Part shown: piece after piece, positions 1 to 64,000 of the stretch
Numbering within the stretch: the first letter of the stretch is position 1
Layout: every line of letters starts with the position of its first letter
Assembly (NCBI GenBank): GCA_963849325.1
Contig: CAWKHF010000002.1
Span: forward strand, 909,026 to 973,025
DNA length: 64,000 bases
Direction of reading: 5' to 3'
Source of the DNA: an uncultured Planctomycetota bacterium
GTDB lineage: Bacteria; Planctomycetota; Planctomycetia; Gemmatales; Gemmataceae
Program-made: the position numbers and the translations under genes
The notes under the pieces: model-generated
Databases searched by the model: none
Seen by the model: only the letters and a program-made list of their open reading frames with translations
Told to the model about the DNA's origin: nothing

Positions 1-584
1 AGAGTGGGCCGCTCATGCTCGGCGTCTTCGACCAGCTGCTGATACGCCGTCGCCAGCACGGTCTCGCAGCGTTCCGCCTTGGTGGGATCGTCGATCGGAG
101 GCAGGCCGGATCGCGGATCGCCTCGTTCCGCCCATTTGTGGGCGAACTCGTGCAGCACGACGTTGGAGCGGCCCCGATGCCGACCTCCCCAGCGCGCCTC
201 CCACCAGGACAGCACGACCGGGCCGTCCGCGTGGGCCTCGCCGAGACGATGCCCCAGCTGGTCCTCGATCCCCAGCGGGTCCGGTTCGATGCCCAGATAG
301 CCGCCCGGATAGACGAGGATGGTCTTGACCTCCTCAAAACAATCGTCGTCCAATCCCAGGACGAGCAAACAAGCCTGGCCGGCGATGGTCACGCGGATCT
401 CCTCGGTGATCCGCAAACCCGCGCAGCCCTCCCAGAACTTGGCGGCGATGAACCTCGGCACGGCCTGGCGCAGTCGCGCCTGGTCTCCCTCCGGGAGCAG
501 CCCATAGAGCAAAACGTTTTCGCGCAGATAGGATAGCCAGGCTTCCGGGAACGACTCGTCAGACGGCCGCCGGTGCGGGGGCAT
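1..584 (-). CDS. MtfA-like zinc-dependent peptidase (M90 family), runs off window edge
   Basis: Not in ORF track; manual translation from ATG at 584 gives MPPHRRPSDESFPEAWLSYLRENV...FIAAKFWEGCAGLRITEEIRVTIAGQACLLVLG...ILVYPG...GEAHADGPVVLSW...NVVLHEFAH (HExxH). Confidence 0.85.
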   Translation of the reverse strand, partial: MPPHRRPSDESFPEAWLSYLRENVLLYGLLPEGDQARLRQAVPRFIAAKFWEGCAGLRITEEIRVTIAGQACLLVLGLDDDCFEEVKTILVYPGGYLGIEPDPLGIEDQLGHRLGEAHADGPVVLSWWEARWGGRHRGRSNVVLHEFAHKWAERGDPRSGLPPIDDPTKAERCETVLATAYQQLVEDAEHERPT

Positions 585-632
585 GGAAAGGCTCCGGACA
601 CTCTCCCCAGGAGGGTGCGAGTGAGTGTCGCT

Positions 633-2425
633 CTATCGCAGGTCGAATTCCTCCACCTGCGCCGCCGAGACGCGGCCTTCCACGTCCCAACCGCGCGCGG
701 CGTAGTACGCCTCGATCATGGCTGTCAGCCGTTCCGCGGCAGCGTGGCCTCCGCGCCGGCGCCGGTCGGCAGTCCTTCGCTCAGGAAGCGCTTCGGCAAG
801 GTGTCCTCGGCGGCGGTCCAGCCCTCGCGCTGGTTGTACAGCTTCTTGGCCGCGACGACCCTCCGCGCCACAGTGCGTAGCTCGTCCGCCGTCACGTCCC
901 AGCCGGTCACGCGCCGCAGCATCTCGGCGCCCTCGGCATACAAATCCGCGAACACGCCGCGCAGGAATTTGCAAAGAATCAGCGAATCAATGAGGGCGGC
1001 GCGATCCTCCGTTTCCACGGCGAGGGCGGCGGCGGCCGGTGAGCCGTGCAGGCGGTCGGCGTGCGGCGAGAAGTCGATTTCGTAGGCGCCGCTGCGGTTA
1101 TGGTCGGCGCCGCGCGAACCGACGGCAAAGCCCAGCGCCATCGTCTGCAAGGTGCGCGGCTCGTAGCCGGGCAGCTCCAGCCCCTTGACGTGAGGGGCGA
1201 AGTCAGGAGCATCGCCACCGATCCGCGCCGCCGCTCGCCGGCTGCCCTCGGCGAGCAGGTCGCCCAGTCCCGGCTCTCGCTGCGCGATCCGCGGCAGCAG
1301 GGATAACAGCATGTCACCATTGCCGAAGTGCAGACCGTCCGCTCGTAGCAGGCCGCGCTCGGCGCACTCCATGCCGAAAGCGATGGTCGCTCCCGCCGAG
1401 ATGGTATCCATGCCGAGTTGATCGCACAGCCGGGCGGCCCGCAGCACCACGTCGCGGTCGGCGATGCCGCACAGCGGGCCGAGCGCGAACAGGCTTTCGT
1501 ATTCCAAACGTACTTCCCCGTCAGAGGCGGCATAAATGTGTTCGCAGCCGATCGTGCAGGCGGCGCAGGAATGACGGGCCACGCGGCGGGCCTCGTTCAG
1601 CGACTCACCGGATAGCTCGTTCGCCTCGGCGAACTGGCCCTGCTGGAAATTGCGCGTCGGCAGAGCGTGCAGGCGGTTGAACGTCAGCAGGTTGGCGACG
1701 GTGCCCAGCTCGCGGTACTTCGCCGTGGCCGGCCCGAACGACCGCTGCGACAGGTCGCGCGCCGCCGCCACGACGCCGGCCGGATCGGCGACCGGCACGC
1801 GCTGCGAACCGCGGACCAGGATCGCCTTCAACCGCTTCGACCCCATCACCGCGCCGAGTCCGCCACGACCGGCGTGCCGGTTGGCATGGCTGATGGTGGC
1901 GTAGCGCACGCCGTTCTCGCCGGCCGGGCCGATCACGGCACTCTGATAGTCCTCTCCGAATCGCTCGCGCAACCGCGCTGTCGTCGCATCGCTCGTCTGG
2001 CCCCATAAATCGCCCGCCGGTTCCAGGCGGATCGTCCCGTCATCGATCACCAGCAAGCTCGGCGCGGCGCAGGCGCCGACGATCACCAGGGCGTCGGCGC
2101 CTGCGCGTTTGCCGGCGAGGGCGAAGTGCGACGACGACAGGGCGTCATTGAGGCGGAAGGTCAGCGGCGACTTGGCGACGACGGCGAACTTCGCGGACGT
2201 CGTCAGCGGCGTGCCGACGAGCGGGCTGAAGCAGAAGATCAGGGCGGCCTCCGGCGCCAGCGGATCGACGCCGGCCGGACCCTCGCGGTGCAGTAGCCAG
2301 GTGCCCAGACCGACACCGCCGAGGAAGCGGCGCAGCACCGTCTCCGGCAGCGGCATTCCGTTCGCCGTTCCCTCCGTCACGTCGATCCGCAGATAACGCC
2401 CGTGATAACCGCCCATGCACATCAC
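633..2425 (-). CDS. Aldehyde:ferredoxin oxidoreductase family protein (frameshift near 725)
   Basis: GGYHGRYLRIDV N-terminus, IGPAGEN, AGRGGLGAVMGSKRLKAI, GMDTIS, RGADH; C-terminal YYAARGWD in adjacent frame (633-730). Confidence 0.9.
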
Positions 2426-2429
2426 GTCC

Positions 2430-3179
2430 TCAACTCATCCCGCCAGCGCCGGGGCACGGCATCGAAGGCGGCCTGGTAGGTCGCTTCCAGGGCGCCAAAA
2501 CATAGACATCCGGTTCCAGAAACAAGGGCATCGGAGGTAATTCGTCGCCCACGGATACCGGTTCGATGAATGCGCGTTTCACGTAACCGGCCGAGTAACT
2601 GACCAGGGTCAACGGCTTGTCCGGAGGCAACTGAAAGTTGTCTTCGACGATCTCCGACCAGATGGCCGCATGAATGCCTTGCGGATCGCGCGGCCCGGGC
2701 GGGAACAGGTCCAGGACGAGCAGATGGATGCCGGCTTCGAGGAATTCCAGCGATTTCTCGACGAACGCCCGAATGGCATGGCGACTCGCCTTGTTGCCGG
2801 GAGAGACGATTTCGACGAGGGCCACGACTTGATCGTCGCTGACGTGGCGAATGGCAATACGGTTGCGTTTGCGGGCATAGATTTCCTCTTCGGCCGAGGC
2901 GGTGAAGCGGACACGGGGAGGAGCGTCGGCCAGAGCGATGCCGCCGCGAGTCGGGGAGGCGTTCGAGGGACCGTTGCCGCCATCGGAGGGAGAAGCCGGC
3001 CGATCTCGTCCCAAGGTCAGCACGTCGGGGTGGAGTCCGCCCGAGACTTGCTCCGCCAGGGCGTAGTAATCTGGCGGCAGAAGACCCTGGTTTAAGGCGT
3101 GCTTGATGGTGAAAACCCAGTCGTGATGGAAATCGTGAAAGATCCCAGCATAGACACGGGTCCAATCGTGAATCGGCAT
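2430..3179 (-). CDS. DUF4058 family protein
   Basis: MPIHDWTRV..GIFHDFHHDW start, EIVSPGNK, LLVLDLFPPGPRDPQGIH typical of this planctomycete family. Confidence 0.8.
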   Translation of the reverse strand: MPIHDWTRVYAGIFHDFHHDWVFTIKHALNQGLLPPDYYALAEQVSGGLHPDVLTLGRDRPASPSDGGNGPSNASPTRGGIALADAPPRVRFTASAEEEIYARKRNRIAIRHVSDDQVVALVEIVSPGNKASRHAIRAFVEKSLEFLEAGIHLLVLDLFPPGPRDPQGIHAAIWSEIVEDNFQLPPDKPLTLVSYSAGYVKRAFIEPVSVGDELPPMPLFLEPDVYVLAPWKRPTRPPSMPCPGAGGMS

Positions 3180-3385
3180 GACGTCTTCCTCCCCAAAGCG
3201 ACGAAATCCGCTCTCCGCGAATTATACCCGCTCCGCTCCTTTTCCGCCGCATCCGTCGGAATATCTGGGGCTGGAAGGATACGTTCAAGAAAAATGCGAC
3301 AACAGATGTTATCGGGTAGTACACTGGTTATAGTCAATCCGGCCAGACTCCCACGGAGGATCGGCCCCACCAGGCGAGACCCACC

Positions 3386-6300
3386 ATGCCGCACTGCCGG
3401 CCTATCCTATCCCTCGTCCTTCTGCTGGCACTTGGCACGCTGTCCGGGCTGCCGCCTGTCTTGCGAGCAGCGGAGACCTCAGCGCAAGGGGTGGAATTCT
3501 TCGAGAACAAGGTGCGTCCCGTCCTGGTACGTTCACTGCTACTCGTGCCACTCGAAGCAGGCGAAGAAGCTGCGCGGCGGCTTGCGGCTGGATAGCCGCG
3601 AGGCGCTGCTGGCCGGCGGCGATAGCGGGCCGGCCCTGGTGCCCGGCCAGCCGGACAAGAGTCGTTTCATTGAGGCTATCGGCTACAAGGACGTCGAATT
3701 GCAGATGCCGCCTCGCGGTAAGCTGCCCGATGCGGTCATCGCCGACCTGACGGCATGGGTGCGAATCGGAGCGCCCTGGCCGAGGCAGCAGGTGGTCGCG
3801 GAGCACGGCACCAACAAGGCGACGTTCGACCTCGCCCAGCGCAAGCGCGACCATTGGGCCTGGCAGCCGATTCACCCGCACTCGCCGCCATCGGTGCGTG
3901 ACACGAACTGGCCCCGCGATCCGGTTGATCGCTTCATCCTGGCCTGCCTGGAAGAAAAGGGGCTGTCCCCGGCGAAGGCCGCCGACCGTCGCACCCTCCT
4001 TCGCCGGCTGTCCTTCGACCTGATCGGCCTACCGCCGACGCCGGACGAGGTCGAGGCTTTTCTCCGCGACACTTCGACCGACGCCATCGAGAAGGTCGTG
4101 GATCGCCTGCTCGCTTCGCCGCACTTCGGCGAGCGCTGGGGCCGGCACTGGCTCGACCTGGTACGCTACGCCGAGACGCGCGGCCACGAATTCGACTATC
4201 CGATCCCCAACGCCTATCAGTACCGCGATTACGTTGTTCGCGCGCTCAACTGCCGACGTGCCGTACAATCAGTTCGTCGTCGAGCAACTGGCGGGCGATC
4301 TGCTGCCGAAACCGCGACTGCACCCGGAGCAGGGCTTCAACGAATCGATCCTCGGCACCGGCTTCTGGTTCCTCGGCGAGGAGGTGCATTCGCCGGTGGA
4401 CGTTCGACAGGACCAGGCCGATCGCTTCGACAACAAGGTCGATGTGCTGTCCAAGGCGTTCCTCGGCCTGACCGTCGCCTGCGCTCGCTGCCACGATCAC
4501 AAGTTCGACGCCATCTCCACGAAGGATTACTACGCCCTGTTCGGCTTCCTCCAGAGCAGTCATTATCGTCTGGCGCGCTTCGATTCGATGGAGCACAACC
4601 GCCGCGTCGCCGCGGAACTGTGGCAGCTGCGCCGAAGGGTCGCGCGCCGATCCAGAAGGCATTGGCCGATGGACTGCGACCGGGAGTGGAGCACGTGGCC
4701 GACTATCTGCTGGCGGCACGCACGGCGATGCAGGCCCATGTGGACTCGACGCGGAGACTGGAGGAAATGGCTCGCGCCCGCCGGCTCGATGCGGCCGTCC
4801 TCGGTCGGTGGCTGGCGCATTTGCAAACGGCGGTTCGGGATGAGAACGATGCGCTGCATAACTGGGCGAAGGTTGCTGTCGGTACGGCCGCGGCGGATGG
4901 CAAGCACTTCGCCAAGCTGGGTGAGGAAAGGGACGAAAAGGGGACGCAGCTCCTTCTCGATTACGCACACAGCAAGGCCGACGACTGGTTGGCAGACGGT
5001 TTCGCCTTCGGTCCCGGCCCGGTACGGCCGGGCGAGTTGCACATCGGCGGCGATCGGGAGAAGCCGATCCTGCGCTTCCGCGAATACGCCGCCGCCGAGA
5101 AAGATCCGGTGTGGGACGTACTGAAACTGGCCCCCGGCACCGCGAACGATCCGGGAGCGCTGGGGTCCGTGGTGCGCGCCGGCCGGACGCTGCGCACGCC
5201 GACGTTTTCGCTCACCAACGGCAGGGTGTTTTATCTCGTCAAGGGCAGCGGTTTCGTGTACGCGGCCGTCGGCTCGCACGTCATGATCGCTGGGCCGCTG
5301 CACGGCCAAATCGTCCGCACGGTCAACACTGGCGATCGTTTCCAGTGGGTTGGCCACGACCTGAGCGCCTACCAGGGACAACGCATCCACCTGGAGTTCA
5401 CGCCCACCAGCAACGGAGATTTCGCTATCGCCAAGATCGTCCAGGGCGACAATCCGCCGCCGGACGTCGAGCACCCCAATCCGCTCCTTTGCGAAACCTT
5501 CGCCGGCGCCGGCACTCCGGAAGCGCTGGCGGAGGCGTATCAGCGCCTTTTCCTCGACACCCTGGACAAGCTGGCCGCCGACCGCATCGTTAGCTCAACC
5601 ACGGCAACCGAACACGCTCGCCTGGCGAACTGGTTGATCGGACATGCCGACTTGTTCGGCGCGGCCGGGGCCGGCGAGGGCGAGACTCGCGCCTTTCTCG
5701 CCCAGCAAGCCAGGATCGCGGCCGGCATCCAGCGTGAATCGCGCCTGTGCGTGGCCATGATCGACGGCAGCCCGGAGAATGAATACGTGTTTATCCGCGG
5801 CTCGCCCAAGGCCCGCGGCGAAACGGTGCCGCGCCGCTTCCTGGAGGCGCTGGCCGTTCCATCATCTCCGGCAATCTCTCATGGCAGCGGCCGGCTCGAA
5901 CTGGCGCGCCAGATGATCGATCCGGTCACGAACCCCTTCCTGCCGCGCGTGCTGGTCAATCGTGTCTGGCATCACCTGTTCGGCCGCGGCATCGTCGCCT
6001 CAACTGACAATTTCGGCGTCCTTGGCGAACGGCCGACGCACCCCGAATTGCTCGACTACCTCGCCGACCGCTTCGTCCGGGACGGCTGGTCGATCAAAAA
6101 AATGATTCGCGCCCTGGTTCTGTCGAGCGCCTATCGTATGGCGAGCCAGGCCGACGAGGCATCGGATCGCGCCGATCCAGACGACGTGCTGCTGCACCGC
6201 ATGCGCCGGCGGCGGCTGGAGGGCGAGGCGATCCGCGATGCGATTCTGGTTGTCTCTGGGCGGTTGGTGGATCGACTGTACGGGCCGCCGGTGCCGATCC

Positions 6301-6734
6301 ACCTGACGGAGTTTCAGGCCGGACGCGGCCGGCCCGCCAGTGGCCCGATCAACGGCGACGGCCGGCGCAGTCTCTATCTGTCGGTACGGCGTAATTTCCT
6401 GTCGCCGTTCTTGCTGGCCTTCGATACGCCAAGTCCGTTTTCCACCGTCGGCCGTCGCACCGTCTCCAACGTGCCGGCCCAGTCGCTCATCCTGCTCAAC
6501 GATCCGTTTGTGCATGAGCAGGCCCAGCGGTGGGCGCAGCGCGTCCTCGCCCAGCCCGGCACGCCGCGCGAACGGATCATTCGCATGTATGAAAGCGCTT
6601 TCACCCATCCTCCGACCGAGATGGAACTGTCGGCGTGCCTGGATTATCTCGAACGCCGGCAGGCGAACCCGACCGCATGGGCGGACCTTGCTCACGTCCT
6701 GTTCAACGTCAAGGACTTCCTCTTCCTCAACTGA
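3386..6734 (+). CDS. Planctomycete cytochrome c / DUF1549 / DUF1553 protein (several frameshifts)
   Basis: Signal peptide, FFENKVRP, CYSCH, LLRRLSFDLIGLPPT, GERWGRHWLD, CARCHDHKFD, VNRVWHHLFGRGIV, PTHPELLDYLA across three frames. Confidence 0.9.
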
Positions 6735-6752
6735 CTTCGCTGGGACCTCGTT

Positions 6753-8166
6753 ATGCACTGCGGACGTTTCCTCGCTCCTCCCTTGACCCGACGCGACATG
6801 CTGCTGCGCTGCGCCAACGGCTTTGGTGCCGTCGCCCTGGCCGCACTGCTGGCCGAGGAGGGACGATCCGCTGCCCCGTCGCCGATGCCGCATTTCCCCG
6901 CCCGCGCCCGCAACGTGATCTTTCTCTACATGGACGGCGGCCCTTCGCAGGTGGACACCTTCGATTACAAGCCGCTGCTGGAGAAGTATCACGGACGCGA
7001 TCCTCACTCCGTCTTCAAGGTCGAGCCGACGCAGTTCAACAACGTCGGCCGGGTGATGGCCTCGCCGTGGAAGTTCCGCCGCCGCGGCCAGAGCGGCCTG
7101 TGGGTGAGCGACCTGTTTCCGCACGTCGGCGAGTGCATTGACGAGCTGTGCCTGGTCCGTTCGATGGTGTCGAAGTTCCCCGAGCACACCAGTGCCAACT
7201 ATTTCCTACACACCGGCTCCGGCTTGCAGGGCCGCCCGAGCATGGGCGCCTGGATCAGCTACGGCCTGGGCAGCCTCAACCGCAATCTGCCGGGCTTCAT
7301 CGTTCTCAACGGCGGACTCATCCCGCCGGGCGGACTGGACAACTTCAACAGCGGCTTCCTGCCGGCCGCCTACCAGGGATCGATCTTCCGTCCCGCCGAC
7401 CCGCCCGTGGCCAACATCCGCCGCCTGGAAGCGACCGACGCTCAGCAGCGCGGCAAACTCGATCTGCTGCGCCGCCTCGACGCCGGCGTCGCCGACCGCA
7501 GCGGACACGACGACGCCATCGAGTCCGCCATCGCCAATTACGAGACGGCCTACCGTATGCAGACGGCCGTGCCGGAACTGATGGACATCCAGGGCGAAAC
7601 CGTGGCGACGAAGAAGCTCTACGGTCTCGACGCGAAGTATGGGCCGACGCGCACCTTCGGGACGCAGTGCCTCATTGCCCGGCGTTTGATCGAGCGCAGC
7701 AGCGCGCTTCATCGAATTGACCTGTCCGCAAGTAAGCGGCGACCGCTGGGACCAGCACGCCAGTTTGAAGCAGGGCCACGAGAACAACGCCCGCGCCGTC
7801 GATCAGCCCATTGCGGCACTGTTGAAAGACCTCAAATCGCGCGGACTACTGGACGAGACGCTGTTGCTCTGGGCCGGCGAGTTCGGACGGACGCCGTTCG
7901 CCCAGGGCGGCGATGGCCGCGATCACAACCCGTTCGGCTTCACGATTTGGCTGGCCGGTGGCGGCGTCAAGAATGGTTTCGTCTACGGCGAGACCGACGA
8001 GTGGGGCTACAAAACGGTCGTCAACCGGGTCGAGATCCACGACCTGCACGCCACGCTGTTGCACCTTCTCGGCGTGGACCACAAGCGCCTCACCGTACGC
8101 TTCGGCGGCCGTGACATGCGGTTGACCGACGTGCATGGCGAGATCGTCAAGGACATCCTCGCCTGA
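6753..8166 (+). CDS. DUF1501 domain protein (Tat signal; frameshift near 7700)
   Basis: [51 protein letters not shown]. Confidence 0.92.
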
Positions 8167-8175
8167 TTGGCTCCT

Positions 8176-9259
8176 TTAGCGGCGGGTGAAAAGGGCCGCC
8201 GTCAGCAGATAGCGAAAGCGATAGCGCTGTGGCTCCCCCTTCACCCGGGCATGAACGCGCTCGAACAACGCCTCGATGACCTGCGGATCGCCCTTCGTCC
8301 CGACCAGGGCGGCTCGGGCCACCGGCTCGGAGAAGGCACGCAGGAAACCCGTATAGGCATCGGCCAGGGCCGCCGCATCTGCGGTGCGGTCGAACTCGAC
8401 CAGAAAGGGGGTCGGCACTTCCAGCGTCTCGGCCCGGTCGATGGCAAACGTCTCCCGCAGCGGCGAACCTTCGCGCTCCAGCGGCGCCAGCGTCTCCGGC
8501 ACCGAGCGGAAATACAGGGGCATTGTGAAGCGCTCGTAGTCTTCGCGCTGCAATTGTCCGGCCGCGATCAGGTCGAGGCAGGCGTCGTTGAGCACGTCAT
8601 AGAGTCCGTCGCAGAGGCGGTGTTCGGCGCCGTCGCCGGGACTGACCACCAGGAGTTTGCCTCCAGGCACCAGCTCGCGGGCACGGCACTCCAGGAAACG
8701 ACGCAGGTCTCGTTCGGCCTGGCCGGAGAAGGCGGCGACCGATTCCGGCGACACGTGAAGTCCCGGCCGGGGTGGGTGCGGTCGGCGATAGCACACAAAG
8801 TCCGGCACCGGCGCCGGGGGCAATGCATCCAGCCACAGCAGGGCGTTGAAGGCCGTGGCGAAGTGGACGGAGCGCCGACGGCAACAACGGTTCGTAGAAC
8901 GACCCCGCCACCGCGCTGGGATACACTTCCGTCGCCAGTCCGCCGGACATCCGGGCTTGGTTCAGATTGGTGAACAGTTGATTGAAGTTGTTGCTGGGCA
9001 GGTCGCTGTAGACCGTCTGAATTACCTGTTCCGCCCGCCGTCGCCGAACGGCCTCGACGACCGTGTTCATGGCGAGCACGGCGTTTCGCCCTTCTGAGGA
9101 GCCCAGGTCCAGCACGACCAGCGGCTGGGATGCCGGGGGCAATGCCAGGGAGGCGACGGCGTCCTCGATCCAGTCGAAGACCAGCCGAATAGACGCCTGC
9201 TGCGCCGCTGAGTGCTGATCGTAGTAGCCCGCGCCTTTCATCCCTGTTGTGGCCGGCAT
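8176..9259 (-). CDS. SAM-dependent carboxyl methyltransferase (SABATH/Methyltransf_7-like; frameshift near 8880)
   Basis: MKGAGYYDQHS, DLGSSEGRN, SDLPSNNFNQLF, GSFY, DLRRFLECRARELVPGGKL. Confidence 0.8.
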
Positions 9260-9648
9260 GGGAAACATCCTCGTGGGTAGTGTCCTAACAGGGTGTTGAT
9301 CGTCGCTAAGACCGCTCAACAGTCATCCATTCACAATGCCGATCTGGTCATCTCTATCGCTCTGCTGACCGCGTTTATGTAATCGTTTGATACGCCGAAC
9401 GAGGATTGAAGATTCCAAACTCTTCGTCAAAAGAGCAGAATCGGGACAACTCCGAAAAGGTATAGTGTATCGGTCAACTCTGCGGTCGAAAACTTCATCT
9501 ATCGTCGTCCAGCGTACGGACTTTAAAATCCACTTTGTCAAAGTTCCCCTCGTTGCCCAGCCTGGCCGACCGTTACCAGGAGGAAAACCTTGAGACCAGC
9601 CATCTACCGGGCGGTAGTTACTCCGCAGGCAGAAGTCCCAGGCCGTGA

Positions 9649-10182
9649 TTGATGGCCTTCACCCATTCCGAGCAGGACAGCGGCATCGGAATCGCCCCCG
9701 AGCACCTGCCCCGGCTGTTCGAGATGTTTTCGCAGGTGAAGACAGCTTTGGAGCGGTCTCAGAGTGGTCTGGGCATCGGCCTGTCGCTGGTTGAGGGGTT
9801 GGTGGAAATGCACGGCGGCGCAGTGGAGACCCGCAGCGAAGGGTTGGGCAAGGGCAGCCAGTTCATCGTCCGGCTGCCGGTGGCGGGCGAGACGCTAGCC
9901 TGGGAGTCGCCGCGACCCGGCAGCGACGAACAGGCCGCTTCCCGATCCAGGAAACGTGTCCTCGTCGTGGACGACAACCGGGACGCCGCCGACAGCCTGG
10001 CCCTGCTGCTGCGGCTCGGTGGTCAGGACGTTCACGCCGTTCACGACAGTCAGGAGGCGGTGGACGCGGCGGGCTGGTTCCGGCCCAACCTGGCGTTACG
10101 GGACCTCGGGATGCCGAAGCTCAACGGTTTCGAGGCGGCTCGACGCACCCGCGAGCAGCCCTTCCTTGCCGGCGGAATATAA
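9649..10182 (+). pseudogene. Truncated hybrid histidine kinase (HATPase C-half plus partial receiver)
   Basis: DSGIGI...GLGIGLSLV...GKGSQF then VLVVDDN...DLGMPKLNG; lacks sensor/HisKA and end of receiver. Confidence 0.75.
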
Positions 10183-10219
10183 TAGCGGCAGGATTCGCCC
10201 CGCAAGAGGATGCACAGTC

Positions 10220-11804
10220 ATGGCAGGCAGCTACGACGCCCTCATCATCGGCGCCGGTCACAATGGTCTGGTGACGGCGTGTTACCTCGCTCGGGCCGGT
10301 TGGAAAGTGCTGGTGCTGGAGCGCCGCTACGTCGTCGGCGGCGCCTGCGTCACCGAAGAGATCTTCCCCGGCTTCAAGGTCTCGACCGCCGCCTACGTCA
10401 ACAGCCTGTTTCGCAAGGAGATCATCCGTGACCTGCGCCTGGCCGAGTACGGCTTTTCCGTGCTCGAACGCAATCCGTCGTCTTTCTCACCCTTTTCCGA
10501 TGGCCGTTATCTTCTTCTTGGCCCGGACGGCGGCCACAACCGCCGCGAGATCGCCAAGTTCAGCGCGCGCGACGCCGAGAACTTCCCCAAGTACGAGGCG
10601 ATGCTGGAGCGCGTGGCCAACGTCATCGAGCCGACGCTGTTGATGCGGCCGCCGAACCTGCTGCGGCCGGGCTGGCGCGACCTGTGGCACCTGTTCCAGC
10701 TCGGCCGGGCCTTCCGCAAGATGGGCGCCGGCATGAGCGAGGCCGTCGAAGTGCTGACCGGCCCGGCCCGCACCATTCTCGATCGCTGGTTCGAGTCGGA
10801 GCAATTGAAGGCCACGCTGGCCACCGATGCCATCATCGGAGCGATGGCCGCCCCGAGCATGCCGGGTACGGCCTACGTACTGTTCCATCACGTCATGGGC
10901 GAAACCAACGGCAAGCGCGGCGTATGGGCCTACGTCGCGCGGCGGCATGGGCGGGCTGACGCAGGCGCTGGCCCGTGCCGGCAAGGCGCTGGGCGTCGAG
11001 GTCCGTACCGAGGTCGAGGTCGCTCGCATCCTCGTCCGGGACGGCGCGGCCGAGGGCGTCGCCCTGGCCGACGGCACGGAGTTTCGCGCTCGCGTCGTCG
11101 CCAGCAACGCCGACGCCCACGTCACCTTCAACCGTCTCCTCGACAACCGCCTGCTGCCACCGGCCTTCGCCGAGTCGATTAACCGCATCAGCTACGACAG
11201 CGCCTCGCTGAAGATCAACGTCGCCCTGTCGGAGTTGCCGGACTTCACCGCCTGTCCCGGCTCGCAGCCCGGTCCGCAGCACCGCGGCACCATCCACATC
11301 TGTCCCGATCAGGATTACATCGAACGCGCCTACGACGACGCCAAGTATGGCCGGCCCTCCGAGAAGCCCGTCCTCGAATGCACCCTGCCGTCGGCCGTCG
11401 ATAACACCGTCGCCCCGGAGGGACGGCACCTGATGTCTCTGTTCGTGCAGTACGCCCCCTACAAGCTGCGTCCGGGCAACTGGGACGAAATCAAGGAGGG
11501 CTTCGCCGATCGCTGTTTCGACATCCTCAACGAGTACGCTCCGAACTTCAAGCGTTCGGTGATCGCGCGGCAGGTACTGTCGCCGCTGGACCTGGAGCGG
11601 ACGTTCGCCCTGACGGGCGGCAACATCTTCCAGGGGGCGATGACGCTGAATCAGCTGTTTTTCCTGCGTCCGGTGCCGGGCTTCGCCGGCTATCGCACGC
11701 CCATTCGCGGCCTGTTCCTGTGCGGCGCGGCGGCGCATCCGGGCGGCGGCGTCATCGGCGCGGCCGGCTGGAACGCGGCGCGGACCATCCTGGGCAAAGC
11801 ATGA
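10220..11804 (+). CDS. Phytoene dehydrogenase-like FAD oxidoreductase (PYROXD2-like; frameshift near 10940)
   Basis: YDALIIGAGHNGLVTACYLA, GGNIFQG, YRTPIRGLFLCGAAAHPGGGV. Confidence 0.9.
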
Positions 11805-11836
11805 GCCATACCGGCATCCGTTGTTGGAGAGTTGGA

Positions 11837-12166
11837 ATGAGTTCTTCCAAAGTTGAAACGCCCGAAGCCCTGGCCGCCCGCGTCGAGGTCAGCGACGATA
11901 CCCTGTCCGTGGAGTTGATTGATGGCCGGACCATCGCTGTCCCCGTGGCCTGGTATCCGCGCCTGGCGCACGCCACCGCCGAGGAGCGGAATTCGTGGCG
12001 GTTGATCGGGGGCGGCCGAGGTATTCATTGGCCGGCGATCGATGAGGACATCAGCGTCGCCAATCTCCTGGATGGTCAGCCGTCGGCCGAGAGTCAAAGT
12101 TCCTTCAAGAAGTGGCTCGCCGGCCGCACGAAACGGGCCGGCAGACGGAAACGGTCGAGGAGCTGA
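11837..12166 (+). CDS. DUF2442 domain protein (putative antitoxin)
   Basis: LIDGRTIAVPVAWYPRLAHAT...GGRGIHWPAIDEDISV. Confidence 0.85.
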   Translation: MSSSKVETPEALAARVEVSDDTLSVELIDGRTIAVPVAWYPRLAHATAEERNSWRLIGGGRGIHWPAIDEDISVANLLDGQPSAESQSSFKKWLAGRTKRAGRRKRSRS

Positions 12167-12184
12167 TAGGATACAATCTCCCTC

Positions 12185-13475
12185 ATGAACATTCTTCGCA
12201 TCAGCAACGGCCGCGTCATCGACCCCGCGCAGGGCATCGACCAGGTAACGGACCTGTGGATTCGCGGCGAGCACGTCCTCGGCGTCGGGCCGCACCCCTC
12301 GACGCAGGCCGACCACGTCCTCGACGCCACGGGCAAGATCGTCTGTCCTGGACTGATCGACATGCACGTCCACCTGCGCGAGCCGGGACGCGAGGAGGAC
12401 GAGACCATCAGCACCGGCACGGCGGCGGCGCTGGCCGGCGGCGTCACGTCGGTGGCCTGCATGCCCAACACCGAGCCGGCCCTGGACAGCCAGGCGGCGG
12501 CCGAGTTCGTCCACTTGCAGGCCAAACGCGCCGGCAACGCCAACGTCTTCCCCATCGGCGCCATCACCAAGGGACGGCACGGCAAGGAACTGGCGGAGAT
12601 CGGCGGTCTCGTCGAGGGCGGGGCCGTCGCCTTCACCGATGACGGTTCGCCGGTGCAAAGCGCCGAGATCATGCGCCGCGCCATGGAATACTGCAAGATG
12701 TTCGACAAGGCCGTCCTCAGTCATTCCGAGGACCTCGACCTGACGCGCGGCGGCGTCATGAACGAGGGCTTCGAGAGCATGCGTCTGGGTCTGCGCGGCA
12801 TGCCGGCCGCCGCCGAGGAGGTCATGGTCTACCGCGAGATCGCCCTGGCCGAGCTGACCGGGGCGCGCGTCCACATCCTGCACGTCTCCACGGCCGGCAG
12901 CGTCGAGCTGATCCGCCGCGGCAAGCAGCGCGGCGTCCGCGTCAGCGGCGAAGCCTGCCCGCACCATTTCACCCTGACCGACAAGTGCCTGCGCACCTTC
13001 GACAGCAATTACAAAATGGCGCCGCCGCTGCGTACCGAAGAGGACGTGCAAGCCATCCTGGCGGGCCTGTGCGACGGCACGCTCGAAGTGATCGCCACCG
13101 ATCACGCCCCGCACGCCCCGGAGAAGAAGATGCGCGAGCTGGACCAGGCGCCCAACGGCATCATCGGCCTGGAGACGCTGTTGCCCGTCTGCGTCAAGGC
13201 GCTGATCGAGCCGGGGCACCTGACCTGGCCGCAGCTCATCGAGAAGCTGACCGTCAATCCGGCACGCGTGCTCGGCATCGACCGCGGCACTCTCAAGCCG
13301 GGGGCGGTCGCCGACGTGACGATCCTCGATCCGGCCGTCGAGTGGACCATCGACCCGGCGCAGCTTCCGATCCAAGAGCCGCAACTGTCCGTTCGCCGGC
13401 TGGCAGGTGCGCGGCTGGGCGGATACCGTGCTGGTCGGCGGAGCCATCAAGTTCCAGCGCGATGGCGCGGCGTGA
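12185..13475 (+). CDS. pyrC: Dihydroorotase (frameshift near 13365)
   Basis: PGLIDMHVHLREPG, CMPNT, IATDHAPH, GIIGLET; C-terminal SKSRNCPF..G in shifted frame. Confidence 0.92.
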
Positions 13476-13521
13476 GCAGGTGAAGTGCGGCAAGCGTTGG
13501 CGTCGCTCGGACCTGCCGGCA

Positions 13522-16128
13522 TCACTTCTTCAATTGACTGGTAATACTCGGGTCGGTGATGCGCGCGTCCTCCGCCAGCAGGAAGGCTTTGCTGAGGATG
13601 ACCGACAGCGTGCTGTCTCCCTCGAACGGCAACAAGACACGCTCCTGCCCGGCCGTCGTCTGCCGGGGCACGATGCACAGGTATTGATCGTTCGGTGCCA
13701 TCAGGATGTTGCCGCTGCCCAGGTGGATCTTGTAGCTCCGCAGCGTGCCGCGAACGATCAGGAAACGCTCCGACAGCGTGCAGCGGTCGGCGATCTTGAG
13801 GCGCGGAACCAGCCGTTCCAGCAAGGCGCGTCGCGTCTGCGCCGTGGCGGAGAGTTCGCCGAACGAATAGCTCTGCCAGTAATCGCGATAACGCCCTTCC
13901 GGCCCGCCGTCCGACCAGTTGGGGTCGTTGCCGACGCTGGCCACGCCGACGAACAGATCGACATCGCGCAGGATCTCGGAGAAGACCAGGGCCGGTATCT
14001 TCTCCATCGGCAACGGCTCATCGCTCTCCTGGTCCCAGCGGCCATAACCGCCGCCGCCGGCATGGGCATGCAATTGCGGAGCGTTCAACTCGTAGAAGCG
14101 CACCTGATCGGTCGTCAGATAGAGAAAGGCTCCGGCGTCGTTGGTATCGCGGCCATACTCGTCGCCCGCGCCTTCGATCCAGTATTCCGCCCGCAGCCCC
14201 CAGGCCGGCAGCAACCGATGGGCCGGAGGATAGCTGTCATCCACCATCAGCCGCAGCTTGTTCTTCCAACCGCGCGCGGCGCAAAGAGCATGGAACTGGT
14301 GCTGGCGAAGGACGTGGGCGGCGAAACGATTGGAATACGTGTTCGTGCGGCGCTCCGCGTCGGTGAGCAAATAGACCTCTCGATGCGCTTGCTTGAACGG
14401 TTGAATCACTTCGCGTCGCTCCAGCCAATCGCGCCACGCCAGCACTTCCTCCATCGCCTGGCCGATGGGATGCCATAGGGAGACGGTTGCTTCATCCGTG
14501 AGGTTCAACGGCTTGCCGTTGACGCCAACCAGGCTGCCGCCGTGCCAGATGCCGTTGATCGTTCGGCTTTTGGCGGTGAACGACCAGATGAGGCGGCGGG
14601 CGATGGTGCCGATCAGCGGATGGTCCAGGTAGCGTTCGCGCCAGACACTCAGGGGCCAGGACTTGCGGCTGAGAAACAACGTATCGAGGCGTTCGCGCTG
14701 GGCGGGCAGCATGGCGTTGATGTCCTTGACCGCCGCTTGCAATTCCTTGAGTTCCGCCGCGTGTTCCTTCTTCACGGCGGCGGGAGTGGACTTGATCGGT
14801 TTGTCCTGCTTGAGCCAGTGCAAGGCGGCGGAGCTGCCATCGACGGTCAGCTCGGCCTGGTACTCGCCGAACGATTCGCGGAGTTGACCGACATCCTCCA
14901 GACCATACGACGGCACGGCCAATTCTTCGATGTCCTCGCGCGGCAGGTTTTCGCGCGCCGCCGCGGCATGGAACGCTTTGTCGATTTCCTTCTGGGCGGT
15001 GCCGAACTTGACCTTCACTTTCAAGAGGGCGAGCTGGCCGATGGGCGGCAGACCGGGCATCAGGCCCAGGGCCGTCACGCAGGCATTGCCCAGCGACACC
15101 AGGCGCGGTCCCTTGCCTGGAATTTTTCGGTAGGCGCTACGGCGCAGGCGAGTCAGGGCGCGGGCCAGGTCCGCGTCTTCGCGCAGGCCGGCACACCAGG
15201 CGAGGCCGCGAAGCAGCTCGACATGCACAGGAATGATGAGGTTGTCGTAATCCGGTTCCCAGTTATTCTGCCGCTCCCGGGGTAGCGTTCGGGGTTTATC
15301 CACCAGCGGGAACCAGCGTAGAACGTGTTCTTTGAAGGCGTCGAAGCCGACAGCGTCAAGCAGCCGTCGTGCTTCTTCGGCCCAGCGTTCCGTAAACTTA
15401 CCGCACCCGCCGGTTTGACAATGAATCAGCAGTGCATTCCAGGACTTGCTTGCTCTGGCTCTCATTTTGCGCAGATCGGCCAGGGCGGCATCGGACCAAG
15501 CTTCTCCTTCTTCGAGATGGATCATCGGGCTGCCCGCGAGCCGTGTTTGCAAGCGGTCAGCGACCTTGCGGCTATCCTTATCGTTCGAGTCCTCGCGCAA
15601 AAGAGCGATGAACGTTTCCAGTGTGGCACGGAGGGAATCGCCGCTTTCATTTCCTTCCGCAAAGTTCTCGATAGCGGCCGCCATGCCGGATAGAGGATAG
15701 TAAAAGTTATATTTGTACTGGATGCCATCGGCGGCCCGGATCGGCCATTGAAACAGGCGGATCAAGGTCGCCTCGCTTAACGGCAAGGCACGGCGTAAGA
15801 GTCCTCGCAGCGTTTCTACAAACGGCCAGCGTGAGGTCCAGATGAGGGTCCATTCTCGCACATTCCGCTTCCGCTCCTGTGGATCGAACGCGGCGATCTT
15901 TGCTTCCAAGTCCTCCAAACGGTCGAGGATCGCGTTCACGAGAGCAGCTTGCGTCTCGCCGTCCTGGGCCAGAATCGCCTTACCCTTCGGGAAATCGTTG
16001 AGTTTTTTATTGTAACAGCCGCCCGGAAAACACTTGGAATTGAACTCTTCCACGAACTTATCCAGCAGTTCGTTGGCCTTCCTCTCTGTCTCGGAAAGCG
16101 GGGGCGCATGGGGTTTTCTCTTCGCCAT
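13522..16128 (-). CDS. DUF4132 domain-containing protein
   Basis: 868 aa; LGNAC..ALG, YLDHPL, LWHP, QPFKQAHREVY, SNRFAAH, FSEILRDVDLFVGVAS, YKIHLGSGNI. Confidence 0.75.
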   Translation of the reverse strand: MAKRKPHAPPLSETERKANELLDKFVEEFNSKCFPGGCYNKKLNDFPKGKAILAQDGETQAALVNAILDRLEDLEAKIAAFDPQERKRNVREWTLIWTSRWPFVETLRGLLRRALPLSEATLIRLFQWPIRAADGIQYKYNFYYPLSGMAAAIENFAEGNESGDSLRATLETFIALLREDSNDKDSRKVADRLQTRLAGSPMIHLEEGEAWSDAALADLRKMRARASKSWNALLIHCQTGGCGKFTERWAEEARRLLDAVGFDAFKEHVLRWFPLVDKPRTLPRERQNNWEPDYDNLIIPVHVELLRGLAWCAGLREDADLARALTRLRRSAYRKIPGKGPRLVSLGNACVTALGLMPGLPPIGQLALLKVKVKFGTAQKEIDKAFHAAAARENLPREDIEELAVPSYGLEDVGQLRESFGEYQAELTVDGSSAALHWLKQDKPIKSTPAAVKKEHAAELKELQAAVKDINAMLPAQRERLDTLFLSRKSWPLSVWRERYLDHPLIGTIARRLIWSFTAKSRTINGIWHGGSLVGVNGKPLNLTDEATVSLWHPIGQAMEEVLAWRDWLERREVIQPFKQAHREVYLLTDAERRTNTYSNRFAAHVLRQHQFHALCAARGWKNKLRLMVDDSYPPAHRLLPAWGLRAEYWIEGAGDEYGRDTNDAGAFLYLTTDQVRFYELNAPQLHAHAGGGGYGRWDQESDEPLPMEKIPALVFSEILRDVDLFVGVASVGNDPNWSDGGPEGRYRDYWQSYSFGELSATAQTRRALLERLVPRLKIADRCTLSERFLIVRGTLRSYKIHLGSGNILMAPNDQYLCIVPRQTTAGQERVLLPFEGDSTLSVILSKAFLLAEDARITDPSITSQLKK

Positions 16129-16132
16129 TGGC

Positions 16133-16528
16133 TTACCCTCCCACCAACGGCATCAGACGCAGGAAGGTCACGCTCGTTCCCGCTTCGATGACGAACTCCT
16201 CGTCCAGCGATTCGGTCTGCCGGTCGTTGAGGAGGATCAGAATCTGGTTGTGCTCGAAGCCTTCGATGACGCGCTCGAATTGCCGCTTCCAATCCAGCAT
16301 GCGCGGCTTCTGGAGCTTCCAGCCGTTGAGGGTTTTTTCGGCGTCTTCCGGCTGGACCAGGCCGTGATAGACCTGGCCTTGCTTGATGTTGTAATCTTGC
16401 ACTTCCTGATAGACCCGGCTGCGAAGAAGCTCGCGGACGGTCATCCGCTCCGCGGTCACGTTCAGATCCCATTCGCGGTGCGTTCCCGCGCCGAGTGTTT
16501 CGTCTCGAATAATCACGGTTGCGCTCAT
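16133..16528 (-). CDS. Small ubiquitin/Urm1/MoaD-like protein with C-terminal Gly-Gly
   Basis: RBS GGAGA then ATG 16528; 131 aa ending ILILLNDRQ...EAGTSVTFLRLMPLVGG*. Confidence 0.7.
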   Translation of the reverse strand: MSATVIIRDETLGAGTHREWDLNVTAERMTVRELLRSRVYQEVQDYNIKQGQVYHGLVQPEDAEKTLNGWKLQKPRMLDWKRQFERVIEGFEHNQILILLNDRQTESLDEEFVIEAGTSVTFLRLMPLVGG

Positions 16529-16714
16529 GGGTTGTCTCCGGCCCGTGTCCCGATCGAAAAGCAACCACGACAAAGCCACTGTAATCCTGAAGATCCTCGG
16601 CCGCAAGGATGGTAGTTCCCGAAAGCGCGCCGATTCGTCTTGCACAAGCACGTTCGTCTCGCTATAGCAGCCGCATTCCAGATTCAGGCGCGAAATACCG
16701 CCGGGGAGGGGACC

Positions 16715-17428
16715 ATGCGGCGCTGTCCGCCGATTGCTCGGATCGCACTGCGCGCGGGAGGTTGGCTCGGTCTGCTGATGGCGGCGGGATGCATGCCCCT
16801 CGGCTATGCCTATCCCACGGTCTCCTACGTCGCGCCCTTCCGTGTCCAGGCGCCGCGCGACGAGGTCCACGCCTTCCGCGTGGACGTGGTAGACGACGAC
16901 AACAGCACCGAGACCCACGAGAGGGACCGTTACGTCTTGCAGCCGTTGCCGCTGCACCGCGACGGCAGCTGCGATCCGCAGATGAAAGTCGCCGTCGATT
17001 ACGGCTGGATCTTGAATTCGTTCGCCCTCTACTACGAGGGACGGACGCACCACACCATGCTGGTGCGCCTGTACCGGCCGGGCTACCAGACCATCGAGAT
17101 CGAATCGTGGCAGAAGGACATGAAGGTGAAATGGGTCGAGGCGTCCGCACTCGACGAGCGCGAGCAAGCGATCGACGACCTGATTTCGACGTGGAACACG
17201 ACGCCGGCGCGAATTCAGAATCGGGTCGCTCGCACCGGCTTCGTGCCGCCGCGCGACCCGCTGGTGTTTCACTACCTCGCCGGCGGCTCGGCCTCGGACG
17301 AGCACAGGCGGACCCTGCAATTCGCCGCCAAGGAGTACGAGCGCTTGCTGAACGAGACGCACGACGACGACATGCACGCACGGCTGGAAACGAAGGTAAA
17401 AGCCCTGCGTCAGCTGGCGGCGAAATAG
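16715..17428 (+). CDS. Hypothetical lipoprotein
   Basis: RBS GGAGGG, hydrophobic stretch with lipobox-like AAGC. Confidence 0.65.
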   Translation: MRRCPPIARIALRAGGWLGLLMAAGCMPLGYAYPTVSYVAPFRVQAPRDEVHAFRVDVVDDDNSTETHERDRYVLQPLPLHRDGSCDPQMKVAVDYGWILNSFALYYEGRTHHTMLVRLYRPGYQTIEIESWQKDMKVKWVEASALDEREQAIDDLISTWNTTPARIQNRVARTGFVPPRDPLVFHYLAGGSASDEHRRTLQFAAKEYERLLNETHDDDMHARLETKVKALRQLAAK

Positions 17429-17444
17429 CCGGCACGGAGGACGG

Positions 17445-18107
17445 TCACAACGGCTTGACGAGGAGGTTGCGGAACTCGACGCGGCCGTCGTGGCTCTGCA
17501 CGCCCAGATGGCCCTTCGGCCGCTGCAAACCGGGGTGCTGTTCGAAGTGTGCCTTGTAGTCGTCGAGGTTGGCGTCCGTGACGATCTCGCCGTTGAGTTC
17601 GATCGTGAGGCGGCGGCCGCGAGCGAGGATGCGCATCTTGTTCCACTCGCCGGGCCCCTTGCCGGGTAGCTTCGAGGGAGGAACGACACCGTAGATGGAA
17701 CCCGTGTGCTGCGTCGGCTTCAGCTTGTACCTGTGGACCTTCTCGTAGTTGGCGTCGTCGATGAGCTGAATCTCGATGCCCTTGCTGGACACGGCGCCGG
17801 TCAGCGGAGCGCGCACGGCCACGCCACTGTTGCCGCCGTCCTTGTCCCAGCGGTACTCCAACCGCAGCTCGAAGTCGCCGTACTCCTTCTCCGTCAGCAG
17901 CCAGCCGCCGCCGCTGCCGGTGGTACACAGCAAGCCCTTGTCCGCGCCCCACACCTCCATCTTGCCGCCGTAAGCCTTCCAGCCGTTCAAGTCCTTGCCA
18001 TTGAATAACGCCTCAAAACCCTCGGGTATGTCTTTTTCAGCGGACCCGGCGAAAGAAAGCAGACCGAGCAAGGCGCCCAGGGTCAACGGAACGATGGCGC
18101 GGCGCAT
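17445..18107 (-). CDS. DUF1080 (3-keto-disaccharide hydrolase-like) secreted protein
   Basis: LFNGKDLNGW, YGDFEL, GNSG, EIQLID, GSIYG, GEWN, VEFRN. Confidence 0.9.
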   Translation of the reverse strand: MRRAIVPLTLGALLGLLSFAGSAEKDIPEGFEALFNGKDLNGWKAYGGKMEVWGADKGLLCTTGSGGGWLLTEKEYGDFELRLEYRWDKDGGNSGVAVRAPLTGAVSSKGIEIQLIDDANYEKVHRYKLKPTQHTGSIYGVVPPSKLPGKGPGEWNKMRILARGRRLTIELNGEIVTDANLDDYKAHFEQHPGLQRPKGHLGVQSHDGRVEFRNLLVKPL

Positions 18108-18244
18108 GAGGGTATCTCCGAAGACGGATAGGGCGAGGCTGGAACGCTCCAGCGGCTGGACTGCGATTATGGGGCGGCCAACGCGGCAACGCAAGGGGCC
18201 GGCGAAAAAGGTGGACGATGGGCGGGCCGGGGTGTAAGGTTATC

Positions 18245-18465
18245 TCCTGTCTCGACAGGTTCTCCCTGTCCCCGAGTGGGAGGGGAGACAATAGGGAAAA
18301 CGGTGCGAATCCGTTGCGGGGCCGCCGCTGTGATCGGCCAGGTCTCCGAACATTCTCAGACCACTGCGAATCGGCGTTGACGCCGGACGCGGGAAGGTCG
18401 TTCGGGACCGCGAAGCAGATTGCCCATCTGCTCCAGGAGCCGTAAGCCAGAAGACCTGCCTGCCG
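18245..18465 (+). promoter_or_regulatory. Cobalamin riboswitch
   Basis: Motifs in order: AGGT, AATAGGGAA, CGGTGCGAATCCG, GCCGCCGCTGTGA, CCACTG, GGGAAGGT, B12-box AGCCAGAAGACCTGCC. Confidence 0.92.
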
Positions 18466-18592
18466 AGGGTTGTGTTCCGATGCTTCGGCCTCAAGCATCC
18501 GGGCAGGCCCTTTCGCCATCGCGACGAATCCTGGCCCCCTTGCCAAGCCGAAGCAGTCTCCTTTGCCCGTGCCGGCAGAAAGGACTGTTTCC

Positions 18593-19399
18593 ATGCTGCG
18601 CTCCCCGTCCCGTCGTCGTCCGTCCGCTTTCACCCTGATCGAGCTGCTCGTCGTCATCGCCATCATCGCCATCCTGATCGGCCTGCTGCTGCCGGCCGTG
18701 CAGAAGGTGCGCGAGGCCGCCGCGCGAACGCAGTGCGCCAACAACCTCAAACAGCTGACCCTGGCGGTCCATAATTATGAGTCCGCCAACCAGATCATTC
18801 CTCCCGAGAACGGTCCGTATGGCGGTCCCCCCGGTTATACAACGCAATGGTGGTTCGCCCAAACGAGCTACGATGCCAACTTCAACCTGATCTACGACCC
18901 GACGCAAGGGATTCTCACTCCCTACTACGAGAACAACGCCAAGGTGACCATGTGTCCGAGCCTCAACGCCCCGCCGGGGTTCTTCTCCTACACGTCTCCG
19001 ACGGGGCAACCTCTCACCGGCGGCTACGGCTACAACCAGGCGATCGGGAGTCAGCGCATGGTGCAGATCCAATCGACGAGCACGACGTACCTTTTCTGCG
19101 ATTCCGCTCTGCTGGCTTTGTGCTCCGGCGGTTCCTGCACCATGCAAGAGTCGGACGCCATCGTTGGGCCGGTCCCGTTGGCCGCGAATGGGCCGTTTGG
19201 AATCAATCAGGCGCTGACGCATTTCCGGCACACCAACGTCGCCAACATGGCGTTTCTCGACGGCCACGTCGGAACCGTGCTCCTCACCTATTCGCCGTTG
19301 GACCCCAGCTGGCCGGCGAACGCGGCGACGTATCTTCAGACGAACCAACTCGGTTTCCCGACCAACGCGAACGCGCCCTACGCGGGCAACGGTTCGTGA
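18593..19399 (+). CDS. DUF1559 prepilin-type (H-X9-DG) protein
   Basis: [56 protein letters not shown]. Confidence 0.93.
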
Positions 19400-19465
19400 G
19401 CCGGCGACGGGGGTACGGTCCTAGAATGAAAGGGGTTCGTTTCTCTTTTGCCAGGAGACCCCTTC

Positions 19466-19882
19466 ATGGCCGTATCCCCTAACGGTGCCGCTCTGCTGCG
19501 CCGTTCGATGTTGAAATCGAAGCTCCATCGCCTCACCGTCACGCACGCCGACGTCGATTACGAAGGCAGTGTGACGATCGACGCGCGCTTGCTCGAAGCG
19601 GCGGACATTCTGCCGTATGAGGAAGTCCACGTCTGGAACGTGACGCGCGGCAGTCGGCTGCGCACCTACGCCATGGCCGCGGAGTCCGGCTCCGGCATCG
19701 TCTGCGTCAACGGCGCCGCCGCCCACCTCGCCCAGCCCGGCGACCTCGTCATCGTGGCCACGTTCACGCAAATGGACGATACCGCGGCCCACATCCATCG
19801 GCCGCGCATCGTCCTGATCGGTTCGGACAACCGCATCCGCGAGACCGGAGCGGAGGAAGTCGCCGGGCCAGGCCGGCGCTAG
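19466..19882 (+). CDS. panD: Aspartate 1-decarboxylase
   Basis: [16 protein letters not shown] (Gly-Ser cleavage), TYA, NGAAAH, GDLVI. Confidence 0.95.
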
Positions 19883-19894
19883 GAGAAAAGGTCA

Positions 19895-21010
19895 ATGAAG
19901 ATCGTTGACGTGCGTGTCACGGGATTGTCGGGCGGAACGGTGGACGGCGGTTGGCCGCAGGGCAACCGGCCGGAAGAAGACCTCAACACTATTCTGGAGG
20001 TACTGACCGACGAGGGTTTGGTCGGCGTCGGCAGCGCCATGACGAGCAAGGGTCTGGTAGCCGCCGCGGTCGATCTGCTGCGGCCGCACCTGATCGGCGA
20101 ACGGGCCGACGAGCCGGCGCGCGTCAGCGAGAAGCTGCGGCAGGCGACGTTCTGGCAGGGCCGCGGCGGCGCCGTCGAACACGCCATCAGCGGCCTCGAC
20201 ATCGCCCTGTGGGACTTGATGGGGCACATCTGCGGCCAGCCCGTCAGTCGATTGCTCGGCGGCCGTTACCGCACGCGCATCAAACCCTACGGCTCGATCC
20301 TGTTCGACGAGCCGGGTCCGCTGCGCGAGACCCTGCGGCAAACGGTGGCGCGCGGCTTTCGAGCGATCAAGCTGGGCTGGCGACCGTTCGGCCGCCGCGA
20401 TCGCCGCACTGATGAGCTTCTGGTGCGAACGGCGCGCGAGACGGTCGGGCCGGATGTCGAGTTGATGGTTGATGCCGGCGGCAGCGAACAGTTCTGGCCG
20501 CACGGTTACAAGTGGGCGCTGGAAACCGCGAAGATGCTGGCCGACTATGACGTCGTCTGGTTCGAGGAGGCGCTGCCGCCGGATGACCTCGAAGGGTATG
20601 TCGAGTTACGTCGCCATTCGCCGGTGCCAATCGCCACCGGCGAGGTGCTGACGCGACGGCAGAGCTTTCGTCCTTTTCTCGAACGACATGCCGTGGACAT
20701 CATTCAACCGGATTGTACCAAGTGCGGGGGTCTGACCGAGGCGTGGCGCATCGGCTGGATGTCCTACGAGCACAATATCCTGCTGGTGCCGCACGGTTGG
20801 AACACGGCCATCGGCCTGGCCGCGGATCTGGCCCTCGTCGCCTCGATCCCGGTGGCCCGTTACGTCGAGTATCTGACTCCTTCGCCCTACATCGAGGAGA
20901 TCATCACCGAGCCGTTCCAAATGGACGCCGAGGGTTATCTGCCCATCCCGGATAAGCCCGGCCTAGGGATCGAACTCAACCGGGAAGCGTTGAAGAAGTA
21001 CGGTTTTTAG
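19895..21010 (+). CDS. Mandelate racemase/muconate lactonizing enzyme family protein
   Basis: SGLDIALWDL, LMVDA, WFEE, ATGE, IIQPD..KCGG, PGLGIE. Confidence 0.9.
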   Translation: MKIVDVRVTGLSGGTVDGGWPQGNRPEEDLNTILEVLTDEGLVGVGSAMTSKGLVAAAVDLLRPHLIGERADEPARVSEKLRQATFWQGRGGAVEHAISGLDIALWDLMGHICGQPVSRLLGGRYRTRIKPYGSILFDEPGPLRETLRQTVARGFRAIKLGWRPFGRRDRRTDELLVRTARETVGPDVELMVDAGGSEQFWPHGYKWALETAKMLADYDVVWFEEALPPDDLEGYVELRRHSPVPIATGEVLTRRQSFRPFLERHAVDIIQPDCTKCGGLTEAWRIGWMSYEHNILLVPHGWNTAIGLAADLALVASIPVARYVEYLTPSPYIEEIITEPFQMDAEGYLPIPDKPGLGIELNREALKKYGF

Positions 21011-21028
21011 AAGCCCTAACTTTTTGCT

Positions 21029-21085
21029 GACTAGCCCGGAGCGCCAGCGACGGGTCCGACCCGTCGCTGGCGCTCCGGGCTAGTC
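21029..21085. repeat. REP-like palindrome
   Basis: GACTAGCCCGGAGCGCCAGCGACGGGTC-C-GACCCGTCGCTGGCGCTCCGGGCTAGTC perfect inverted repeat. Confidence 0.9.
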
Positions 21086-21196
21086 GGGTATTCGGCCCGG
21101 AGGAAAATCGTGTATCAAATCGTCACGAGCGGGTAGTTATAAGGTAGAGGCAGGCGCTGCGATCCACAAAGCAGGCGGGACGGCAAGGTAGGTGAG

Positions 21197-23014
21197 ATGG
21201 CGACGAGTCCGATGAGCGAGGTCATCCAGCACCTTCGCCGGGCCGTGCTCCGGCGGGACGGTGCGGGGTTGACCGATGGGCAACTGCTGGAGGACTACAT
21301 CAGCCGCCGGAACGAGGCGGCTCTTGCGGCCCTGGTGCGGCGGCACGGCCCGATGGTCTGGGGCGTGTGCCGCCGTGTCCTCCGCAACTACCACGACGCC
21401 GAGGACGCCTTCCAGGCCACCTTCCTCGTCCTCGTCCGCAAGGCGGCGTCCATCGCTTCAAGGGCGTTGGTTGGCAACTGGCTCTACGGCGTGGCCCACC
21501 AGACGGCGTTGAAGGCGAGGGCGACCACGGCCAAGCGGCGAACGAGAGAGAGGCAGGTGACGGCCATGCCCGAACCAGCCGTCGTGGAACAAGACCTCTG
21601 GCGTGATCTGCAACCCCTGCTGGACGAGGAGTTGAGCCGCCTGCCGGACAAGTACCGAGCCGTCATCGTCCTGTGCGATCTGGAGGGGAAGACCCGCAAG
21701 GAAGCGGCTCGGCAACTCGGCTGTCCCGAAGGGACGGTGGCGGGGCGGTTGGCGAGGGCGAGGACGATGCTGGCGAAGCGGCTCACCCAACGGGGCGTCG
21801 CCTTGTCCGGCGGGATGCTGGCGGCGGTGCTGTCGCAGAAGGCGGCGTCGGCGGGCGTGCCGACCTCGGTGGTGACTTCCACGATCAAAGCCGCAAGCCT
21901 GTTTGCGGCGGGAACGGCGGCTACGGGAGCGATTTCGGTCAAGGTCGCCGCCCTGACAGAAGGAGTGCTGAAAGCCATGTTGCTAACGAAATGCAAAATC
22001 ATGATCGTGCTGGTCGGAGCGCTGAGTGCCCTCGTCTTTCTCGGCTTTACCGCCTATCACGGCTTGGCACAACCATCAGGGAACGAAAACACGCGGGAGG
22101 CAGCGAAAGCGGCTGAACAGACACCGGCGAGCAAGGACGGCGACGAGTCGGCCAAGGAGGAGTCGGACACTCACTCTTGCTGGCTCGCCTTCGGGCCGAA
22201 AGGAAAGGTCCGCGTCTTGATGCGTCTGAAAGGCAACGAAGTGGCTGTTGACCGGGATGGTGACGGCAAGTTCGACAGCAAAGGCGAGCGTTTCGCATCC
22301 GAGAAGGACTGCAAGAAGGTTGTGATCGCTGACCCGGACGGCAAAACCTCCTACGTCATCACCGGCGTCCATGTTCTCCACGTCGTCCCGCCAGATAAGT
22401 TCGTGTCTGTCCGGGTCAACATTCGGGGGAAAGCCCCCTCCTACGCGCAGGAAAGCCTTGTCAAGATGGAGAATCGCCCGAATGATGCACCCCAAGCACA
22501 GTTTTACGGCCCACTGACGGTTTCACCGTATTTTAAGCAGGTTATGAACCGTGTTGATGTCCTCTTTGAAAACGATCTCGTAAAGGTATCAGGACTGCTG
22601 CCCGAATCTGCCCGGAAGATGGCAGGCTTGGTCCTCGGCCCCGACTCATCCTTACCCAAATTCTTGAAGAGAGATAAGCCAACGAACCTGTTTGCTCACC
22701 TGGCCACGGATGGAGAGAATAGCATTGTATCGGTCTGCTCGCCCGCGGAGACCGAGGAGAAGAGGAGGGAGGTCGCTCCCTTCCCCAAGGGCGTTCACCC
22801 CTTTGTGGACGTGGAGTTCCCGGCGAAGCAGCCGAGCGGTCCACGAATCAAGAGGCGGTATCCTCTCGATCAATGGATTGGTCTCTATCGTGGCTCCGTA
22901 TCGGTTCCTGCGGACGCCGGTGTTGGCAGGGCCAAGGTGACGTTCGGCTTCGACACCTGGAAGGGAATCAAAGCCATCCCCACCACCGTGGAAATCCCCG
23001 TGGACGAGCCATAA
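21197..23014 (+). CDS. ECF sigma-70 factor with TM helix and C-terminal extension
   Basis: DGQLL, HGPMVWGVCRR, DAEDAFQATFLVL, WLYGVA, LPDKYR, GTVAGRLARAR; hydrophobic segment then divergent tail. Confidence 0.92.
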   Translation: MATSPMSEVIQHLRRAVLRRDGAGLTDGQLLEDYISRRNEAALAALVRRHGPMVWGVCRRVLRNYHDAEDAFQATFLVLVRKAASIASRALVGNWLYGVAHQTALKARATTAKRRTRERQVTAMPEPAVVEQDLWRDLQPLLDEELSRLPDKYRAVIVLCDLEGKTRKEAARQLGCPEGTVAGRLARARTMLAKRLTQRGVALSGGMLAAVLSQKAASAGVPTSVVTSTIKAASLFAAGTAATGAISVKVAALTEGVLKAMLLTKCKIMIVLVGALSALVFLGFTAYHGLAQPSGNENTREAAKAAEQTPASKDGDESAKEESDTHSCWLAFGPKGKVRVLMRLKGNEVAVDRDGDGKFDSKGERFASEKDCKKVVIADPDGKTSYVITGVHVLHVVPPDKFVSVRVNIRGKAPSYAQESLVKMENRPNDAPQAQFYGPLTVSPYFKQVMNRVDVLFENDLVKVSGLLPESARKMAGLVLGPDSSLPKFLKRDKPTNLFAHLATDGENSIVSVCSPAETEEKRREVAPFPKGVHPFVDVEFPAKQPSGPRIKRRYPLDQWIGLYRGSVSVPADAGVGRAKVTFGFDTWKGIKAIPTTVEIPVDEP

Positions 23015-23289
23015 ACGGATAAGAGCGAGCAGCCGAAATCCCCGGCGACGGATAAATCAACTCCTCAAGCGGAAAGCAGGCTAAGCGGTGCCGCTATGGC
23101 CTCAGCGTCGGGATGAAGTTCCGCGGCACGATCTCGGCCACCCTGCGGACTGTCCGTGGGAAAGGGCCGGACGCCGAAGTGGAGATGAAAAGGGCCGCAG
23201 CCCATGACGCTACAGCCCTCGGAAACGGTTTGTGTCTGTCCCTGGCGTTCGATTTCGAAGCGATAATGCGGACGCCTCGGGCTGGTAAC

Positions 23290-24579
23290 TCACTCATACC
23301 AGTCGGTTCGCGTCAGCGGCAATCGCGCATCGCCGCGATCCGGCTTGGCCAGCAGCGATTGGTAGAGATTGAGCGCCTGGATCTCGTAGCCGTACCGCGA
23401 TCGCGCCAGGTACTGGCGGAAGATGCGGAACGTCGTCTCGTCGGTCAAGCGGACGACTTCTTCGTGGCGCTGCTCCAGGCGTTGGAGCCAGTGCTTCAGC
23501 GTGAGAGCGTAGTGCTCGCGCAGTCCCTCCACGTCGCGCACCTCGAAGCCGGCCTCCTCCGCCTTGCGCAAGATGGTGCTGATGGGCCGCAGCTCGCCGT
23601 CGGGGAAGACGTAGCTTTCGGAGAACAGATGGCGCGGGATTGGTTCGCCGGCGGTGATGGTGATGCTCTGGTTGAAGAAGACGCCGCCCGGCCGCAACAG
23701 TTTCCAGGCCGCCCCGAAGAACGTCGGCATGTTCACTTCGCCGACGTGCTCAATCATGCAGATGGCGGCCAACTTGTCGTAGCCCTCCGGCTCATCCACC
23801 TCGCGGTAGTCGCGGTACTCAACGCGGCAGCGTCCCTCCAGCCCGGCCTGGCGAATACGCTCCTGCGCCCATTCGGCCTGGCGCCGACTGAGGGTGACGC
23901 CGGCCGCCTTGACGCCGTAGTTCTGGGCGGCGTGAATGACCAGGCCGCCCCAACCGCAACCGAGGTCGAGCAGACGCTCTCCCGGCCGGAGCCGCAGCTT
24001 CTTGCAGACGTAATCCAACTTGCGCTCCTGAGCGGTGTCGAGGTCATCCTGAGCGTCGGTGAAATAAGCACAAGTGTAGACCATGTGGCGGTCCAGCCAC
24101 AGCGAGAAGAAGTCGTTGGACAGGTCGTAGTGGTAGCTGATGGCTTGCCGATCGCGCTCCAGGGAGTGCTTGCTGCCCTGGAGTCGGGCGGCGCGGCCGG
24201 CGGGGCGGGGCTGGCCGGTGTTGGGCAAGCGGAGCAAGCGGGGCGCGAGGCGGAGACGCTGCCGCAGTCCGGGTTTGTTCTTCTGAAGGTGCCGCAGCAG
24301 GCCAATGAAGGCCACCATGTCGCCCTCAACGTCGAAGTCGTCGTAGACGTAGGCCTCGCCCATCCTCAGATGGCTGGCGCGCCAGAACATCTGCCGCAGC
24401 GTCCCAGGGTGCTTCAGCACGAGCGTGAACTTGGCGGTTTGTCCAGGGTCCGGCTCCCAGGTCGTGCCGTCCCAGAAGCGGACGGCGAAGTCACGCGGCT
24501 GGTAGCGAACCAGGAGATCCTGGAGAAAGGACAGGCTGGTCTGAACGGCGGGGTCTTTGGTGATCTGTTGGGTGCTCAT
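23290..24579 (-). CDS. cfa: Cyclopropane-fatty-acyl-phospholipid synthase family methyltransferase
   Basis: ISYHYDLSNDF, YTCAYF, AQERKL, LDLGCGWGG, GVTLS, IEHVG, YVFPDG, HYALTL. Confidence 0.9.
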   Translation of the reverse strand: MSTQQITKDPAVQTSLSFLQDLLVRYQPRDFAVRFWDGTTWEPDPGQTAKFTLVLKHPGTLRQMFWRASHLRMGEAYVYDDFDVEGDMVAFIGLLRHLQKNKPGLRQRLRLAPRLLRLPNTGQPRPAGRAARLQGSKHSLERDRQAISYHYDLSNDFFSLWLDRHMVYTCAYFTDAQDDLDTAQERKLDYVCKKLRLRPGERLLDLGCGWGGLVIHAAQNYGVKAAGVTLSRRQAEWAQERIRQAGLEGRCRVEYRDYREVDEPEGYDKLAAICMIEHVGEVNMPTFFGAAWKLLRPGGVFFNQSITITAGEPIPRHLFSESYVFPDGELRPISTILRKAEEAGFEVRDVEGLREHYALTLKHWLQRLEQRHEEVVRLTDETTFRIFRQYLARSRYGYEIQALNLYQSLLAKPDRGDARLPLTRTDWYE

Positions 24580-24813
24580 GACGAAGGCAAAACTCCTCGG
24601 AGCCGGAAGCGTAAGCGAAACCTCGTCTCAAATTAACCGAGAGTCAACCTCCCGTCAATCAATCGAGAGAGAGAATGGGTCGGATGCGGAGCCTTTTTCG
24701 GTGGGGCAAGCCATTCGTTCCGAAAACTCGTTGCAAATCGCGCCCGGCCGGGACAGGATAAACGTTCGTCCGGCGGACGGTCGCTGGACGAACGTTTCTC
24801 TCGGGAGGACACC

Positions 24814-25452
24814 ATGCGTCACACTCTGCTCTTGGCCGCCCTGCTCGCCCCCCTGGCCTTGTTGGCCGGCTTTCCGGCTGCGCTGGCCGACAGCTCGACG
24901 AGCGATTTCTTCAACGGCAAGGACCTCGACGGCTGGGAAGGCTTGACCCGGTACTGGAGCGTCAAGGACGGCGCCATCGTCGGCTACACGCCGGAAGACC
25001 CCAAGTACAACACGTTCCTGTGTAGCAAGAAGAAGTACAGCGACTTCGAGATGCAGTTCAAGGTGCGTCTCAAGGACGGCGTCGGCAACAGCGGCGTGCA
25101 GATCCGCAGCAAGAAAGTCGAGAACCCGGAGAAGTTCATCGTGGCCGGGCCGCAGTGCGACATCGGCGCCGGTTACTGGGGCAGTCTGTACGGCGAGCGT
25201 TTCGGCGGCATGATGAAGCAATCGCCGCCGGAGCTAGTCAAGAAGGTGGTCAAGGCCAGCGACTTCAATGACTACGCCATCAAGTGCGTCGGCAAGCACG
25301 TCACCATCCAGGTCAACGGCGAAACGATGGTCGATGGCGACTTCCCCAAGATGCCGGACGACGGCATCATCGCCTTGCAGTTGCACGCCGGATTCAAATC
25401 GATGGAAGTGACCTTCAAGGACATTCATTTCAAGGATCTCAGCAAGAAGTAA
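24814..25452 (+). CDS. DUF1080 secreted protein
   Basis: FNGKDLDGW, GNSGVQIRS, GPQCDI, GSLYGE, GIIALQLH. Confidence 0.9.
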   Translation: MRHTLLLAALLAPLALLAGFPAALADSSTSDFFNGKDLDGWEGLTRYWSVKDGAIVGYTPEDPKYNTFLCSKKKYSDFEMQFKVRLKDGVGNSGVQIRSKKVENPEKFIVAGPQCDIGAGYWGSLYGERFGGMMKQSPPELVKKVVKASDFNDYAIKCVGKHVTIQVNGETMVDGDFPKMPDDGIIALQLHAGFKSMEVTFKDIHFKDLSKK

Positions 25453-25478
25453 GTCACCTCTCCGGGCACGCTCCCTCC

Positions 25479-25509
25479 GCGTCAGCGAGGGAGCTCCCTC
25501 GCTGACGCT
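25479..25509. repeat. REP-like palindrome
   Basis: GCGTCAGCGAGGGAGCTCCCTCGCTGACGC. Confidence 0.8.
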
Positions 25510-25601
25510 GCGGCGCCCGGCGATGATTTGCATGACATGAGACAGATGCGATCCACGGCACGTCTCTTGCATCTGCTCCAGCAGGCCCCGAGGAGACATC
25601 C

Positions 25602-25824
25602 ATGAGTACGCAAGAGGTCGAGCAGTTGAAGGTCTTCCCGGCGGGAGACCAGAACATCATCCACGTTCCCAACGGTCGAGGGGAGGAGTTGCGTCTGCAC
25701 CTGGCCTCTCACGGCGTCCGCGCGGGTCAGCCCGGCGGCGGAAACGCCCTATGAGCGGGTGGAGGTCGATGGCGACATCGACGCCGAGGCGCTTCAGGCA
25801 CTCGTGGACCAGTGGGAGCGCTGA
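25602..25824 (+). CDS. Small hypothetical protein (one frameshift)
   Basis: AGGAG RBS; MSTQEVEQLKVFPAGDQNIIHVPNGRGEELRLHLASHG.. / ..ETPYERVEVDGDIDAEALQALVDQWER*. Confidence 0.5.
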
Positions 25825-25851
25825 TCGGCAGGCACCGGAAGGCACTCGCCA

Positions 25852-26610
25852 TCAGCCGCGGCCGACGAAAGGCATCTTGGCGGCCATCACGGTCAGAAAC
25901 AGGACGTTGGCGTCCAGGGGCAGGCCGGCCATGTACAGCACGGCCCGCGCTACGTGTTCGACGTCCATCGTCGGCTCGACGGCGGTTGTGCCGTTGGCCT
26001 GCGGCACGCCTTCCTTCATTCGGGCCGTCATGTCGGTCCCGGCGTTGCCGATGTCGATTTGGCCGCAGGCGATGTCGTAGTCGCGGCCGTCGAGGGCGGT
26101 CGATTTGGTCAGCCCGGTGATGGCGTGCTTGGTGGCCGTGTATGGCGCCGAGCGCGGCCGGGGTGTATGCGCCGAGATGGAGCCGTTGTTGATGATGCGC
26201 CCACCCCGCAGCACCTGCTCCTTCATCAACCGAAACGCCGCCTGAGTACAGAGGAACGCGCCGGTCAGATTCACGTCCACGACCCGGCGCCACTGCTCGA
26301 CCGTTAGCTCTTCCAGGGGCACGGACAGGGCGCCCGTGCCAGCGTTATTGAACAGGAGATCGAGGCGACCAAAGATTTCCTTCGTCTGGTCGAAGAGGTT
26401 GCGCACCGACGCGGGATCGCTCACGTCGGTTGGAACGGCCCGCGCTCGCACGCTGGCCGGGCCTGCTTGGGTCACGGTCTCTTCGAGGGTCTCCCGATGG
26501 CGCCCGGCCAGCGCCACGGAGTAGCCCTCGCGCAGCAGCGCGAGGGCCACAGCCCTGCCGATCCCGGAGCCTGCACCCGTAACGACCGCTATTTTCCCGG
26601 TGCCCGTCAT
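25852..26610 (-). CDS. SDR family oxidoreductase
   Basis: [20 protein letters not shown]. Confidence 0.92.
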
Positions 26611-26699
26611 CGTCTCGATGCCTCGTTGAAAGAAGGGTAAAGCAGCGGCTCCCGAACCTACTCGATCTATGTCGCCGATCCTGGATCGGCCACACGAAG

Positions 26700-28207
26700 G
26701 GGTGTGAATCATTTACTTGGGTGACTTTACGCGGCGGCGCGGTGAGGCTGCGACCAGAAGCCGTCCCACACCTTGCCGCCACTGACATATAAAGCCCGTA
26801 GGGCCGCCACGGTCGCCGCACCGTCTTCTACCCAGCGCATGCCCGAACCCTTGAGCCTTTCACCGATGATCTTGCAGCCCGCCTCCGTCGGCCCACTGCC
26901 GATGTCCCAGCCCTTCTGACGATAGCGCGGATAATCGGTGCGATGCCGGTTGTTCTCGAAGTAGCCGATCAGCTTCCGCAGTTCCTCGTGAACCTCTGCC
27001 GATGTCTCCGGCGGCAAGTCCAACGCCCGCAAAAAGGTGAGCAAGGCTTCGCCCCCTTGCTCATAGAGGATTCCTTTGGCCTGCTGCTGCCACAGCACGC
27101 GGGCCGTTTCCTCGCCGGCATGCCAGACGTTGGCGAAGGCACAGAGGTGTTCGGCGGCGTGATACCAATCCAGGATAGTCGTCAGGTTCTCGGCCAGGTG
27201 ACGCTGCAAGGCTTCTTCCAGGCCGTTGCCGCCGTCGGTCACGGCGATCAAGTCACTCACCCGCGTAACGCCCAACGCCCGGGCCTGCGCGCGCACTTGC
27301 TCCGCCAGCACATCGAGGTCGAAATCGACCAGGTAGCGGCTGTGCTCCTTTTGCGGCGTGTACAACAACGCGGTGTAGAGCATGCGATGCTCGGCCTTGC
27401 CTGCTCCGATCCCCTGCATCGGCACGCTGAAGGCGTCCAGGCCGACATAGGCCGCGGGCTGCCCTTCCCTTCGCGGTGCGGTCCAGAGGAGTTCGGGCTG
27501 CGTCGGCTCGACCATCGGCCCCGCTTTCTGCTGCGCCCGCAAGCGTTCGCCCTCCCCTTGGGTACAGCGCAATACCGAGGAAGCCGACAGACGCACTCCG
27601 GAGAAACGCCGGAGGATGTCTTCGGACGCATCGCCGAAAGGCACCATCGTCCCGGCCAGACAGACCAGCGGCCGCAAGCCGGGGCTGATGGCATCGTGCA
27701 AGCCCAGTACCTCGTCGTAGGGGATGCAACTGTGGTGGCAGCGGGCACAGTAGTAATAGGCGCGCTCCAGACGCACCTCGCCATGCACGGTCAACAGCCG
27801 CCGGGACTGGTAGGAATGAAACTTGGCCGTGTGCCCGCACAAGGTGCAGCGTACGCTGGAGCCTACGTAGCCCTTTTTTTCCGGCTCGCCACGCTGGCTT
27901 GCCGGACGTGGTTGACCAGCTTCTGCCCGGCATCGCGGAACTCGAAGTCGATGGCGCCGAATTCCTCCGCCTCGGGAACATCGACGGCCCTTTCGACAAG
28001 CTGGCGAACGGTCTGTTCGATCTGGGGTCGCAGCTGTTGCAGGATGGCTTCGATGCGTTCTTGGCGGGATGGGGCCACTGGGGAAGGACCGTGCTGGGAA
28101 GCCATGATGCAACTCCTGAGTGTGAAGAAGGCGTGTGCGTTTTGGACCTGGGAGTCAACCTATCGCGCGACAAGCCAAAAACCCACCCAAGTAACAGCTG
28201 CCCACCC
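26700..28207 (-). mobile_element. Complete insertion sequence, ISKra4-family-like
   Basis: Imperfect terminal IRs GGGTG-N8-TTACTTGGGTG at both ends; 9-bp direct repeat CACACGAAG at 26691-26699 and 28208-28216. Confidence 0.9.
26727..28105 (-). CDS. ISKra4-like DDE transposase expressed by putative -1 frameshift
   Basis: OrfA 28105-27863 ends RKKRAT; A7G slippery run near 27874-27880; OrfB has C..C/RAYYYC..C, TDGG, LDWYHA, IGSGPTE, RLKGSGMRW. Confidence 0.88.
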
Positions 28208-28330
28208 CACACGAAGAGCACCGTCGCTTTCTTCTTGAATGGCGATACCACCCCCTGCTAGAGTTAGGTTCAAGAGAAGTCTTTTTCGTGTCTGTTGTCG
28301 CCGGTTTCTTCGCTTCGTGCAGGATCCTTC

Positions 28331-31300
28331 ATGGACATTCTTCCGATTCAGGCACCGACCGGCCGGAAAGGGCTACGCGACGTGCGCGGCCGACCGTATG
28401 AGCCGGCCATCGGGCCGCGTCTGAAAATCCTCCTGTTCGTCGTCTTCGCCGCCGCCGCCGTCCTCGGCGTCACCGGCGTCTATCTGCTCGCCATCGACGT
28501 GCTCGAACGAGTCAGCGGCCGCACCTACACCAATCCGTTCACCTTGCGGATGTTCGTCATCCACATCCTGGTTGGACTCGGCATCCTCCTGCCCTTTCTG
28601 GTGTTCGGCTGCACGCACCTGCTGACCGCCCGCAAACGCAAGAATCGTCGGGCCGTCAAGCTGGGCATCACGCTGTTCGTCACCAGCCTCCTCGTCCTGG
28701 CCAGCGGGTTGGCGCTGATCCAGCTGTCCGGTCTGCCGCAGCTGCCGACCGGCAGCATGGCGCGCTGGATCGTGTACGTCCTGCACGCCGTTGCGCCGGC
28801 CGCCGCGGTCGTGCTCTATGTCCTGCACCGCCGGGCCGGGCCGGACATCCAGTGGAAGTACGGTTACGCCTGGGGCGGCGTCGTCGCCGTCTTCGTCGCC
28901 GCCATGATCGTCCTGCACTTACAGGATCCGCGTCCGTGGTTCGCCGTCGGCCCGCGCGAGGGCGAAAAATACTTCGAGCCGTCCAAGGCGCGAACCGCCG
29001 GCGGCACCTTCATCCCCGCCAGCGCCCTGATGAAAGACGAATACTGCATGCAATGCCACCCCGACGTGTACAATCAGCACTTCCACTCGGCGCACCACTT
29101 CAGCTCGTTCAACAATCCGCCCTATCGCTTCAGCGTCCGCGAGTCGCGCAAGATCCTCGATGAGCAGGGCATCCCCCGCGCCTCACGCTGGTGCGCCGGC
29201 TGTCACGATCCGGTGCCGTTCTTCTCCGGCGCCTTCGACGATCCCAACTTCGACGACGAACATCACCCCACGGCGAAGGCCGGCATCACCTGCGTCGTCT
29301 GCCACGCCATCACCAACGTCAATAGCACCGAGGGCAACGCCGCCTACACCATTGAAGAACCGCTGCCCTATCCCTTCGCCTACAGCGACAACCCATTGCT
29401 GCGCTGGTTCAGCAACCAGGTGGTCAAGGCCAAGCCGGACTTTCACAAGAAGACGTTCTTGAAGTCGTTCCACCGCCGCGCCGACATCAACTCGGAGTTC
29501 TGCTCGACCTGCCACAAGGTCAGCCTGCCGGTCGAGCTGAACCACTACAAGGAGTTTCTGCGCGGCCAGAACCATTACGACACGTTTCTGCTCAGCGGCG
29601 TGTCCGGCCACGGGGCGCGTAGCTTTTATTATCCGCCGAAGGCGAAGAACAGCTGCAATCAGTGTCACATGCCGCTGCAAACCAGCAACGACTTCGGCGC
29701 GAAGGACTTCGACGACAGCGGCGTCCGCAAGGTCCACGACCATTTCTTTCCGGCGGCCAACACCGGCCTGCCGTGGATCCTCGGCCGGATGCCCGAACAC
29801 GCCGCCCACGCCGAGGGCTTCCGGCAAGCGGCCCAGAAGAACGCCGACTTCCTCCGCGGCACCGACCCGCAAGGCAAGGACGCTTCCCTGCGCATCGATC
29901 TGTTCGCCCTCAAGGAAGGCGGGACCATTGATGGCCGATTCCTCGGTCCGTTGCGGCCGGAGTTGCCGAAGCTGAAACCGGGGCGAAGCTACCTGGTCGA
30001 AGTGGTCATCCGCACGGTCGGCATGGGCCATCCATTCACGCAGGGCACGGTCGATTCCAACGAGGTCTGGGTGGACTTCACGGCCACGTCGGCCGGCGCG
30101 GTCCTCGGCCGCTCGGGCGCCCTGACGGGTCGGGACGACAGCGGCGCCGTGGACGAATCGGCGCATCGGCTCAACGTTCTGATGCTCGATCGCCACGGCC
30201 AGCGCGTCAATCGCCGCAACCCGGAGGACATCTTCACCCCGCTGTACAACCACCAGATCCCACCGGGCGCGGGCCAGGTCGTCCACTACGAGTTGAAGGT
30301 GCCGGCCGACGTAAAAGGCCCCATCGAGCTGGCGGTGCGGGTGCGCTATCGCAAGTTCGATTTCGAGTACATGAAGCTCGTTTACGGCAGCATCGACAAG
30401 GTGCCGAAACTGCCCATCGTCGATCTGTGCGCCGATCGCGTCATCCTGCCGGTCGAGGGCGTCGCCGACAAGGTGCCAGAGCAGATCTCGCCCATCAAGC
30501 CGGCCTGGCAGCGCTGGAACGATTACGGCATCGGCTGTCTGATCGAGGGTGGACCCGAGGAGAAAAAGGGAGAGCTGCGCCAAGCCGAAGAGGCGTTCAA
30601 GAGCCTTTTGAAAGCTTATCCGAAAGAGGCAGCCGGACACGCTTACCTGAACCTGGCCCGCGTCTACGAGAAGGAAGGACGATTGACCGAGGCGGTTCGG
30701 GCGCTGGAGAAGGCGCGGCAGGCCGAGCCTCCGGTCCCGTGGTGGACCCTAGCGTGGCTGAATGGGATCGTCACCTTACAGAACGCCACCGAGCGCAAGG
30801 ACTTCGACGCGGCCATCGCCAACTTCCGCCGCATCTTCGATCCCGACAACCAGGAGCGGTCTCGCGGCTTCGACTTTACGAAAGATTACGTTGTCCTCAA
30901 CGAGCTGGCCCGCGCCTTGTACGACCGGGCGCAGATCGAGGGCAACAACCCCGCGGCCCGCGATCCCTTCCTGCGGGAGGCGATCGACACCTACGAACGC
31001 ACCCTGCGCCTGGATTCGGAGAACTTGCAGGCTCATTATGGGATGCACCAGTGCTTCCGCCTACTCGGCCGGGCCATGCCGAGGACCAAGCTGCCCGACA
31101 AGCCAGAGGAGACTGACGAAGCGTCCATGCAGGCGCTGGCCCGGACCCTGATCGATGCCACGATGGACAAACCGGCACGGCTGGAGGCGGCCGGCCTTCT
31201 CGCTCGGAACATCAGCCGCCTGGGAAGCGAGCCGCTCTCGGTGAGTCAGCCGAAGCGCATTCGCTTCGAGATGCTGCTGTCCCGAATCGGGCCGTACTTC

Positions 31301-31507
31301 CATCGGGAGGACGAGGCCGAGCTGAAGGCGGCGGCGGCGCACGTGCTCGACAAGCTGCACCAGGAGATGCACGCCATCTTCAAGCCCGACGACATCGCTC
31401 AGAGCCGCGCCGTGCAGGCACACCGGCAGAAACACCCCGCCGCCGACCACGCGGCCGAGTCCATCGTCATTTATCCGCTGCACCGTCCCGGCGCGCCGGG
31501 GTTGTGA
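28331..31507 (+). CDS. Membrane-anchored pentaheme c-type cytochrome with TPR region
   Basis: About five N-terminal hydrophobic helices; CMQCH, CAGCH, CVVCH, CSTCH, CNQCH; C-terminal TPR-like helices. Confidence 0.85.
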   Translation: MDILPIQAPTGRKGLRDVRGRPYEPAIGPRLKILLFVVFAAAAVLGVTGVYLLAIDVLERVSGRTYTNPFTLRMFVIHILVGLGILLPFLVFGCTHLLTARKRKNRRAVKLGITLFVTSLLVLASGLALIQLSGLPQLPTGSMARWIVYVLHAVAPAAAVVLYVLHRRAGPDIQWKYGYAWGGVVAVFVAAMIVLHLQDPRPWFAVGPREGEKYFEPSKARTAGGTFIPASALMKDEYCMQCHPDVYNQHFHSAHHFSSFNNPPYRFSVRESRKILDEQGIPRASRWCAGCHDPVPFFSGAFDDPNFDDEHHPTAKAGITCVVCHAITNVNSTEGNAAYTIEEPLPYPFAYSDNPLLRWFSNQVVKAKPDFHKKTFLKSFHRRADINSEFCSTCHKVSLPVELNHYKEFLRGQNHYDTFLLSGVSGHGARSFYYPPKAKNSCNQCHMPLQTSNDFGAKDFDDSGVRKVHDHFFPAANTGLPWILGRMPEHAAHAEGFRQAAQKNADFLRGTDPQGKDASLRIDLFALKEGGTIDGRFLGPLRPELPKLKPGRSYLVEVVIRTVGMGHPFTQGTVDSNEVWVDFTATSAGAVLGRSGALTGRDDSGAVDESAHRLNVLMLDRHGQRVNRRNPEDIFTPLYNHQIPPGAGQVVHYELKVPADVKGPIELAVRVRYRKFDFEYMKLVYGSIDKVPKLPIVDLCADRVILPVEGVADKVPEQISPIKPAWQRWNDYGIGCLIEGGPEEKKGELRQAEEAFKSLLKAYPKEAAGHAYLNLARVYEKEGRLTEAVRALEKARQAEPPVPWWTLAWLNGIVTLQNATERKDFDAAIANFRRIFDPDNQERSRGFDFTKDYVVLNELARALYDRAQIEGNNPAARDPFLREAIDTYERTLRLDSENLQAHYGMHQCFRLLGRAMPRTKLPDKPEETDEASMQALARTLIDATMDKPARLEAAGLLARNISRLGSEPLSVSQPKRIRFEMLLSRIGPYFHREDEAELKAAAAHVLDKLHQEMHAIFKPDDIAQSRAVQAHRQKHPAADHAAESIVIYPLHRPGAPGL

Positions 31508-31523
31508 GCAGGTCGATCTCAAC

Positions 31524-31585
31524 GGCGAGCGGGGGGCGTAAGCCCCCTGTTGGACGCAACAGGGGGCTTACGCCCCCCGCTCGCC
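31524..31585. repeat. REP-like palindrome
   Basis: GGCGAGCGGGGGGCGTAAGCCCCCTGTT...AACAGGGGGCTTACGCCCCCCGCTCGCC. Confidence 0.9.
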
Positions 31586-31607
31586 CGCTTTCCGGAGTCA
31601 TCGATTT

Positions 31608-33525
31608 ATGTCTTGCTCTTGCTGCAAAATCTCCTCGATCACCTGGTTCGTGTGCGGTCTACTGCTCCTGGGCGGCGTTGTTCTCGCCGCGCTTCATGCC
31701 CTGGGCGTATTCAGCCCGGCCCAGACGTCGGCGCCGGTCGGCGATGCCGGCACGGTCCTCGAGCGCGAGGCCGTGCCCGTGCCTCCGGTACGCTTCACCG
31801 ACATCACCCAGGCGTCGGGCATCCACTTCGTTCACGACAATGGCGCCACCCACAAGAAACTGCTGCCCGAGACGATGGGATCGGGCGTGGCCGTCCTCGA
31901 TTTCGACAACGACGGCAAGCCCGACTTGCTGTTTGTCAACGCCCGCCCCTGGCCCGGTCAGGAAAAGTCCAACGTCCCGCCGCCGACCCTGGCCCTGTAT
32001 CGCAACGAAGGCGGCGGCGCCTTCCGGGACGTAACGAAAGCGGCGGGCCTGGCCGTCTCGATGTACGGCATGGGCGCGACCGTCGGCGACTACGACAACG
32101 ACCGCTGGCCCGACCTGTTCGTCACCGGCGTCGGCGGCAACCATCTGTTTCACAATGAGGCGGACGCCAACGGGTCCGGCGGACGGCGCTTCGTCGAGGT
32201 GACGGCGACGGCCGGCGTTGGCGGTTCGGGCGGTTGGCCCGACAAGCCGCCGGCCGACTTCTTCCAGTGGGACCAACCTCTCTGCTTCTCGACTTCCGCC
32301 GCGTTCCTCGACTACGACGGCGACGGCAAGCTTGATCTATTCGTCTGCAATTACGTCCGCTGGTCGCCGGCCTACGACCTCAGCATCGGCTCCAAGCTCG
32401 ACGGCAAGGAGCGGACCTACGCTCAGCCCAGGCAGTTCGACGGAGCGCTGTGCTTGCTCTATCACAACGAGGGCGGCGGCAAGTTCGCGGACGTATCGAA
32501 GGAAAGCGGCGTGCAAGTCTCCGAGCCGCAGGGCACCGACCACGACGCGCCGTTGCGACCGCTGGGCAAATCGCTGGGCGTCATCGTCTGCGACGCCGAC
32601 GAGGACGGCTGGCCCAACATCGTCGTCGCCAACGATTCAGTGCGCAACTTCTTCTTTCACAACCAGCCCGGTCCCAACAGTTCGCGCGTTTTCCATGAAA
32701 TGGGCCAACTTGCGGGCATCGCCTATGCGAAGGGGCAGGCGCGCGGCGCGATGGGGATTGACTGGGCGCCGTACTATCGGCCTCGTTGCAATGCGCTGCT
32801 CATCGGCAATTTCGCCGACGAGCCGGACACGTTCTTGTGTCAGGACGAGCCGAAGGAGTTGATCTTCTCGGACATGGCCCTCGCCGAGGGCGTCGCCGGG
32901 CCGAGCCGGATTCCCCTCAAATTCGGCGTGTTCTTCTTCGATTACGACCTCGATGGCCGGCTCGATTTCCTGACGTGCAATGGTCATCTCGATCCCGGTA
33001 TCGGCAAGTTGCAGGCCGGCCAGAAGTACGAGCAGCCGGCGCAACTGTTCTGGAACATCGGCCGGCAGCCGCGGTTTCGAGCCGGTGACGGAGTACGCGA
33101 CCGGACCCGATCTGTTCCGTCCGCTCGTCGGCCGCGGCTGCGCCTATGCCGACCTCGACGGCGACGGCGATCTCGACGTGGTCCTGACCGGCAACGGCGG
33201 GCCGGCGCGCGTACTGCGCAACGACAACAAGCTCGGCCTCCACTGGGTTCGCCTCCAGCTGGAGGGCGACGGCGTCCACTCCAACCGCAGCGCCATCGGC
33301 GCGCGCGTCATTCTGGAGTCTGGCGGCGTCGAGCAGCGCCGCGAGGTCGCCGCCGCTCGCGGCTATCTCAGCCAGAGTGAGCTGACCGTGACCTTCGGTC
33401 TCGGCAACGTCAAGCAGATCGACCGTATCACCATCCACTGGCCGGGCAAGGGCGCCGAGGAGCCGACCGTCCTCGAAAAGCCGGCGATCGATAAGGAACA
33501 CACCGTCCGGCAAGGCGTGAAGTGA
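31608..33525 (+). CDS. CRTAC1/ASPIC-UnbV FG-GAP repeat protein (frameshift near 33065)
   Basis: ETMGSG, repeated DxDxDG.xD motifs, AIGARV, YLSQS..FGLG. Confidence 0.9.
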
Positions 33526-33542
33526 GAGCAATAGGACCAAGC

Positions 33543-33612
33543 CCTCGGAGCGGGGGGCGTCAGCCCCCTGAGCGATGCAGATCTCAGGGGGCTGACGCCC
33601 CCCGCTCCGAGG
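33543..33612. repeat. REP-like palindrome (same family as 31524)
   Basis: CCTCGGAGCGGGGGGCGTCAGCCCCCTGAG...CTCAGGGGGCTGACGCCCCCCGCTCCGAGG. Confidence 0.9.
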
Positions 33613-33618
33613 CTTGCC

Positions 33619-33894
33619 TTAATTCGTTGGGCTGGCGCAGCCGTAGCGCAGCGCAGAGCGCGGCGCGGCCGTCACGACTTCGCGGCGCAGGCGGCGACGA
33701 AGCAAGTGCAGATCTTCGTCGAGCTTTTCCAGAAGGAGGGCGGCGTCGGCCGTTTGTCCCGCGGCCAGGTGCTGGCGCATCTCGACCAGGCCGCGCCGGG
33801 CGATGGCGAGCCGGCGGTCCACCAACTGGCGGAGCGGAGACAGCAGCACCGGGATGGAGTTCGTTTCGGGAACGCGATCGGAAAGAACAAGCAT
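33619..33894 (-). CDS. Small hypothetical protein
   Basis: MLVLSDRVPETNSIPVLLSPLRQLVDRRL... helical, plausible composition; no motif. Confidence 0.4.
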   Translation of the reverse strand: MLVLSDRVPETNSIPVLLSPLRQLVDRRLAIARRGLVEMRQHLAAGQTADAALLLEKLDEDLHLLRRRLRREVVTAAPRSALRYGCASPTN

Positions 33895-34175
33895 GAGAGG
33901 GTCTCGCAACAGCGAACCGAGGCATGCCGGAAGACAACGCACCGCTGCCCGTGAGCGGTCCCTCCCGATCGGGAGGCGACTCCGGCGGACTCACACAACT
34001 GCGTGCGAGGCAAACAGCCAAGGTGCGTAATCAGAGAGTTGTGTGCGGGCAAACGCCCACCCGAGTTCGGTTTCCTTACCGTTGGCCTTCGAACTGCCGC
34101 GAGATTCCTTCTCACCTCCGAGGCGTAGCGGACCTCTTGTACAACAAAGGGCCGATCCGGAGCAAGAGCACTTTT

Positions 34176-37100
34176 TTATGGACGGCGCGACCGCCCTACG
34201 GTCAGGGGGATGCCCAACCGCTCCAGCGGCACCGGAAACAGGAGCGTCTCGCCGGCTAGTTTGGCGGCAACACGTTGTCCATTCGGCAGCTGCCACCACG
34301 AGGTGCGATGGATGACGTCGCGCTCCGCCGACGGATGGGCTTCGGTCTTCAGAACGTCCTCGACGTAGGCCACGATGGTTTTCTCCGTGTCCAGCTCGAC
34401 CTGGAGCAACTGTTGCCCCGATCCGATGGCCCGGTCGATGGTTTGTTTGCGCGTCCGAGGGGGAGGCGGCACGCGCAGATCGCGCAGCAGGTGGTCGGCC
34501 ATCGCGTTGGCCGGATCCTGCTGGGGACCGCCGCAGAGTAAGAGCATGGGGATGCGATAATTGAGAGTGAGGTCGCGGAACCAGTTGGACAATTGCACGC
34601 GGTCGGCGCACGATCCCAGCCACCCGTCCACGCTGAGCCAGACCGCGGCCAACACGCGCTGACCTTCCGAGAGTTCCCCGGGTAGACGCTTGGCGCCCGG
34701 AGCGGGATCGAGAATACGACGGCACTCCGAGGCCAGCCAGAGGGTGCTGAGCGTGGCCGACTGGCCCGCTCCGACCAGGATCAGGTTGCCGCTATTGACC
34801 GAAGATTTCGGATCGTCATTCTGGCTGTCCAGGTACGATCGCGCCGCGGCGAGGTCCAGGATGAGAAAGTACGAATACAGCGGAGGGAAATAACGAACGT
34901 CGATCGAATCCGGCAGGGCGATCTTGCCTTTGCTCTTCCGGGAGGTGCGATACTCGGGAAGGTTGTCCTGGTTGGCTTTCTGCTGCCAGAAGAAATTGTT
35001 GACCGAGTTGCTTTGTCCGTGTCCGCGGAGATCGAACGTCAGGACCGTATGTCCCGCCGTTTGCAAAGCGACGGCCAATCGACGCCAGTTTTCTTCCAGA
35101 CGATGCCGGCCGACCCCGATGTCGTGGACGAGCAGGACGCAGGCTCCCTTTTTCCCCTTCCGGCCGGGGTAGAGAGTGCCTTTCAACGTCACGCCATCGA
35201 TGGAGTCGAAGCGGATGGTCGTCGGTTCCTGCGGGATGGCGGTTACATCTTCGGAAGGCTTCGCCAGCGGTTTCTCCACCGTCAGCGCGATCTCTCTCTC
35301 ATCGATCTTTTCCCCCTCGACCAGGGCGAGTACCTTCACGCTGCTCCGTCCCAACTCGGCCCGCGCCCCCGCCTCGATGCGCACGGTGCCGAACGAGATC
35401 TGGGCGGCGATGGCGGCGGGATCGGCCGTCACACCGGCCGGCAGGCCGTCCAGGCGAATTTCGACAGGGCCGTCATAACCCTCGCGCTGCACGAGTACCC
35501 GCAGCTCCTCTCTCTGGCCGGCTGGGACTGACACCGAATCGGGCACGTTCTCGCGCTTCAGAGCGACGCGCGGCGCTGCTTTCTCGATGTGGAAGAACAG
35601 CGGCGCGGTATCGGCGATCGCGTCGCCGACCCGCAGCGTCAAGGTGATCGGATGCAACTCCTCCGGCGTGGCGTCGGCGGCGACCGTCAGCTTCAACGCC
35701 GGGCCGGGCAGCTCCTCCTGACGCACGCCAGGCGGCAAATGGTCGAACCGCACGGTGAGCGGTTCCGGGCATTCCTTGCGGTCCACCTTGGGCGTGAACA
35801 CCTTCGTCTCGCCTGCCTTGCAGTGGAGTTCCTCTCGTTCGAGCAGGACGGGACGGGGAACCTTGCGTACCGATAAGCGGAATGGCTGCTCATCGACGCG
35901 CTGCGTCCCTTGCCAGAGGGAGACGATCACGCTCCGCGACGGTAGCTCCAGGTCCAGCGGAGCCAGCAGCAGGAGCGGGACGGTGTCTCGGTCAGCGGCC
36001 AGGGTCAGCGGCGGAGCTTTCATGTCGTCGGGTAGGCCGTCCACCTGGATCCGCAGCGGTTCGGTACAATCGCGGCGCTGGACGGCCAGGAGGACTTCGC
36101 GCTTTTGCCCGCCCTTGAGCCTCACGTCCTCGATGCCCTCCAGGTGGGGTCTCCGTGGCAGGGACGGAGTTGGAGTTGGGGACTGTCGAAGGAAGGACCA
36201 AACCAGGAGATTGACCGCCAGGAAGCTGACCAGTGCCAGCGCCCCCAGAGCGGCCAGCCAGCCCGGCCGCGACAGCATCGACACGACCGAATCCATAAGG
36301 GAAGAAGGAACTAGGGAATAGGGACGAGGGACTCGGGAAGAGCCGCCTTCTTCCCTAGTCCCTAGTCCCTCGTCCCTAGTCCCTGTTATCAGCGGTAAGT
36401 CCGGCGTCGTCACGGCCAGAGACGCGGCCCGAGACGTGGTCTCGCCCATGACTTCTTCCGCCGTCGCCCCCAAGAGGACGCCCGCAGGCGCAACGACTTC
36501 CGCCGCAACGACGGCGCGGACCTTCCGCGCCGCCGCAGCGGACTCGCCCAGCAAAGCATGGATCTGTGCTTCCTCGCTGCCCGTCAACGGCCGAACGACT
36601 TTATCGCTTACCAGCTCATCGAGCGTCGGCACCACCAGCAGCGGACCCTGGCTGGCCAATAGGAGATGTCCCACCAGGCGCGCGCGTCGCGGTCCTTCAA
36701 GTCCCACAGCTCGCGCAGCAAACGCGACTGGCCCGGCTGACGAAAATCCTCCTCGCGGAAGAGCAAATTCTCCAGGTTGTCATAGCGCTGCCACAATTCC
36801 ATTCCGCCGACTTGCACGCAGCGCAGGGCCGTGTAGATGAGCAGGTGCGAAAAGCGATCGACCTGGCTGTCGTAGGCCCCTTCGCGCAGCCGCTGCGGAT
36901 GCTGATAGTTGGGATGTCCGACCTCGCCCGATGGCGTGTCGGCCAGGGCCGGCACGAACATGCCGTCGTAGTCGATCAGCTTCAAGGCCAGCGAAGCGCT
37001 CTTGCTGCCGGGTACCAGCAGGACGTTGCCGTGCTGCAAGTCGCCGTGCGCCATGCCGGCGTCACGCAGCTCCCGACCCAGGCGAATCCACAAGTGCGCC

Positions 37101-37510
37101 AATCGTTCCAGCAGCCCCGGCTTGTCCAGATATTCGCGGATGAATTCGTTGAGTCGAAAGCCTTCGACCCAGCGCATCTTGACGAGGGGATAGGCTTGCC
37201 CGCGGACAAAGATGCCTTCTTCCAGGTAGCGGAACTCGACCATGAAGGCGCGTTGGGTCTGGCGGAGATGGTCGCTGATGGCCTGGTAGCGTTGGTGCAG
37301 CCCGGCGACGGGGCGAGTGAAGCACTTGACGGCCCAGCTTTGCTGGTCCGCTCCTTGCACCTGGTAAACATCGGCGAAGTTGCCGGAGTGCGGTCGCGGC
37401 AAGCCGAACGGGTCGCCGACCACCTGGCCCTGGCGCAGGTCGTCGTCGCCAAAGCACAGCCGTGGGTTCTGTACGGCGGCGTTGTAATCCGTTGCTTGCG
37501 GCCAGGGCAT
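34176..37510 (-). CDS. Ser/Thr kinase-like protein with TM helix, beta-rich repeats and alpha/beta-hydrolase-like C-terminal domain (frameshift near 36690)
   Basis: SGNFADVY, AVKCF, HGDLQHGNVL, LIDYDG, GHPNYQHP, VDRFS; TM WLAALGALALVSFLAVNLLVW; C-terminal DGVTLKGTLYPG, LTFDLRGHGQS. Confidence 0.8.
36308..36385. repeat. Heptamer-repeat hairpin inside the kinase coding region
   Basis: (T/G)AGGGA(A/C) units facing TCCCTAG/TCCCTCG units. Confidence 0.7.
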
Positions 37511-37542
37511 CAGCGACACTCCTTATCGGCGACAAAAAAATG

Positions 37543-37670
37543 AACCACAGATGAACACAGACAAACACAGATAAAAAAGAGAGGAAAAACGTGTCGGGTC
37601 ACTCAGCCGACTCCATCCTCTCTTCTGTTTTCTTTTTTTTATCCGTGTTCATCTGTGTTCATCTGTGGTT
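37543..37670. repeat. AT-rich inverted repeat with internal 10-bp periodicity
   Basis: AACCACAGATGAACACAGACAAACACAGAT ... ATCCGTGTTCATCTGTGTTCATCTGTGGTT. Confidence 0.85.
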
Positions 37671-37687
37671 GATTACTTCTTAGGATC

Positions 37688-38471
37688 TTACAGACTCACG
37701 GCCAACAGGGTGACGTCGTCGTTGCGCAGCTGGCGGGCGCGCGCAGATCCTCGATCCAGGTGGCGAAGGCTTGCTGGGCGGCAACCTCGTCGCTGACGGC
37801 ATGCAGCAGCGGGTCGAGGGCCAACCAGGGTTTGCCGCCGGCCTCGATCTGGACCAAAAACCACTGCGCCAGCGCATCGGTCATCATCCAGAAACGATCG
37901 CGCGGCCGACAGTCGCCCTGCTGTTGAAGACCCTTCTTGTGCGGCACTTCGCCGGGCGAGGTCCGCGAACCGACCAGCCAGGGGGCGTTGCTGAAGTCGG
38001 CGGCGCGGGTGATGGGGAACGAACGTACCAGCTCGCCTTGCCGCACCTGGAACAGACAGCTATCGCCGACGGCCAGGGCGTGCCAACCCGTCTCCTCCAC
38101 CACCAGGCCGAGGAAGGTGGCGAAGGCACCCTGCATCAGACCCGGTTCGAGATACCACGGGACGCCGGCTTCGGCCGACCCCGCCAGCCAGGAACGCCCA
38201 TCGGGCGGCCGATTCACCTGCGCCGACCAGCGTTGTTGCAGCGACGGCAGCCAACTCGACCAGTTCGGCAGCCGTTCGCTCTGACGCACGAACTCCTCGA
38301 CGAGCAGATGCGCCACAGGGCGGAATGCGGACTCTCGGCGGCGCCGTCGGCGATGGCGAAGCGGCCGCGCTCCGGATCGCCGGTCGAGGCGTCCTGGCAT
38401 TCCTCCAGGAGGTAGCCCTGACGCGGCAGACGGAAAGCGCGATAGCCGAGGGCGAGTCCGGGGACGGGCAT
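37688..38471 (-). CDS. PP2C-like protein phosphatase (YegK-like; frameshifts)
   Basis: ECQDA, FAIADGAAES, AVGDSCLFQ, MTDALAQW, LRNDDVTL. Confidence 0.82.
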
Positions 38472-38474
38472 GGC

Positions 38475-39315
38475 TCACCTGAGGTTCTTGAAATCGACGC
38501 GCGTGCCAATGTCCAGAAAGCGGACCACCGAGGCCAGGTCGGCGTTGAAGACGAAGCCGCGCGAGTCGGCGTTCACGGCCAGGCCCGACTGCCGCGCCGA
38601 GTTCTGCATGACCGGCGGCAGACAACTCGACATGCGGAACAGCCGGCGCGCGGCGCATCGGGCAGACCCTCCTCCTGATCGGGAAATTCGATCGGCGCTC
38701 CGGACGGGAAGAGATGTGGGCGTTGAACAGGAGCACGGCCCCATCCTCGCTGGCCAACTCGCGCAGATGCTGGGCCGACTTCTCCGGATCGCCGTCGGTC
38801 GCCTCGCCATCGGTCAGGTTGACGACCAGCGGCGGATAGCAAGAGGGGTGCTCGATGAGGAAATTCGACAGCACTTGCGCGGCGCGCTCGAAGCACTTGC
38901 TCATCGGCGTCTTGCCGTCGGCGACCGGCTCGAACCACAGCGGCGCCTTGACGATCTGCTCGACCTGTCCGCCGCGGCCATCGTCCACCTTGTTGACGCG
39001 CTGCTCGACGCGCAGCGGGCAGCGAGCCAGCTCGCTGATCGGCACCAGTTCCCGGTTGGCCAGCGCCCCACCGAGGCTCGGCACCACCTGCCGGCCATAG
39101 CCGAGGACGCCGACGTGGAAGCGGTCGAGCACGGCCTGCCCCCAGACGCAGCGCAGCACCAGCGTGTACAGCAGTCGGTTGAGCGAGTCGGCCACGGCGT
39201 CGGCTTTTTTCTTGCCGTCGCCGCCGGGGATCGGTCCCAGCATGGACTTGGACTGGTCGATGAGAAACAGAAAGCACGTCGGGTTCGAGCGGCTGATCTC
39301 CGCGGAATAAGGCAT
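38475..39315 (-). CDS. vWA domain protein (TerY/YegL-like; frameshifts)
   Basis: FLIDQSKSM (MIDAS DxSxS), GKTPM, NLTDGEATDGDP, LFNAHIS. Confidence 0.85.
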
Positions 39316-39499
39316 GGAAGTCGCCTCGGTGACGGGTCGCAAGTCGCCTGTCCCCAATGGATCGGGGAGATGGAATTATACCCTGCCCCCAGGCGGCCTC
39401 GCAAGCGCCGCGCGCCCGAACCAGCGCGCTCCTCGCCGTGTCGCCGCGCAGGCGGGACGCCCGCGCTCCGCGGCGCGGCGCGGCGAAACGAGAACACCG

Positions 39500-39694
39500 T
39501 CAGCGTGTCCGTGTCTCCGGAGAACCTGCGTCCTCCGTTGCACTGGGCGAACCGAGTTCCTCGCGCTGAATTTCCACGGAGGCCGGCGCGGTGAAGCCAA
39601 GGCGGACCCTGCCGCTCCCGATCGCCACCACCGTCACGTGAATGTCGCCTTGGATGACGACGGTCTCACCGAGTTTGCGGGTCAAAACCAGCAT
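39500..39694 (-). CDS. csrA: Carbon storage regulator
   Basis: MLVLTRKLGETVVI...VRLGFTAP.SVEIQREE. Confidence 0.93.
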   Translation of the reverse strand: MLVLTRKLGETVVIQGDIHVTVVAIGSGRVRLGFTAPASVEIQREELGSPSATEDAGSPETRTR

Positions 39695-39737
39695 GGGCAT
39701 CCTCCCTGAAAAAAGGACAATGTTGCTCGGGTTGTTG

Positions 39738-39783
39738 AAGAAAACTCCCTGCCGCAGCCGAATCGCGGCTGCGGCAGGGGAGG
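39738..39783 (-). terminator. Intrinsic terminator-like hairpin upstream of csrA
   Basis: 14-bp stem CCCTGCCGCAGCCG/CGGCTGCGGCAGGG followed on the minus strand by TTTTCTTC. Confidence 0.65.
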
Positions 39784-39978
39784 GGTGGGCGTTCCCCTCA
39801 ATCCGCTAGCAAGCCACCGGCCTCACGCCTCGGAATGCACGGAGTCTCCAAGGAGTAGGAGGTTGGGCCGCGTCCAATAGCTTTCTCCGAGCCGGAAGCG
39901 TCGGCGATGGAGCGAGAACCGAAGGTTGCCGTTCCTTCGTTTACGATTCCGGCTCAGAAGGGTCTTGTCGAGGGGGTC

Positions 39979-40308
39979 TTAACAGCGCAGAGGGGTGTTG
40001 ATGCGCCCGTGCGACGAGTCGAGTTGTGCGAAACGAGCTAACTGGAATTGGGCACTTATTTGGGACGAGGTCCGCGCGTCGGATGTCCCGGAACGCGATC
40101 GGCCGCCCTCGGCCGTCACCGAGGTGTGCGCTGCGCTCAGCTCGGTGAAATCCGCGTTGGGGTCGTCCAACGGCAGAAGGTCTTCCGACTCCTGGTCCAA
40201 GGGCGAAAGAACGACACGGGCGAAATTGAAATCGTCTCCGCTGGCCAGGACCATTAACCAGCAGGCCAGGATTGAGAGGACACTGGAACGAAGATGGCGT
40301 TGGGACAT
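39979..40308 (-). CDS. Small hypothetical protein with N-terminal hydrophobic segment
   Basis: MSQRHLRSSVLSILACWLMVLASGDD...; plausible start and composition. Confidence 0.5.
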   Translation of the reverse strand: MSQRHLRSSVLSILACWLMVLASGDDFNFARVVLSPLDQESEDLLPLDDPNADFTELSAAHTSVTAEGGRSRSGTSDARTSSQISAQFQLARFAQLDSSHGRINTPLRC

Positions 40309-40494
40309 GAGGGCGTCATCCTTGCATCAAAGACTTATCCGTGTCGATGATAGAAGGGGTTCCCCCATCTGTCAAGCAGTGTTGACGAATCGACAGCGGA
40401 TCCCGTAGGACCGTTTCTTGTCATTTCGCTTGACAGAAGGGCCGCCGAGCGTAAGCCTAGCTGAAGAGCCGTTTCTCCCTTGCAGGAGCCAGTG

Positions 40495-40932
40495 ATGCCC
40501 GCGGACAAGCTTGGACAACCGCCCCCTATTGTTCAGTCCATGATTCTGGCCGACTACGTTCACCGCGACTCGATGACGGGGAAAAAAACCATCCTCGGCA
40601 CCTACAACAGTATCGTGTCCAGCAAGTTCCCGCACCACAAACCGGGACTGTGCGTCTACCTGGCCATCACCGACACGCACGGCCCGTTCCAGCTGCGCCT
40701 GCGCATCGTGGAGGTGGACGATCAGGAGGCGCCCATCCACGAATCGGCCTACCCGGTCAATCTGCCCGACCCGAACCAGGTCTACGAGATGACGTTCACC
40801 ACCTCGGTGGTTTTCCCCGCGCCGGGGCAATACCGGGTCCAGTTACTGGTAGGCGGCGAGCTGCTCCGCGAGCTGCGTTTGCGCGTCGGCTCGCCACAGC
40901 AGATGGCCTCCGCGCCGAGCGAGACCGAGTAA
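40495..40932 (+). CDS. Conserved hypothetical beta-rich protein (DUF6941-like)
   Basis: LADYVHRDSMTGKKTILGTY, FPAPGQY; AGGAG RBS. Confidence 0.7.
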   Translation: MPADKLGQPPPIVQSMILADYVHRDSMTGKKTILGTYNSIVSSKFPHHKPGLCVYLAITDTHGPFQLRLRIVEVDDQEAPIHESAYPVNLPDPNQVYEMTFTTSVVFPAPGQYRVQLLVGGELLRELRLRVGSPQQMASAPSETE

Positions 40933-40960
40933 ACGCCGACGTCCACGAAGCTAGCGGCCC

Positions 40961-41025
40961 CCACCGAGCCGCGACCGTCAGGGAGCGGTTGTTTCCCTCG
41001 CTCCCTGACGGTCGCGGCTCGGTGG
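40961..41025. repeat. REP-like palindrome
   Basis: CCACCGAGCCGCGACCGTCAGGGAGCG...CGCTCCCTGACGGTCGCGGCTCGGTGG. Confidence 0.9.
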
Positions 41026-41408
41026 AGGCCACTAGCAGCTCGCTCTTACTTGCGATGACGGATGCGCGCCCGCATACGGCGTTTCTTGCGACCCACCTTC
41101 CGCCTCCCCGTCCCGCGACGCCGGCTACCCATGTCTCCCTCCTGCGTGTCCTGCCCTTCGTTCCCCACGATCGCATCCACCCGTTCGAGATGTCCATCCG
41201 GGGGAAAGGCTCATTGTAGGGTCCGGGCCGGTTCGGACAAGTCCTCTCCGCGTCGATCCGCGCGGCCGTCGCTTTTCGCCGGAAGCGCGGATTCGGCGCT
41301 TGACAGACGCCTTCGCGCCGATTGGACTAGCGCCGTGACGGTCCTCGACGCGGCCGGGGTCGAATGGTTCGGCCGGCGGCGGACGGGGCCTGCGCGAGGA
41401 GCCTTCTC

Positions 41409-42776
41409 ATGCATCGACGCGACCTGCTCAAATGGACCGGACTCGGCGCCGGCGCCGTCGGCTTGCCCTGGCTGATGGCTCCGTCGCTGGGATCGTCTCG
41501 ACAACCCGCACCCGCCGCGCCGTCTCCGCCCGCCGCCGACAAGAAAGGGGCGCCGCTGCGAATCACCGACATCAAGACCATCCTGACGGCGCCGGCGAAA
41601 ATCCGCCTCGTCGTCGTCAAGGTCCAGACCAGTGAGCCGGGCCTGTACGGACTCGGCTGCGCCACCTTCACGCAGCGGCCGCGCGTCGTGGAGACGGCCG
41701 TGGACAAGTACCTCAAGCCGTTCCTCGTCGGCAAGGATGCCCTGCAAATCGAGGACATCTGGCAATCCTCGTTCGTGTCCTCGTACTGGCGCAACGGCCC
41801 GGTGCTGGGCAACGCCCTCAGCGGCGTGGACATGGCCCTGTGGGACATCCTCGGCAAGCGTGCCGGCATGCCGGTGTACCAACTGCTCGGCGGCAAATGT
41901 CGCAAGGCCGTGGACGTCTATCGCCACGCCAGCGGCGCCACCTTTGAGGAGGTCGAGACGAACGTCCGCCGTTACCGCGAGCAGGGCTACCGACACATCC
42001 GCGCCCAGGTGGCCGTCCCCGGTTATGCGACCTACGGCACCACCATCAAGCCCGGTAAGGAGAACGGCCCCGTCAATCGCCGGCCGCAAACGTGGGAACC
42101 CAGTTACTACGCACGCACCGTACCTAAGCTCTTCGAGCACCTCCGCAAACAGCTCGGCGACGAGGTCGAGCTGCTGCACGACATGCACGAGCGTCTTCCG
42201 CCGATCCTCGCCCTGCAGCTGGCCAAGGACCTCGAACCGTATCGCCTGTTCTTCCTCGAAGACCCGTTCAGTCCCGAGGACGTCGGTTACTTCGGACACT
42301 TGCGTAAGCAGACGACGACGCCGATCGCCATGGGCGAGCTGTTCAACAACCCCAACGAATGGCTGCCGCTGGTGACGGGCCGACTGATCGACTTCATCCG
42401 CATCCACATCTCGCAGGTGGGCGGTCTGACGATGGCGCGCAAGATCGCGGCCCTGTGCGAGTTCTTCGCCGTTCGCACCGCCTGGCACGGGCCCGGCGAC
42501 GTGTCGCCGGTCGGCCACGCCGCCAACGTCCATCTGGACCTGGCCTGTCCCAATTTCGGCATTCAGGAGGCCCGCGATTTCACGCCGGCCGAGCAGGACG
42601 TGTTCCCCGGCTGTCCGACGCTGAAAGACGGCTACTACTGGGCCAACGACAAGCCGGGCCTGGGCATCGACCTCGACGAGAAGTTGGCGGCGAAGTTTCC
42701 CATCAACGACGATCCGCCGTTCGACATGAACTGGGGCAACCTCCGCCGACGCGATGGCACGGTGGTCAAGCCGTAA
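41409..42776 (+). CDS. RspA/mannonate-dehydratase-like enolase superfamily protein with Tat-like signal
   Basis: MHRRDLLKW; YWRNGPV, DMALWDI, LLHDMHER, FFLEDP, MGELF, WHGPGD. Confidence 0.88.
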   Translation: MHRRDLLKWTGLGAGAVGLPWLMAPSLGSSRQPAPAAPSPPAADKKGAPLRITDIKTILTAPAKIRLVVVKVQTSEPGLYGLGCATFTQRPRVVETAVDKYLKPFLVGKDALQIEDIWQSSFVSSYWRNGPVLGNALSGVDMALWDILGKRAGMPVYQLLGGKCRKAVDVYRHASGATFEEVETNVRRYREQGYRHIRAQVAVPGYATYGTTIKPGKENGPVNRRPQTWEPSYYARTVPKLFEHLRKQLGDEVELLHDMHERLPPILALQLAKDLEPYRLFFLEDPFSPEDVGYFGHLRKQTTTPIAMGELFNNPNEWLPLVTGRLIDFIRIHISQVGGLTMARKIAALCEFFAVRTAWHGPGDVSPVGHAANVHLDLACPNFGIQEARDFTPAEQDVFPGCPTLKDGYYWANDKPGLGIDLDEKLAAKFPINDDPPFDMNWGNLRRRDGTVVKP

Positions 42777-42884
42777 CGATCCGAGCCGCGACCGTTAGGG
42801 AGCGAGGGAAACCGCTCGCTAACGCTCGCGGCTCGGTCTTATCTCCGTAACGATCCGAGCCGCGACCGTTAGGGAGCGAGGGAA
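42771..42884. repeat. REP palindrome plus 40-bp direct duplication
   Basis: CCGTAACGATCCGAGCCGCGACCGTTAGGGAGCGAGGGAA at 42771-42810 and 42845-42884; same family as 40961. Confidence 0.88.
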
Positions 42885-42886
42885 CC

Positions 42887-43480
42887 TTATCTCTCGACGG
42901 CGCTGAAGCTGGCCACGCACCATTTATCGCCTTCCTTGACGACGCGCACGCTGTAGGAACTGTCCTGGCGCGGCACGCCCCGGTATTGCAGCTTGCCGCG
43001 ACCGAGAAATTCGTCCTGGCCGGGCACCGCCTCGAAACTGGTCAGCGGGCCGCAGGTGTAGCCGTTCGCCTCGCCGCGAAAACGGCCGTTGGCGAACACC
43101 TCGATCGCCTTGGTCCCGCCCTTCTTGTCGCGGAAGTCCTTGGAGCCTTCCGCGTTGGCGGCGTCGGCGTTGCGGCTGTTGACGGACTCCAGAAAGACTT
43201 GAGCCGTCAGGCGGGCCGCTTTCCAATGGGCGGCCGCGGCGCCGTCGTCGGACTCCTTCTGCCGGGTGGCCGCGGAGCCTCGTCGGGCTTCGTCCAGCGC
43301 CTTGCGCACCTGGGCCAGTTCGGCCTGACATTCGGCCAGCCGTTGCGATGCTTCCGTCTCGGCTCGGCGCGCCTTGTCCGTCTCGACGGCGGGGTTGCCG
43401 CAACCCGACACAGCCCAAACGACGAGGCCGCCGAGGACAACGGCCGTGAGATGGCGAACTCGCCTGGCGATGAGGATCAT
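42887..43480 (-). CDS. Hypothetical lipoprotein
   Basis: Hydrophobic signal with VSGC lipobox, coiled coil, C-terminal VVKEGDKW. Confidence 0.65.
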   Translation of the reverse strand: MILIARRVRHLTAVVLGGLVVWAVSGCGNPAVETDKARRAETEASQRLAECQAELAQVRKALDEARRGSAATRQKESDDGAAAAHWKAARLTAQVFLESVNSRNADAANAEGSKDFRDKKGGTKAIEVFANGRFRGEANGYTCGPLTSFEAVPGQDEFLGRGKLQYRGVPRQDSSYSVRVVKEGDKWCVASFSAVER

Positions 43481-43606
43481 GCTCGGACCTCGCAACAACG
43501 GAGAAGAAATGCTCGGAAGCCCCGACAAGATGTTACCACGCCGTCTGGCAATGCGACAGGCCCACGGGCGAACTCCCGTGGGCCTGTCCGATGGCTCGCC
43601 GGATCG

Positions 43607-44800
43607 TTACTTCGATCCGCCCTGGTGTTGGTCCCACCAGTGACGCCAGGCGGCGGATGCGGACGCTCGACCACGCCGGCCCGCCTCCTCATCGGGGCCG
43701 AAGTCCTCGCCGGTCAACTCCGTCAACGCTCGCCGCGCCGCCTGGATGACCGCGACTTCCGGGTCGTCCAGCAGATGCAGCAAGTCGGGAATGTGCTCGG
43801 CCGCCTTTTTGTGTCCGCAAGCCGAGGCGGCGGCGCGACGCACCTCGACGTTGTCGTCCTGCATCTTGTCGCGCAGCGTCGTCGCCTTCATGCGCGTCAG
43901 CCGCTGCGCCAACGCCTCGCGTGTCTCGCGCCGCTCGGAGTTGGTCAGTTTGGGGATGGCCAGGGCGAGGGCGTCGGTGTGGTCGTTGCCCTTGGTATCG
44001 CGCAGACGCTCCAGGACTTTCGTGCGTTCGTTGCCCTTGGCCTTCAGCAGTTCGTCGCACAGGCGTGTCACATCGGGCGTGGCGGTTTGCATCTCGCGGT
44101 TGCCGTGTCCGAGGACGGTCTGGACGGCTTGGAGGGGGTCGATCTTGGCCGGCCGCGTCGCCACATCGCCCTTGACCAGCGTGTCCGGCGAAGCACCCTG
44201 TTGCAGGGCCAGCCAGTGTCGCCATTTCTCGACGGAACGCGCGATGCCTGTCTGCGAGGCGCCGGGGATAGGGCCGAAGTCGGTGCCGCGAGCGATGCGC
44301 ACCAGGGCACGATGCGCTGCCTCGTGGACGACCGGATGAGGATCACCCAGCCGCTCGATAAGATCGTTCTCCAGATGGAGGTGGCGACGGCCGATCATGG
44401 AGATCGCCAGTAAACGGACCAGAGGGATCTTATCGCTGACTTGCTTCTGCAAGATCTCCGGTTTCTCCGTGGGTAATCGGCTGAGGAAGAGATTCAGCGA
44501 CGACTGCTGGAACAATTTGGCCGTCAGCAACTTCTCTCCAACCTCCAGTAGTGCATCTTCCAGAGCTTCTCGCCGAGCTTCTTTCTGACTTTGGATTTCT
44601 CGCTCTAACATCCGTGACAGCACCAGCGAGCCGCACGTCTGGGCTATTTGGGTGCGTAGGGACTGGATCCTGCTGTCGAATCCTCTGTCACCCCCCGATC
44701 TTGCCGGAGGGAGATTGGCTCCAAGAGAAGTTACCGTGTAAGGTGCGAGTTCAGGAGCAGCCTGGACCAGGCTGGTGAGCCTTTGGCTCAATCCGGCCAT
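43607..44800 (-). CDS. HEAT-repeat protein
   Basis: Repeated D.DP.VR.AA..AL motifs; C-terminal LTGEDFG..W..WW. Confidence 0.75.
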   Translation of the reverse strand: MAGLSQRLTSLVQAAPELAPYTVTSLGANLPPARSGGDRGFDSRIQSLRTQIAQTCGSLVLSRMLEREIQSQKEARREALEDALLEVGEKLLTAKLFQQSSLNLFLSRLPTEKPEILQKQVSDKIPLVRLLAISMIGRRHLHLENDLIERLGDPHPVVHEAAHRALVRIARGTDFGPIPGASQTGIARSVEKWRHWLALQQGASPDTLVKGDVATRPAKIDPLQAVQTVLGHGNREMQTATPDVTRLCDELLKAKGNERTKVLERLRDTKGNDHTDALALAIPKLTNSERRETREALAQRLTRMKATTLRDKMQDDNVEVRRAAASACGHKKAAEHIPDLLHLLDDPEVAVIQAARRALTELTGEDFGPDEEAGRRGRASASAAWRHWWDQHQGGSK

Positions 44801-44803
44801 CGG

Positions 44804-46245
44804 TCAGCAGAAGCCGATTTGATTGGCGACTACAAAGTTGATGCCCTCTACCAAGGCCGGCACGGATTCGGAGCCTAGCAGTTTCAGCACATTGTCCGCG
44901 GGGGATGCGGAGTGAGGATTCAGCATCTTGGCCGTGATGTAGAACATCACCAACTGTTGGGCGCGAGCCTGGATGATCGGATCGGTAAGTGCCGGGTGTA
45001 CCTGGAGAGCGGTTTGAGTAAGTTGTAAGGTGGCTTGAGCAGCTATCCTCGCTTCCATTTGCCGCTGCACGTCTTTCATGACGCGCTGGGCATGTACGAT
45101 CGTTTCCGTCTTCTTGCGTTCGATCCGGGCGATGACCATCGCCACGACCAATCGCACTTGAGGATCTTCGTCCTCCAGGACGCGGGTGAGCATGGGTATG
45201 GCTGGTTCCGCTTTTGGTCCCAACTCGGCCAAGATCAACGCCGCCTTCGATCGCACTTGCGGATCTTTGTCCCGCATGGCCTTCACCAGGCCGGCTAGAT
45301 CCTGCGCGGGTTTGGCCGCCACCTGTGCCATCGCCACCGGCACCGCCCAGCGCCCCTTGCGATCGGCCTGCCGGACCTTTTGCAGAAGATCCGGAACACC
45401 CGCCGATGTGAGCAACACCAGCGCCGTGACAGCCTCCGATTGAACGTCGAGTTTTTTATCGTTGAGAGCGGAGAGCAGTTCCGGCACGGCATCCGCCCCA
45501 TCGAGTTCCATCTTGCCCAGCGCTTCCGCGGCCACGGCGCGGAGGCGGTGATCCTCGTCCTTCATGGCGTGCCGCAGAGTTGGCACCGCCTTCTTGGCCT
45601 GGCGCCCAAACAGGGCGATCGTCTTGATCGCATCTAGTCGCACGTCAACCTTGTCTTCGCCCAGGGCATCGCACAATGGCTCGACCGCGGCGGGTCCAAT
45701 CGACGCCAGAGCCAGCCGCACGTGTTCGCGCACGCGGGCACTGGGATCGTGGAACAGCCGTGCCAAATGAGGCGCCGCTTCCTTGCCCTCGACGCCCATC
45801 TCGCCCAACGCATCGATTACCGCCAGGCGCACGTCCGCATGACTATCCTTCAGCGCCGCGATCAGCGCCGGCACCGCCTCCTTGGCGTCCGGACCCGCTT
45901 GCTTGAGCGCATGAGCCGCCCGAGTGCGAACGTCGGCGTCGCGGTCCTGGAGCGCCTTGACCAGCTCGCCGACGGCCGGCGTGCCAATCTGTCCCAGCGC
46001 CTTGCCGGCGCTGCCGCGGACCTGGGCGAAGTTATCGCGCAGCGCTTGGCCAGCGCCGGTACGGCATCGCGTGCGGCCAGGCCGAGGTTGCCCAACTGCC
46101 GAGCGGCGTGTTGGCGGACATGGAAATCGTTGCTGGAAAGCTGCCGGATGAGATCGGGAATGGTCGTGGGGTGTTGCTCCCCACCGGCCGCGACGCATAC
46201 ATTCGCGACGGCCAGAACCACCCCCAGCGCGACGAGACGACGCAT
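44804..46245 (-). CDS. Secreted HEAT-repeat protein (frameshift near 46045)
   Basis: Signal peptide; many AVPALIAALKD..VR..A..ALG repeats. Confidence 0.85.
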
Positions 46246-46363
46246 GGAGGGAACTCCTGGAGCGATCACCTCTCTTCCCCCTTCAGATTAGGCATGGCCC
46301 CCGCAACAACGCAAGCACAAAATGAAATTCTTTTCATCCTCTCGGCGTTTCCAGGCGCCAGCG

Positions 46364-47003
46364 TCATGGCGACAGCCGTTCGATGCGCCAGCCGGCGGGC
46401 TGGATGCACTGATAGCGCAGGCGGTCGTGCAGGCGGTCGGGCCGTCCCTGCCAGAACTCGATTGCCGCAGGCCGGACGCGAAAGCCGCCCCAGAACGGCG
46501 GCCGCGGCACCTGGCCGTCCGGGAAGCGTCGCGCCAGCTTCGCGCACGCGGTCTTCGAGCACGTCGCGGCTGGGGATGACCTCGCTCTGCCGCGAGGCCC
46601 AGGCGCCGAGCCGGCTGCCCAGCGGCCGGCTGACGAAGTAAGCGTCCGATTCAGACTCGCTGACACGCTCGACCGTGCCCTCGATGCGCACCTGCCGCTG
46701 CAACTCCGGCCAGAAGAACAGCAGCGCCGCCTGCGGGTTGGCCGTCAGCTCGCGTCCCTTGCGGCCGTCGTAGTTGGTGAAGAACGTGAAGCCGGCCTCG
46801 TCGAACGCCTTGAGCAGGACCACCCGCGCCGCCGGTCGGCCGTCCGGCGGCGCCGTCGCCAGTGTCATGGCGTTCGGCTCCGGCAGCTGGGCCGCCAGCG
46901 CCTGCTCGAACCACGTCCGAAACTGCCGGATTGGGTCGGCATCGACGTCGGCCTCCGACAAGCCGCTCCACAGGTATTCTTTACGCATATCGCCGATCTG
47001 CAT
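46364..47003 (-). CDS. pdxH: Pyridoxamine 5'-phosphate oxidase (frameshift near 46530)
   Basis: [55 protein letters not shown]. Confidence 0.95.
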
Positions 47004-47080
47004 TGTACTTTCCTCCTCAACGACGGTCGGCCTCTCCCTCCTTTGTATCATGGTAGCAGGCGGGCGGCGGTTGCTCCGAT

Positions 47081-47123
47081 CCCCCTCACCCCCAACCCCT
47101 CTCCCCCGAAGCGGGGGAGAGGG
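47081..47123. repeat. REP-like palindrome
   Basis: CCCCTCACCCCCAACCCCTCTCCCCCGAAGCGGGGGAGAGGGG. Confidence 0.75.
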
Positions 47124-47147
47124 GAGGAAGAAAACGAGGTTGCTTCG

Positions 47148-48062
47148 ATGCCGCGTATCGTCTCCCTCATCGCCAGCGCCACCGAGATCGTCTGTACACT
47201 CGGCTTCGAGGACCAGCTCGTCGGCCGTTCGCACGAGTGCGACTATCCCGCGTCGGTCCAGCGCCTGCCCGTCTGCACCCAACCGAAGTTCGACCCCGAT
47301 GGGACCAGCTACGAGATTGACCAGCGCGTCAAGGCGATCGTGCAGGAGGGACTGTCGGTCTACCGCGTCGATGGCGAAAAACTGCGTGAACTGGAGCCGG
47401 ACGTTATCGTCACGCAGTCACATTGCGAGGTGTGCGCCGTCAGTCTGCGCGACGTGGAGCGGGCCGTCTGCGCCTGGCTGCGCGCCTGTCCCAAACTCGT
47501 CTCGCTGGCGCCCAACGGCCTGGCCGACGTGTGGACGAGCATCGAGCAGGTCGCCGACGCCTTGCAGATCCGCGAGCGCGGCTCCGAAGTCATCCGGGAT
47601 TTGCAGGCGCGGATGCGGACGATCGCGGAGCGGGCGCACGACGTGGCGGATCGGCCGCGCGTGGCCTGCATCGAGTGGATCGATCCGCTCATGGCGGCCG
47701 GCAACTGGATGCCGGAGATGGTCGAGATGGCCGGCGGCGCCAACGTCTTCGGCATCGCCGGCACGCATTCGCCGTGGATGACGTGGGAACAACTCTGCGC
47801 CGCCGATCCCAACGTCCTGATCCTGCTGCCGTGCGGTTTCGACATCGCGCGGACGCGCCGCGATCTGCCCATGCTGGCGAATCGACCGGAGTGGCCAAAC
47901 CTGCGGGCCGTGCGCGGCAGGCGTGTCTTCCTCGCGGACGGCAATCAATATTTCAACCGGCCCGGCCCGCGTTTGGTCGAATCGCTGGAGATCCTCGCGG
48001 AATTACTGCACCCGAAGACGTTCGCGTTCGGTCACGAAGGAACGGCGTGGCAACGTCCGTAA
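47148..48062 (+). CDS. BtuF-like cobalamin/iron-chelate binding protein
   Basis: [47 protein letters not shown]. Confidence 0.85.
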
Positions 48063-48070
48063 GCCCATCC

Positions 48071-48137
48071 GAGCCTGAAGCGTAAGCGAAGAAACGACAA
48101 CCTTCGGTTGTCGTTTCTTCGCTTACGCTTCAGGCTC
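48071..48137. repeat. REP-like palindrome
   Basis: GAGCCTGAAGCGTAAGCGAAGA...TCTTCGCTTACGCTTCAGGCTC. Confidence 0.9.
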
Positions 48138-48263
48138 TGTAGACGCTCCGTCCACCCTACCCCCTCTTCATCCTCACGTCCGTCCGCAATTGTCGCTTAC
48201 ACGATGACGGCCCTCCTCGAAGGGCCCTCGTCCTGTCCCGCACTCACTTCCAGGAGACCGCAG

Positions 48264-48473
48264 GTGAACATCTATCAGATCGTGGACGTTCGCACAGGCG
48301 AAGTCATGGCCTCGCTTCGTGCCGCCAACCGGCGCGAGGCGGCCGAAAAGGCAATCCACGCGGGCCGAAGCCATTTCCGCGTCCGCTGTGTCGCCGCCTG
48401 GGTTCCGCAGACCAAGCACCAGGCGGAGGCCAATGAAAGTCTCGGCGCCGCGATGTCCGCAAACATCGCTTAA
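48264..48473 (+). CDS. Small hypothetical protein
   Basis: AGGAG RBS, GTG start, (M)NIYQIVDVRTGEVMASL... Confidence 0.5.
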   Translation: MNIYQIVDVRTGEVMASLRAANRREAAEKAIHAGRSHFRVRCVAAWVPQTKHQAEANESLGAAMSANIA

Positions 48474-48582
48474 TTACGAACCAACCTGACCGGCCTCGGG
48501 GTGTTCCCGAAGGGCCGGCTTTCGTGAATGGGTATTTCGATCCGGTTTCTCTCTGTCGCTTCCCTGAAAGGAGCACCCTACC

Positions 48583-49149
48583 ATGCGTAAGCTCGTTTCC
48601 GCTCTGCTGACAACCACCGTGGCCCTGACCAGCCTGGCCTATGCCGCTGCCCAGACCGGCCCGACCGGCCCCCCGAGTGGCGGCCCGAGCGCTCAGCCGG
48701 CTCCCGCCGCCGCCAATGGCTTGTCGGAGACCGAACTGCTGAGCTACCTTCGTACCCTCGACCCCAACGTCAAGATGACCAAGAGCCAGGACGGCAAGGC
48801 GACGATGTACCAGCTGACACTGCGCCGCGGCGATTGGCAGTATCAGATCGTGCTGGTCTTGCGGGAAGGCACCCTCGACATCATCGCCCCGCTGGGCAAT
48901 CCGATTGCGAACGTCCAGTCGATTCCGGCCCAGGCGCTGGCCGGACTGTTGCAGGCGAGCTGGAACTTCGCCCCGGCTCAGTTCTCGCTCATCAAGCAGA
49001 ACGACGGCCGGATGCAGCTGGTCTTCTCCTTCATGCTGTCCCGCGCCGGCCTGACCACGGCGCGCCTGGGTCAGATTCTCAATGGCTTCTGCGACGCGGT
49101 GCGCGAGACCTATCCGCTCTGGAACGCGGTCCTCAGCGCCAGCAAGTAA
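48583..49149 (+). CDS. Secreted hypothetical protein (possible YbjN/chaperone-like fold)
   Basis: AAGGAG RBS, signal peptide, LAGLLQASW..APAQF, VRETYPLW. Confidence 0.65.
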   Translation: MRKLVSALLTTTVALTSLAYAAAQTGPTGPPSGGPSAQPAPAAANGLSETELLSYLRTLDPNVKMTKSQDGKATMYQLTLRRGDWQYQIVLVLREGTLDIIAPLGNPIANVQSIPAQALAGLLQASWNFAPAQFSLIKQNDGRMQLVFSFMLSRAGLTTARLGQILNGFCDAVRETYPLWNAVLSASK

Positions 49150-49168
49150 GCGCTTGTCCTCCGATTAT

Positions 49169-49240
49169 CTCGTTTAGCCGCGACGCGCAGCGGAGCGCGG
49201 GAGTATTCCCGCGCTCCGCTGCGCGTCGCGGCTAAACGAG
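49169..49240. repeat. REP-like palindrome
   Basis: CTCGTTTAGCCGCGACGCGCAGCGGAGCGCGGGA...TCCCGCGCTCCGCTGCGCGTCGCGGCTAAACGAG. Confidence 0.9.
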
Positions 49241-49281
49241 GAGTTCATTTCTTTCCGCTGCCCAGCAGCAAGGAGTGTCCG

Positions 49282-50119
49282 ATGCACGTTTTCGTCCAGG
49301 GTCGCAAGCACACCGTGCTCGTCTCGGTCGCGCTGGCACTCATCCTGACCGGCCGCGTCTCCGCTCAGACCGGGCCGATCAAGGGCAACCTGCACGTGGT
49401 CTCCGTCGGCGTCGATAATCCGACGTATGGCGACACGAACCAACCGCTGCGCGGCGCCGCCAAGGACGCCGAGGCCGAGGCCCGCTTCTGGGCCACCCAG
49501 CAAGGGAAGCTCTTCCATCAGGTCCACGTCGCGCCGGCCCTCACCAACGAGAGCGCGACCCGTCAAGCGGTGCTGGCCAACCTCGATCGATTGATCGAGT
49601 CGGCCCAGCCCGGCGATACCGTGGTGGTGGCGCTGTCCGGACATGGTGGGATCGATCCCCGGACGGGACAATATGCCTACTGCGCCTATGACGTGCCCGT
49701 CTCCGCCGCCGAGCTGCGCGAGCGCGTCGAGAAGTTGGCCCGGAAGGGCGTGCGCGTCCTCCTGATCGTCGATACGTGCCATGCCGGGGCCATCGGCATC
49801 CACGGCGACAACATCATCGTCCTGGCGGCGTGCGCCGCCGATGAATACGCCGCCGACGGGCCGAGCAATGGGTTGTACACCCAGGTCCTTCTCACCGGGT
49901 TGAATGGCGCCGCCGATGCCAACAAGGACGGCATCATCACTTTGGCCGAGCTGGATGTCTATGTGGCGACGCAGATGGAAAAGGCCCGCTGCACGCAATG
50001 TCCGACCTGCGGCCGGCCCGCCAACATCCGCAGCAATCTGCCGCTGGCGACGGTCGGCGACTCCTTCCACCACTCCGAGCAACGGAGGAGGAACGGGACC
50101 AATCCATCCACAGCAATAA
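49282..50119 (+). CDS. Secreted caspase-family (peptidase C14) protein (probable frameshift near 50060)
   Basis: Signal peptide; LRGAAKDA, SGHG, IVDTCHAG dyad; ADANKDGIITLAEL. Confidence 0.85.
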
Positions 50120-50168
50120 CCGTCTCTTTGGGTCAGCGGGACATCCCGCTGGCCCTTTTTTGTCGCGG

Positions 50169-50582
50169 TTACTTGCCGACGACGGAATCGAAGACGCGCA
50201 CCTTCTTCCAGTTGTCCTTGTTTTCCTCGATGAATTGCTGGTGTCGCTTGGCGTCCTGGTACTTGTCGTGGGACGCCTTGTCCTTGAAGACGATGTGCAG
50301 GGCCACGTCGAAGTCGCGGTCGTTGACCTCGCGGTTGAGGTCTTCGGCGCGCGTGCCGGCGGCGAAGAAAACCTCGCCGGGATGCTTCGACAGATAGCTC
50401 TTGCAGGCGTCCACGAGCTTCTGTCGGGTCGCCGCCGAATTGTCCTTGAGCGCGAAATAGACGTCGTGGGACAGCATGGAACCGGAATCCTCCGCCGCGT
50501 CCGTCCGGCCTCGATCGTGAAGGGCGAACCACGCCGCGACGGCCAGGCCAAGGACGACACCGCACGCCAGTTGTTTCCGCAT
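50169..50582 (-). CDS. Dabb (stress-responsive A/B barrel) protein with signal peptide
   Basis: HDVYFALK, DFDVAL, HDKYQ..H..F, VRVFD. Confidence 0.85.
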   Translation of the reverse strand: MRKQLACGVVLGLAVAAWFALHDRGRTDAAEDSGSMLSHDVYFALKDNSAATRQKLVDACKSYLSKHPGEVFFAAGTRAEDLNREVNDRDFDVALHIVFKDKASHDKYQDAKRHQQFIEENKDNWKKVRVFDSVVGK

Positions 50583-50675
50583 GATCCTCTCCTTTCACCC
50601 GGATGGGGGTGCTCGATGTTCCTGGTGTAGCCGGGCGCGCGGCATCGACAAGAGGAACGGTCCGGAAGGAGGGAA

Positions 50676-50979
50676 TGCTGGAGGAGGGACTCGAACCCTC
50701 ACGAGGCTTTCGCCTCTTCGGATTTTCGTACCACTATGGCTTTCGCCACCCTTGCGGTTTGTGGTCTGGACTTTCCCTTGGCCGTGGGTTTTCCCTTTAG
50801 GCCTCAGCCGCCAAGTCTCTACACCTTCTCCGGCCGCAACGGCCGGAGTTTGGCTCGGGATTGCCACCACCTTGACGTGAGAGGTTCCCCCGACTTCGAC
50901 TGAATTCACGCGGAGGGTTTCCCACTCCGGTGCTCAAATGGCTCAAGTCCGATGCGTCTGCCGATTCCGCCACTCCAGC
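50676..50979 (-). tRNA. tRNA-Leu(UAA), intron-containing (exons 50979-50945 and 50726-50676)
   Basis: Acceptor GCTGGAG/CTCCAGC-A, D-arm GGCGGAATCGGCAGACGC, spliced anticodon arm TCGGA-CTTAAAA-TCCGA, long variable arm, GTTCGAGTC. Confidence 0.93.
50727..50944 (-). ncRNA. Group I intron (218 nt) in tRNA-Leu anticodon
   Basis: 5' splice after U, terminal G; Q-like AATCCCGAGCC, R-like GTAGAGACTT, S-like AAGGGAAAGTCC; IGS GAG in TTTGAGC. Confidence 0.9.
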
Positions 50980-50995
50980 GGCGGATTCACTCTAG

Positions 50996-52499
<1,504 letters not shown>

Positions 52500-52701
52500 T
52501 CCGGTCGATGGTACGCTTCGATCCGCCGGCCCGCGGCGCGAGCAGGAGATTTCGCTCCTGCCTGCGCCGCGGGCTGCTTTTTTCCCGCGGCGTGACGGGC
52601 GGTTTCCGGTGACTCGTCCCGTCACGCCGCCTGTCCATGTGTACAATTACGTTTGCCGGAGATTTCGGGAACCGTACCTAGGGACGGGAGGCTCTATCCT
52701 T

Positions 52702-52771
52702 ATGGCGAGCGGAAGGCGTCAGCCCCTGTTATTTCCATCGGGGACAGACGGCTGACATCTCCGCTCGCCAT
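52702..52771. repeat. Degenerate REP-like palindrome
   Basis: ATGGCGAGCGGA..GTCAGCC...GGCTGAC..TCCGCTCGCCAT. Confidence 0.7.
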
Positions 52772-52840
52772 TTGATTTGATGTCTCACCAACCGAACAGG
52801 ACGGAGTTGTCGCTCCTGGTTTTCAAGGAATCAATCCGTT

Positions 52841-55426
52841 ATGAAGTTCGCTTTTCTGATTCATCCTCTTACCGGCGAAACCGAGGCGTTAATGCGGCTG
52901 GACGCCGGAGGCGTGCTGCGGGACAACTGGGGGAGCAACATCCTTCAATTCTGTCTCGACCTTCACGCCGCCACCGCCAACGTACAATCCGGCTGCGGAA
53001 ACGGAGTCGTCGCCGAGGCGCGGATGGCCGATGAATTAGCTGGCCTGGTGTCCGCCGTCGGCGCGCGAGCGGAAGGACGCCTGTACGAGATCCCCCTGGA
53101 TGCGCGGCATCCTCGAAGATCCCGGACAGGCGATCGTCTACATGGAACAGGCCGTCGATCGCGCCGCCGCCTGGGGCGCTCGGCTCGTCGGTCTCGGCTC
53201 GATGACCGGCATCGTGGGAGGGCAAGGCGAACACCTGGCCCGGCGCGGGCCGCTGAGCGTCACGACCGGCAACAGCCTGACCGTGTACGCGGCCATGAGG
53301 AGTTTGCGGATCGCCTGCGTGGAAGCCGACCTCGATCTGTCTCGACAGACGGTCGCGGTGATCGGCATCCCCGGCAGCATCGCCTCCGCGGCGGCTCACT
53401 GGCTCGCCCCGCGCTGTCGTCGCCTGGTACTGGTCGGTCGCCGGCCCTCGCCGCGGGCGTCGCGGCTGGCCGCGGAGTTGGACGCCGAATTCCTGGTGGA
53501 CATCCCCGCGGCGCTGGCCCAGGCGCGCTGGTGGTGTCGGCCACCTCGACGGGCAACTGCATCGATCCCGCTCTACTTCTGCCCGGCGCCGTCGTGATCG
53601 ACGTGGCCGTGCCCACCGACGTGAAGAGTCCGAAAGTTCCCCGCGCGGACGTGCTGCTGCTCTCGGGCGGCCTGGCTCGCGTGCCGGATACGATGCCGCG
53701 CGACTCGATGTTCCTCGGCTTTTACCAGGGGATTGTCCCGTGCTGCCTGGGTGAGACGATGGTGCTGGCCCTGGAAGAGCGTGCCGAGTGCTTCTCGCTG
53801 GGGCGCGATCTCGACCTCGATCGGATTGAGGAGATCGGCGGCCTGGCCGATAAACACGGTTTTGATTTTTCGCAGCTGTTCTCGTTCGGACAGAAGCTGG
53901 AAGCCTCGGCCCTGGCGCAATATCGCAAGGCGGCGGCTCGACGGCGCGGCGCGGGTCGCTCCGACGTACCGGCCGTCAACGGCTGCGCTCGGCCGGAGTC
54001 GCCGCCGGCGCCGGCGATTCGTGAACTCGCCGGCCGGGCCGCGGAGCTGCACGAGCGTTACATCAACCCGGTCTTCGTGGGGCTGGGGTGCCCAAGCGGC
54101 TTCGTCAAAACGTTCGTGCGCGGTGTCGGCAACGAGCTGTGGGACGCCGAGGGCAGGGCGTACCTCGATTTCGTGGCCGGCTTCGGCGCCCTCAACCTGG
54201 GACACAACCATCCGGCGGTGGTCGCCGCCGTCGCCGCCGCCTTGCACGAACAGGCACCCGGCTTCGGGCCGTCAGCGATCAATCCGCTGGCCGCGACGTT
54301 GGCCGAGCAACTCGTCGCGCTGGCGCCGCCGGGGCTGGAGATGGTGTTCTTCGCCAACAGCGGCACCGAGGCGGTCGAGGCCGGTCTGAAGCTGGCGCGG
54401 GCCGCGACCCACCGTCCGGGTCTGCTCTACTGCGAGGGTTCCTTTCACGGCAAATCGCTGGGCGCGCTTGTCCGTCACGGGGAACGGAGCCTATCAGCGA
54501 CCCTTCGCCCCGCTCTTGCCCGACTGCCGGGCGGTCCCCTTCGGAGACCTGGACGCCCTCGAAGACGCCCTGCGCGAGCGGCGTTTCGCGGCCTTCATCG
54601 TCGAGCCGATCCAGGGCGAAGGCGGGATGATCGTACCCCCGGCCGGCTACCTGCGCGCCGCCCGGGACCTGTGTCGCGCCGCCGGGACGCTGCTGATCGT
54701 GGACGAGGTGCAGACCGGGTTGGGACGGACGGGCGCCCTGTTCGCCGTGGACGAGGAAGGGGTCGAGCCGGACGTATTGACCCTGGCCAAGTCGCTGGGC
54801 GGCGGACTCGTCCCGTTGGGAGCCATGCTCACCCGCCGCGAACTGTGGCGGAAAGCGTATGGCTCGGCGCGAACGTTCGCGCTGCACAGCAGCACGTTCG
54901 GCGGGGGCAGCCTGGCGTGCGCCGCCGGCCTGGCGACCTTGCGCGTCTTGCGCGACGAGGATCTGTGCGTCCGAGCGCGGTCCGTGGCCGGCAGTTGTAC
55001 CAGGGGCTTTCCGAGCTGTGCGGACGGGGACGGCTGGTCCGCGAAGTACGGGGACGCGGTTTGATGCTCGGCCTGGAGTTCCGTCCGATGCCGGACACCA
55101 TGGTCGCCCACTTCAAGGGCATGGACCCCTCCGGCGCCACCCCGTTTCTGGTGGCGGACATGGACGACTTGATCCATTCCATCCCCGGCCTGTACGCCAT
55201 GCAGATCCTCTTGCAGGCGCACGGCATCTACACCCAGGTAGCGCGATCCAACCCGCGCGTCCTGCGCATCCAGCCGCCGTTGACGATCACCGAGGAGCAA
55301 GTCCGGCGCTTCCTGGCCGCGCTGGAGAGCACCTGCGGCGAGCTGGAATTCCTCAACCACACGGTAGACAGCATCATCCGCAAGTCGGTCGGCAGCATCC
55401 AGGCCGCCCTGCACTCGGTCGGCTAA
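52841..55426 (+). CDS. PigE-like fusion: acyl-thioester reductase-like N-domain plus class III aminotransferase (several frameshifts)
   Basis: MKFAFLIHP, LVGLGSMTGIVG, VTTGNSLT, GIPGSI, IDVAVP, ETMVLALE..FSLGR; LDFVAGFG, NSGTEAVE, SFHGK, EPIQGEGG, DEVQTG, LAKSLGGG. Confidence 0.85.
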   Translation: MKFAFLIHPLTGETEALMRLDAGGVLRDNWGSNILQFCLDLHAATANVQSGCGNGVVAEARMADELAGLVSAVGARAEGRLYEIPLDARHPRRSRTGDRLHGTGRRSRRRLGRSARRSRLDDRHRGRARRTPGPARAAERHDRQQPDRVRGHEEFADRLRGSRPRSVSTDGRGDRHPRQHRLRGGSLARPALSSPGTGRSPALAAGVAAGRGVGRRIPGGHPRGAGPGALVVSATSTGNCIDPALLLPGAVVIDVAVPTDVKSPKVPRADVLLLSGGLARVPDTMPRDSMFLGFYQGIVPCCLGETMVLALEERAECFSLGRDLDLDRIEEIGGLADKHGFDFSQLFSFGQKLEASALAQYRKAAARRRGAGRSDVPAVNGCARPESPPAPAIRELAGRAAELHERYINPVFVGLGCPSGFVKTFVRGVGNELWDAEGRAYLDFVAGFGALNLGHNHPAVVAAVAAALHEQAPGFGPSAINPLAATLAEQLVALAPPGLEMVFFANSGTEAVEAGLKLARAATHRPGLLYCEGSFHGKSLGALVRHGERSLSATLRPALARLPGGPLRRPGRPRRRPARAAFRGLHRRADPGRRRDDRTPGRLPARRPGPVSRRRDAADRGRGADRVGTDGRPVRRGRGRGRAGRIDPGQVAGRRTRPVGSHAHPPRTVAESVWLGANVRAAQQHVRRGQPGVRRRPGDLARLARRGSVRPSAVRGRQLYQGLSELCGRGRLVREVRGRGLMLGLEFRPMPDTMVAHFKGMDPSGATPFLVADMDDLIHSIPGLYAMQILLQAHGIYTQVARSNPRVLRIQPPLTITEEQVRRFLAALESTCGELEFLNHTVDSIIRKSVGSIQAALHSVG

Positions 55427-55437
55427 CCGATTCGTTT

Positions 55438-55492
55438 CGTTTAGCCGCGACGCGCAGCGAGCGCGCGCTCTGCTGCGCGTCGCGGCTAAACG
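55438..55492. repeat. REP-like palindrome (same family as 49169)
   Basis: CGTTTAGCCGCGACGCGCAGC...GCTGCGCGTCGCGGCTAAACG. Confidence 0.88.
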
Positions 55493-56730
55493 TGGACACC
55501 TCCTTGAGGTGGTGCGTCGGGCGTTTCGCGGAAGAGGTTGCGCACGCTGATGGCAGGCGCGGGCGGGAACAGGTAAGGACAGCCGGCCCGCAGCAGCGCT
55601 TGCAATCCAGGGTCGCGCGCCTTGACGTAAAAGCAGCGCGGTTCGAGGTGGCAACCCACGCGCGACTTGAACTCGTCGGCGGTTTGCCCGACGTGGAGCG
55701 TATGCACCTTCTGCCGCAGGGCGTAGTCGAGATCTTCATACAGAAGGTTGAAGTACAGGTCCGCCTCCTCGTTGAGTGCGTAATCGAAACCACAGAAGAG
55801 GTTGTGGTAGTCTCCCTGCTGGAAGACGCCACAGACGAACGCCACCACCTGTTCGCCACGGCAAATCAAGGTGAAGGCGGCGTCCTCGGGAAGTTGCCGC
55901 GCCAGCTCGCGGAAGAACTGCGCGGGCAGGCACTCGAATCGGATCGCGGCGCGGTCCAGGACGGCCAGGTACAGACGGTGGACGTCCTCGGTGTACAACT
56001 GGTCGATGCCCATGCCTCCCCGGAGGTGGGAGACCCGCAACCCCGCGCGCTGGATTTTTTTCCGCGATCGGAGGATCTTGGCTCGGTAGCTGGAGCGGAT
56101 CGACGCGCAAAAGTGATCGAAGTCCCGGAAACGGGCGGGGAAATAGTTCATGGGCAGGCTGTCGGCGCGCTGATAGCCCAGCCCCAGCAGGGCGTCCGTT
56201 CGGACGGCCTCTCCGGGTCCGAACTCCTTGACGACAACGAACGACACGTGCTCCGTCCGAGCCAGCCGCACCAGCAGCCGGTCCAACTGGCGTAACAGAG
56301 CGTGGTGATCGGCGGCAGGCACGATGCGGAGATGACTCTCGCCGGTGGAGACGGGGCAGCCGCAAAAGAGCACCTTGACCTTGAGAAAGTTCGGCCACAG
56401 CCGGCGGAGCCGCTCTCCCAGCTTCTTCCAGCGCGGCGGGGCCAGAAGAAGGCCGTCGATCATTTGCAGGGAGAGGAAGGCGGCGCCAGCGGGCGTACCG
56501 GCGCCATCGCGGAAGATCACGTTGCAGAAGCGCGCCTCGGAGGCCATCGAGTTCTCCACGGCCCTCAGGAAGCGCGGGTCCATGAGCACATCCGCGCGAC
56601 CGCCACAAGCGGCGTGCCATTCGCCGGCGTCGCGCTGCTCGATGGAACGGAGCAGGGAGATGGAATACACCTCCGCGGCGCCGTTCGCATGGAGCGCCGG
56701 CCGCCAAGGGGGAGGGGAGGGAGGATTCAT
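55486..56730 (-). CDS. GNAT/FemAB-like acyltransferase
   Basis: FLRAVE, CGCPVSTG, VVKEF, GFDY..N...LYFNL, GQTADEFKSRVG. Confidence 0.78.
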   Translation of the reverse strand: MNPPSPPPWRPALHANGAAEVYSISLLRSIEQRDAGEWHAACGGRADVLMDPRFLRAVENSMASEARFCNVIFRDGAGTPAGAAFLSLQMIDGLLLAPPRWKKLGERLRRLWPNFLKVKVLFCGCPVSTGESHLRIVPAADHHALLRQLDRLLVRLARTEHVSFVVVKEFGPGEAVRTDALLGLGYQRADSLPMNYFPARFRDFDHFCASIRSSYRAKILRSRKKIQRAGLRVSHLRGGMGIDQLYTEDVHRLYLAVLDRAAIRFECLPAQFFRELARQLPEDAAFTLICRGEQVVAFVCGVFQQGDYHNLFCGFDYALNEEADLYFNLLYEDLDYALRQKVHTLHVGQTADEFKSRVGCHLEPRCFYVKARDPGLQALLRAGCPYLFPPAPAISVRNLFRETPDAPPQGGVHV

Positions 56731-56895
56731 CAAAGGTTTGTTCCTTCGAGGGAGAGAACGCGCTTCGGTTGGCAAACGCCTATTCTACGATGGCGCACCC
56801 AAGTTGTATGCGCCAGCCCTGGCCGATGTCGTTGGCGACGGGTAGACTCCGCCTGTCGCCCGCGCACGGACACCCTCCCACCCCGGATCGACGCG

Positions 56896-58606
56896 ATGGC
56901 CTGGACGCAGAACTACGACCCCTACGGCAACGCCCTCTATTCCACCCTCGTGGCCGCTCTGCCCATTGTGCTGCTTCTGGGTTTACTGGCGACGGGTCGC
57001 GTCCCGGCGGCCCTGGCGGCGCTGGCGGGCCTGCTGGCCGCCCTGGCCGCGGCGGTCTTCGCCTTCCGGCCGGAACAGACGCTGTCGCCCGATGGACCCG
57101 GCGTGACGGGTTGGGGCCAGACCATGCTGGCGGCGGCGGGGTATGGGGCGGCCTTCGGCCTTTTCCCCATCGGCTGGATCGTGCTGTCCGCCATCTTCCT
57201 GTACACGCTGACCGTCGAAACCGGACAGTTCGAGATCGTCAAGCATTCGGTGCTGTCGCTGTCGGCGGATCGGCGCATCCAGGCGCTGTTGATCGCCTTC
57301 TGCTTCGGCGCCTTCGTGGAGGGGGCGGCCGGATTTGGCACGCCGGTGGCCATCTCGGCGGCGCTGCTGTTGGGCGCGGGCTTTCGACCGCTGCACGCGG
57401 CCGGCCTGTCGCTGCTGGCGAACACCTCGCCGGTGGCCTTCGGCGCGCTGGGCACGCCCATCCTCACCTTGGGCCAGGTCACGGGGCTGGACGCGGTTCG
57501 CCTCAGCGCCATGGCGGGTCGGCAGCTGCCGTTCTTCTCGCTGCTGGTGCCGGCCTGGCTGGTGTGGGTGATGGCCGGCTGGCGCGGCGTGCGCGGCGTT
57601 TGGCCGGCCCTGATCGTCTGCGGCGGCAGCTTCGCCCTGGTGCAGTTCCTCGTGGCCAACTACCACGGACCCTGGCTGGTGGACGTCGCCGGCGGTGTCG
57701 TGTCGCTGGTCTGCCTGGCCGTCTTCCTGCGCTTCTGGCAGCCGCGCGAGATCTGGCTGTTTCCCGACGAAACGCCTTCCGCCGGCAAGAACGCGGCCGC
57801 GCCGGCGCCGCACTCCTACAGCCGGCGCGAGGTCGTCTCCGCCTGGGTGCCGTGGCTGCTGCTGACCGTATTCGTCTTCGCCTGGGGCCTGCCGCCGGTC
57901 AAGGCGTGGCTCGAACCCGTCGGCTGGCAGGTGCTCGTGCCGGGCCTGCACGAGACCGTCGAGCGCACGTCTCCGGTCGTCGCTCGGCCGCACCGGGAAA
58001 AAGCGGTCTTCGCGTTTAACGCCCTGTCGGCGACAGGCACGGGCATCTTCCTGGCGGCGATCGTGTCGGCGTGCTGGCTGGGCGTAAGTCCGTCGCGTTT
58101 CGTGCGGCTGTGGCTCTGGACGTGCTACCGTTTGCGCTGGCCGCTGTGTACCATCGCCTGCATGTTGGCCATCGCCTTCACGACGCGCTTCAGCGGCATG
58201 GACGCGACGCTGGGCCTGGCCTTCACGCGCACCGGCTGGCTGTATCCACTGTTCGCCGCCCTGCTCGGCTGGCTGGGCGTGGCCCTGACCGGCTCGGACA
58301 CGTCGTCCAACGCCCTGTTCGGCAGCCTGCAAACGATCACGGCCCGCCGCCTGGCCGACGCCGGCATACTGCCGTTGGCCGCTCCGCAGGCGATGCTGCT
58401 CCTGGCCGCCGCCAACAGCAGCGGCGGCGTCATGGGCAAGATGATCGACGCCCAGAGCATCGTCGTCTCCGCCGCCGCCACCGGACAGGCCGGCCAGGAA
58501 GGCGCCATCCTCCGTTTCGTCTTCTGCGCACAGCCTGCTGCTGGCGCTGCTCATGGGCCTGCTCGTCATGGCCCAGGCGTACTGGTGGACGGGGATGGTC
58601 CCCTAG
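56896..58606 (+). CDS. lctP: L-lactate permease (frameshift near 58525)
   Basis: WTQNYDP, DRRIQALLI, EGAAGFGTPVAI, ANTSPVAFG, TGSDTSSNALFG, GKMI..QSI. Confidence 0.92.
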
Positions 58607-58659
58607 CCCGTGTCCGGGTGTCTGGGCGTGTTCGGGGTGAAGACGCGGCGAGAAGGGCA

Positions 58660-58698
58660 CTTGTTTCGCCGCTCCGCTGCGCGGAGCGGCGAAACAAG
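58660..58698. repeat. Palindrome between convergent genes
   Basis: CTTGTTTCGCCGCTCCGC-TGC-GCGGAGCGGCGAAACAAG. Confidence 0.8.
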
Positions 58699-58724
58699 CC
58701 TATTCGAGGAAGCTAACCCGGCCC

Positions 58725-58946
58725 TCAGTTCCACACGGCCAGCAGGTCGCGCTCCAGTAGCGAGGGACGAACGACGGCCTTGGCCTGGGCCAAGGCCCAC
58801 TCGTACAAGCCCTGCTGCCACTGGCCCTGCGCCGGCGTGCCGGCCGGCAGACAAACCAGGGGACAAAACAGGAACGCCGCGGGAGAGGGAGACGGGTCGG
58901 CCACGGGACGGGCCGGAACGGCGGAGCGGAAGCGGTTGTCGAACAT
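58725..58946 (-). CDS. Small hypothetical protein
   Basis: GAGG RBS; MFDNRF...LYEWALAQAKAVVRPSLLERDLLAVWN. Confidence 0.6.
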   Translation of the reverse strand: MFDNRFRSAVPARPVADPSPSPAAFLFCPLVCLPAGTPAQGQWQQGLYEWALAQAKAVVRPSLLERDLLAVWN

Positions 58947-59253
58947 GGCGCAGTCACCTCTATTGGTGCCGAGTACGTCGCGGCTGGGGCGGCGCTGGCC
59001 GAAATTCCGCCCAGGGGCGGCGCGCTCGGGACGTGCAATCGCGGACTTCTTGGCTGAAATATCGACGCTGGACGGCTTCGACGCGACGACGAAAGGCGCC
59101 CTCACGAGGAATTTTCTCGACCGGAAGGCGGTAAAATCGTTGCAATCCGTGCGTCCGGCTGTCTATAATCTGCCATCCCTGAAGACCCGATGGACGGGCC
59201 TTCCGTTCTTCCGCCGCGGCGGGAGGGGAATGTTGCAAAAAAGGAGCTATGGA

Positions 59254-59769
59254 ATGACCAGCACGATGATGATGGAACGCACGAGCATGGGGATGCCGGG
59301 CATGGGCATGCCGGGCATGGGCACCCCGACCATGGGGACGCCCACGGGCGTGGCGCCCGGCAGCGGTTATCTGATGGTGCCGCGCTGCACGATGAAGTTC
59401 GAGAAGTGCCAGGGCGGCATGAAGATCGTCTGCATCTGCGACGACCAGATGGCCGGCAGCATGATGCAGAACCTGTGTACCATGATGCAGGGCGGCATGT
59501 GTAGCTGCTGCATGATGATGAACGGCATGACCGTCTGCTACTGCAACCTGACCATGGGCATGTGCAAGTGCGAGATGACCGACAAGGGCATCACCATCAC
59601 CTGCACGTCCGGCGACGCCAAGTGCGGCGAGATGATTCAGGCTTGCTGCGACTGCCTCAGCTGCATGATGAACGCCGGCTGCACCTGCTGCCTGATGATG
59701 AACAACACTCCCATCGCCTGCGGTTGCGAAACCTCCTCGATGAGCGGCAAGGCCTCGGCCAAGCGCTAA
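59254..59769 (+). CDS. Cys/Met-rich two-repeat protein
   Basis: AAGGAG RBS; 171 aa with 23 Cys and about 32 Met; GC-biased third positions. Confidence 0.85.
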   Translation: MTSTMMMERTSMGMPGMGMPGMGTPTMGTPTGVAPGSGYLMVPRCTMKFEKCQGGMKIVCICDDQMAGSMMQNLCTMMQGGMCSCCMMMNGMTVCYCNLTMGMCKCEMTDKGITITCTSGDAKCGEMIQACCDCLSCMMNAGCTCCLMMNNTPIACGCETSSMSGKASAKR

Positions 59770-59979
59770 TCCTCGTCCTCTCCGCTTGCGGCCGGTGCTC
59801 TCTCCGCCGGCCGCAAGTGGGGAGGTATTCCTCTCCATGCCGTTTGTGCCGTCCGCCGCGCACTCCTCCTCCGCGGTCCTCCTCGTCTGCCATTGACGAC
59901 GCCGCGCGGCGCGTTCATGCTGAAAGAGTTGTGGACGAACCTGAATTCCTCTTCCGGCCTGTTGCGGGAGATTGCCGCG

Positions 59980-60612
59980 ATGCGCACGCTCTTTTCGTTG
60001 CTGGCGCTGCTTACCTTGATGGTCTTCGGCGTAGTCGCCGATCCGCCCGCCGACAAGGAGAAGGATGCCCGTGACGAGTCGCCCCTGCAGATCGGCAAAG
60101 ACCTGCCCGGTACCTTTCATCCCTATAACGTCACCGGGACGCACGCGAAGCACTTTCATTGCCTGATCTCGGAGCACGGACTCGATCCGATGGTGATGAT
60201 CTTCCACAAGGGCATGGATTTCGGCGATCCGCTGCGGGCCTTGGTGGAAAAGCTGGATGCGGCCATCGAGAAAAACCCGGACGTGCGCCTGGCGTCGTTC
60301 GTCGTCTTTCTGCCCGACGAGTTGGCCGAGGTCGCCGGCCGCGACGACAAAAGCGATGACGCCCGCCTCAAGCTGGCCGAGTCGGTGGCGGCCTGGGGCG
60401 AGAAGATCAAGCTCAAACACGTGGTCCTGTGCCTGGACAGCAAGGCGGACGTGGAGAAGTACAAGCTCAACGACGCCAACCTCGTTACCGTGGTGCTGTA
60501 CCAGAAGTTCGAGGTCGCCGCCGTCTTCGCGCTGCCGGGGAGCGAGCTGGAGACATCCGTTGACAAGATCCTGACCGCCGTGGCCGACAAGCTGGGCGCG
60601 AAGCGGAAGTGA
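59980..60612 (+). CDS. Secreted hypothetical protein (possible thioredoxin-like fold)
   Basis: Signal peptide; FHPYNVTG...HCL, VTVVLY. Confidence 0.7.
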   Translation: MRTLFSLLALLTLMVFGVVADPPADKEKDARDESPLQIGKDLPGTFHPYNVTGTHAKHFHCLISEHGLDPMVMIFHKGMDFGDPLRALVEKLDAAIEKNPDVRLASFVVFLPDELAEVAGRDDKSDDARLKLAESVAAWGEKIKLKHVVLCLDSKADVEKYKLNDANLVTVVLYQKFEVAAVFALPGSELETSVDKILTAVADKLGAKRK

Positions 60613-60615
60613 GCA

Positions 60616-60673
60616 GAGCCTGAAGCGTAAGCGAAGCGCACGACCAACTTCTCTTCGCTTACGCTTCAGGCTC
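60616..60673. repeat. REP-like palindrome (same family as 48071)
   Basis: GAGCCTGAAGCGTAAGCGAAG...CTTCGCTTACGCTTCAGGCTC. Confidence 0.9.
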
Positions 60674-60822
60674 GGAACTTGGCCGCCGAGCAGCGGCCTT
60701 GACCCTCCCTGCCACCCTATTACAATGGAGTCCGTTACAGCCCGCGTGAGTTGGCCGCGCCCGGCCTCGCGGGACGGCTCCCCTTTCTTCTTCGTATTAC
60801 TCTCCTCGTCTGGGAAGCTGCC

Positions 60823-62193
60823 ATGAAATCGGCACAGTGGTTGGCCGTCCTGCTGTTGGCGGCCCTGGTGGCGGCGTCACCTTCGTCATGGTGTACCTCG
60901 GCGGCAGCCGGGACAACACTCCCGAGAAGCAAGCCCTGACGCTGGCCAGCTTGACATTCTCGGCCAAGAAGTATCCGCCAGACGGCGGACAGGTGCCGAC
61001 CATCGAGGTCAAACAAGTTGGCCATCACGATTTTTGGTTCAGCAACGACAGTGGCCGCGACGTGACCGTCGGCCTAACAGCAAGAGCTGCAAGTGTACCG
61101 AGGTGGAAGTCTCGATTGCCTCGGCGCGATAGAAGGCCGTACTTGCTGGCCGAGCTCGGCTGCCGCTGACGTTCAGGCGCGCACCGCGGGATTGGCAGAC
61201 CTGCCGGCGGCGGTGGCGGCCGACGAACGCGGTCGAGAGACCCCCGAGGTACACGACACGGACGTGACGACGACGGCGATGAACGGAGAATCGACGGTGG
61301 TGCCGGCCGGCGCGCTCGGTTGGGTGCGCCTAACTGGCGCGGCGAAGCAGTCGGAGACGCGCTTCCTCAACGCCGACCTGTGGATGAACCTTCGCGGCGG
61401 CAGCCTCAACGCCCTGCTTGAGGTGGGGGCCCTCATCGTCGATCCGATCGAGGTGGACAGTGACGTATCGGCCGGCAACCTCCACGTCCGCGACCTGGAG
61501 GCGGGCAAGAAGCTGTGGATTGTGTGCTGGTCGGCTACCCGGCCGTCGTTCCACCTCAAGGCCGAGCGCGTCCAGGAGCGCGGTATGGCCGATCGGACCC
61601 CATCGAGGTGGGTGAGCCGATGACGCTGACGCAACCAGGAACTCGCCGGGTCGAGCAATCGCCGCGGAAAAAGAGGATGCCCGCACTTTCGGGCTATCGC
61701 ATTCCGGTGACACTCAGGCCAGGGCCAAGGACGGCACGCCGTTCGAGCTGGGCCACTTCCGCCGCTACGTCCAGTTGAGCAGCGCGGACGAGGGCATCGA
61801 GCCGGTGCAGGTCGGTGACCGGCGATGGTGCAGGGTGACGTGACGGTGGGCGACGCCAAGGAGGGCGGCGGGTCATCAGCCTGGGGCCGTTTCCCGCAGC
61901 CGCGGATACGCGGCTCATCGCCGTGCAAACCGATGTACGGACTTCGACTCGAGTTGGACCGTTGCGCATCCCGGCGTACCTGAAGGTGCGTTTCCCGGAG
62001 AAGCCGGAGACGACGCCGAACGGACACCGCGTCTGGGTGCTGTCGGTGGAGGTGCCGCCCAACGCGGCCCAGCGGCGAATTCCCGCGTTCGGACGATCCG
62101 GTCTATCACGATAGCGCGATTTATGTCAAAACTAACGGAAGCCGCCGCGCCGATCCGCATCCCGGTGAGGGGCACGGCGAACGAATGGTCTGA
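60823..62193 (+). CDS. Membrane-anchored hypothetical protein, heavily frameshifted (possibly DUF1573-like)
   Basis: N-terminal hydrophobic segment, HDFWFSN, KSCKC, C-terminal IRIPVRG; end approximate. Confidence 0.45.
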
Positions 62194-62300
62194 ATTGCTG
62201 ACCGGAACGAGACCCTCACGGTCGAGGGTGCCTTCGCGTTTCAGACGCGTCCCGAAGGTCTGACCCGCGCCTCATCAATCCCAAAGGAGGAAGGCCGCTC

Positions 62301-63989
62301 ATGAACAGGCCGAACGACGAGCCGAAGAAGCAACCCGGCCCGCCAACCTCAACCTCGCCCCTTGCTGCCGCCCTGAGCCGGGGACTGAAGTTCAAGCTGG
62401 CGGCCCTGGGCCTGACGCTGGTCAGCGCCCTGGCCGGCACCGGGCTGGCTTACTGGCTCAAGACCCCGCCCCGGCGGAGAAGCCGGCCGAGGGACCGGCG
62501 CCGCATCCCGGCCCGTCTGTTCCCGGACTGGGGCAAGCCCGACCTCGTCGTTCTGCTGTCCGCCCAGCAGCACGGCTACATGCTGCCGTGCGGCTGCTCC
62601 AAGCCGCAGGTCGGCGGCCTGGAACGCGTTATAACTTCCTGCAGCTGCTCAAGCGCGCGGCTGGCCGGTCGTCGCCGTCGACCTGGGCGACGTGCCGCAG
62701 AAGCCCGGGCCGGCCAACCTGCCCAACGTGCAGGGACTCATCAAGTACCGCTACTCGATGACGGCCCTCAAGGAGATGGGCTATCCGCCGTCGGCGTCGG
62801 CGAGTACGAGGCCGCCCTGTCGCTGGTCAAAATCGAGGGCGAATGGGCGCTGAACAAACCGGAGCCGGCCGTCCTCGGCGGCAACCTGGAGAAGGCGGCA
62901 ATTTCCCGGTCTTCAAGTCCGTGGGAAGTCGTCGCGCCGGGCACCACGACATCAAGGTCGGCGTGACGAGCATCGTCGGGCCGACGGTCGCCGAGAGCAT
63001 CAAGGATCCGGCCGTGAAGTTCAAGAGCCGGCCGGCGCCCTGCGCGAGCTGCTGCAGCACATGCGCAGAGAAGGTGGATCTTCCCATTCTGCTCTATCAC
63101 GGCCTGGCGACCAGCGAAGGATGGCGTGGTGGAGTCCGTCGCCTGCGCCAAGTCGTTTCCGCAGTTCCCGGTGGTCCTGTGCCTGAGCGAAGAGGACGAG
63201 CCGCCCGCCCAACCGATAGCCGTGGACCATCCGCCGAGCAACCCCAATTACGTCTTCCGTCTGGGCCACAAGGGCAAGTACGTCGGCGTTCTCGGCGTCT
63301 TCCGGACCGGCAAGGCCGACCACCCCTTCGCGTACAAATATCAGCTCGTCGAGATGGGGAGGAGTACATGACGCCGCAGGCGAGCCAAGAGGCCGGCCAG
63401 CCCATCCTCAAGACTTATGGAGGAATACAGCGGAGCTGAAAAAGGACAATTACCTGGGCCGTTATGGCCAGAGCACTCATCTGGTTCAGGCGATGAATCC
63501 GGACGCGGGCATGCGAGCCCGGCAATGGGCGCCCGCCTACGTCGGCACGGAGGCTGCACGGAGTGCCATAAGCAGGCCGGCGAAGTGTGGAAGAAGAGCA
63601 TCACACCACAGCCTATCAGACTCTGGTGGACGCCCGCAACCGTCCCACCGGCAATACGACCGCGAGTGCATCGTCTGTCACACGGTCGGCTTCGGCTACA
63701 AGACCGGCTTCACCGACGGAGAAAACGCCGAAGTTGAAAAACGTCGGCTGCGAGAGCTGTCACGGCCCCGGCAGCCTGCACGCCAAGAACCCCGACAACG
63801 AAGAATTACGTCAGCGCATGAACCAACCGTGGGTGCGGAGCGAAGAACGCCAACGTGACGGGAGCTGGCCATCGAAAAGTTCTGCGCTAAACTGTCACGA
63901 CATCGACAACGACGTGACCTGGTATCCACAACAACAAGAAGAACCCCTTCAAGGACAAGTGGTCGAAGATCGTCCACACCACGCCATGA
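62301..63989 (+). CDS. Metallophosphoesterase-like N-domain fused to multiheme cytochrome c (c554-like), heavily frameshifted
   Basis: HGYMLPCGCS..QVGGLER, VDLGD, GHKGKYVG; YVG..CTECH, CIVCHTVG, VGCESCHGPG, fourth CxxCH broken by frameshift. Confidence 0.75.
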
Positions 63990-64000
63990 CAGAAATAGGG

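Follow-up and report, generated by a model that had tools for sequence, protein, structure and literature searches.

The window analysed here is a 64,000-nt stretch (C2:909026-973025) from the genome of an uncultured planctomycete of the Gemmataceae. Two genes on its minus strand, coding for proteins of 131 and 868 aa, follow each other closely (Table 1). The translation of the small ORF (16528-16133, minus strand) ends in ...NQILILLNDRQTESLDEEFVIEAGTSVTFLRLMPLVGG*. The first-pass annotation had given this ORF its own ribosome-binding site and a spacing of only 4 nt to the next gene, and both readings are correct: GGAG (16539-16536) stands 8 nt before the ATG, and the stop codon TAA (16135-16133) is followed by exactly four nucleotides, GCCA (16132-16129), and then by the ATG of the large gene. 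Read directly from the sequence, the two Gly codons GGA GGG (16141-16136) also form a Shine-Dalgarno-like GGAGGG for the large gene. This double use of the Gly-Gly codons suggests translational coupling. Neither a sigma-70-like promoter nor an inverted repeat was found upstream of the small gene (16529..16639), and comparison by eye revealed no upstream motif common to the window locus and other planctomycete loci.

Table 1. Features of the two-gene locus (positions in the window).
Feature	Position	Strand	Basis or remark
Gene of the 868-aa DUF4132-DUF7737 protein	13522..16128	-	Translation, Pfam, AF2 pLDDT 84.2
Residues 1-400, helical-repeat (HEAT/ARM-like) solenoid	14929..16128	-	Fold searches return helical-repeat proteins
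DUF4132 domain, residues 443-621	14266..14802	-	Pfam E 2e-52
Conserved middle region, residues 622-762	13843..14265	-	Alignment of 102 sequences
DUF7737 domain, residues 763-866	13531..13842	-	Pfam E 6e-42; predicted secondary structure
Codon of invariant Cys818, candidate catalytic or acceptor residue	13675..13677	-	102/102 sequences
Gene of the 131-aa ubiquitin-like protein, predicted beta-grasp	16133..16528	-	Insertion of ~30 residues; free C-terminal Leu-Val-Gly-Gly
GGAG ribosome-binding site of the small gene	16536..16539	-	8 nt before ATG; read from sequence
Junction: Gly-Gly codons, TAA stop, 4-nt spacer GCCA	16129..16141	-	Read from sequence
Intergenic region upstream of the small gene, common to the divergent gene 16640-17428(+)	16529..16639	.	

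Searched against Pfam and NCBIfam, the small protein matched no family at E <= 1, ThiS/MoaD (PF02597) included, and a search of PDB sequences with the profile of its family gave no match at E <= 10. A beta-grasp fold with a central insertion had been proposed from the letters alone, and here structure prediction and fold searches agree: the model supports a MoaD/Urm1/SAMP-like beta-grasp protein interrupted by an insertion of ~30 residues (residues ~50-80). The top structural matches belong to the MoaD/ThiS/CysO and Urm1/SAMP/TtuB group, and the Bub structure 9eav is also among the results. Disorder is predicted for the tail, where the last modelled block has a mean pLDDT of 37.

Conservation of the terminal Gly-Gly, which the same annotation had made a condition of its reading, is nearly complete. 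G130 and G131 are the sole invariant columns among 132 small-protein sequences, the GG end is present in 118/119 close relatives, and the stop codon comes immediately after GG in 70 of 71 loci drawn from many phyla. It also ends 135 of 150 representatives, the remaining 15 of which look truncated or frameshifted. The search for longer, fused forms returned one dubious match. In these sequences, the free Gly-Gly end is evidently under strong selection. Conserved surface residues, the insertion included, are D9, R38, E42, N47, L57, P60, Q83 and Q104. Relatives were found in 1498 clusters at 90% identity and 1249 at 50% identity, so the 131-aa ORF is more than a chance reading frame.

The large gene had been called DUF4132-like, and Pfam bears this out (E 2e-52) while adding a second domain: DUF4132 (PF13569) scores 178.1 bits and DUF7737 (PF24879) 142.2 bits, against gathering cut-offs of 27. 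The region between them (622-762) has no Pfam match at E <= 10. The alignment of 102 sequences from many phyla shows the invariant motif QPFKQAxRExY...T.AE...YSNR.A.H in DUF4132, the invariant acidic or basic residues E648, D674, R677, E718, R721, D722 and D724 in the middle region, and, in DUF7737, C818 and D838 in 102/102 sequences, H802 in 101/102 and N807 in 100/102. The conservation of the C-terminal half is, in this alignment, enzyme-like, and the invariance of Cys818 suggests a functional role for this residue. Pfam gave only the two DUFs for the large protein, in which neither an adenylating domain nor a toxin or nuclease domain can be recognised.

The N-terminal part differs from the rest in both protein and DNA. 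Residues 1-200 are the variable part, with 26-33% identity versus 66-71% further on. The greater AT content noted for the 5' third is confirmed by a GC content of 0.55-0.59 over 15250-16450 versus 0.62-0.66 over 13500-15250, and GC3 is 0.65 for codons 1-300 versus 0.81 for the remaining codons. Of the "variable N-terminal specificity region" proposed earlier, the variability holds. Fold searches of the 868-aa model (Foldseek against PDB, VIA-align wide against PDB representatives, and a search of BFVD viral structures) matched helical repeats over residues 10-400; the helical N-terminus filled the result lists, and the results concern this part. In a sequence-profile search of PDB, the large protein found designed helical repeats only. 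Queried with residues 540-868 or with DUF7737 of a homolog (P0379), the ESM Atlas returned DUF4132 clusters only and no usable named match. The name "MukF kleisin-like", given by JGI to one homolog, was judged spurious. When the complete 868-aa and 131-aa proteins were co-folded, both alignments being supplied, the score was 0.12 (mark 0.32).

The DUF7737 domain was compared with the UBC fold of E2 enzymes, which is built from an N-terminal helix, a four-stranded meander, a cysteine loop and C-terminal helices, and in which the catalytic cysteine follows an HPN-type His/Asn motif. The predicted order in DUF7737 is a helix, four or five short strands, a loop and two helices (helix 761-776, strands between 783 and 817, C818, helices 839-852 and 860-867 in the model). 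The spacing from H802/N807 to C818 differs from the HPN-to-Cys spacing of E2 enzymes. By hhalign, the DUF7737 alignment reached probabilities of 0.4% and 0.2%, not significant, against two Prok-E2_B proteins, which came from 2 of the 401 genomes sampled; a single 12-column alignment, with a probability below 1%, places C818 on the Prok-E2_B cysteine. The Prok-E2_A, Prok-E2_B and Prok-E2_E profiles have no match in the host genome.

Linkage of the small gene to a DUF4132 gene, which had been foreseen as a test of the pair, proved to be widely conserved. A homolog of the large protein adjoins the small gene in 19 of 20 loci of the window's phylum, in both gene orders, and both genes are present in 71 of 80 cross-phylum loci. 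Comparison of two tables for 401 sampled genomes of the phylum gave the small protein in 28, DUF7737 in 30 and both in 23. All five genomes without a small gene at the fetched locus (with full flanks) carry one elsewhere. Among GTDB species genomes the partner gene occurs at at least 584 places in about ten phyla. No third gene recurs beside the pair in the 80 loci, as judged by neighbour clustering, and no E1, E2 or JAB was found by Pfam among 79 neighbouring ORFs (of 160) from 10 loci, most of these neighbourhoods consisting of ordinary housekeeping genes. The earlier statement that the window holds no E1 or JAB gene likewise stands: the three ThiF-family and two Prok-JAB matches of the host genome all lie outside it. 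Within the window, the neighbours scanned are a dihydroorotase, a DUF2442 protein, a 3-keto-disaccharide hydrolase and an unnamed 262-aa protein.

Ubiquitin-type tagging and sulfur-carrier chemistry both have beta-grasp proteins ending in Gly-Gly as their hallmark, and the pair was compared with systems of both kinds. With MoaD-MoaE/MoeB, ThiS-ThiG/ThiF, CysO-CysM/MoeZ, Urm1, SAMP and TtuB it shares the beta-grasp fold and the flexible C-terminal Gly-Gly, and, as in the sulfur-carrier pairs, the small gene adjoins the gene of the protein it would serve. In contrast to these carriers, the small protein lacks sequence-level membership of their families and has the extra insertion of ~30 residues, its partner is not MoaE, ThiG or CysM but the 868-aa DUF4132-DUF7737 protein, the operon contains no E1, and the relatives show damage-type regulation. 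Bacterial operons for ubiquitin-like conjugation that include E1, E2 and JAB are Bil, Bub and CBASS Cap2/Cap3. The present pair resembles these in having a ubiquitin-fold protein whose C-terminus would be reactive and, possibly, a cysteine-bearing transfer domain in the partner; unlike them, the pair stands without a ThiF-type E1, a recognisable E2 or a JAB in the 80+10 neighbourhoods.

The DUF4132 domain is also shared with the Yeh-type systems of E. coli, taken here as the set yehF (WGR), yehH/molR, yehI, yehL (MoxR), yehM (DUF5682), yehP (vWA) and yehQ (SWIM). E. coli YehI, however, has neither DUF7737 nor the middle region and ends about 70 residues after DUF4132. A Yeh-type DUF4132 set is also present on contig 9 of the host genome with no ubiquitin-like gene beside it, and no WGR or MoxR (AAA_5) gene was found by Pfam among the six window ORFs scanned around the pair. 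The small protein is paired with one subtype in particular, DUF4132+DUF7737, and not with DUF4132 proteins of the E. coli Yeh type. E. coli YehK was rejected as a counterpart of the small protein, having no Gly-Gly end and no Pfam family. A ThiS match located 3 kb away from the DUF4132 genes of contig 9 proved to be a ThiS-ThiG fusion of housekeeping type and hence no second ubiquitin-like partner.

The control of the operon was examined in its relatives. The PafBC consensus is tGTCgg(N10)tA(N3)T (PMC8635444). In 14 of 14 actinomycete loci this motif ends 7-9 nt before the small-gene ATG, with 15 matches overall versus 0.475 expected from shuffles. Deinococcus pimensis holds the ortholog pair with an RDRM-like palindrome 12 nt before the start codon (1 match versus 0.01 expected). 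When the ~270 nt surrounding the start of the small gene were scanned in 70 cases for perfect matches to four types of LexA box (Gram-positive, gamma, alpha and cyanobacterial), the only one was a GAAC-N4-GTTC box at locus L095. By these motifs, the operon appears to lie behind damage-type promoters or operators in other phyla: PafBC, DdrO/IrrE and possibly, in one locus, LexA.

Published data on Deinococcus radiodurans, a control genome that also scores for DUF7737, concern a similar pair: DR_A0165, modelled as MPT-synthase-like, lies directly upstream of the DUF4132 protein DR_A0166, and we infer that it is the ortholog of the window's small protein. In PMC8533742, DRA0165 is putatively co-operonic with drA0166 and has an RDRM at -83, depletion of DdrO strongly upregulates the operon, and mitomycin C raised the level of tagged DRA0166 only if IrrE was present. 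According to PMC9650054, the DR_A0165 protein (SEP068184) increases after gamma irradiation and H2O2, the authors' model resembles MPT synthase, and deletion raises survival of H2O2, a protective and not a sensitising effect; that study reports no RDRM upstream of DR_A0165. As far as these two texts extend, the protein is not described as Gly-Gly ubiquitin-like or as a member of a cross-phylum pair, and PMC9650054 calls it Deinococcus-specific. This label is contradicted by the 1249 clusters at 50% identity and by the cross-phylum loci. Unlike the D. radiodurans operon, the locus in the window, which is from a planctomycete, has no known damage operator. Since no damage operator or promoter was found in the window, damage induction in this host is extrapolated from the other phyla and may, by analogy, apply here as well.

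These observations can tentatively be brought together in a self-contained two-gene operon that would form a dedicated ubiquitin-like module, a reading we regard as possible, with the mechanism and stress role set out below. Its basis is the fold, the Gly-Gly invariance, the linkage, the absence of E1, E2 and JAB neighbours, the damage motifs in relatives and the invariant cysteine, each taken from prediction or sequence. The small beta-grasp protein would from its synthesis have a flexible Gly-Gly carboxyl terminus that is ready for use. This end would be activated either in trans by a housekeeping MoeB/ThiF-type enzyme or by the DUF4132/middle region of the partner, and then passed to Cys818 of the C-terminal DUF7737 domain, while the variable helical solenoid at the N-terminus of the large protein would pick the target or the site of action. 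Every chemical step in this scheme we infer. Since DNA damage appears to induce the operon in other phyla, the module would most likely take part in the cell's response to genotoxic or oxidative stress. Points against the scheme are that no adenylating domain can be recognised in the large protein, that DUF7737 shows no significant profile similarity to the two Prok-E2_B proteins, that the small protein has no Pfam ThiS/MoaD match, that no damage operator or promoter was found in the window, and that PMC9650054 reports neither an RDRM upstream of DR_A0165 nor a sensitising effect of its deletion under H2O2. To our knowledge, all characterised Gly-Gly beta-grasp proteins come with an E1-type activator.

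It is rather doubtful that the small protein is instead a stoichiometric regulatory or structural partner whose tail plugs a narrow pocket of the large protein, as the MoaD tail sits in MoaE, with no covalent chemistry. The tight translational coupling of the two genes, their one-to-one or one-to-several co-occurrence, the absence of E1, E2 and JAB nearby and the many conserved surface residues of the small protein, insertion included, all agree with such a subunit. However, GG alone is invariant and the model predicts a disordered tail, and we know of no beta-grasp adaptor acting by binding alone that keeps an invariant terminal Gly-Gly. In addition, a single small gene can be shared by several large paralogs, which suits a diffusible modifier no less than a fixed subunit.

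Sulfur transfer is an unlikely function. The small protein would then be a MoaD/ThiS/CysO-type carrier, adenylated and thiocarboxylated at its Gly-Gly by a housekeeping MoeB/ThiF-type enzyme, and the DUF4132-DUF7737 protein would accept or use the sulfur like MoaE, ThiG or CysM, with Cys818 in the relay; the MolR link that belongs to this reading is old genetics. The fold and the paired arrangement are compatible with it, but the small protein has no Pfam ThiS/MoaD match, the partner is unlike any known sulfur-insertion enzyme in sequence, and control by DNA-damage regulators is atypical of cofactor biosynthesis. Moreover, moeA and moeB of D. radiodurans show no differential expression on DdrO depletion (PMC8533742).

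A bolder form of the ubiquitin-like module, which we consider quite improbable, is a minimal tagging system without separate E1, E2 or protease: the DUF4132/middle region would adenylate, its invariant residues forming an adenylating site of a new type, Cys818 of an E2-shaped DUF7737 would carry, and the exchangeable helical N-terminus would target, the whole being deployed upon damage by at least two unrelated regulators of different phyla, PafBC and DdrO, and, in one further locus, through a LexA-type box.

The conflict role put forward in the first-pass annotation found little backing. A mobile defence or abortive-infection cassette, in which the variable N-terminus senses the invader and an effector activity is controlled or delivered by the ubiquitin-like protein, would suit the patchy distribution (28 of 401 genomes of the phylum), the roughly 45-60% identity of the conserved 660 residues across phyla, which suggests horizontal spread, the lower GC3 of the variable N-terminus, the tandem paralog arrays at five loci (L039, L066, L070, L077 and L100) and the IS21, DarT-associated NADAR, RRXRR-HNH or Hen1/Pnkp genes that adjoin some loci; damage induction would suit prophage or phage sensing too. 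Such a cassette is nevertheless very unlikely, as the large protein matched none of 5027 PADLOC-DB 2.0 models and the small one gave a single chance-level match (E 0.021), the DUF7737 alignment hit 75 patterns in IMG/VR with no relative confirmed, tblastn in 50,697 phage records gave no match at E <= 1 for either DUF7737 or the small protein, neighbourhoods are mostly housekeeping and no toxin or nuclease domain is recognisable. Among plasmids, relatives of the small protein occur in just 4 records.

Returning to the dedicated ubiquitin-like module, the Gly-Gly end, the adjacent large protein and the damage switches of the relatives together make the pair look like an almost unstudied stress-induced ubiquitin-like system. 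A large and highly conserved family is paired with one uncharacterised partner and no other recurrent gene, and in actinomycetes and Deinococcus the pair stands behind the main non-SOS DNA-damage switches. The genus-specific statement published for the Deinococcus protein is corrected here, and the free Gly-Gly end suggests that the C-terminally tagged versions of DR_A0165 used in PMC9650054 may misreport its true partners. If the proposed chemistry is true, the pair would be a new member of these damage regulons and DUF4132-DUF7737 would gain a function, and it might reveal a new route of activation or transfer for a ubiquitin-like protein.

In the window, the small and large genes form an isolated unit, flanked by a convergent dihydroorotase gene on the 3' side and a divergent, unnamed 262-aa gene on the 5' side. 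Since the Gly-Gly codons of the small gene (GGA GGG) double as a Shine-Dalgarno-like GGAGGG for the large gene, the two are probably translationally coupled. A small DUF2442 protein (11720-12166, +) immediately precedes the dihydroorotase gene, and a DUF1559/prepilin-type N-methyl protein of the planctomycete-typical sort is encoded nearby (18470-19399, +).

Features of the ubiquitin-like/DUF4132-DUF7737 pair in the window
Feature	Position	Strand	Remark
Small gene, 131-aa ORF	16528-16133	-	C-terminus ...VTFLRLMPLVGG-TAA
GGAG ribosome-binding site	8 nt 5' of small gene's ATG	-	sequence
Large gene, 868-aa ORF	16128-13522	-	starts four bases after small gene's TAA
DUF4132	residues 443-621 of large protein	-	Pfam
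DUF7737	residues 763-866 of large protein	-	Pfam

The small protein had no match in Pfam or NCBIfam. It has 1498 relatives among clusters at 90% identity and 1249 representatives among those at 50%, nearly all of them about 131 residues long. The C-terminal GG was found in 118 of 119 close relatives and in 135 of the 150 best representatives, the other 15 being apparently truncated or frameshifted, and no column but those of the two glycines was invariant among 132 aligned members. The AlphaFold model built on the family alignment was confident (pLDDT 85.8, pTM 0.79). Its elements run strand-strand-helix...strand-strand, as in a beta-grasp, with an insertion formed by residues ~50-80 and the last few residues floppy. 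The first-pass annotation, which had proposed a beta-grasp protein with a central insertion ending in Gly-Gly, is thus borne out in predicted fold and in conservation of the glycines among homologs. Since a search among longer proteins gave one doubtful match only, fusions or extensions of the small protein are essentially absent. An invariant, unfused and disordered Gly-Gly argues for a carboxyl end that either takes part in chemistry or threads into a tight pocket.

In its AlphaFold model (59-sequence alignment, pLDDT 84.2) the large protein forms a helical solenoid from about residue 10 to 400, followed by mixed alpha/beta domains to the end; fold searches returned HEAT/ARM-type repeat proteins alone, covering residues 10-400 only. 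Identity to the window protein averaged 26-33% over residues 1-200 and 66-71% from residue 301 on, and cross-phylum matches mostly start at residues 100-205. Of the variable N-terminal specificity region suggested earlier, the variability therefore stands, while the specificity role is a proposal. The AT-richer 5' third of the gene, also noted then, is real (GC 0.55-0.59 vs 0.62-0.66; GC3 0.65 vs 0.81).

Dozens of polar residues were invariant or near-invariant when the C-terminal halves of 102 sequences from many phyla were compared. DUF4132 carries the conserved motif QPFKQAxRExY...T.AE...YSNR.A.H, E718/R721/D722/D724 form a conserved cluster, and in DUF7737 H802 is kept in 101/102, N807 in 100/102 and C818, D838 and K847 in 102/102 each. 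Judged from the alignment, this is an enzyme-like pattern. AlphaFold predicts for DUF7737 one helix and then four or five short strands; the invariant cysteine comes next, followed by a loop and a pair of helices. Because of this order and of the His and Asn that precede the cysteine, the modelled domain is reminiscent of the E2/UBC fold, which we take as a lead and not as a result. Profile comparison with Prok-E2_B, for which just two E2 proteins (from 2/401 genomes) were compared, was not significant (probability <1%); in its single 12-column alignment, also not significant, C818 stood opposite the E2 cysteine. Phage relatives were not found, either of DUF7737 in IMG/VR with the patterns used or of DUF7737 and the small protein in 50,697 phage records (tblastn, E <= 1).

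Of 401 genomes drawn from the phylum of the window, 28 have the small protein and 30 have DUF7737; comparison of the two tables puts both in 23. The five genomes with the small protein but without DUF7737 all had weak matches (E 1e-16 to 1e-8), and the seven in the opposite situation are assemblies broken into 310 to 1330 contigs. When loci were fetched around the small gene, a large-protein homolog adjoined it in 19 of 20, usually downstream, with two loci having it upstream (L037, L040) and one having two tandem copies (L039). The large protein was also searched against GTDB species genomes, giving at least 584 confirmed places, the best 80 of which made up the cross-phylum set. These 80 fall in Planctomycetota, Verrucomicrobiota, Cyanobacteria, Acidobacteriota, Actinomycetota (Streptomyces, Micromonospora, Rubrobacter and others), Pseudomonas, Deinococcus, Chloroflexota, Gemmatimonadota and Myxococcota. 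The small gene adjoined the large one on the same strand in 71 of them (65 upstream, 6 downstream), and in 70 of these 71 the stop directly followed GG. Four of the nine loci without it were cut by contig ends; the genomes of the five with full flanks all have a small gene elsewhere, in at least three beside another DUF4132 paralog or just beyond the fetched flank. The linkage seen in the first-pass annotation thus holds within the phylum and across phyla.

Several large genes are often served by one small gene. Two or three DUF4132-DUF7737 paralogs stand in tandem in L039, L066, L070, L077 and L100, and L070 has two small genes. A divergent small-protein branch (E 1e-10 to 1e-16; L052, G173, G157, G362, G359) lies beside far longer DUF4132-DUF7737 proteins, in open frames of 1600-1900 aa, with reversed gene order in G359.

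Pfam annotation of neighbours (79 of 160 ORFs, 10 loci) gave no ThiF-type E1, E2 or JAB, nor any gene common from locus to locus. When ORFs of the 80 cross-phylum loci were clustered all against all, the only groups to emerge were the large gene (80 loci), its shadow frames and the small gene (70 loci); the real neighbour next in frequency occurs in 7 related Streptomyces loci. The window's own genome has three ThiF-family and two JAB genes, all outside the window, in which the first-pass annotation had recognised no E1 or JAB; it also has three ThiS-family genes elsewhere and no match to Prok-E2_A, B or E. A separate cluster on contig 9 (C9:317487-321978; L064 5488-9979) combines a short ThiF-family E1 with a GH3-family adenylating enzyme, a 469-aa Prok-JAB protein and two small unnamed ORFs (165 and 108 aa), and may be another ubiquitin-like system. 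Conflict or repair genes adjoin the pair in some planctomycete loci, namely a DarT-associated NADAR protein (L035 11462-12424, -), an RRXRR-HNH nuclease (L041 11153-12556, +) and Hen1 with a Pnkp RNA-repair ligase (L042 2444-6711, +); none of them is found in more than one locus.

E. coli YehI shares DUF4132 with the window's large protein but has neither the middle region nor DUF7737, and it lies in a context unlike that of the pair, among WGR, MoxR, DUF5682, vWA and SWIM genes. A Yeh-like system is present in the window's own genome (C9:194141-202028; L063 1142-9029), ~115 kb from the GH3/JAB/ThiF cluster, with WGR, two DUF4132 proteins, a MoxR-type AAA_5 ATPase and DUF5682. Its DUF4132 proteins (794 and 566 aa) have no DUF7737 at E <= 1e-3, and no Gly-Gly gene lies beside it. 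Since Yeh-type DUF4132 proteins, in YehI and on contig 9, come without DUF7737 and without a Gly-Gly partner, the Gly-Gly protein associates with the DUF7737-bearing subtype. The DUF4132 genes on contig 9 have a ThiS match 3 kb away, which was rejected as a partner, being a ThiS-ThiG fusion (399-aa ORF, L063 9118-10317, -), probably for housekeeping thiamine synthesis.

Regulation of the pair in relatives points to DNA damage. The experimental work found is limited to two Deinococcus papers (PMC8533742, PMC9650054). In D. radiodurans, DRA0165, the putative ortholog of the small protein, is described as 'putatively in operon with drA0166' and has an RDRM (DdrO-type operator) at -83; DdrO depletion strongly upregulated the operon, tagged DRA0166 increased after mitomycin C only with IrrE present, and its DUF4132 was noted (PMC8533742). 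Treated as a 'small ORF peptide', DR_A0165 increased in response to gamma rays and to H2O2, cells deleted for it survived H2O2 better, it pulled down the thioredoxin DR_A0164, and the authors' model resembled MPT synthase (PMC9650054). The paper also calls it Deinococcus-confined and without RDRM; the former is contradicted by the relatives and cross-phylum loci found here, the latter by PMC8533742. In D. pimensis the pair itself is present. There, a 17-bp palindrome (L141 3645-3661) resembling the RDRM consensus lies 12 nt 5' of the small gene's GTG, with no second match in the 12 kb scanned, where 0.01 would be expected.

The PafBC motif consensus is given as tGTCgg(N10)tA(N3)T in PMC8635444. 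In 14 of 14 actinomycete loci (Streptomyces, Micromonospora, Umezawaea), which are related and so do not represent 14 independent events, its -10-like part ends 7-9 nt 5' of the ATG of the small gene. Over both strands of 158,780 nt the motif matched 15 times, where shuffles gave 0.475; it was retained between genera despite differing flanks, and also lies 5' of the large gene in two loci without the small gene (L130, L131). A perfect GAAC-N4-GTTC box was found at -33 in a Chloroflexota locus (L095), the only locus matched by the four LexA box types tried. Upstream of the window pair, no operator, promoter or motif common with relatives was found, so damage induction there would be an extrapolation from relatives.

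Other upstream elements were observed. Two Acidobacteriota loci (L086, L099) share a perfect 7-3-7 palindrome, GTTTCAT-N3-ATGAAAC, ~40-60 nt 5' of the small gene and just upstream of a TATAAT-like box, an operator-like site by its sequence. Four cyanobacterial loci (L081, L084, L088, L125) share GGAAC(T/C)GGGTA(A/C) ~60 nt 5' of the gene, at odds with the spacing of the cyanobacterial LexA box. Two Rubrobacter assemblies (L078, L121) conserve a CGTACGCTTC...GTA(T)ACG repeat ~45-65 nt 5' of it.

The constant companion of the small protein is thus a DUF4132-DUF7737 protein whose conserved half is enzyme-like and bears an invariant cysteine, and whose helical N-terminus is swappable; some genomes have several such paralogs per small gene. 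Our favoured but tentative reading, held at somewhat below an even chance, is a stress-induced ubiquitin-like transfer module, in which the Gly-Gly end would be activated, in trans or by the large protein, and transferred to C818, with the N-terminus conferring specificity. That the small protein is a non-covalent subunit seems rather unlikely; an invariant Gly-Gly would be unexpected in a mere binding module. We give a slightly smaller chance to its being a sulfur carrier. A mobile conflict cassette is improbable, having no PADLOC support. These four readings overlap. Full-text searches gave no description of a Gly-Gly ubiquitin-like DUF4132 partner or of its cross-phylum spread, though supplementary regulon tables may list orthologs, and, among the matches listed, no paper naming DUF7737. 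We rate the pair as belonging with the beta-grasp Gly-Gly carrier or modifier systems, new in having no E1 in the operon and an unprecedented partner.
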